Part shown: positions 1 through 12,761 of the stretch, piece after piece
Numbering within the stretch: the first letter of the stretch is position 1
How the letters are laid out: each line of letters starts with the position of its first letter
From: Methanobacteriota archaeon
Lineage (GTDB): Archaea > Halobacteriota > Methanosarcinia > Methanosarcinales > Methanogasteraceae
Assembly (NCBI GenBank): GCA_034658575.1
Contig: JAYEFK010000240.1
Span: forward strand, 1-12,761
Length of the DNA stretch: 12,761 nt
Direction of reading: 5' to 3'
Translations under genes and position numbers: made by a program
Notes under the pieces: generated by a model
The model's input: the letters and a program-made list of their open reading frames with translations, nothing else
Database searches by the model: none
Told to the model about the DNA's origin: nothing

Positions 1-30
1 GGCGGGGGGCGGTGAAGACCCGACGCACCG
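1..30 (+). repeat. GC-rich array repeat, copy 0 (only the 3' end is present; cut by the window edge)
   Basis: ggcggggggcggtgaagacccgacgcacc aligns with the 3' part of copies 1 and 3 (ggcggcgggggcggcgaagatgcgagagcgcc). Confidence 0.6.
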
Positions 31-34
31 AAAA

Positions 35-42
35 TTTTATAA
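35..42 (+). promoter_or_regulatory. Putative archaeal TATA box (ttttataa) with a purine-rich BRE-like cgaaaa upstream
   Basis: It matches TTTAWATA and lies 23 nt upstream of the ATG at 65, consistent with a leaderless or short-leader transcript. Confidence 0.4.
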
Positions 43-64
43 CGAGACTGATGTAATCAAATCT

Positions 65-214
65 ATGGAATCGATGCCACAAAAGAGGATGGTTTTAACG
101 ATAGACCCAAATGAATTGAAGGAAGGGGTATGCAAAATATACCCCTCGGAAGATGAAAAATTTGCGGTGTGTTTGGAAAACGAAAAGATTAAAATCTTCC
201 CGATCGAAGAGTGA
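65..214 (+). CDS. Hypothetical small protein (49 aa), first gene of a two-gene cassette
   Basis: My own translation gives MESMPQKRMVLTIDPNELKEGVCKIYPSEDEKFAVCLENEKIKIFPIEE. It is below the ORF-track length cut-off. Its TGA at 212-214 overlaps the GTG at 211 of the next ORF (GTGA coupling). Confidence 0.35.
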   Translation: MESMPQKRMVLTIDPNELKEGVCKIYPSEDEKFAVCLENEKIKIFPIEE

Positions 215-405
215 GAGAAGGTATTTGGATGGATGTCCTTCCCATAAATCTATCGAGAAAGACTAGCGAGATCGTAATAGATCCAACCGTTTTTAAAGAT
301 GGAGATTGCAAAGAGATTCGCGTCTGGAGTTGGAAACGGTTTAAAACAGTAAAATATGTAGTGTGTTATAAAGATAGTGAATTTGTAATATCTAAATTCG
401 ATTGA
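211..405 (+). CDS. Hypothetical small protein (64 aa from GTG 211; alternative ATG at 229)
   Basis: An ORF-track entry that is AT-rich like the other cassettes. Its start overlaps the upstream stop by 4 nt. I recognise no family. Confidence 0.4.
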   Translation: MREGIWMDVLPINLSRKTSEIVIDPTVFKDGDCKEIRVWSWKRFKTVKYVVCYKDSEFVISKFD

Positions 406-548
406 ACATGAATATCTGATGAGTTGTGCTGTCATTGTTGCGTGGTTGAGTCGGGGGTCGCGAGCGGATTAGTGGGTGAACCGGTTAGAGCGTCCGAATA
501 TGGCGTTTCGTTTGCTGGTGAGAAAGTTGTTTTAATTCTGAAGACGCA

Positions 549-764
549 CCACTCGCTCCTTCATTCTTCTACAGATCATCCCCGGCGGCGCATCCGCCAG
601 CGACACCGTGGCGCAGATGCCCCCGCCGCCCGGCTCGCCCGCGACTGCGCACACACGGCACGAATGGGCGGCGGGGGCGGCGAAGATGCGAGAGCGCCCG
701 AGCCGCAAACCATATACCATCACAAACACAAAGAATCCACGAACACTATGCCAGAGGTGGAGAA
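549..764 (+). repeat. GC-rich array repeat, copy 1 (5' arm diverged or truncated; 3' leader module shared with copy 3)
   Basis: The core ctcgctcc...ccccggcggcgcatccgcc...cgccgcccggctcgcc...cacacacggcacgaatgggcgg aligns with copies 2-4. Segment 689-764 aligns with 2502-2587. Confidence 0.85.
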
Positions 765-965
765 ATGCACGAAGAACTAAAATGGTTTGCATCGTTCCCA
801 GATGAACTAAAGAAATTCAGAGGAAAACATATCGCGATAATCGGAACAGAAGTTGTTGCCAGTGGTGATAACGCAATAGCCATCTTGAAGGATGCTAAAA
901 AGAAATTTCCTACTAAAAACCCGGTTCTGGCGTTTGTGCCAAAGGAAGATATGCTGATACTATAG
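765..965 (+). CDS. DUF5678-like small protein (antitoxin-like partner of archaeal retropepsin-like proteases)
   Basis: MHEELKWFASFPDELKKFRGKHIAIIGTEVVASGDNAIAILKDAKKKF... matches my memory of the DUF5678 pattern (W...ELxKKYxGKWVAIxxxxVIASGD...A). An SD aggtggag lies at 755-762. Confidence 0.6.
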   Translation: MHEELKWFASFPDELKKFRGKHIAIIGTEVVASGDNAIAILKDAKKKFPTKNPVLAFVPKEDMLIL

Positions 966-973
966 GTGATCTG

Positions 974-1369
974 ATGGAATTTCCATATCAGAAAGAGCAA
1001 TCAAGACTATTTGGCAATATTTGCAGACCAGTTGCAGAATTTGAAGTGGAGACTGAACTCGGTTGGACGTCGGTACTGGCATATATCGATTCAGGTGCGG
1101 ATATCACACTGCTTCCGATGTCCTTTATAACAGCACTGGATATTCATATTGAAGAAGAAGATATCAATGATATAAGGGGAATTGGAGATGCTAAACTACC
1201 GATAATCGTAAAAAGAGTCAGAATGCGACTCGCTGGAAAAACGTTCGATACTGAAGTTGCAATTGCATTAATGGAGGGTGTTCCATTCCTTTTGGGCAGA
1301 GAGGGCGTCTTTGACCAATTTGAGATATGTTTCAGGAGAAATCGAACGATCCGTTTTGAAGATGCATAA
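974..1369 (+). CDS. Retropepsin-like (clan AA) aspartic protease, small archaeal type
   Basis: It has the catalytic motif AYIDSGADITLLP (hydrophobic-D-S-G-A), a flap-like GIGDA and a C-terminal FLLGREGVF (the LLGRD-like motif). An SD aggtgat lies at 964-970. Confidence 0.75.
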   Translation: MEFPYQKEQSRLFGNICRPVAEFEVETELGWTSVLAYIDSGADITLLPMSFITALDIHIEEEDINDIRGIGDAKLPIIVKRVRMRLAGKTFDTEVAIALMEGVPFLLGREGVFDQFEICFRRNRTIRFEDA

Positions 1370-1422
1370 CGTTTAACGATGGGATTGCGCATCGTCACCA
1401 TTTAATCATCCAGATAGCACAA

Positions 1423-1600
1423 CCCCACAGCCACCCGCCCCCTCTCGCTTCCACGACTCCCCCGGCGGCGCAGCCACCAGCGACACCACGCAGATGCCCC
1501 CGCCGCCCGGCTCGCCTGCGACGAAGCACGCACAGCACGAATAGGCGGTAGGGGGCGGCAAGGATGGAAAGTTTAAATATGCAAGATGGTATAGGTGGAG
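1423..1600 (+). repeat. GC-rich array repeat, copy 2
   Basis: ccccacagccacccgccccctctcgcttccacgactcccccggcggcgca...cgccgcccggctcgcctgcgacgaagcacgcacagcacgaataggcgg aligns with copies 3 and 4 along its full length. The 3' flank is cassette-specific. Confidence 0.85.
1572..1579 (+). promoter_or_regulatory. Putative TATA box (tttaaata) preceded by ggaaag
   Basis: A consensus-like TTTAWATA lies 27 nt upstream of the ATG at 1607. Confidence 0.4.
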
Positions 1601-1606
1601 CCAACA

Positions 1607-1951
1607 ATGCAAGAAGTAGTCACATTTGGGGAAATCTTGGATATGCGCCATGAGAAGTTCGTATTTGAGAGCAAGAAAAATATGGGTGATATTGTATACG
1701 CGCTTGTTCATGAGATAGTTGAATTGAGAAAGGAACTTGAAGAAATTAAGGGCAATAAGTCGGTGGATGTTGTAGAAAGGATCGTAGTGTTAAACGATGT
1801 TTCTTATTCTGTGGCTAAAAGTATGATCGAAGATTATTTGAAAAGCCACGAAGACGTTTATATGTATGAGCTATCTAATGACTTAAGATTGGACTTAAAG
1901 ATTGTCCATGAAATCGTTGAGGAACTAATTAAAGAAGATAAGGTAGAATAG
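1607..1951 (+). CDS. Hypothetical protein with a probable C-terminal winged-helix DNA-binding domain
   Basis: The ORF track starts at GTG 1595. I prefer ATG 1607, which lies 6 nt after the SD aggtggag (1593-1600). The C-terminal VYMYELSNDLRLDLKIVHEIVEELIKEDKV resembles wHTH recognition regions. The family was not identified. Confidence 0.5.
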   Translation: MQEVVTFGEILDMRHEKFVFESKKNMGDIVYALVHEIVELRKELEEIKGNKSVDVVERIVVLNDVSYSVAKSMIEDYLKSHEDVYMYELSNDLRLDLKIVHEIVEELIKEDKVE

Positions 1952-1960
1952 GCGGTTTTC

Positions 1961-2146
1961 ATGCCGATATGCAGAGACAAAGGAGATGCCATAGAAGGAG
2001 AGGTGATAACCTGTCAGGCACGGAAATATGAGGCGATGGTGATAAAAGGAAGTGGGGCGCATAGAGCCACAAGGATTAAATTAAGCAGTAGAGGTAGGAC
2101 TTCTGCATATTGTGTGATAGATAAACCGCTGAAGTGGATAAAATAG
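1961..2146 (+). CDS. Hypothetical small basic protein (61 aa); coding status uncertain
   Basis: An ORF-track entry bounded on both sides by the 9-nt motif aataggcgg, whose TAG supplies the stop of this ORF and of the preceding one. I recognise no family. Confidence 0.3.
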   Translation: MPICRDKGDAIEGEVITCQARKYEAMVIKGSGAHRATRIKLSSRGRTSAYCVIDKPLKWIK

Positions 2147-2348
2147 GCGGATCGTGTCTTAATATGGGGAGCTGCGATGCGATCAGAACCAGCAGCTCAT
2201 AGCTTATGGCGTGACAAGAGACCACCATGATTCAGAACAATATCTGCAATTGCAGTATTGTCAGCAGTGGCTTATTTTGAGAGGGGGACTGAAATAAAGC
2301 ACGTGTGATCGATTCCATATACACATCCCACAAGGCGGTCTACCCATG

Positions 2349-2587
2349 CCCACAGCCGCCTGCCGCCTGCGCACCCGGCAGGCCGTCCCCACCTCGTTCT
2401 CGCTTCCACGACTCTCCCGGCGGCGCATCCGTCCGCGGCGCCCGGCTTGCCTGCAACGAAGCACACACAGCACGAATAGGCGGCTGGGAGTGGCGAAGAT
2501 GCGAGAGCGCCCGAGCCGCAAACCATATACCATATACCATCACAAGCACAAGCAATCCACAAACATAATACCAGAATAGGTGGAGAA
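2349..2587 (+). repeat. GC-rich array repeat, copy 3 (full 5' arm, shortened central hairpin, long 3' leader module)
   Basis: It aligns with copies 2 and 4 over cccacagccgcc...cacgaataggcgg, and with copy 1 over gcgaagatgcgagagcgcccgagccgcaaaccatataccat...ggtggagaaatg. Confidence 0.85.
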
Positions 2588-2625
2588 ATGCGACAAAGAA
2601 TTGCTGGAGTGATCTGGTGGCGACA

Positions 2626-2939
2626 ATGAGTTTTCGTTCGATATCTGGCAACACGGTTGCGCTTACCCGATCTGGAATGGATCATATCGCGAAACGGCAT
2701 CCAGAACTCAAGAACTTCGATTTGGCGAATAGGATCGGTATCGCCGTCGAATCTCCTCTGATTATGTCGTGCAGGGGAAATTTGGCAGACATATCGCTAT
2801 GAGGTCCGAGCCGATGATGTTTGGCAAGGCTAAATACATGGTTGTGATCTACGAAGATGGTGGGGAAGTGATAACAGCATTTATTACTTCAAAGATCGGA
2901 AAGATCATCAGGAGGGATGTACTATGGAAGCGATGTTAA
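2626..2939 (+). pseudogene. Frameshifted toxin-like gene (the family usually annotated DUF4258 and partnered with DUF2283)
   Basis: Frame 1 (2626-2802) gives MSFRSISGNTVALTRSGMDHIAKRHPELKNFD...AVESP. The frame starting at 2733 continues with ...SDYVVQGKFGRHIAMRSEPMMFGKAKYMVVIYEDGGEVITAFITSKIGKIIRRDVLWKRC and stops at 2937-2939. The frame switch lies within 2733-2762, next to a tctcctct tract. Confidence 0.6.
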
Positions 2940-3121
2940 AGGTGAAAACGGTGGAAGCTCTGGATATAGATTACGATTCCGGCAGAGACGTGCTTTACAT
3001 AAGTTTTGGATCACCAACTGCTGCTGATGATGCAGAACTCCTGGATAATGATGTCATCGTGCGGTACAGGCACCACCGGATGGTAGGGATAACGGTTCCA
3101 GATTTTTCGCGAAGAAGTTAA
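2924..3121 (+). CDS. DUF2283-family small protein (antitoxin-like)
   Basis: LDIDYDSGRDVLYISFGSP...DNDVIVRYRHHRMVGITVPDF matches the DUF2283 pattern (YD.E.D.LYI......V.......G.IVGIEI). An SD aggaggg lies at 2909-2915. The gene overlaps the upstream toxin frame by 16 nt. Confidence 0.7.
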   Translation: MEAMLKVKTVEALDIDYDSGRDVLYISFGSPTAADDAELLDNDVIVRYRHHRMVGITVPDFSRRS

Positions 3122-3168
3122 GCGAACAGAGACGTCTCGATCATAGATCGCTATGGGTGGCACCTCGT

Positions 3169-3330
3169 CCACAGCCGCCCGCCGCCTGCACACACGCCTC
3201 TGCCCGCCCCCGCTCATCTTTCGCGACCCCCGGCGGCGCATCCGCCTGGGACGTCACAACGCAGAGGCTCCCGCCGCCCGGCTTGCCTGCGACGAAGCAC
3301 ACACAGCACGAATTGGCGGCGAAGGGCGCC
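3169..3330 (+). repeat. GC-rich array repeat, copy 4 (terminal copy, abutting host DNA)
   Basis: ccacagccgcccgccgcctgcac...gacccccggcggcgcatccgcc...ccgccgcccggcttgcctgcgacgaagcacacacagcacgaattggcggcgaag aligns with copies 2 and 3. Homology is lost after about 3326. Confidence 0.85.
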
Positions 3331-3429
3331 ACGATGTGTGCAGAGGTCAAGGCACCCCCCGTACTGGTACTGTGTTATCGGCACCTCGCGGTAGCAGCGA
3401 TACCACAACCTTGATATGCACATCTCCCG

Positions 3430-4596
3430 ATGTCGTCAGACAGAGGCGTTTATTTGACTGAATTTGACATACACGTTGGCTACACACACATCAAAAATCC
3501 GATCGCGCTTGCACCGATGGCAGGCATCACAAACATCGACTTTGTCAGGGATCATGCAATGAGCGCAGGGCTTGCCGTGATCGGCGGATATAATCTGGAC
3601 GATGCGACAAACGAGGCAGCAAGGAGCATTAACGAGCGCGGGCGTGCTGAATTTGTGACACCCGAGCCTACCAAACATCTGCGAAGCGAACTCGATCGCC
3701 TGGAAGGGATGGGTGACTCCCCCACAATCGCACTCAACGTCAGAAGCGCTGAAATTATGCCGCTAATGGAGACGGCACATCTCGCAAAGGAGTATGGCGC
3801 AATCCTTGAGATCGATTGCCATTGCCGACAGCCGGAGATGACAGATATCGGGGTGGGCGAACCTCTTCTTCACGATTTGCAGAAACTTGGATCGATCATC
3901 TCGAAGATCAAGGAAACCGGGGTTGTTCTCTCTGTAAAGACCAGATCCGGAATCGTTGACGACCGCGAACTTGCGGTAGCGATCGAGGAGGCAGGCGCGG
4001 ATATGATCCACATCGATGCCATGGAACCCGGATATGGCGCTGACTATAATGCGATCAAGGCGGTAAGAAATGCCACCGATCTCTTTATGATATGCAACAA
4101 TTCCGTCACGGATTTCAGAAGCGCAAAGGATATGTTCGGATACGGTGCAGACATGGTCTCGCTTGCGCGAGCTGTGCCCAAGATTCCAGGAGTGATAGAT
4201 GACCTTGTCCGCTCTGTCACCACCTTTCAGAAGCAGACCGGCTGGTACAATGCACCAAAGCACATCTGCAGCGGAGGAGACGATCGGGCACTCGCGTTCT
4301 GCTGCCTGCCTGTCAAGCGGTGTGCGCTCATGCGGGTGCTCCGCAGGTATGGGATGACGCCGCAGGAGTTTGCAGACTTAAAGGTCGAACTCTCACGCGG
4401 AACACCGCTCGAACTTGGAGATAACACATGCTTCGGGACGCTGATATGGTGCTGCAAACTCACAAAACCGTGCTTCATGCGTGACGCTGTGCTCGATCAG
4501 ATCGGCATTTCAGGAGCCCAGTATATGAAACTCAAGAAACAGCTCTCTGAAGGTATTCTTAATCGCCTCAGAAACTCCCAATCTCAGCTGCTGTGA
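3430..4596 (+). CDS. Methanogenesis marker domain 9-type protein: N-terminal TIM-barrel-like region plus a C-terminal 8-Cys domain
   Basis: The C-terminus contains FCCLPVKRC and WCCKLTKPC plus four more Cys, matching my recollection of the [WFY]CCxxKPC x2, eight-invariant-Cys marker-9 domain. The N-terminal APMAGITN resembles Dus/NifR3-like barrels. Confidence 0.6.
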   Translation: MSSDRGVYLTEFDIHVGYTHIKNPIALAPMAGITNIDFVRDHAMSAGLAVIGGYNLDDATNEAARSINERGRAEFVTPEPTKHLRSELDRLEGMGDSPTIALNVRSAEIMPLMETAHLAKEYGAILEIDCHCRQPEMTDIGVGEPLLHDLQKLGSIISKIKETGVVLSVKTRSGIVDDRELAVAIEEAGADMIHIDAMEPGYGADYNAIKAVRNATDLFMICNNSVTDFRSAKDMFGYGADMVSLARAVPKIPGVIDDLVRSVTTFQKQTGWYNAPKHICSGGDDRALAFCCLPVKRCALMRVLRRYGMTPQEFADLKVELSRGTPLELGDNTCFGTLIWCCKLTKPCFMRDAVLDQIGISGAQYMKLKKQLSEGILNRLRNSQSQLL

Positions 4597-5027
4597 ACAA
4601 TCATCACCGGAATGGTGGACGTGTGAACGACCCTGGTGGCAACGCTTCCGACAAGAATTCGATCAAGCCCTGTTTTGCCAAGCGTGCCCATCACGATAAG
4701 GTCGATCTCGTTTTCCTGTGCATAGAGAACGATCTCGCTCGCAGGATGCCCTTCCAGAATGCTGCACTCGACAGATACGCCGGATTCCGTGCCCTGATCT
4801 TCCACGTGCTTCAGAGCCTCATTGCCTTCTATGCGTATCAGTTCATACATACTCTCCCATGCAGCGTCCATCGGCAGTGTTGCAAACGCACCTGCATCAA
4901 GGACGTATACAGCGTGAACATCTGCCCCTGCGATGCGGGCAAGTTCGATGCCGTAGTCAACCGCCTTTTTGGTGTTCTCTGAGCCGTCGGTCGCGATCAG
5001 GATATTTTTGTATAATTCACTCTCCAT
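4584..5027 (-). CDS. Universal stress protein (UspA family)
   Basis: ILIATDGSENTKKAVDYGIELA...HAVYVLD...LIVMGTLGKTGLDRILVGSVATRVVHTSTIPVMIV is a classic UspA pattern including G-x2-G-x9-G(S/T). Its 3' end overlaps the convergent upstream gene by 13 nt. Confidence 0.85.
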   Translation of the reverse strand: MESELYKNILIATDGSENTKKAVDYGIELARIAGADVHAVYVLDAGAFATLPMDAAWESMYELIRIEGNEALKHVEDQGTESGVSVECSILEGHPASEIVLYAQENEIDLIVMGTLGKTGLDRILVGSVATRVVHTSTIPVMIVHSS

Positions 5028-5181
5028 AAGATCATCTCATCTACCGGATTGCTGTGGAATGGGATAAGGTTTTGTGTTGAGGGGTGGAGGCGCATTTGAT
5101 GATCAGGGGGTGGGGAAGTCGGGCTACAAGCGTTTAAGGAGTTGTGGAGCATAGTTTAGCGCGGATATTTCCGGAGCAAAC

Positions 5182-6405
5182 ATGGATTATGATGTCGTTG
5201 TGGTCGGCGCCGGACCTGCGGGCTGTCTGGCAGCGAAGTACGCCGCAAAAAACGGAGCGAAAACACTAATCATCGAGGAACACGCATCCATCGGGTCGCC
5301 TGTGCAGTGTGCAGGTCTGCTGAGTACGAGCGCGATCCGGGAGTGTGAAGTCGTTCCAGACAAGGGGTTTCACCCGATCACAGGCGCGTTTGTGTGTGCG
5401 CCCGACGGGAGCAGGATCCGCATATCGGGAGGCGAGATCAAGGCGTACGTGGTCGACCGCCGGATATTTGACCGCACGCTCGCAGAGAATGCGATCCGTT
5501 CAGGCGCAGATATTCTCATGCGCACGCGGGCGGTCGGTATCGGTACCGGCACGGGAACTCGTGAACACCGGAGGATTCTCCACGTCGCAATCGAAGGCGA
5601 GCCGGACGTGATCGAGGCTGATGTGGTCATCGGGGCGGACGGGGTACAGAGCCATATCGCACGGTGGGCTGGTCTCGATACGCCGGACATGGTTCTCTCT
5701 GGCGCACAGGTCAGCACGGTCTACGACTTCGATGATCCCGAATTTGTCGAGATATTCCCTGGATCGTGCGCTCCCGGATTCTTTGCATGGGCGATCCCGT
5801 ACCACGGTAGCGCACGCATCGGGCTTGCAGTCCGACCGGGGTCGGGGTCGGCATTGGGCACGGGATCGGAAGTGAGGCATGAGTCTGCGTATGCTCATCT
5901 GAAACGGCTGATCGCAGAGCACCCGGTCGTATCCGGAAAGTGCGCTCCCGGAATCGCAGGCATCGCGCTTGGTGGGATCCCGATCAGTGTGCCGCAGCAA
6001 ACGGCAGCCGATGGCGTGCTGATCGTTGGCGATGCCGCGGGGCAGGTCAAGCCGACGTCAGGCGGAGGCGTGTATCCCGGGGCTGTGTGCGCAAAGATCG
6101 CGGGAAAGATAGCAGCAGACGCTGTTCTGGAGGGGGACACATCTGTCAGGCGGCTCTCCGAATACGATAAACTCTGGAGAGCCCGGATCGGGAGGGAACT
6201 TGCGATCGGAAGGAGGATTAACGGATGGATGGCGCGTCTTTCTGATTCCGAGATCAACCGGCTGATTGGGGTGCTGGATGATGATGAGTTGCTGGATCTG
6301 ATCACGAGATACGGGGATATGGATCATCCGTCTGTTGTCGTCCGGAAACTCCTGATGAACAGGAAGAGCATGGGTGCTTTCCTGAAGATGGTTCTGATGA
6401 GGTGA
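5182..6405 (+). CDS. Geranylgeranyl reductase family flavoprotein (archaeal lipid saturation type)
   Basis: It has the N-terminal FAD fold YDVVVVGAGPAGCLAAKYAAKNG, then RRIFDRTLAENA, GADGVQSHIAR and GDAAGQVKPTSGGG, typical of the GGR/ChlP family. An SD ggag lies 5 nt upstream. Confidence 0.85.
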   Translation: MDYDVVVVGAGPAGCLAAKYAAKNGAKTLIIEEHASIGSPVQCAGLLSTSAIRECEVVPDKGFHPITGAFVCAPDGSRIRISGGEIKAYVVDRRIFDRTLAENAIRSGADILMRTRAVGIGTGTGTREHRRILHVAIEGEPDVIEADVVIGADGVQSHIARWAGLDTPDMVLSGAQVSTVYDFDDPEFVEIFPGSCAPGFFAWAIPYHGSARIGLAVRPGSGSALGTGSEVRHESAYAHLKRLIAEHPVVSGKCAPGIAGIALGGIPISVPQQTAADGVLIVGDAAGQVKPTSGGGVYPGAVCAKIAGKIAADAVLEGDTSVRRLSEYDKLWRARIGRELAIGRRINGWMARLSDSEINRLIGVLDDDELLDLITRYGDMDHPSVVVRKLLMNRKSMGAFLKMVLMR

Positions 6406-6446
6406 GGCTGGTCAACTTGCTGCAACTGTTCAAACGGCACAATCGG

Positions 6447-6584
6447 AAAATCCAGTGAAATCACTATATCATTAAATTTTACCGCAGAGTATGCGGAGAA
6501 CTCAGAGGCGTCAGAAAACCAAAGCGATGATTGGAACGGTGTTAAAACTCTGCTCCCTCTGCGGTGATAAATCACTGGATTTTT
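6447..6584. repeat. Nested inverted repeats forming a long imperfect hairpin in the GGR/grpE-like intergenic region
   Basis: The outer pair aaaatccagtga (6447-6458) / tcactggatttt (6572-6583) is 12 bp and perfect. The inner pair accgcagag (6481-6489) / ctctgcggt (6557-6565) is 9 bp and perfect. Confidence 0.7.
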
Positions 6585-6615
6585 AGACAGTACCCTGAAA
6601 ACACACACTCGCAAG

Positions 6616-6625
6616 ATATTTAAAT
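6616..6625 (+). promoter_or_regulatory. Putative TATA box (atatttaaat) for the grpE-like operon
   Basis: The TTTAWATA-like element ends 25 nt upstream of the ATG at 6650, and no SD lies between them, so the transcript is probably leaderless. Confidence 0.5.
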
Positions 6626-6649
6626 CGATCACGCCCACATCATTACAAG

Positions 6650-8170
6650 ATGCGGAACGATGGCAAAGAGAATGATGCTGGAGAGGCTGTGACAAACGAG
6701 ATTATAGTGGTTTCGAAGAAGGAGATGGACGAGAAGGACGAGCTGATCGCATCCCTGAAGGTTAAAGCCGAGAAGATGAAATCCGACTTTGTGCGGTACA
6801 AAGAGCGGACTCAAAACGAAGGCGAAGAGATACGGAGGAAAACATCCGGCGAATTGGTCCGGCAGTTGCTGATCGTCGCTGACACGCTTGAACGTGCTGT
6901 ATATAGCTATGAGAGGGGCGCCGGGGGGGTGGGTGAGTGCGAGGTCGTGGACAGGATGGTAGAGGGGACACGAAGCAGCATGGAGATGACCTACAATCAG
7001 TTGCTGGACGCGTCAGGGGTCGTTCCGATCGCACCATCAGCAGGTGAACGGTTCGATGATGAACTGCACACCGCAATAGAGACCGCGCAAGATCCTCTTC
7101 TTCCGGACAAGACCATTCTGTCCCTTGTCCGGAAAGGATATATGCTGAACAACGAGTTGATCCGACCGGCTGAGGTGATCATCTCCAGAGGCGGCGGCGA
7201 ACCTGTAGAAGGGGGGCAGGACGGAGATACCGACAGAGGGAAGAGAACACGAGAAGCAAAGCCCGGAACGATGATGTCGCGATTTATGCGGCGTTTTGTG
7301 AAGAGGTCGCTTGAAGTGGAGTTGAAGGAGATCGCGGAGAGAGAACAGAAATTGGGGGAGCGCGCACGTGAATTGGTCCGTAACGAGGAAATACTCAGAA
7401 CTTCGGTCAAAGAACTTGACCGGCGAGAGAATGAATTTAAAAAAATAGAAGAAGAATGGACAAAAAGAAAAGGAGAAGCAGAATCGGGAGTTCTTGATTT
7501 AGAACAACGCAGAGAAGTGTTGGAAGCCGAGATCAGGGAATCAAAGAGACAATTATCCGCCATCACTGATGCTCTCAATGAACAGAGGGTTAATGAGGAT
7601 AAGATCGTTGTTGAGAGCATTGCGCTTGGCAGATATAACGTTGAGCTATCAGAAGAGCGGGGAAAGTTGTCAAACCAGATAGATGAGATGGAAGGAAAAA
7701 GGGAAGCGCTTAATTATGAATTGACGGATATGGGCGAACGAAGAGCATGGAACATCGAAGAGCAGTCAAAGATGGAGCAAAAAACAGCAGGGCTCGATGA
7801 AAAGTTGTCCATGTCAGAAAATGAGTTACAAAAAGCAAAAGAACTGGTAAATGCGGAATCAGAGGTGGTTCGCGAGCTTGTGCAGCGCAAAGAATCGCTG
7901 GCAGCAGAGATAGAAGAAACAGAGAGGGTGCTGGAGATCGCTTACGAGAATCTGGATGAGCTGGACGGCAGGAAAGATAAATTGGTCATCGAAAGCATCG
8001 CCCTCCACCGGTACAACGAGGCGCTGTTAGAAGAGCGTGGGGAACTGCTAAACGAGATTGAAGTAGGTGCGGAGGACACGAGTGAAGTAGAAGAAGATGT
8101 CGGAGAAGATATGGATGAAGAAAAAAAGAAGAAATCCGCATTTACAATATCCACACCATTCTGGTGCTGA
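6650..8170 (+). CDS. grpE: GrpE-domain nucleotide exchange factor fused to a long C-terminal coiled coil with an acidic tail
   Basis: The first ~185 aa show the GrpE pattern (KSDFVRYKERTQNE...LLIVADTLERAV...FDDELHTAIE...VRKGYMLNNELIRPAEVIIS). About 310 further aa are E/K/R/L-rich heptad-like sequence containing a duplicated module. Confidence 0.8.
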   Translation: MRNDGKENDAGEAVTNEIIVVSKKEMDEKDELIASLKVKAEKMKSDFVRYKERTQNEGEEIRRKTSGELVRQLLIVADTLERAVYSYERGAGGVGECEVVDRMVEGTRSSMEMTYNQLLDASGVVPIAPSAGERFDDELHTAIETAQDPLLPDKTILSLVRKGYMLNNELIRPAEVIISRGGGEPVEGGQDGDTDRGKRTREAKPGTMMSRFMRRFVKRSLEVELKEIAEREQKLGERARELVRNEEILRTSVKELDRRENEFKKIEEEWTKRKGEAESGVLDLEQRREVLEAEIRESKRQLSAITDALNEQRVNEDKIVVESIALGRYNVELSEERGKLSNQIDEMEGKREALNYELTDMGERRAWNIEEQSKMEQKTAGLDEKLSMSENELQKAKELVNAESEVVRELVQRKESLAAEIEETERVLEIAYENLDELDGRKDKLVIESIALHRYNEALLEERGELLNEIEVGAEDTSEVEEDVGEDMDEEKKKKSAFTISTPFWC

Positions 8171-8186
8171 AAACAGGTGATATAAC

Positions 8187-9962
8187 ATGCAAAGAGAAAT
8201 AATCGGGATCGATTTCGGTACGACGAACTCAGGGATAGCGTTCATCGAATTCGACGAGCCAACAATCATAGAGAACAACGAAAACGAGCGAGTCACTCCG
8301 TCTGTTGTGTATTTTAAGGAGGGGGGAGATGTTGTGGTCGGAAGCGCTGCAAAGCGTAACATCATCGCAAGCCCGGAGCGGACTGTTGCGTCGATCAAGA
8401 GGCAGATGGGCACCGACCACAAGGTGCAGATCGGCAAGGAGCCATATCCGCCAGAGTACGTGGCAGCGCACATCATCAAAAAACTTGTCTCCGATGCTGA
8501 GAAGCGAATCGGGACGCAGATCACGGACGTTATAATAACGGTGCCCGCATATTTCATGGACTCGCAGCGGCAGGCAGTCAAGGACGCTGGCGAGATCGCG
8601 GGCTTGAATGTGCGCGGGATCCTAAACGAGCCGACCGCCGCCGCACTAGCGTTCGGATTTGAGGATGAAGGCGAGGAACGCAGAATCCTTGTCTACGACT
8701 TCGGCGGTGGCACGTTCGATGTTTCAATCCTCTCGATCGGGGACGGGTTCTACGATGTCGATGCAACGAGTGGCGACAACCATCTCGGTGGCGATGACAT
8801 CGATTCACGGATCGAGGAGTTTATCATCGATAAAATAATAGAAAAGCACAAAATAGATCTTAGAAGTAAGAAGAATGGAGATAGATCAGTGCTTCAGTCG
8901 GTCCGGGAAGAAGCCGAGCGTGTGAAGATCGAACTGTCTGATAAAGAGCGCGCGACCATCAATTTACCATACCTGAGTAAGAGCAAGCAGGGCTCGCCAA
9001 TTACGTTTAGCTACACCCTGACAAGGCAGGAATTCAACGAACTCATCTTCGATTTCATCGAACGGACACGAAATCCGATGAAACAAGCGCTCGACGATGC
9101 TGCGCTTCATCCGGACGAGATCGATAATATACTCATGGTTGGCGGGACCACGTACATACCCGCGGTGCAGGAGTTTGTGCGCGACTTCTTTGGCAAGGAA
9201 CCAGAGCACAAGATCGACCCGATCGAGGTGGTCTCGCTCGGAGCGGCGGTTGCTACCCTGAAAGACGGCGTCAAAGAGAATGATGAGAAAGGCAGGGAAA
9301 AAGAGGGGGAAAAAGGAATATCCGGAACGATAAGACGACCTGTTGAGATAAGTGATGTCGCCTCCCGTTCTATCGGAGTTTCAGTTGCAGACGGGACTGT
9401 TTCAAAGATCATTTCAAGGAACACAAAGATTCCGGTCATACAGGCGAAGCCGTTTACGAACGCAGGAGATTATGGGGACGAGGTGATAATCGAGGTGTAC
9501 CAGGGAGAGAGCCTGTATCCGGAGGAGGGTGGCTATCTTGGCGAGTTCTGGATAGATATTGAGCCAAAACCCGTGGGCGAATCGGAGATCGATGTCACTT
9601 TTGCGATCGGGGAGGAGTTTGGCATCTTGCATGTAACTGCAAAGGATCATGACTCTGGCAATGAGCGGACCGTGAAGATGGAGGCTGTAGGCAGGCTCAC
9701 AAAGAGAGAAAAAAACAAGTGGATGCGAAAGATGCTAAATACATACGCAATCGAAGTAACGGTTGAAAATATCGATACACGGGATGTTCTGGACTATTAC
9801 CTCAATCCAAGCGCGACTATCCATGATGTGAGGCGGGACCTTATGAAGAAAGGTATCTTGAGTGAAGGGATGGGCATCTTCTACGATGATGAAGCGCTCG
9901 ATGATGAATCCCTGGTCCGGGACCTGGATATAACAGACGGTTCGACGCTGGAATTAAAATGA
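8187..9962 (+). CDS. dnaK: Non-canonical Hsp70/DnaK-family ATPase with a C-terminal ubiquitin-like domain in place of the helical lid
   Basis: Hsp70 motifs are present: GIDFGTTNS, VPAYFMDSQRQAVKDAGEIAGL, NEPTAAALAFG, DFGGGTFDVS and LMVGGTTYIPAVQEFV. A beta-sandwich SBD-like region follows (RSIGVSV...IPV...EVYQGES...IDVTFAI...ILHVTAKD). The last ~70 aa are ubiquitin-like. An SD aggtga lies 6 nt upstream. Confidence 0.85.
   Translation: MQREIIGIDFGTTNSGIAFIEFDEPTIIENNENERVTPSVVYFKEGGDVVVGSAAKRNIIASPERTVASIKRQMGTDHKVQIGKEPYPPEYVAAHIIKKLVSDAEKRIGTQITDVIITVPAYFMDSQRQAVKDAGEIAGLNVRGILNEPTAAALAFGFEDEGEERRILVYDFGGGTFDVSILSIGDGFYDVDATSGDNHLGGDDIDSRIEEFIIDKIIEKHKIDLRSKKNGDRSVLQSVREEAERVKIELSDKERATINLPYLSKSKQGSPITFSYTLTRQEFNELIFDFIERTRNPMKQALDDAALHPDEIDNILMVGGTTYIPAVQEFVRDFFGKEPEHKIDPIEVVSLGAAVATLKDGVKENDEKGREKEGEKGISGTIRRPVEISDVASRSIGVSVADGTVSKIISRNTKIPVIQAKPFTNAGDYGDEVIIEVYQGESLYPEEGGYLGEFWIDIEPKPVGESEIDVTFAIGEEFGILHVTAKDHDSGNERTVKMEAVGRLTKREKNKWMRKMLNTYAIEVTVENIDTRDVLDYYLNPSATIHDVRRDLMKKGILSEGMGIFYDDEALDDESLVRDLDITDGSTLELK
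9750..9959 (+). other. Ubiquitin-like (beta-grasp) domain at the Hsp70 C-terminus; no terminal Gly-Gly
   Basis: IEVTVENIDTRDVLDYYLNPSATIHDVRRDLMKKGILSEGMGIFYDDEALDDESLVRDLDITDGSTLELK lines up with ubiquitin [70 protein letters not shown] at the hallmark hydrophobic and PS.TI..V positions. Confidence 0.6.
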
Positions 9963-11122
9963 GAAAAGCAAAGAAGTCAAAGGCGAAGAAGGCAGAGATC
10001 TCGGAAGAGGAGCTGGCATATAACGAGTGGATGCAGCTCTTCGCCTGTGACGACCCGTATTGGAAATTCCCGACGCGATATGTGGATTTTTCGCGGCTGA
10101 TAGGGCATGGAAAAAGAATGGAAAGTTTTGAAGAACAGTATTCAGACTGCATCGAGGATCTCCTGTTAGGGGTTCCAACGTATTATTGCGTGCTCTGTGT
10201 CTCGAAGAACGACCCGCCTGATGTGATCAAGGAGGCATACCAGCGAAAGATCGAACACTCCACGTATCCTGATGATGTGATCGAAAGAGCCTGCGAGACG
10301 TTAAGCGACAGGAAAAAGCGTTCCGACTATGAGGAGATTTTGCGCCTTTTTCTGAAGCTCATGCAGGGATACAGTGCGAAAGATAAGCGGGAGCTGGTAG
10401 AAGAGCATGATGAATGGATAGAAGATGAGAAAGATTATGCTACAGTGAATTACCTTATGAAGCATCGCGGTGCATGGCTTAACCTCTATCACCTCGGTGC
10501 ACCTACGTTCTACGAGCTTCTTGGTGTGGATCAGGTGAAATTGAAGCCGGAGGAAGTAGTGCAATGTAAAAATGATGGTGTGGACAAGAGATTGGTAGAA
10601 GACGTCTGTAGTGTACTGAACAATCCGCAGTTGAGGTTCGAATACGATTTTATGCTTTGCAGGGCGGATGAAATTCTGCCGGTGGATTATCTGATGGGCG
10701 GCGAAAGCAGTAAACCAGTGTGGAAGGGGGACGATCGCTCGTATCTGGTGGCGCTTAGATGTTATGAAGGCGTAAACAAGCAGGACCTGATTATGAATGA
10801 ACACATTGATTGGGTAGACTACATCGGCGATAAAACGTTTTACGATGTGTTGACCATCGACAGGGATTCGATTCCAGAGGATAAACGAGAAGCAGAGAGA
10901 TTTATCAGGAATGTGTACAAGGGATTGGAACGGACACCAGAGGTCAATCGTGCGTACAGCGTTTTAAAAAATTTTAGGATGAGGGCTGACTATGATTGGA
11001 TGTTGAAGCAGAATGCAATAATTGATGCGCTGAAGGGGATCGCTATGACTGAGCCGGACGATACGACCTTAGATAAGCTGCTAGATAAGATGCTAGAACT
11101 GTCGGATGCGGACAGGGAGTGA
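9959..11122 (+). CDS. Protein with three tandem degenerate J-like domains (no HPD, no Zn finger, no G/F region)
   Basis: J1 is TYYCVLCVSKNDPPDVIKEAYQRKIEHSTYPDDVIERACETLSDRKKRSDYEEIL. J2 is TFYELLGVDQ...LVEDVCSVLNNPQLRFEYDFML. J3 is TFYDVLTIDRDS...VNRAYSVLKNFRMRADYDWML. The ATG at 9959 overlaps the Hsp70 stop (ATGA). Confidence 0.65.
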   Translation: MRKAKKSKAKKAEISEEELAYNEWMQLFACDDPYWKFPTRYVDFSRLIGHGKRMESFEEQYSDCIEDLLLGVPTYYCVLCVSKNDPPDVIKEAYQRKIEHSTYPDDVIERACETLSDRKKRSDYEEILRLFLKLMQGYSAKDKRELVEEHDEWIEDEKDYATVNYLMKHRGAWLNLYHLGAPTFYELLGVDQVKLKPEEVVQCKNDGVDKRLVEDVCSVLNNPQLRFEYDFMLCRADEILPVDYLMGGESSKPVWKGDDRSYLVALRCYEGVNKQDLIMNEHIDWVDYIGDKTFYDVLTIDRDSIPEDKREAERFIRNVYKGLERTPEVNRAYSVLKNFRMRADYDWMLKQNAIIDALKGIAMTEPDDTTLDKLLDKMLELSDADRE

Positions 11123-11158
11123 CTTACCCGGATTCCCACGTATGGTCCAACGATGTGG

Positions 11159-11164
11159 TTTTTT
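11159..11164 (+). terminator. Oligo-T tract (tttttt), a possible archaeal intrinsic terminator after the chaperone operon
   Basis: A run of six T begins 37 nt after the J-like gene stop. Archaeal RNAP terminates at oligo-T tracts. Confidence 0.4.
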
Positions 11165-11172
11165 GGTAAGGA

Positions 11173-11232
11173 GGTTTAACCTGACTTGGGTTATTTTGTG
11201 ACAGTTCCTTATTTGTGCGGTTACCTGACTTG
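11173..11232 (+). promoter_or_regulatory. Direct repeats upstream of the SNF2-like gene (candidate regulator-binding sites)
   Basis: ggtttaacctgacttg (11173-11188) and ggttacctgacttg (11219-11232) flank ttattttgtg / ttatttgtg. Confidence 0.35.
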
Positions 11233-11309
11233 AGAGCGGTCATCCGGATCAGGTTTATGACGAGAAGATCAGATTACCATCAGTATACCTATCGAAAGGA
11301 GTGCGCATA

Positions 11310-12761
11310 ATGCAGGTCTTACATGCAATCTGGAACGGCGATGAACTGTGCTTATGGGCGGAGGCATCCGCGCTGCCACTGACCGCCCCGCCCCGCCGCG
11401 GAAGACCGCCAAAAAATCCAAAGCCAAGGACTCACCCATTCTCGCTTCCTGCCGATATGCTGAGTGAGATCGTCGAAAGCAACTTCGGGCATACCCCGTC
11501 CGGAATCGGGACGGTGCCGCTTCTCCTCCCCTCGACACAGAGAGGTCCGCTGCCATCGCCGTGGCTTGTCCGGGAGGAGGAGTACGACCACGGGAACGCG
11601 ACCGCGCTTGCCGGCTGGAATGTCGAGACGCTAATATTTGACCCGGGGGGCGCGTTTGATCTCTTACTCGATCTACCAGCCCGCCCACACCGCGGCACCG
11701 CCTTTGGAAGTTCGCTTCGGTTCTGGACCGAAGCAGCCCTATTCTCGCTTGCGCTTATCACGGAAGAACAGTTCATACCCACAATCAGAGAGAATGTCGC
11801 GGTCTGGACCGCGGTGATCGCTGGAGATGACGTGGAACGGATGCACACACTCGCAGATGCGATGCCCGCATACTGCCGGGCACTCATCATCTGGAAAGAT
11901 GGCAGCCCATGCGCACAGGATACACCGCCACGGCTCATGATTCGGAGTTTCATCGACCGAACCGTTGACGTGTTCGTGCGCAGGAGCCTTGAGTCTATAT
12001 CACTGATCCCGCCCCGCCGCGGTCGCCGCCCCAAAATCACCCCGATGCCGGAGCGGTTCCTATCGGCACTGTCAACCTGGGATCCCGCGATCGATGCCCC
12101 GATCGAGGATGTGGCAGCATTCTCGGGAGAGTTAGAGGGGTGGCTCACCGGGCTCCAGCCAGCCATGCCATCTGCGCCATTCCGCACGTGTTTCAGGCTC
12201 GATGCGCCACCGGATCCTGATGAGGAGGAGTATGAAGCGATGGAGGGTGGCGATTATGATGATGAAGATGGTGGTGGGAGTGGTGGTGGCGATGAAACTC
12301 GATACAGGGATCAAGAGCGGGACTGGAATATGTGGAGTCTCGGTTTCTTCCTCCAGGCGAAGGACGATCCGAGTCTGCTGATCCCTGCGGATAAGGTATG
12401 GAAGACACGGTCGGAAACGCTCACGTTTCTCAAACGAAAGTTCAAAAACCCGCAGGAGCAGTTGCTTGCCGACCTTGGCAGAGCTTCTCAGACATACCCC
12501 CCAATCGAGAAGAGTTTGCAGGATGCACGCCCTGTGGGGTTTGATATGAGTGCGGGGCAGGCGTATTCCTTCCTGCGGGAGTTTGCCCCTCTTCTTGAAC
12601 AGAACGGTTTCGGAGTCCTTCTCCCGCCATGGTGGGAGAAACCGGGCGCACGGCTCGGCGTCAAATTAAAGATCAATACACCGTCTCCTGTGCAGGAAGG
12701 TGGCATCGGTTCAGGGCATTTCAGCGTCAAATCGATCATGTCTTACGACTGGACGGTAGCG
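11310..12761 (+). CDS. SNF2-family helicase, N-terminal SNF2-helicase-associated region (partial; continues beyond the window)
   Basis: My own translation is open for 484 codons to the window end and is absent from the ORF track because it has no stop. MQVLHAIWNGDELCLWAEA... is the typical start of prokaryotic SNF2_assoc-domain helicases. An SD aggag lies 7 nt upstream. The helicase motifs are not yet reached. Confidence 0.7.
   Translation, partial: MQVLHAIWNGDELCLWAEASALPLTAPPRRGRPPKNPKPRTHPFSLPADMLSEIVESNFGHTPSGIGTVPLLLPSTQRGPLPSPWLVREEEYDHGNATALAGWNVETLIFDPGGAFDLLLDLPARPHRGTAFGSSLRFWTEAALFSLALITEEQFIPTIRENVAVWTAVIAGDDVERMHTLADAMPAYCRALIIWKDGSPCAQDTPPRLMIRSFIDRTVDVFVRRSLESISLIPPRRGRRPKITPMPERFLSALSTWDPAIDAPIEDVAAFSGELEGWLTGLQPAMPSAPFRTCFRLDAPPDPDEEEYEAMEGGDYDDEDGGGSGGGDETRYRDQERDWNMWSLGFFLQAKDDPSLLIPADKVWKTRSETLTFLKRKFKNPQEQLLADLGRASQTYPPIEKSLQDARPVGFDMSAGQAYSFLREFAPLLEQNGFGVLLPPWWEKPGARLGVKLKINTPSPVQEGGIGSGHFSVKSIMSYDWTVA

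Follow-up and report, generated by a model that had tools for sequence, protein, structure and literature searches.

At positions 1-3373 of the window, the whole 12,761-nt stretch of DNA that was analysed, five members of a single repeat family, four of them full-length and one partial, alternate with four AT-rich small-gene modules. All repeats lie on the + strand, as do all features described below. nhmmer places them at 1-103 (partial), 539-782, 1380-1657, 2308-2599 and 3133-3373, with E-values between 1e-46 and 1e-61, and these ranges agree to within some tens of bases with the places where the preliminary description had seen a single family. A 23-nt core motif occurs four times against a chance expectation of 0.00, and GGCGGCGCATCC four times against 0.13. 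The three compositional classes of that description also hold, the GC content being 68-72% in the cores, 39-46% in the cassettes and 52% in the host genes. Each unit of the array combines a core (about 180 nt), a promoter/5'UTR module (some 60-90 nt) and one to three small genes.

The contig starts inside a repeat, and the core 3' end at 1-30 (nhmmer match 1-103, model columns 203-311) aligns to the 3' ends of full cores that lie 5' of the same cassette in three other loci (L002, L004, L007). Core copy 2 (584-677; central motif 584-595, core motif 649-671) is 5'-truncated, the segment between two direct GGCGGCGCATCC motifs being deleted. Copy 3 spans 1387-1555 with motifs at 1464-1475 and 1526-1548, while copy 4 (2336-2490; motifs 2419-2430 and 2461-2483) has an internal 23-nt deletion. 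The terminal copy 5 (3158-3319) is joined directly to the host flank, GAATTGGCGGCG being followed by AAGGGCGCCACGATG. This right end of the array, at about 3319, is the exact start of homology to repeat-less relatives and lies 111 nt 5' of the ATG of methanogenesis marker 9; the array had indeed been proposed to end at the upstream region of a conserved methanogen gene. The right flank (3320-4596) consists of a conserved upstream region (3320-3429) and the marker-9 (Dus-like) gene (3430-4596), whose protein is 100% identical to P0001, and it is conserved in eight other loci (L010, L011, L020, L045-L047, L049, L050).

Since each cassette has its own promoter module, each would form its own transcription unit; the TATA-like boxes of these modules are probably promoters, judging from their sequence. 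The modules belong to a few subtypes, which are reused before unrelated genes. The one of cassette 1 (31-64) has the putative TATA-like box AAAATTTTATAA at 31-42 and is conserved together with its cassette in L002, L004, L007, L023, L029 and L036. Cassette 1 itself (65-405) comprises two small overlapping ORFs, 65-214 (49 aa) and 211/229-405 (64/58 aa), with no Pfam match and a coding substitution pattern across seven orthologs from other arrays. Its non-coding tail (406-583) continues into the 5' motif of the next repeat, and the block common to this tail, L002 and L007 stops at CCCGTGGCGGCGCATCC. Cassette 2 (765-1369) is preceded by a common module at 678-764 (GGCGAAGATGCGAGAGCGCCCGAGCCGCAAA; TATA-like CATATACC at 711-718; Shine–Dalgarno-like GAGGTGGAG at 754-762). 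This module type stands before unrelated cassettes in many loci, its identity following the downstream cassette. Cassette 2 encodes a DUF5678 protein (765-965; Pfam, 3e-17) and a retropepsin-like protein (974-1369), whose match to Asp_protease_2 is weak (1e-3, under the curated cut-off). A copy in L005 is 91.5% identical, and the pair of genes occurs in ANME-1 as a solitary module without the core.

Cassette 3 (1607-2146), with ORFs 1595/1607-1951 (118/114 aa) and 1961-2146 (61 aa), follows a module at 1556-1606 with a presumed promoter box, the TATA-like TTTAAATA at 1572-1579. The cassette recurs with the same module in L024 and L030; its ORFs have no significant Pfam match, and their substitutions against orthologs in L022, L024 and L030 follow the pattern of coding sequence. 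Before cassette 4 (2626-3121), comparison with copy 2 and L007 reveals the common module reused at 2491-2625. A 13-codon uORF (2588-2629), whose stop overlaps the next ATG (ATGA), is the relic of a DUF5678 start. The cassette holds a frameshifted BECR/PBECR2-like toxin gene (2626-2939) and a DUF2283 antitoxin-like gene (2924-3121; Pfam, 4e-8), and its copy in L007 is 87% identical. The frameshifted gene has an intact ortholog in L034, whose 106-aa product is weakly PBECR2/BECR-like (PBECR2, E = 1.3e-3). In all the cassette ORFs of the window, codon position 3 varies most and position 2 least against orthologs, as in coding sequence. Comparison bore out that the four modules are mutually unrelated. 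Of the families assigned to them beforehand, DUF5678 and DUF2283 stand and the retropepsin is weak; the label "DUF4258-like" for 2626-2939 gives way to a weak PBECR2/BECR likeness seen through the intact copy, as there is no direct DUF4258 match, and "wHTH" for 1595-1951 goes back only to an insignificant FeoC match (E = 0.19).

A profile search with the repeat model recovered 96 copies in 30 loci, nearly all from ANME-2c/Candidatus Methanogaster MAGs, metagenomes and one 40-kb record; viral contigs gave no matches. All 96 copies lie in co-oriented arrays with strands never mixed, none is solitary, and the median spacing is about 800 nt, contrary to what a MITE or REP element scattered over the genome would give. 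The array is specific to the ANME-2c archaea (Candidatus Methanogaster, methane-oxidising) and sits in a variable hotspot that is bounded by the fwdC terminator and the marker-9 gene. Most contigs are fragmentary because assemblies break at the repeats. One contig (L020) contains a complete locus, in the order fwdDBAC, HATPase gene, core, HicB, core, HEPN+MNT, marker 9. At this one chromosomal place cassette order and content vary between genomes. The cargo is almost entirely type II toxin–antitoxin pairs: HicA/HicB, HEPN/MNT, DUF5678/protease, DUF4258, PIN, MqsA and DUF2283. A true cassette array with toxin–antitoxin cargo, as had been suggested, recurs in many related genomes. With about even confidence, we read positions 1-3373 as the right-hand end of such a chromosomal hypervariable array.

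The core is rich in C on the coding strand and is conserved at the sequence level. It is non-coding, its indels being mostly of 1-2 nt with no 3-base periodicity. About 60 nt of it exceed 90% conservation across some 80 copies that are saturated elsewhere, and some selective constraint probably holds this block near-invariant. The GC-rich repeat had been called structured, a description that does not survive: folding of the window copies does not surpass that of shuffled sequence (z -2.4 to +0.7), RNAalifold on 51 copies returned four pairs (-2.2 kcal/mol) with zero compensatory changes, and the one long stem, seen in copy 2, is disrupted in many of the others with no compensating change. Terminal inverted repeats in the core do not exceed the shuffle level. 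The core is tied to neither adjoining cassette, its identity being about 0.80 whichever neighbouring cassette is common. Sequence linked to the upstream cassette extends to model column 30, and that linked to the downstream one begins at about columns 206-221; both boundaries are sharp, each at a GGGCGGCG motif. A third copy of this motif lies inside the small palindrome GGCGG-CGCAT-CCGCC. Deletions recur exactly between these motifs, the same one, between the 5' and central motifs, being found in about 9 of 82 copies. In terminal cores the truncation points differ (model positions 84, 135, 166, 176 and about 206).

Traces of recombination are found within the cores. Strains L007 and L021, with flanks 99.7-100% identical, differ at 21 core positions, all in columns 83-156. 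As the L021 variant is the sequence of the two neighbouring cores, this 75-nt patch is a recent gene conversion from adjacent cores. Orthologous cores are 81-87% identical, whereas their flanks are 92-95% identical. Only one breakpoint is of high identity (L025/L026, 98.8% over 926 nt), and it falls within the 3' block of conserved core sequence. Anatomy, distribution, cassette shuffling, core-cassette unlinking and a conversion patch are observed, and homologous recombination would be what moves the cassettes. The best reading, which we give an even chance of being right, is a homology-driven cassette array that operates without a dedicated integrase and is not site-specific. One conversion event and one breakpoint are all that was caught directly. 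Moreover, cores within one array are no more alike (0.79) than between genomes (0.80), in a star-like pairwise pattern, which counts against frequent gene conversion, as this should homogenise them. Homologous recombination alone gives no account of the first entry of new genes into the array, nor of the conservation of the 60-nt block.

The sharp motif-bounded edges and recurrent deletions are a pattern that a site-specific system would also leave. A tyrosine or serine recombinase encoded elsewhere might recombine short GGCGGCG(CATCC) sites at both core edges and at the centre, excising and inserting cassettes or cores as modules; we find such exchange rather improbable, and equally the wider idea of a site-specific cassette system with an unlinked recombinase, like integrons/CALINs or Xer-dependent pdif modules. 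Cassette-linked sequence does end sharply at TTTGGG before CGGCGCATCC and start after GAATGGGCGGCG with GGGG/AAGA. The same 7-8-nt element stands at all types of junction, among them the one from core to host in the window and that from cassette to host in L020. The nearly invariant 5+5+5 palindrome at the centre, the identical deletions and the unlinked core fit as well. However, terminal cores end at various positions and not at a single site, the only recent breakpoint that is well resolved falls some 30 nt into the core and off the motif, and the patch observed is a homologous conversion. GGCGGCG is also a slippage-prone, low-complexity microhomology in a segment of 70% GC, and a 5-bp spacer with 5-bp arms is not known from tyrosine-recombinase core sites such as loxP, dif and attC. 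No integrase or transposase appeared in the full Pfam tables of 30 array-edge and cargo ORFs, including the complete L020 locus, and no recombinase in the gene table of a 10-kb stretch of array (L044) or among the matches listed (25 of 105 Pfam families) for 82 further larger flanking ORFs, whose other families may include one. None was linked to an array at about ten array edges, inside arrays or in the one complete locus. If the GGCGGCG motifs are real sites, the pdif modules of Acinetobacter plasmids would be the model, being discrete, often toxin–antitoxin modules with short sites at their ends for the use of a housekeeping recombinase encoded elsewhere. The pdif sites are 28 bp long, with 11-bp arms and a 6-bp spacer, in alternating orientation; the present motifs are direct repeats with a 5+5+5 palindrome embedded in a long conserved core, and their Xer dependence is only putative.

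The chief role of the core could instead be cis-regulatory and common to the cassettes: it would amount to a mobile promoter equipped with an upstream control element and put all cassettes under one regulator, which we regard as a minority possibility. The array would then grow by duplication of the upstream module and replacement of the gene behind it, recombination between cores being a by-product, and this we hold to be similarly doubtful. The core always stands directly 5' of a TATA-like box in gene orientation, even the terminal core having the same relative position 5' of the marker-9 promoter. The near-invariant 60 nt lack base-pairing or coding constraint, as protein-binding DNA would, and module subtypes are reused before unrelated genes, in cassette 4 down to a relic start codon. 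Putative mobile promoters reportedly propagate in prokaryotes (Matus-Garcia, Nijveen and van Passel, 2012). They are alike in placing homologous upstream sequence, promoter included, before non-homologous genes, but are dispersed and usually IS-linked, whereas here a long conserved element lies 5' of the promoter in one kind of array. A conserved element of 180 nt is very large for an archaeal operator, no regulator was identified, and autoregulation is the norm in toxin–antitoxin operons. In ANME-1 the pair of cassette 2 works without the core, and regulation by itself leaves cassette shuffling and the restriction of the repeat to arrays unexplained. Regulation is compatible with the homology-driven explanation and does not exclude it.

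We consider it very unlikely that the core is a MITE/REP-like non-autonomous element inserted at a GGGCGGCG target between pre-existing toxin–antitoxin operons. It is unlinked to both flanks and has GGGCGGCG on both sides, readable as a target-site duplication. Yet no copy is solitary among ordinary genes, terminal inverted repeats stay at the shuffle level, no transposase was seen in the vicinity, and viral contigs have no match. Near-identical cores occur only at the same position in near-identical contigs, so nothing points to recent transposition, and the pairwise identities (about 0.80) form a star-like pattern. REP/BIME, Correia and other intergenic repeats are likewise short and non-coding and may carry promoters or affect neighbouring genes, but they are palindromic or bounded by inverted repeats and genome-scattered in both orientations, none of which applies here.

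An array of canonical integron or CALIN type whose attC sites have diverged has next to no chance and is refuted on the defining features tested: the RYYYAAC/GTTRRRY ends, conserved hairpin and upstream-ORF linkage are absent, no intI was found among the ORFs and Pfam families covered, and each cassette has its own putative promoter. The layout alone fits, with small, promoter-proximal cassettes in alternation with repeats, a cargo of toxin–antitoxin genes and, within 4 kb, more than two sites. The attC sites of the archaeal integrons reported to date are canonical (PMC9668308). Sedentary chromosomal integrons and CALINs, such as the Vibrio super-integron with its VCR attC and the archaeal ones (PMC9668308), do resemble the array in their long co-oriented runs of small cassettes between similar repeats, their many toxin–antitoxin cassettes, contents that differ between related genomes and the frequent lack of an integrase on the same contig. 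Here, by contrast, a repeat of about 180-300 nt lies 5' of the genes, adjoins a promoter and is conserved in sequence, not structure. Of the integron-like interpretation first offered, the organisational analogy stands, as does the statement that the repeat is no canonical attC; the mechanism fails on structure, linkage, promoters and the varied truncation points. It had been tied to a recombinase linked to some array of the repeat, and as none was found, it falls on present data.

Returning to the homology-driven array, its mechanism would have its closest analogue in the orphan toxin–immunity cassette arrays of CDI, Rhs and MafB systems, where tandem co-oriented cassettes each follow a conserved segment that supplies homology for recombinational swapping (PMC3482391). 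In those polymorphic toxin loci the segment is a fragment of the main-toxin coding sequence and the cassettes have no starts of their own (PMC3482391), whereas here the repeat is non-coding and the cassettes behind it are whole type II toxin–antitoxin operons, each with a putative promoter. We propose that the cores serve as portable homology, on which general homologous recombination and short-patch gene conversion between co-oriented copies could act. Recombination from core to core would in this way delete, duplicate, reorder and import cassettes, without the need for a dedicated integrase.

The left part of the window carries five copies of one direct-repeat family, all on the + strand, located by a profile of these copies at 1-103 (partial), 539-782, 1380-1657, 2308-2599 and 3133-3373. 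As the preliminary description had claimed, this single co-oriented family alternates with small-gene modules, a layout on which alignment, repeat search and profile agree (E-values 1e-46 to 1e-61). The 23-nt core motif occurs four times in the window against 0.00 expected, and GGCGGCGCATCC four times against 0.13. Its claim of three compositional classes was confirmed as well, with a GC content of 68-72% in the repeat cores, 39-46% in the cassettes and 52% in the host genes.

The four modules between the window repeats are mutually unrelated. Pfam recovers two of the families first named as cargo, DUF5678 (765-965) and DUF2283 (2924-3121, the intact partner gene of cassette 4), and gives a weak match for the retropepsin (974-1369). 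The gene described as DUF4258-like has instead a weak PBECR2/BECR likeness. This toxin-like gene of cassette 4 (2626-2939) is frameshifted in the window (ORFs 2617-2802 and 2769-2939) and has an intact 106-aa ortholog in locus L034. The remaining cassette ORFs have no assigned family. Since their substitutions relative to orthologs fall mainly at third codon positions, we consider them real genes.

Two further features of the window lie to the right of the array. An apparent and unusual Hsp70 operon (6650-11122) encodes a GrpE-like protein (506 aa) that includes a long, charged coiled coil, an HSP70-like protein (591 aa) whose orthologs in L011 and L047 show a faint C-terminal ubiquitin-like match, and a 387-aa protein that faintly resembles DnaJ. 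Some relatives have this operon downstream of the methanogenesis marker-9 gene (marker 9) and others, such as L049, do not. A GC-rich direct repeat (CCCGCCCCGCCGCGG...AAAA), unrelated to that of the array, has two copies separated by 621 nt (11387-11415 and 12008-12036), which lie within or close to the final long ORF.

In each unit of the array repeat, a core of about 180 nt, spanning CGGCGCATCC to GAATGGGCGGCG, precedes a putative promoter/5'UTR module. Three direct copies of GGCGGCG are located in the core, at its 5' edge, in a central palindrome (GGCGG-CGCAT-CCGCC) and at its 3' edge, and about 9 of 82 repeat copies, including window copy 2, lack precisely the stretch from the 5' to the central motif. 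Conservation exceeds 90% over all repeat copies in a block of about 60 nt (CGCCGCCCGGCTCGCCTGCGACGAAGCACGCACAGCACGAATGGGCGGCG). Such strong sequence constraint suggests that the core also binds something, for instance a shared regulator, and GC-biased gene conversion could be the cause of its very high GC content.

Judged by sequence, every cassette is preceded, within its own module, by a TATA-like box and often by a Shine–Dalgarno-like GAGGTG. These modules fall into a few subtypes that are shared by unrelated genes; the module GGCGAAGATGCGAGAGCGCCCGAGCCGCAAACCATATA..., for example, stands ahead of DUF5678, BECR-like, HEPN and HicB cassettes. A homologous upstream region, predicted promoter included, is thus found before non-homologous genes, which is the arrangement that defines a mobile promoter. 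The reused module of window cassette 4 keeps a relic DUF5678 start codon, at which a 13-codon uORF (MRQRIAGVIWWRQ, 2588-2629) opens; its end overlaps the start of the cassette-4 gene by ATGA, and the two may be translationally coupled.

When one genome per species was scanned for the exact pattern, nine stretches were returned, eight of them in Methanosarcinales/ANME-2c MAGs, and a scan of metagenomes gave 26 more. Exact-pattern matches in three non-archaeal contigs (L006, L016 and L032) lack any profile match and were discarded as chance, as were those of L017 and L039, where the profile fit spans just about 29 bases around the pattern. The profile detected 96 copies in 30 loci, a census made on genome fragments. 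All of them sit in arrays, each array on a single strand, with a median spacing of 797 nt (range 562-1250). By cluster members and scan hits, the organism group is ANME-2c / Candidatus Methanogaster, and the array is restricted to ANME-2c. Contigs often begin or end within a core (the window start, L003, L026, L030, L040, L049 and L050), which indicates that the arrays break short-read assemblies of Methanogaster MAGs.

The complete locus is found in the JGI contig L020, where the gene order is fwdD/B/A/C, a 650-aa HATPase_c_3 protein, a core, HicB, a core, HEPN with an MNT nucleotidyltransferase, and marker 9. As L020 shows the locus up to this last gene (3430-4596 in the window), we conclude that the window is the right end of an array; it is a whole contig and starts inside a repeat. 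Its marker-9 protein is 100% identical to one from an NCBI MAG. Left ends after fwdC were found in five loci (L001, L002, L018, L027 and L044). The left edge falls directly after a terminator-like hairpin at the fwdC 3' end, GTGAGTGTG...CACACTCAC GGGGG T7 (L020 4880-4950), conserved also in L001, L002, L018 and L027, and beyond its T-run five genomes share nothing. Because all genomes diverge at this point, the variable region has a sharp left border. The right edge lies between GCG and A(A/G)GGGYGYCACGATG, at window position ~3319. In a 40-kb record of ANME-2c ERB4, at least seven cores extend over 8.6 kb after fwdC, and the cargo includes a 748-aa DndB-like gene. Other arrays are flanked by DUF2099, a histidine kinase, alaS, or a rhodanese-like gene with ferritin and flavodoxin genes behind it. 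These varied flanks imply either more than one site or rearranged flanks. In L005 an intact DUF2099 gene adjoins the array on its left; in L048 (16168-18435) a ParE-type toxin–antitoxin pair has apparently inserted into this gene and split it.

No cores lie upstream of closely related marker-9 genes; GCA_048635765.1, GCA_034717055.1 and the L010 lineage are among the close relatives that lack the repeat at this locus. The same position is occupied by a 23S-5S rRNA operon that replaces the array in L045 (6400-9349) and L046, two other ANME-2 genomes with marker-9 proteins of the same 90% cluster; by an RVT_1 reverse transcriptase (293 aa) and its 133-aa partner, possibly retron- or DRT-like, in L048 (6235-7514); and by an AAA_15/AAA_21 ATPase pair in L010 (4793-6750). 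This suggests that the site upstream of marker 9 is a general hotspot or island for variable and defence genes. Some loci look like decayed arrays (L010 9058-9866; L049 and L050 at about 1270-1360): L010 has a last cassette tail in common with L049 and has lost the core, and in L049 and L050 just core columns 115-165 of the repeat profile remain ahead of the marker-9 flank. The flank itself (CCCGGACTTGCC...GCACGG...CGAGGGGTGCCACGAT) shows a loose MAFFT likeness to the core 3' block when window 3260-3345 is compared with L045 9850-9930, and it might hint at the origin of the repeat; nhmmer --max gave no significant match between flank and block.

The preliminary description had asked whether the locus is identical across relatives. 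It is not, as both cassette order and neighbours vary between genomes and the same cassettes recur in different order. Window cassette 1 is also present in L002, L004, L007, L023, L029 and L036, cassette 2 has a copy in L005 (91.5% identity), and cassette 4 one in L007 (87% identity) behind different neighbours. The cargo amounts to 36 protein clusters, nearly all of toxin–antitoxin families, including by Pfam HicA (4 clusters), HicB (3), DUF4258 (2), PIN, MqsA and DUF2283, and the pairs HEPN + NTP_transf_2, UPF0175 + DUF3368 and DUF5678 + Asp protease. The cargo thus fits type II modules, in which small genes of recognised toxin and antitoxin families stand side by side. In ANME-1 (L041-L043) the DUF5678 + retropepsin-like pair is a solitary, tight two-gene module between FrhB-like and FAD oxidoreductase genes and without repeats. 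This fits a self-contained, toxin–antitoxin-like unit and indicates that only the ANME-2c lineage has the array.

We hypothesize that cores undergo homologous recombination and gene conversion with one another and that this would be the engine of cassette turnover, and we give an even chance to a homology-driven cassette array. Linkage was tested on 82 unique copies: excess likeness of pairs with only the upstream cassette in common stops at column 30, and that of pairs with only the downstream cassette in common begins at about columns 206-221, while the intervening core stays at a background identity of ~0.80 in both classes. Since cores are scrambled faster than flanks, this test does not separate site-specific from homologous exchange. 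Orthologous cores are 81-87% identical against 92-95% for their flanks. Core identity is the same within an array as between genomes, and simple concerted evolution within arrays was rejected on this ground. In two near-identical strains (flanks 99.7-100%), one core differs at 21 positions, all in columns 83-156, and the variant has the sequence of two neighbouring cores of the same array, indicating a recent gene-conversion patch. The sole high-identity breakpoint (L025/L026) falls inside the core, in its conserved 3' block, and the end points of terminal cores vary. The fast scrambling, the conversion patch, the breakpoint inside the core and the varied terminal ends all favour homology as the engine.

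It is also conceivable, if unlikely, that the array is a new site-specific platform, comparable in function to an integron, in which complete toxin–antitoxin or defence operons would be swapped at a fixed hotspot through GGCGGCG(CATCC) sites, located within a 180-nt putative protein-binding core, by a recombinase or accessory protein whose gene lies elsewhere in the genome. The sharp, motif-bounded edges and the recurrent motif-to-motif deletions speak for this; the varied terminal ends and the breakpoint within the core point to homology-driven exchange.

The integron-like reading of the preliminary description holds for the layout and fails for the attC ends, the hairpin, the integrase and the linkage to the upstream ORF. 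In the archaeal integrons known so far, the attC sites are canonical (PMC9668308). As stated in that description, the repeat lacks attC ends: neither R'' (RYYYAAC) nor R' (GTTRRRY) is conserved in the consensus of 82 copies, where the sole GCAAC is a minority variant of GCGAC. No conserved attC-type hairpin, with structure kept and sequence variable, was found in a 51-copy alignment or by stem counts. A site travelling with the upstream ORF is not seen either, as pairs sharing only the upstream cassette are at background identity from column 31 on, in a test whose power is lowered by gene conversion. Integron cassettes are mostly promoterless and expressed from a common Pc; each cassette of the array has a predicted promoter module of its own. 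The description had also made its reading depend on a recombinase linked to some array. An integron would have an intI integrase with attI at the array start; no integrase was found at the five array starts after fwdC, at the starts in L005 and L009 or in the whole L020 locus, on contigs short enough that a distant intI may have escaped. No integrase or transposase appeared in full Pfam tables of 30 edge and cargo ORFs of the arrays, in the gene tables of L020 and L044 or, as an indication only, among the best 25 of 105 families for 82 further flanking ORFs.

Sites of the pdif/Xer type are 28-bp dif-like sequences with 11-bp arms and a 6-bp spacer in alternating orientation. The array motifs differ in being direct repeats, with GGCGG-CGCAT-CCGCC as the sole palindrome. 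A MITE or REP element would be dispersed in both orientations beside unrelated genes, and genome-wide scattering had been named at the outset as evidence against the integron-like reading; all 96 copies, counted on fragments, lie in co-oriented arrays. No terminal inverted repeats or palindromic unit were found: local alignment of the 5' end with the reverse complement of the 3' end scored 9.0 and 6.0, against 7.2±1.2 and 6.5±1.3 for shuffles.

The repeat had been called structured, and this was not borne out. Single-copy folds have shuffle-like energies (z-scores -2.4 to +0.7), RNAalifold on 51 copies gave four pairs at -2.2 kcal/mol with no compensatory changes, and explicit stem counts found one long stem whose central 6 bp are invariant and whose outer pairs are broken without compensation. 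A structured RNA of any Rfam family was rejected, as no covariance model matched the window at gathering score; a tRNA/tmRNA scan of the window found none. The C-rich 5' half has no excess of C-runs (5.2 against 5.6 in shuffles), so a G-quadruplex or i-motif receives no specific support; a strict G4 pattern occurs in 8 cores against 24 expected. A coding repeat, and with it an orphan cassette array of polymorphic toxins in which the repeat is a fragment of the main-toxin CDS, was rejected because indels are mostly of 1-2 nt and 3-base periodicity is absent. Viral carriage was rejected on the basis of zero repeat matches among IMG/VR viral contigs.

We found no earlier description of such a repeat-bounded cassette array in the limited literature searched. 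ANME-2c archaea are uncultured, slow-growing methane consumers of marine sediments, and to our knowledge almost nothing is known about accessory-gene exchange among their genomes. The array provides a natural archaeal cassette platform without integron machinery, and it accounts for the Methanogaster assembly breaks at the locus. Its repeat-and-promoter unit is compact and testable for archaeal genetics. If homologous recombination between repeats drives the array, an integron-like layout can form with no integrase; should the GGCGGCG motifs be the target of a dedicated enzyme, this would be a new recombination system. Under either mechanism, the arrays mark a hotspot of defence and toxin–antitoxin genes.

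Follow-up and report, generated by a model that had tools for sequence, protein, structure and literature searches.

In the methane-oxidising ANME-2c archaeon of assembly GCA_034658575.1, contig JAYEFK010000240.1 carries a compact three-gene chaperone operon that we interpret, with a probability of about 0.68, as a self-contained dedicated Hsp70 module, a distinct archaeal DnaK-GrpE-J subfamily that probably works alongside the housekeeping system and does not replace it. The window we analysed, a stretch of 12,761 nt, contains the grpE-like, hsp70 and J-like ORFs as a tight operon, with boundaries that coincide exactly with those of the original prediction, and the following features at and between the genes:

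6616–6625, + strand: A/T-rich box ATATTTAAAT, read from the sequence, ~30 nt 5′ of the grpE-like ATG
6650–8170, + strand: grpE-like ORF, 506 aa
8175–8180, + strand: AGGTGA, a Shine-Dalgarno-like motif by sequence, 6 nt 5′ of the hsp70 ATG
8187–9962, + strand: hsp70 ORF, 591 aa
9959–9962, + strand: ATGA overlap of the hsp70 stop and J-like start, from the sequence
9959–11122, + strand: J-like ORF, 387 aa
11159–11164, + strand: T6 run, from the sequence, 37 nt past the J-like stop

The 16-nt gap between grpE and hsp70 (8171–8186) with its putative Shine-Dalgarno motif, and the ATGA overlap between hsp70 and the J-like gene, are both as originally described, and an overlap or short gap recurs at the hsp70/J-like junction in most related loci, a spacing that makes translational coupling of the trio plausible. 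Given the distance at which archaeal TATA boxes are known to lie, the ATATTTAAAT box is possibly one of these, which would imply a near-leaderless transcript, and the T6 run is a possible archaeal oligo-T terminator between the operon and the predicted SNF2-type helicase gene, which is indeed present 3′ of the operon from 11310, with matches to PF12419 (‘SNF2 Helicase protein’) and to the sll1366 helicase family. Upstream of the operon, the window contains repeats and a retropepsin-like ORF.

The Hsp70 matches Pfam HSP70 over aa 5–539 (E 5e-147) and is divided as follows:

8187–9260, + strand: nucleotide-binding domain, aa 1–358 (alignment to E. coli DnaK; Pfam HSP70)
9261–9344, + strand: charged flexible insert before the interdomain linker, aa 359–386 (pLDDT <50 at 360–394; alignment)
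9345–9701, + strand: linker and beta-sandwich substrate-binding domain, aa 387–505 (alignment; model strands)
9702–9737, + strand: lone residual lid helix, equivalent to helix A, aa 506–517 (model; aligns with E. coli DnaK ~507 to ~522)
9741–9962, + strand: C-terminal ubiquitin-family domain, aa 519–591, stop codon included (model and profile matches)

The protein is 40% identical to E. coli DnaK and 42–43% identical to Geobacillus and Mycobacterium DnaK structures, and Foldseek matched its AlphaFold model, of moderate quality (mean pLDDT 70), to DnaK structures at 36–43% identity; its scores fall below the NCBIfam DnaK equivalog cut-offs (520 vs 648, 515 vs 822), and lengths in the family range from 566 to 609 aa. 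The nucleotide-binding domain has the Gram-positive/archaeal form, in which segments of 24 aa and 4 aa present in E. coli DnaK are deleted. Alignment to that protein shows invariant equivalents of K70, P143, R151, E171, D194, T199 and D201, nearly invariant ones of D148 and K155, a conserved linker D393, and a pocket that keeps the equivalents of F426, A429, V436 and I438. DnaK R167 is replaced by G144 in the window Hsp70, a change to G or A that is found in clade A of the family only. The linker reads V-E-I-S-D-V in place of V-L-L-L-D-V, a motif conserved in all loci, and the closest ANME-2c relatives have 11 aa more in the charged insert preceding it than the other members of the family. Judged by these alignments, the Hsp70 retains the catalytic and allosteric residues required for an ATP-driven cycle, together with a DnaK-like peptide pocket.

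The original prediction had the helical lid exchanged for a ubiquitin-like domain, which the model and PF00240 matches support for helices B–E and the tail, whose position the domain occupies, but not for helix A, which is kept. The C-terminal unit is a true ubiquitin-family domain. It is modelled as beta-beta-alpha-beta-beta at residues 522–590 (pLDDT 80–90), its family profile matches PDB ubiquitin chains (single ubiquitin at E about 1e-7), and PF00240 was matched by all 20 of the 20 family members tested, with a best E of 8e-11; the isolated window domain scores 24.4 bits against Rad60-SLD (cut-off 23.8) and 24.1 bits against ubiquitin (cut-off 25.4). The protein ends in TLELK with no terminal Gly-Gly, so the domain must work in cis. 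It could serve mainly as a docking tag that delivers clients to an AAA+ machine (PAN-20S proteasome or Cdc48), which would make the trio a degradation- or unfoldase-coupled chaperone and would refine our main explanation without excluding it. The domain being a sequence-detectable ubiquitin-family member, present in all family members examined and confined to action in cis by its end, agrees with such a role, as does the eukaryotic BAG-1, whose ubiquitin-like domain links Hsp70 to the 26S proteasome (PMC12922752). However, clustering of the flanks revealed no proteasome, PAN or Cdc48 gene conserved near the trio, and a location right after helix A suits a lid surrogate equally. We also know of no ubiquitin receptor in trio-bearing archaea, and consider delivery to such an AAA+ machine an unlikely main function.

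The GrpE-like protein comprises two parts:

6650–7192, + strand: grpE-like core, aa 1–181, a complete GrpE fold region (long helix, four-helix bundle, beta domain)
7193–8170, + strand: C-terminal extension, aa 182–506, ~325 residues (composition and heptad scan)

This agrees with the predicted ~310 extra residues of coiled coil and acidic tail: the complete core is followed by ~325 additional residues with heptad periodicity and an acidic stretch. Pfam GrpE matches aa 12–179 (E 4e-29; 101.7 bits vs a cut-off of 25.8) and BLASTP aligns the protein to E. coli GrpE residues 33–195 at 26% identity (E 4e-10), with scores under every NCBIfam GrpE equivalog cut-off (66 vs 194). The extension runs from a Gly-rich linker through a basic amphipathic stretch, a ~260-aa charged region and the acidic tail to KKKK-SAFTISTPFWC. 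Its ~260-aa region is poor in proline and glycine, ~50% charged and periodic in heptads (helical or coiled-coil), and contains the motif ESIAL-RYN-L-EERG-L-N-I twice, an internal repeat seen by tblastn; aa 220–483 give a weak match to SMC coiled coils. The tail KKKSPFTVSTPFW is kept across ANME-2c, and its ANME-1 counterpart is ..F.EMPC. Family GrpEs exceed 230 aa in 46 of 49 cases and carry up to ~390 extra C-terminal residues, and in relatives the coiled coil is long, variable in length and weakly similar to the crescentin rod.

The J-like protein was divided into five segments:

9959–10165, + strand: N-terminal region, aa 1–69, with a Lys-rich start, a C-D-D-P-Y-W-K motif and a long helix (alignments)
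10166–10366, + strand: unit 1, aa 70–136, a J-domain fold in which S-x-Y-P-D replaces K-Y-H-P-D and helix III is short
10490–10678, + strand: unit 2, aa 178–240, the most degenerate unit, without the proline loop
10823–11017, + strand: unit 3, aa 289–353, with the family hallmark E-R-T-P-E-V-N-x-A-Y-S-V-L-K-N
11018–11122, + strand: C-terminal helical tail, aa 354–387, plus stop codon (model; poorly conserved)

A scan of this protein found neither HPD nor CxxCxGxG and revealed no stretch rich in G/F, and hhalign and the model support a J origin, which bears out the original description of three degenerate J-like domains. Unit 1 matches Pfam DnaJ at aa 74–125 (E 8e-8) and the E. coli DnaJ J-domain in hhalign (97%, E 1e-10), with Y103 invariant and P104 conserved in at least 90%. 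Unit 2 is related to unit 1 (96.5%) and unit 3 (96.8%) but scores only 7% against the E. coli J-domain, to which unit 3 aligns at 88% (E 3e-6). In unit 3, R317, Y320, T326, N330, A332, Y333, L336, K337, N338 and Y345 are invariant; its hallmark is nearly invariant even among relatives 24–30% identical overall, and nearly every locus has it, even the distant L069. The model shows a well-ordered N-terminal region (pLDDT 87–93), and its C-D-D-P-Y-W-K motif, with D32 and W35 invariant, is present in both clades. Further helical segments lie beyond the three units, those of the tail (339–363 and 368–386) being modelled at lower confidence. Overall the model (pLDDT 84) finds its best PDB fold matches in J domains and forms one compact, all-helical body (pTM 0.76).

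A scan of genomes with the J-like profile gave 67 loci, and the same ordered trio is found in ~50 archaeal species genomes from ANME-2c, GoM-Arc1, ANME-1, Methanoperedens, Methanomicrobiales and Thermoplasmatota. Wherever the contig is long enough, the order is grpE-hsp70-J and the genes overlap or lie a short gap apart. The family is rare, with only 35 clusters (50% identity) at E 1e-30 among 1.84 billion representatives, and falls into two ancient clades that both carry the ubiquitin-type domain, the S-x-Y-P loop and the RTPxVNLAYSVLKN and DDPYWK motifs. Lineage-specific drift is rejected, as close ANME-2c relatives (L001, L003–L006) have a trio remodelled in the same way at this locus and distant lineages share the ordered trio at only 48–55% Hsp70 and 26–36% J-like identity. 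When ORFs of all flanks were clustered, only the trio's own three families were shared, with no fourth conserved gene; we found no client, partner or localisation signal, and no conserved neighbour hinting at function.

This cross-order conservation, together with the sub-cut-off DnaK and GrpE scores, supports the predicted dedicated machine over a housekeeping one. The trio is probably paralogous to the housekeeping Hsp70 system: all surveyed Methanosarcinales and Methanomicrobiales encode canonical KJE, and a bona fide DnaK is always among the Hsp70s of archaea that have several, from which we infer a canonical locus in the host. That the trio is instead the sole, diverged housekeeping DnaK-DnaJ-GrpE operon with its odd features as tolerated decoration is favoured by its dnaK-operon gene order and spacing and by the name ‘molecular chaperone DnaK’ given in some sources, but is improbable, as the architecture is kept across ~50% Hsp70 divergence, the trio also occurs in orders with documented canonical KJE operons, scores lie under the equivalog cut-offs, one MAG has two trios (L047, L056), hsp70 is deleted in GoM-Arc1 species, and features required for general DnaK function are missing, namely the lid, an HPD J-protein and R167 (Mayer 2021, PMC8215388). 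Consistent with a dedicated module, we found in the searchable literature no prokaryotic Hsp70 system with such a combination, in line with the original prediction, and no description of a lidless, ubiquitin-tailed Hsp70 variant.

In two GoM-Arc1 species, grpE and hsp70 have shrunk to two small remnant ORFs and the J-like gene is intact, with a dN/dS of 0.25 against 0.19 for a flanking gene. Because it is under selection without its Hsp70 and is compact in the model, the J-like protein appears to be more than a co-chaperone, although its persistence in these species could also mean that it uses another Hsp70. The same observations would fit a stable complex like the ribosome-associated one, in which a permanent Hsp70/J-like heterodimer (compare Ssz1-Zuo1) acts on or recruits another Hsp70, or builds a scaffold with the coiled-coil GrpE, in either case with no clients of its own; the lidless Hsp70 with a dedicated J-derived partner and the long, length-variable, weakly crescentin-rod-like GrpE coiled coil in relatives also point that way. 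We give this little credence, since the Hsp70, unlike Ssz1, keeps all residues for hydrolysis and a nucleotide exchange factor of its own, an argument for active ATP cycling, and its partner, unlike Zuo1, lacks the HPD needed to stimulate another Hsp70.

Three close ANME-2c loci are the only ones where the SNF2 gene adjoins the trio, and other ANME-2c loci lack it despite the same upstream synteny, so the gene is not part of the system; of the joint conservation raised in the original prediction, only that of the trio extends across archaeal orders. A defence or conflict component tied to this helicase, comparable to GTPase-centred conflict modules or CoCoNuT CnuD, would draw on the gene's position 3′ of the operon, the upstream repeats and retropepsin-like ORF, and the Hsp70-GrpE-DnaJ modules known in bacterial conflict systems (PMC7159879) and CoCoNuTs (PMC10542128), but is highly improbable given this restricted adjacency, flanks in which clustering found no effector, GTPase, McrBC or other conserved neighbour, zero PADLOC matches for the trio and SNF2 proteins, no trio members on viral contigs, and housekeeping genes as the flanks in Methanoperedens.

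In the dedicated module that we favour, the Hsp70 would alternate between ATP and ADP states and be reset by its own GrpE, whose retention suggests slow ADP release, unlike in HscA and HscC. With the helical lid missing, clients may come on and off fast, or the ubiquitin-type domain may gate binding; we hypothesise that the domain is a lid surrogate, a partner docking handle or both. The J-like protein would be unable to trigger hydrolysis by the classical HPD-R167 route and may be a co-evolved adaptor or scaffold that sets the client or site of action, with unit 3 and its R-T-P-E-V-N loop as the likeliest candidate for the Hsp70-contacting surface. In the ANME clade, loss of R167 could insulate the Hsp70 from ordinary DnaJ proteins, an argument limited to clade A because clade B retains R167 though its J-like proteins also lack the HPD, and the basic-hydrophobic C-terminal peptide of GrpE could, by analogy with the E. 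coli GrpE N-terminus, be a pseudo-substrate.

Canonical KJE operons of Gram-positive bacteria and class II methanogens share with the trio the gene order, tight spacing, Gram-positive-type indels, conserved ATPase, allosteric and pocket residues and a complete GrpE core. The trio differs in the ubiquitin-family domain that takes the place of helices B–E and the tail, in a linker changed from VLLL to VEIS, in the loss of R167 in the ANME clade, in a GrpE up to ~390 residues longer at its C-terminus, and in a J partner of three HPD-less units without G/F region, zinc finger or client-binding beta domains. The fungal ribosome-associated complex, Ssz1-Zuo1, likewise pairs an atypical lidless Hsp70 with one dedicated J-family protein, but Ssz1 is inactive as an ATPase and lacks an exchange factor of its own, whereas the trio Hsp70 keeps its ATPase residues and a GrpE, and Zuo1 stimulates a different Hsp70 through a functional HPD J-domain that the J-like protein lacks. 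GAP1-N2 GTPase conflict systems (Kaur et al. 2020, PMC7159879) and CoCoNuT CnuD (PMC10542128) also include an extra Hsp70, GrpE and J-domain protein with a specialised role outside general proteostasis, but they occur mainly in actinobacteria and firmicutes with GTPases, FNIII repeats, and McrBC or HEPN effectors (PMC7159879, PMC10542128), and CnuD has degenerate ATPase motifs (PMC10542128), whereas those of the trio Hsp70 are intact and its neighbours are not of conflict type.

Pam16 (Tim16), the partner of Pam18, resembles the J-like protein in having a J fold minus the HPD and acting as a regulator or tether, not an ATPase trigger; it consists of one J-like domain and partners a true J-protein at a membrane translocon (PMC3237618), whereas the trio protein is soluble and compact, fuses three J-derived units and has no true J-protein in its operon. 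BAG-1 also joins a non-conjugatable ubiquitin-family domain to an Hsp70 machine, but on the exchange factor and docking at the 26S proteasome (PMC12922752, PMC7766421), whereas the trio domain is fused to the Hsp70 itself in the lid position, in hosts without a known ubiquitin system. Besides DnaK, prokaryotes have two specialised types of Hsp70, HscC with DjlB/DjlC and HscA with HscB (Mayer 2021, PMC8215388), and each, like the trio Hsp70, is encoded with its own dedicated J-type partner. A deletion of DnaK residues 76–101 is another shared feature, and HscC (550–580 aa; PMC8215388) and the trio Hsp70 (566–609 aa) are both shorter than DnaK. HscA and HscC keep the helical lid, use HPD-containing J-proteins and dispense with GrpE (PMC8215388), whereas the trio Hsp70 retains helix A alone of the lid, has a partner without HPD and keeps a dedicated GrpE, and HscA and HscC are described as bacterial, whereas the trio family is archaeal.

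The three ORFs of the predicted grpE-hsp70-J operon, all on the forward strand, were found at the same positions as in the original prediction. Its description of them as remodelled in every component, with an extended GrpE, an Hsp70 whose helical lid gives way to a ubiquitin-like domain and a third protein of degenerate J-like domains, proved correct, with the refinements that helix A of the lid is kept, that the first J-derived unit has Y-P in its loop, and that extra helices are present.

6650–8170, forward strand: GrpE-like protein, 506 aa, deposited as MEA1870458.1 ('nucleotide exchange factor GrpE')
8187–9962, forward strand: Hsp70, 591 aa, deposited as MEA1870459.1 ('Hsp70 family protein')
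9959–11122, forward strand: J-like protein, 387 aa, with three J-derived segments (units 1, 2 and 3; aa 70–136, 178–240 and 289–353), deposited as MEA1870460.1 ('hypothetical protein')

The 16-nt gap between grpE and hsp70 contains AGGTGA 6 nt ahead of the hsp70 ATG, and hsp70 and the J-like gene share an ATGA overlap. An A/T-rich box, ATATTTAAAT, lies ~30 nt 5′ of the grpE-like ATG and a T6 run lies 3′ of the J-like stop, signals that would be consistent with an archaeal transcription unit. A bacterial promoter and terminator scan of the window, a type of scan not applicable to archaea, gave no excess over shuffled sequences, and Rfam and tRNA searches of the window returned no matches. The closest protein matches, at 90–93% identity, belong to Candidatus Methanogaster (ANME-2c in the naming of Chadwick et al., PMC9012536).

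A scan with the J-like profile over one genome per species recovered 67 loci, with hosts among ANME-2c, GoM-Arc1 (Argoarchaeum, Ethanoperedens), ANME-1 (Methanophagales), Methanoperedens and other Methanosarcinales, and further among the Methanomicrobiales (Methanoregula, Methanospirillum) and Thermoplasmatota; Altiarchaeales were seen among the Hsp70 protein matches. In every sufficiently long locus, tblastn and ORF calling showed the gene order grpE-hsp70-J with neighboring genes overlapping or separated by short gaps, and the conservation of the trio across several archaeal lineages excludes lineage-specific drift. When all flanking ORFs were clustered, no further family proved to be conserved with the three; what else was shared consisted of antisense shadow ORFs or a generic ABC transporter. 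The J-like family is small: 35 of 1.84 billion cluster representatives reach E 1e-30 against its profile, and weaker matches cover unit 1 alone and are ordinary J domains. We distinguish clade A (ANME-2c, GoM-Arc1 and most ANME-1), in which the J-like protein carries the motif C-D-D-P-Y-W-K-x-P, from clade B (Methanoperedens, Methanomicrobiales, Thermoplasmatota, and some ANME-1 and Methanosarcinales); the ubiquitin-type domain of the Hsp70 and the S-x-Y-P loop and RTPxVNLAYSVLKN motif are common to both. One Methanomicrobiales genome bin (MAG CAIYHQ01) holds two copies of the trio on separate contigs (loci L047 and L056).

The original prediction had also pointed to the gene that follows the operon, and while its reading of the trio as a dedicated system is supported, a role for this neighbor is not. 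The gene (11310–12761, forward strand) runs off the window end and encodes the N-terminal 484 aa of an SNF2-type helicase, matching PF12419 (DUF3670) and the NCBIfam 'sll1366 family intein-prone helicase' and carrying an acidic Gly/Asp/Glu-rich insert. It adjoins the trio only in three loci, L003, L004 and L045, all from close ANME-2c relatives; other ANME-2c loci keep the upstream Dus-Usp-reductase synteny and differ in their downstream genes, and the trio in Methanoperedens is flanked by housekeeping genes. PADLOC-DB 2.0 gave no matches at E ≤0.01 for the GrpE-like protein, the Hsp70, the J-like protein or the SNF2 N-terminus, and viral contigs yielded no relative. On these grounds, and as no fourth gene is conserved, we reject both a linkage of the SNF2 gene to the trio and a defense function for the trio. 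Upstream, the window contains the following genes, a block (3430–6405) that is syntenic with other ANME-2c loci and not with other lineages.

3430–4596: Dus/TIM-barrel flavoprotein-like gene with a Cys-rich C-terminus
4584–5027, minus strand: universal stress protein gene
5182–6405: geranylgeranyl-reductase-like FAD protein gene

Ahead of the Dus-like gene, a ~110-nt GC-rich element occurs in four forward-strand copies (580–688, 1457–1565, 2392–2500 and 3228–3336) spaced 836–935 bp apart, its 42-nt degenerate core giving 4 matches where 0 are expected. It is predicted to form a long hairpin, but with a single compensatory pair, has no Rfam match and is missing from all 71 related loci, including the syntenic ANME-2c ones; it may represent a mobile repeat, or else a leader or promoter repeated along an array of small genes. 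Between two of the copies, a 131-aa ORF (974–1369, forward strand) shows weak retropepsin-like aspartyl protease matches (Asp_protease_2, gag-asp_proteas and RVP; E 1e-3 to 4e-3, all under the Pfam cut-offs).

The Hsp70 belongs to its superfamily, which is defined by an actin-like nucleotide-binding domain with Lys70, Glu171, Asp194, Thr199 and Asp201 (E. coli DnaK numbering) and a beta-sandwich peptide-binding domain. Pfam HSP70 (PF00012) covers aa 5–539 (E 5e-147), both domains are present, and in a family alignment that includes E. coli DnaK all of the catalytic residues are invariant, the full invariant set comprising the equivalents of K70, P143, R151, E171, D194, T199, D201, linker D393 and interface N415. 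The equivalents of D148 and K155 are kept in at least 90% of the family sequences, those of the pocket residues F426, A429, V436 and I438 are also kept, and insertions and deletions follow the Gram-positive/archaeal pattern. The departures lie elsewhere. The linker reads V-E-I-S in place of VLLL in all members (V/I-E-I-S-D-V in both clades). In DnaK, R167 is a J-domain docking residue that partners the Asp of the HPD tripeptide; its position is occupied by G144 in the window protein and by G or A throughout clade A, whereas clade B retains the arginine. Foldseek aligned the AlphaFold model (mean pLDDT 70) to DnaK structures across 520–560 columns ending at the lid, and the model has only one helix (506–517) after the beta-sandwich. 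The window protein thus fails as a bona fide DnaK by its loss of R167 and of the hydrophobic VLLL linker, by its single helix and ubiquitin-family domain in place of helices A–E and a disordered tail, and by its scores against the DnaK equivalogs (520.6 bits vs 648 for NF001413; 515 vs 822.55 for TIGR02350). The best 120 protein matches listed for the trio Hsp70 are all ubiquitin-tailed forms.

Following the helix, the model places a beta-beta-alpha-beta-beta unit with pLDDT 80–90, beginning 4 residues past helix A and so near the cleft. A family profile of this C-terminal unit matches ubiquitin in the PDB (~33 bits, E ~1e-7 for single ubiquitin), and PF00240 was matched by 20/20 members tested (best E 8e-11); taken by itself, the domain of the window protein reaches 24.1 bits vs a cut-off of 25.4 for PF00240 and 24.4 vs 23.8 for Rad60-SLD. 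The beta-grasp fold together with sequence similarity to ubiquitin places the domain in the ubiquitin family. It is not a conjugatable modifier of the ubiquitin, SAMP or Urm1 type, as it ends in ...TLELK or ...LEIR(K/Q/E...) without Gly-Gly, and no E1-like or JAMM gene is conserved near the trio among the flanking ORF clusters.

The GrpE-like protein matches Pfam GrpE (PF01025) over aa 12–179 (E 4e-29; 101.7 bits vs a cut-off of 25.8; profile positions 6–164 of 165) and aligns to E. coli GrpE residues 33–195, so its exchange-factor core is complete. It has the fold of the family, a long dimerization helix, four-helix bundle and C-terminal beta domain, and falls below the NCBIfam GrpE equivalogs (NF0107xx; best 65.9 bits vs a cut-off of 194, and 64.9 vs 137). 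The intact core and strict co-occurrence suggest that it would speed ADP release from its own Hsp70. The C-terminal extension of ~325 residues begins with a Gly-rich linker and a basic amphipathic stretch, continues for ~260 residues that are ~50% charged, nearly devoid of Pro and Gly and hydrophobic at heptad-like intervals, and closes with an acidic stretch followed by KKKK-SAFTISTPFWC; an ESIAL-RYN-L-EERG motif is present twice in the charged region. The tail KKKSPFTVSTPFW is kept across ANME-2c, and ANME-1 proteins have a comparable hydrophobic C-terminus (..F.EMPC). Family GrpEs range from 180 to 570 aa and exceed 230 aa in 46/49 cases, so the extension is a general feature of variable length. 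Three Methanoregula-like contigs (loci L072, L073 and L074; genes ~8264–14338) carry a trio with two tandem J-like genes (394 and 394/379 aa) and a GrpE called as 570, 488 or 412+85 aa, with a weak crescentin-rod match, in otherwise near-identical surroundings, and comparing them suggests that the coiled-coil extension changes length rapidly.

The J-like protein retains the four-helix J fold. Unit 1 matches Pfam DnaJ (PF00226; 32.7 bits vs a cut-off of 27.8), hhalign against the E. coli DnaJ J-domain gave 97% (E 1e-10) for unit 1 and 88% (E 3e-6) for unit 3, and profile comparison related unit 2 to units 1 and 3 at 96–97%. The AlphaFold model (pLDDT 84, pTM 0.76) is wholly helical, and its only meaningful PDB fold matches are J domains (probability 1.0, rmsd 2–3.5 Å, ~61 columns). 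The HPD tripeptide, which lies between helices II and III of J domains and is needed to stimulate the Hsp70 ATPase, is absent from the whole protein and from every member of the family alignments. At the position of K-Y-H-P-D in DnaJ, unit 1 has S-x-Y-P-D with an invariant Tyr, unit 3 has T-P-E, and unit 2 is without a proline loop; the unit 3 stretch E-R-T-P-E-V-N-x-A-Y-S-V-L-K-N is the most conserved of the family. Nor is the protein a class A or B DnaJ: the G/F region (maximum G+F 0.2 per 30-aa window), the CxxCxGxG zinc finger and the client-binding beta domains are absent, and TIGR02349 scores 27 bits vs a cut-off of 377. We set aside the idea that the N-terminal DDPYWK motif is a free pseudo-substrate for the Hsp70 pocket, because the motif is predicted to be ordered within the compact body (pLDDT 87–93).

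In two GoM-Arc1 species, Ca. Argoarchaeum ethanivorans and GoM-Arc1-GOS, the operon has shrunk to three ORFs (locus L012, 9692–11128; locus L015, 3485–4909), with a 59–63-aa ORF corresponding to the GrpE N-terminal helix and a 42-aa ORF corresponding to the C-terminal half of the ubiquitin-type domain. Both species retain an intact J-like gene (372 aa) under purifying selection, with dN/dS between them of 0.25, vs 0.19 for a flanking gene and 0.50 and 0.20, from few sites, for the remnant ORFs; its persistence beside such remnants of grpE and hsp70 shows that the J-like protein does more than play an accessory part. At locus L069 (5891–9870), from an uncultured archaeon, a more distant pair combines a 599-aa Hsp70, 37% identical, with a 723-aa J-like protein that retains ERTPEVNLAYTILKN and has a C-terminal winged-helix (MarR/HTH_24-like) domain.

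The operon thus encodes an Hsp70 with an intact ATPase, allosteric core and peptide pocket, together with a cognate GrpE of complete core, lacks a classical J-domain trigger, and has a ubiquitin-family domain at the lid position. Judged from sequence, the trio would work like a DnaK-GrpE-J system, yet it falls outside bona fide DnaK, the GrpE equivalogs and functional J domains. We propose that the Hsp70 runs an exchange-factor-dependent ATP cycle in which the ubiquitin-type domain may gate client residence or, alternatively, dock a partner, with the J-like protein serving as a co-evolved adaptor or scaffold. Within clade A, loss of R167 would insulate the Hsp70 from ordinary DnaJ, and the basic-hydrophobic GrpE tail, which resembles a DnaK-type binding peptide, may be a pseudo-substrate.

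Taken further, the trio could represent a fourth prokaryotic Hsp70 class, in which a ubiquitin-fold replacement of the lid couples an ATP-driven, GrpE-reset Hsp70 to a partner (e.g. PAN-proteasome or Cdc48) and an HPD-less triple J-fold scaffold replaces J triggering; we consider this unlikely, at a probability of roughly 15%. If true, it would be an archaeal, cis-encoded counterpart of eukaryotic chaperone-degradation coupling via ubiquitin-like domains and an example of HPD-independent Hsp70 control. Hsp70 systems are among the best-understood molecular machines, with the helical lid, HPD-dependent triggering and a small GrpE treated as near-universal rules. The trio breaks all of these together, yet its ATPase, allosteric core and exchange factor are kept, and it therefore offers a natural experiment on the need for lid and HPD. 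A ubiquitin-family domain recognizable by sequence within a euryarchaeal chaperone also bears on how ubiquitin-like domains were first linked to proteostasis. Among the hosts are uncultured archaea that oxidize methane and alkanes anaerobically (ANME-1, ANME-2c, ANME-2d and GoM-Arc1), and a dedicated chaperone shared by them may hint at a difficult client that such a lifestyle entails.

Were the trio the housekeeping chaperone, the whole ANME-2c proteome would depend on an Hsp70 that lacks a lid and works independently of HPD, a situation no less notable. By analogy with related genomes, a separate canonical grpE-dnaK-dnaJ set probably exists in the same genome, since canonical sets are reported in all surveyed Methanosarcinales and Methanomicrobiales (archaeal surveys including Petitjean et al.) and a bona fide DnaK is reported to be retained in every case where an archaeon has several Hsp70s. 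Petitjean et al. recorded two E-K-J clusters each in Methanoregula boonei (6A8; YP_001404367-69 and YP_001404765-67) and Methanosphaerula palustris, and these second clusters might include the trio family, a further candidate being the 'atypical' DnaK/GrpE of Methanococcus vannielii SB; neither species was among the matches listed in a protein search seeded with a Methanoregula-type member. Two surveys of archaeal KJE systems do not describe the family, and literature searches on Hsp70s with ubiquitin-like or beta-grasp domains, archaea, ANME and J-like proteins turned up no description of it; two ANME papers make no mention of chaperones. Undescribed so far, the trio represents a conserved archaeal version of the Hsp70 system, and its domain architecture is new.

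Known systems share single features with the trio. Ssz1-Zuo1 has a similarly lidless Hsp70 with a dedicated J partner, Pam16 is a similar HPD-less J-like regulator, and BAG-1 places a ubiquitin-like domain on an Hsp70 cofactor, but none of them matches the trio overall; the Hsp70-GrpE-DnaJ modules of bacterial GTPase conflict systems and the CoCoNuT CnuD differ from it in neighbors, hosts and motif states. Prokaryotic Hsp70s are counted as three types, DnaK, HscA and HscC, of which HscA and HscC have dispensed with the exchange factor (Mayer 2021, PMC8215388). An HscC- or HscA-type assignment would entail GrpE independence, with the signature loop deleted and no cognate GrpE, and a dedicated J-protein bearing HPD; here, the loop equivalent to DnaK 285–297 is present in the ANME clade Hsp70, a cognate GrpE is always encoded upstream, the partner is without HPD, and HscA models score under their cut-offs. 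The trio differs from HscA and HscC in keeping its GrpE and dispensing with the lid.

Follow-up and report, generated by a model that had tools for sequence, protein, structure and literature searches.

Evidence for an integral ubiquitin-like domain in the place of lid helices B-E in a family of archaeal Hsp70 proteins

The layout of Hsp70, with its nucleotide-binding domain (NBD), linker, beta-sandwich, and helical lid, is among the most conserved in biology, and the function of the lid has long been studied. The window analysed here, a stretch of 12,761 nucleotides of archaeal DNA, encodes an Hsp70 whose ending raises the question of what stands in the place of the lid and what it does there. 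Positions 9690-9962 of the forward strand translate to GRLTKREKNKWMRKMLNTYAIEVTVENIDTRDVLDYYLNPSATIHDVRRDLMKKGILSEGMGIFYDDEALDDESLVRDLDITDGSTLELK followed by the stop codon, which corresponds to residues 502-591 at the C-terminus of the 591-residue protein. We refer to this protein as Hsp70-UBL, for its ubiquitin-like domain (UBL), and its parts are listed together with the neighbouring genes in Table 1.

Table 1. Coordinates of the Hsp70-UBL gene, its predicted domains, and its operon partners in the window
Feature	Position (nt)	Strand	Description
Putative archaeal TATA-like box	6617..6625	+	TATTTAAAT, ~29 nt 5' of the GrpE-like start codon; read from the sequence
Gene 1, extended GrpE (GrpE-ext)	6650..8170	+	506 aa; GrpE-type nucleotide exchange factor with long C-terminal extension
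GrpE domain	~6683-7186	+	aa 12-179; Pfam GrpE E=4.4e-29
Hsp70-UBL ORF	8187-9962	+	591 aa; Pfam HSP70 aa 5-539, E=4.9e-147
NBD	8187..9263	+	aa 1-359; catalytic residues complete
Low-complexity insert and interdomain linker	9264..9356	+	insert aa 360-385 (GVKENDEKGREKEGEKG...); VEISD aa 386-390
SBD-beta, substrate-binding beta-sandwich	9357..9689	+	aa 391-501; eight model strands, aa 396-499
Lid remnant, single basic helix	9690..9746	+	aa 502-520, GRLTKREKNKWMRKMLNTY
Ubiquitin-family beta-grasp domain (UBL)	9747..9959	+	aa 521-591
Gene 3, J-like protein	9959..11122	+	387 aa; Lys-rich N-terminus, three J-like modules
J-like module 1	10160-10363	+	aa 68-135
J-like module 2	10481-10678	+	aa 175-240
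J-like module 3	10811-11014	+	aa 285-352

The identity of the tail was evaluated by profile searches. Searched alone against Pfam, the window tail matched ubiquitin with E=3e-5 to 6e-5 (23.2-24.1 bits; gathering score 25.4) and Rad60-SLD with 23.8-24.4 bits (cut-off 23.8), and it gave no HSP70 match; the best one-domain PDB match to this single tail was the UBL of TINCR (PDB 7MRJ; phmmer, E=3e-5). A profile built from 43 non-redundant tails of the family matched mono-ubiquitin chains in the PDB (E~4e-8, 36 bits). PF00240 was matched at E<=0.01 by 39 of these 43 tails, the best at 8.4e-11, and ThiS/MoaD-type families were absent among their Pfam matches. The tail profile also gave 3174 matches at E<=1e-3 in an exhaustive search of representatives, dominated by polyubiquitin-like proteins with multiple repeats, which confirms the homology with ubiquitin. 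A word-indexed search for homologues of the isolated tail returned only five close fragments, and the family emerged from the search with the full-length protein.

The fold was modelled by AlphaFold2 on an alignment of 120 sequences; the single-sequence run gave a pLDDT of 39. With the alignment, the block-mean pLDDT of the UBL was 83-92, and DSSP assigned strands at residues 522-528, 534-539, 564-566, and 586-590, a helix at 545-554, a short strand at 568-569, and a helical turn at 576-578. The resulting topology, beta-beta-alpha-beta-beta-3(10)-beta, has the element order and spacing of ubiquitin. Foldseek with the whole model against the PDB returned Hsp70s only, which masked the UBL. Taken together, the profile matches and the predicted topology confirm the assignment of residues 521-591 to the ubiquitin-family beta-grasp domains, as the initial annotation had suggested, and not to a degenerate lid.

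Between SBD-beta and the UBL lie residues 502-520, close to the 20 residues counted earlier. They align with helix A and the very start of helix B of E. coli DnaK (507-525), and a helix is modelled at residues 506-517. R503, L504, K506, K509, W512, M513, and K515 of this helix are conserved in at least 91% of the family, and its median net charge is +5. In the alignment to E. coli DnaK, everything past about residue 525 is replaced, and helices B-E are missing. The comparison supports a UBL that stands in for lid helices B-E, with the basic helix A left as connector. The earlier proposal that the UBL replaces the helical lid is thus supported for helices B-E, of which helix A alone is the retained neighbour.

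We then asked what kind of Hsp70 carries this domain. The equivalents of DnaK D8, T11, T12, K70, E171, D194, T199, and D201 are invariant in the 120-sequence alignment, as are those of P143, R151, N170, and T173, and the equivalents of the pocket residues F426, V436, and I438 are retained in the family. The invariance of the catalytic and allosteric NBD residues and the retention of the pocket residues predict that Hsp70-UBL works as an ATPase and has an unimpaired beta-sandwich for peptide binding. Other positions have changed. The DnaK R167 equivalent is Gly within the window's clade, arch residue M404 has become mostly Ala, and R467, the partner of the lid latch, is replaced by Ala, Ile, or Val. 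VEISD stands in place of the DnaK linker VLLLD, and the family linker reads (I/V)-E-I-S-D, with Glu at the L390 position in 117 of 120 sequences and Ser at the L392 position in all 120. The insert and linker (residues 360-390) are modelled with a pLDDT below 50.

Solved DnaK structures found by Foldseek share 36-44% identity with Hsp70-UBL. Its N-terminal NBD is ~23 residues shorter than that of E. coli DnaK, as seen from the numbering offset, a gap that corresponds to the well-known indel state of DnaKs from archaea and Gram-positive bacteria. In NCBIfam, Hsp70-UBL falls short of the equivalog cut-offs for DnaK (NF001413 and TIGR02350; 520.6 versus 648 and 515 versus 822.55 bits), so by these scores it is a divergent, specialised paralogue distinct from canonical DnaK. 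Canonical DnaK is reported to be ancestral in Methanosarcinales and Methanomicrobiales (Petitjean et al. 2012, PMC3564930).

The fusion, at first treated as a single case, proved to belong to an archaeal family that is both widespread and conserved. The architecture is found in at least 119 full-length homologues and in 66 loci of species-representative genomes, and all carriers are labelled archaeal, namely ANME-2c, ANME-1, Methanoperedens, Methanomicrobiales, some Thermoplasmata, and Altiarchaeales. Relatives from Methanospirillum or Methanoregula belong to genera that include cultured species. Synteny with contigs of Ca. Methanogaster (ANME-2c), whose Hsp70 protein is ~90% identical, supports an archaeal source of the window, and a scan of viral contigs returned no relatives. 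All 120 homologues carry the UBL tail in frame. Its dN/dS of 0.11-0.31, as compared to 0.06-0.22 for NBD and SBD-beta, indicates that the tail evolves under purifying selection.

Hsp70-UBL is the middle gene of a compact module. Where a locus reaches far enough, the extended GrpE, Hsp70-UBL, and J-like genes almost always follow in this order, overlapping or abutting; in the window, the Hsp70 stop and the J-like start overlap in ATGA (9959-9962). Clustering of the flanking ORFs found these three genes alone to be conserved, GrpE in 60, Hsp70 in 69, and J-like in 66 loci, and the only candidates for a fourth conserved gene were antisense shadow ORFs that lie within these genes. No recurrent proteasome, PAN, Cdc48, AAA+ unfoldase, E1/E2, or JAMM genes were found nearby in the Pfam-annotated neighbourhoods of ~69 loci. 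In Altiarchaeales, the UBL and its conserved residues are kept, the J-like gene is not nearby, and a GrpE-like gene lies ~5 kb downstream. If the TATA-like box upstream of gene 1 is real, its distance from the start codon suggests that the operon transcript is possibly leaderless or has a very short leader. A scan for sigma-70 promoters and terminators, which is blind to archaeal promoters, gave no excess over shuffled sequence.

Both partners of Hsp70-UBL are atypical. A GrpE-like ORF stands immediately 5' of Hsp70-UBL in 60 loci and is extended in all of them (180-546 aa). The window protein falls below every NCBIfam GrpE equivalog cut-off, and its C-terminal extension of ~300-320 aa, atypical for GrpE, looks coiled-coil with an internal repeat and has a weak SMC-like match at residues 220-483. 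The extension also has an acidic linker and a KKKK stretch, and its end, ..SAFTISTPFWC (nt 8132-8167), is hydrophobic. The C-terminal peptide of the window locus is KSAFTISTPFWC; the pattern S(P/A)FT(V/I)ST(P/V/E)FW is kept across ANME-2c, and the ANME-1 proteins end in ..FEMPC.

The J-like gene lies directly 3' of Hsp70-UBL in 66 loci, and its product carries an invariant DDPYW motif (residues 31-35, nt 10049-10063). Pfam DnaJ matches residues 74-125 with E=8.3e-8. However, HPD is absent from all three modules in the 61-sequence alignment, and we therefore call them J-like domains despite this match. At the HPD position, module 1 has S-x-Y-P and module 3 has (R/K)-T-P, and module 2 carries a deletion there; HMMs of the single modules align to helices I-II and III-IV of E. 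coli DnaJ and skip the KYHPD loop. Since HPD is missing, Gly takes the R167 position within the window's clade, and VLLL has given way to (I/V)EIS in the linker, a non-canonical J interaction with Hsp70-UBL is expected.

What the UBL could contribute is suggested by its conserved positions. P541, the equivalent of ubiquitin P19, is invariant across the family, and N528, L539, N540, D547, L552, L571, D573, and E589 are conserved in at least 93%; these positions probably lie on the surface. At the I44 position of ubiquitin stands F565 (Phe in 101 of 120), at the H68 position E589, and at the V70 position Arg or Lys in 93 of 120, and the L8 position is variable. The domain is strongly acidic, with a median net charge of -7 in the family. 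It ends in LELK at the V70 equivalent in the window and in LELK, LELR, or LEIRQK(DEQEKE) across the family. The LRLRGG tail of ubiquitin is absent.

Most likely, the UBL either docks an operon-encoded partner or serves as a lid substitute. We favour, with a probability of about 0.6, a specialised archaeal Hsp70 within a dedicated three-gene module, in which an integral UBL replaces the lid and tethers an operon-encoded partner. ATP binding and hydrolysis, together with GrpE-driven exchange, would switch the beta-sandwich between states of low and high affinity, as they do in DnaK. Because the lid and the HPD-R167 contact are missing or altered, we propose that the UBL provides the missing interaction surface through the face formed by F565, E589, and R/K591 and the invariant L-N-P loop. 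This face would tether either the J-like adaptor or the hydrophobic C-terminal peptide of GrpE-ext to the Hsp70 C-terminus, analogous to the EEVD tail by which eukaryotic Hsp70 recruits co-chaperones, and the UBL may additionally cap the substrate cleft. The Altiarchaeales, where the UBL persists with no J-like gene nearby, weaken a role of the UBL in holding the J-like protein.

The same Altiarchaeales loci, in which the UBL face is kept, would fit a UBL that acts within the molecule. Seated on helix A, it would cover the SBD-beta cleft when ADP is bound and move onto the NBD when ATP is bound, slowing client release like helices B-E with no external partner, a possibility that we consider less likely. 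In the alignment the UBL is positioned exactly where helix B would continue, and helix A with W512/M513 is conserved. The best overall superpositions of the model (pTM 0.76) were with ATP-state DnaK, at an rmsd of ~8 A, as compared to more than 20 A for several ADP-state DnaK entries, which suggests a defined domain arrangement. However, a globular beta-grasp of 70 residues differs in shape from a long helix, the latch and arch positions R467 and M404 have turned into small hydrophobic residues and Ala, respectively, and the acidic charge of the UBL would be odd for a cap above hydrophobic clients.

Docking to the J-like protein, which the initial annotation also named, would fit the gene context better than docking to the proteasome, PAN, or Cdc48. 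Eukaryotic integral UBLs commonly bind proteasome receptors, and UBL proteins such as BAG-1, BAG6, and the ubiquilins couple Hsp70 to degradation. As in Hsp70-UBL, the UBL of these proteins is coupled to the Hsp70 cycle, and in BAG-1 also to a nucleotide exchange factor. However, it sits in trans on a cofactor and binds the proteasome, whereas here it is in cis on Hsp70 itself, so the likeness is an analogy between architectures that are not homologous. By this analogy, which the initial annotation drew, the UBL might dock client-loaded Hsp70 on PAN, Cdc48, or 20S, and the I44 position does stay hydrophobic. We regard such a degradation shuttle as unlikely, since proteasome, PAN, Cdc48, JAMM, and E1-like genes are not co-conserved with the module and the remaining positions of the I44 patch are charged or, at L8, variable. 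We also know of no Rpn10/Rpn13-type UBL receptors in archaea that carry Hsp70-UBL.

A broader version of this idea, which we consider improbable as well, is a hitherto unrecognised archaeal triage machine. In it, the lidless Hsp70, together with its triple J-like adaptor without HPD and with GrpE as a coiled-coil scaffold, would capture particular clients and pass them via the UBL to an unfoldase or protease such as PAN, Cdc48, or 20S. If true, prokaryotes would have an in-cis counterpart to the eukaryotic link between Hsp70, BAG1 or ubiquilin, and the proteasome. The PF00240-type domain would then have served widely as a non-covalent recognition module in Halobacteriota, Thermoplasmatota, and Altiarchaeota, independent of conjugation.

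Two further readings were rejected as very unlikely. A degenerate lid remnant, a fortuitous likeness, or an artefact of assembly or frameshift might be suspected from the Pfam HSP70 alignment, which extends to residue 539, and from the window tail scoring slightly below the ubiquitin gathering threshold, but the predicted topology is beta-grasp rather than helical, the tail alone has no HSP70 match and the family profile matches ubiquitin, and the tail is in frame in all homologues and 66 genome loci under purifying selection. A modifier precursor, released by a protease and then conjugated like archaeal SAMPs, would have a precedent in eukaryotic ubiquitin, which is made as fusion proteins; against it, the UBL is C-terminal and stops at the V70 equivalent, none of the 120 family sequences ends in Gly-Gly, no E1-like or JAMM genes are linked, and the Pfam matches of the family are to ubiquitin and Rad60-SLD, with none to a ThiS/MoaD-type family. 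The absence of Gly-Gly across the family, from which the initial annotation had rightly doubted a SAMP-type tag in the window protein, indicates that the UBL is an integral domain and not a cleaved or conjugated one.

Comparison with known systems places the family further. With canonical DnaK (E. coli; Geobacillus, PDB 2V7Y/4ANI), Hsp70-UBL shares the NBD catalytic residues, SBD-beta, and helix A, as well as a GrpE-type exchange factor encoded upstream. It differs in having the UBL where DnaK has helices B-E and a disordered C-terminal tail, in its (I/V)EIS linker in place of VLLL, and in a J partner without HPD. Among specialised bacterial Hsp70s, the paralogues HscC (YbeW) and HscA derive from DnaK and have a shortened lid (Goloubinoff et al. 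2026, PMC13580251). Neither carries a UBL, whereas the Hsp70-UBL family is archaeal and keeps GrpE. Dedicated co-chaperones are encoded near HscC and HscA, and their J partners, DjlC and HscB, retain HPD. To our knowledge, neither of the two uses GrpE.

Integral type-2 UBLs, such as those of TINCR (PDB 7MRJ), Rad23, and parkin, resemble the domain studied here in being PF00240/Rad60-SLD beta-grasps inside a larger protein with no Gly-Gly. However, these are eukaryotic, and a chaperone of Halobacteriota, Thermoplasmatota, and Altiarchaeota is an unusual host, just as a C-terminal location ending at the V70 equivalent is an unusual position. The SAMP, Urm1, and ThiS/MoaD modifiers likewise show the beta-grasp fold in archaea, but they occur as free, small proteins that end in Gly-Gly and are activated by an E1-like enzyme, whereas the UBL of Hsp70-UBL has neither Gly-Gly nor an E1 neighbour and is closer in sequence to ubiquitin than to ThiS/MoaD. 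Hsp70-like proteins also occur in CoCoNuT and in GTPase conflict systems, but their context is different, and they were rejected as relatives.

Full-text literature searches and the examined papers on ANME comparative genomics, archaeal DnaK systems, Hsp70 diversification (a 2026 review), archaeal ubiquitin toolkits, CoCoNuT, and NTP-dependent conflict systems gave no description of the fusion. Among its hosts are the principal anaerobic methane oxidisers, ANME-1, ANME-2c, and ANME-2d, whose proteostasis is essentially unstudied. The family places a PF00240-type domain in non-covalent use in methanogen, ANME, and other euryarchaeal lineages without linked conjugation machinery, and thereby bears on the origin of ubiquitin-like recognition modules before or alongside eukaryotic ubiquitin signalling. 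As a natural and widespread family in which the lid is swapped for a ubiquitin fold, the hydrophobic linker is altered, and the J partner has lost HPD, the Hsp70-UBL module offers a ready system to learn which parts of the canonical allosteric cycle can be dispensed with and what may take their place.

We found that the C-terminal tail (residues 521–591, hereafter UBL) of the 591-residue Hsp70 in the window, Hsp70-UBL, is a predicted ubiquitin-family beta-grasp domain, since profile homology and modelled topology agree on the fold that the initial annotation had proposed from an identical translation of the last 90 residues. Taken alone, the tail matched Pfam ubiquitin at E=3e-5 to 6e-5 (23.2–24.1 bits; gathering score 25.4) and Rad60-SLD at 23.8–24.4 bits, at or slightly over the 23.8 cut-off, with no HSP70 match in Pfam; its top PDB-sequence match resting on one matched domain was the TINCR UBL (E=3e-5). 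The ubiquitin signal became unambiguous when a family profile was used instead of the single tail. A profile of 43 non-redundant family tails matched mono-ubiquitin chains in the PDB at ~4e-8 (36 bits), with an alignment spanning ubiquitin L8 to L69, and recovered thousands of ubiquitin-repeat proteins from 1.84 billion representatives; individually, 39 of the 43 tails matched PF00240 (best 8.4e-11).

AlphaFold was uninformative from the single sequence (pLDDT 39); with a 120-sequence alignment it gave a pLDDT of 78.5 and a pTM of 0.76 for the whole protein, and block means of 83–92 for UBL. The modelled strands (522–528, 534–539, 564–566, the two-residue 568–569, and 586–590), helix (545–554), and short helical turn (576–578) follow the ubiquitin order beta-beta-alpha-beta-beta-3(10)-beta with matched spacing. 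P541, at the ubiquitin P19 position, is invariant in 120/120 family sequences, and N540 is kept in 118/120. Foldseek with the whole model returned only Hsp70s. A Gly-Gly terminus occurs in 0/120 sequences, in line with the earlier view that the tail is non-conjugatable. The tail is therefore not a ubiquitin-like modifier, and its profile and model place it among the integral (type-2) UBLs of the ubiquitin family; readings of it as a degenerate lid, a chance resemblance, or a conjugatable precursor are effectively excluded.

The annotation had placed UBL, after about 20 residues, where the lid of DnaK would be, which is correct with one refinement, namely that helix A is kept. In the alignment with E. 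coli DnaK, residues 502–520 (GRLTKREKNKWMRKMLNTY), which include a modelled helix at 506–517, correspond to helix A plus the very start of helix B; UBL begins at the point where helix B would carry on, and helices B–E and the disordered C-terminal tail are absent. Helix A is strongly conserved (R503, L504, K506, K509, W512, M513, K515) and basic (median net charge +5), and UBL is acidic (median −7).

The fusion described earlier is real; however, it is not a single fusion but a conserved family. A full-length search returned 119 full-length relatives (566–609 aa, 52–93% identity), all with the tail, about one-third of which carry a precomputed PF00240 annotation. Scanning one genome per GTDB species gave 66 loci in 65 genomes (one Methanomicrobiales MAG holds two), with UBL covered in all; every record title was archaeal, in a scan built on family-specific peptide patterns that divergent bacterial versions could escape. 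The hosts include ANME-2c/Methanogaster, ANME-1/Methanophagales, Ca. Ethanoperedens, Ca. Methanoperedens, Methanosarcinaceae, Methanomicrobiales (Methanoregula, Methanospirillum), a few Thermoplasmata, Altiarchaeales, and one contig binned as Nitrosotalea. A 146-aa fragment labelled “Proteobacteria bacterium” comes from a 437-nt contig, and no relatives were found in a scan of viral contigs. In comparisons of the window with its closer relatives, dN/dS was 0.11–0.31 for UBL versus 0.06–0.22 for the nucleotide-binding domain (NBD) and the beta-sandwich substrate-binding domain (SBD-beta), so that UBL, judged by substitution rates, is clearly under purifying selection, somewhat more relaxed than that on NBD and SBD-beta.

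All NBD catalytic and allosteric residues examined are invariant in the 120 sequences (D8, T11, T12, K70, P143, R151, N170, E171, T173, D194, T199, and D201 in DnaK numbering), and the hydrophobic pocket of SBD-beta is retained in the alignment with DnaK; the core is thus predicted to be an ATPase-competent Hsp70. Other core features are altered. Family-wide, (I/V)EISD, in which E and S hardly vary, stands in place of the DnaK interdomain linker VLLLD; a 26-residue low-complexity insert directly precedes this linker. The position of the lid-latch partner R467 holds a small hydrophobic residue, and that of the arch residue M404 mostly Ala. R167 of DnaK makes contact with the HPD Asp of the J-domain; the equivalent of R167 is Arg in 77/120 sequences and Gly in the clade of the window. 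These alterations, together with scores well under the NCBIfam DnaK equivalog cut-offs, argue that Hsp70-UBL, as a divergent paralogue, is not the housekeeping DnaK.

Hsp70-UBL lies closely packed between the genes for an extended GrpE (GrpE-ext) and a J-like protein, all on the forward strand, its stop overlapping the J-like start in an ATGA. Contigs of Ca. Methanogaster and of further ANME-2c Methanosarcinales are syntenic with the window, carrying Dus-like, Usp, FAD-dependent reductase, GrpE-ext, Hsp70, and J-like genes in the same order, and their Hsp70s are ~90% identical to that of the window. In nearly all loci reaching far enough, GrpE-like, Hsp70-UBL, and J-like genes abut or overlap in this order. 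When every ORF of at least 70 aa from ~69 loci was clustered, only GrpE-like (60 loci), Hsp70-UBL (69), and J-like (66) clusters were widely shared; the remaining recurrent clusters were antisense shadows within these three genes. Two separate complete modules (loci L060 and L067) occur in one Methanomicrobiales MAG bin, CAIYHQ01.

Features in the window and their coordinates
Feature	Position	Strand	Description
GC-rich direct repeat, four copies	580–755, 1457–1565, 2392–2575, 3228–3336		~110–170 nt; 63–96% identity; spacing 0.84–0.94 kb
Small ORFs between repeats	765–965, 974–1369, 2924–3121	+	
Dus-like TIM-barrel protein (dihydrouridine synthase family)	3430–4596		Pfam Dus over aa 96–266 only, E=5.5e-14
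GrpE-ext	6650–8170	+	506 aa; Pfam GrpE over aa 12–179 only, E=4.4e-29
GrpE-ext C-terminus	8132–8167	+	hydrophobic peptide, following an acidic linker and KKKK
Hsp70-UBL	8187–9962	+	591 aa; Pfam HSP70, E=4.9e-147
DnaK R167 equivalent	8616–8618	+	aa 144
Interdomain linker	9342–9356	+	aa 386–390
Last 90 residues of Hsp70-UBL	9690–9962	+	
J-like gene	9959–11122	+	387 aa; weak Pfam DnaJ match, aa 74–125
SNF2-family helicase, N-terminal part	11310–12761	+	at least 484 aa; continues beyond window end; Pfam DUF3670 “SNF2 Helicase protein”, E=4.7e-14

The helicase ORF was recognised by substitutions lying mainly at every third base and gaps in multiples of 15 relative to the closest relatives, L005 and L006, which alone share this neighbour (L004 does not); minus-strand ORFs across it are shadows with no Pfam matches. 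The Dus-like protein has a Cys-rich C-terminal extension, ..CSGGDDRALAFCCLPVKRCAL...CFGTLIWCCKLTKPCF. Each copy of the GC-rich repeat sits in a gap between small forward-strand ORFs, and the copies gave no Rfam family at the gathering threshold and no tRNA. Except for its last 110 nt, the repeat stretch is not common to the syntenic Methanogaster loci. The inter-repeat ORFs include a DUF2283 protein (E=4e-8) and a DUF5678 protein (E=3e-17); directly after the latter comes a weak match to a retropepsin-like aspartyl protease (E=1e-3, under the gathering score). These ORFs resemble a series of small cassettes of two genes each, and the repeat, on the flanks of such an array, may be a promoter or terminator sequence present in several copies, or else a small mobile element.

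Both partners depart from their usual form. GrpE is extended past its domain in every case (180–546 aa). For the ANME-2c, ANME-1, and Ethanoperedens clade, this added part resembles a long coiled coil whose end is formed by an acidic stretch and then a hydrophobic peptide that is conserved, with the acidic linker and KKKK of the window protein also present in L004–L029. The ANME-2c ends read ..KKKSPFTVSTPFW[CFV], that is, S(P/A)FT(V/I)ST(P/V/E)FW plus one variable residue, those of ANME-1 and relatives ..(S/T)(F/L)M.FEMPC, and those of some Methanoperedens KEKFDKIPWI. The peptide could dock into the Hsp70 cleft or onto UBL. The J-like protein has a Lys-rich N-terminus, an invariant N-terminal DDPYW motif, and three modules, each aligning to helices I–II and III–IV of the DnaJ J-domain. 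The HPD loop is absent from all three in the family alignment, its site reading S-x-Y-P in the first module and (R/K)-T-P in the third and being deleted from the second; an Hsp70 partner whose only domains are J-like ones without HPD is by itself unusual. From these alignments, both sides of the canonical J–Hsp70 contact appear to have been dismantled.

We infer that UBL is a built-in interaction module rather than a tag. F565 (ubiquitin I44 position; Phe in 101/120), E589 (H68; Glu in 112/120), and R/K591 (V70; 93/120) would map onto ubiquitin's main recognition face, suggesting a face that is conserved yet chemically unlike the Ile44 patch; the L8-equivalent position is variable, and the L-N-P loop preceding the UBL helix is essentially invariant. 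Most likely, UBL would tether an operon partner (the J-like adaptor or the tail peptide of GrpE) to the Hsp70 C-terminus, with a function comparable to that of the EEVD tail in eukaryotic Hsp70s. This reading is favoured because the two co-chaperones are the only co-evolving genes and the J–Hsp70 contact seems dismantled. The main rival is that UBL is a purely intramolecular substitute for the lid, as favoured by the Altiarchaeales (metagenome contigs L002/L003; L034), in which Hsp70-UBL adjoins split phage-integrase fragments and a PIN-like gene, with no J-like gene detectable nearby. Their extended GrpE-like gene lies ~5 kb downstream, beyond several unknown genes including PRiA4_ORF3, DUF1186, and GT2-TPR, an arrangement that may reflect horizontal acquisition. 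A role as proteasome or Cdc48 shuttle is possible but lacks support from gene context or motifs: the clustering of ~69 loci gave no conserved proteasome, PAN/Cdc48, E1/E2, or JAMM neighbour, and nothing conserved ties the module to genes for degradation or conjugation.

Hsp70-UBL resembles BAG-1, BAG6, and ubiquilin in logic, as an analogy in which a UBL is coupled to the Hsp70 cycle; the architecture is not shared. Hsp70-UBL differs from DnaK in lid and equivalog score and, like the specialised paralogues HscA and HscC, derives from DnaK, has an altered lid, and works with co-chaperones of its own. No description of the fusion was found in full-text literature searches, nor in targeted reading of surveys of archaeal DnaK systems and Hsp70 diversification (PMC3564930, PMC12874294, PMC13580251), archaeal ubiquitin toolkits (PMC4327156), or ANME genomics (PMC9012536); a 2026 review describes prokaryotic DnaK derivatives as largely unexplored “dark matter” (PMC13580251). 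Public databases label the proteins “Hsp70 family protein” or “DnaK”, with automatic ubiquitin-domain matches on some, so the sequences are known, while the architecture and the three-gene module appear not to have been characterised before. The Hsp70-UBL family is a widespread, conserved natural experiment on a textbook machine, carried by ecologically important archaea.
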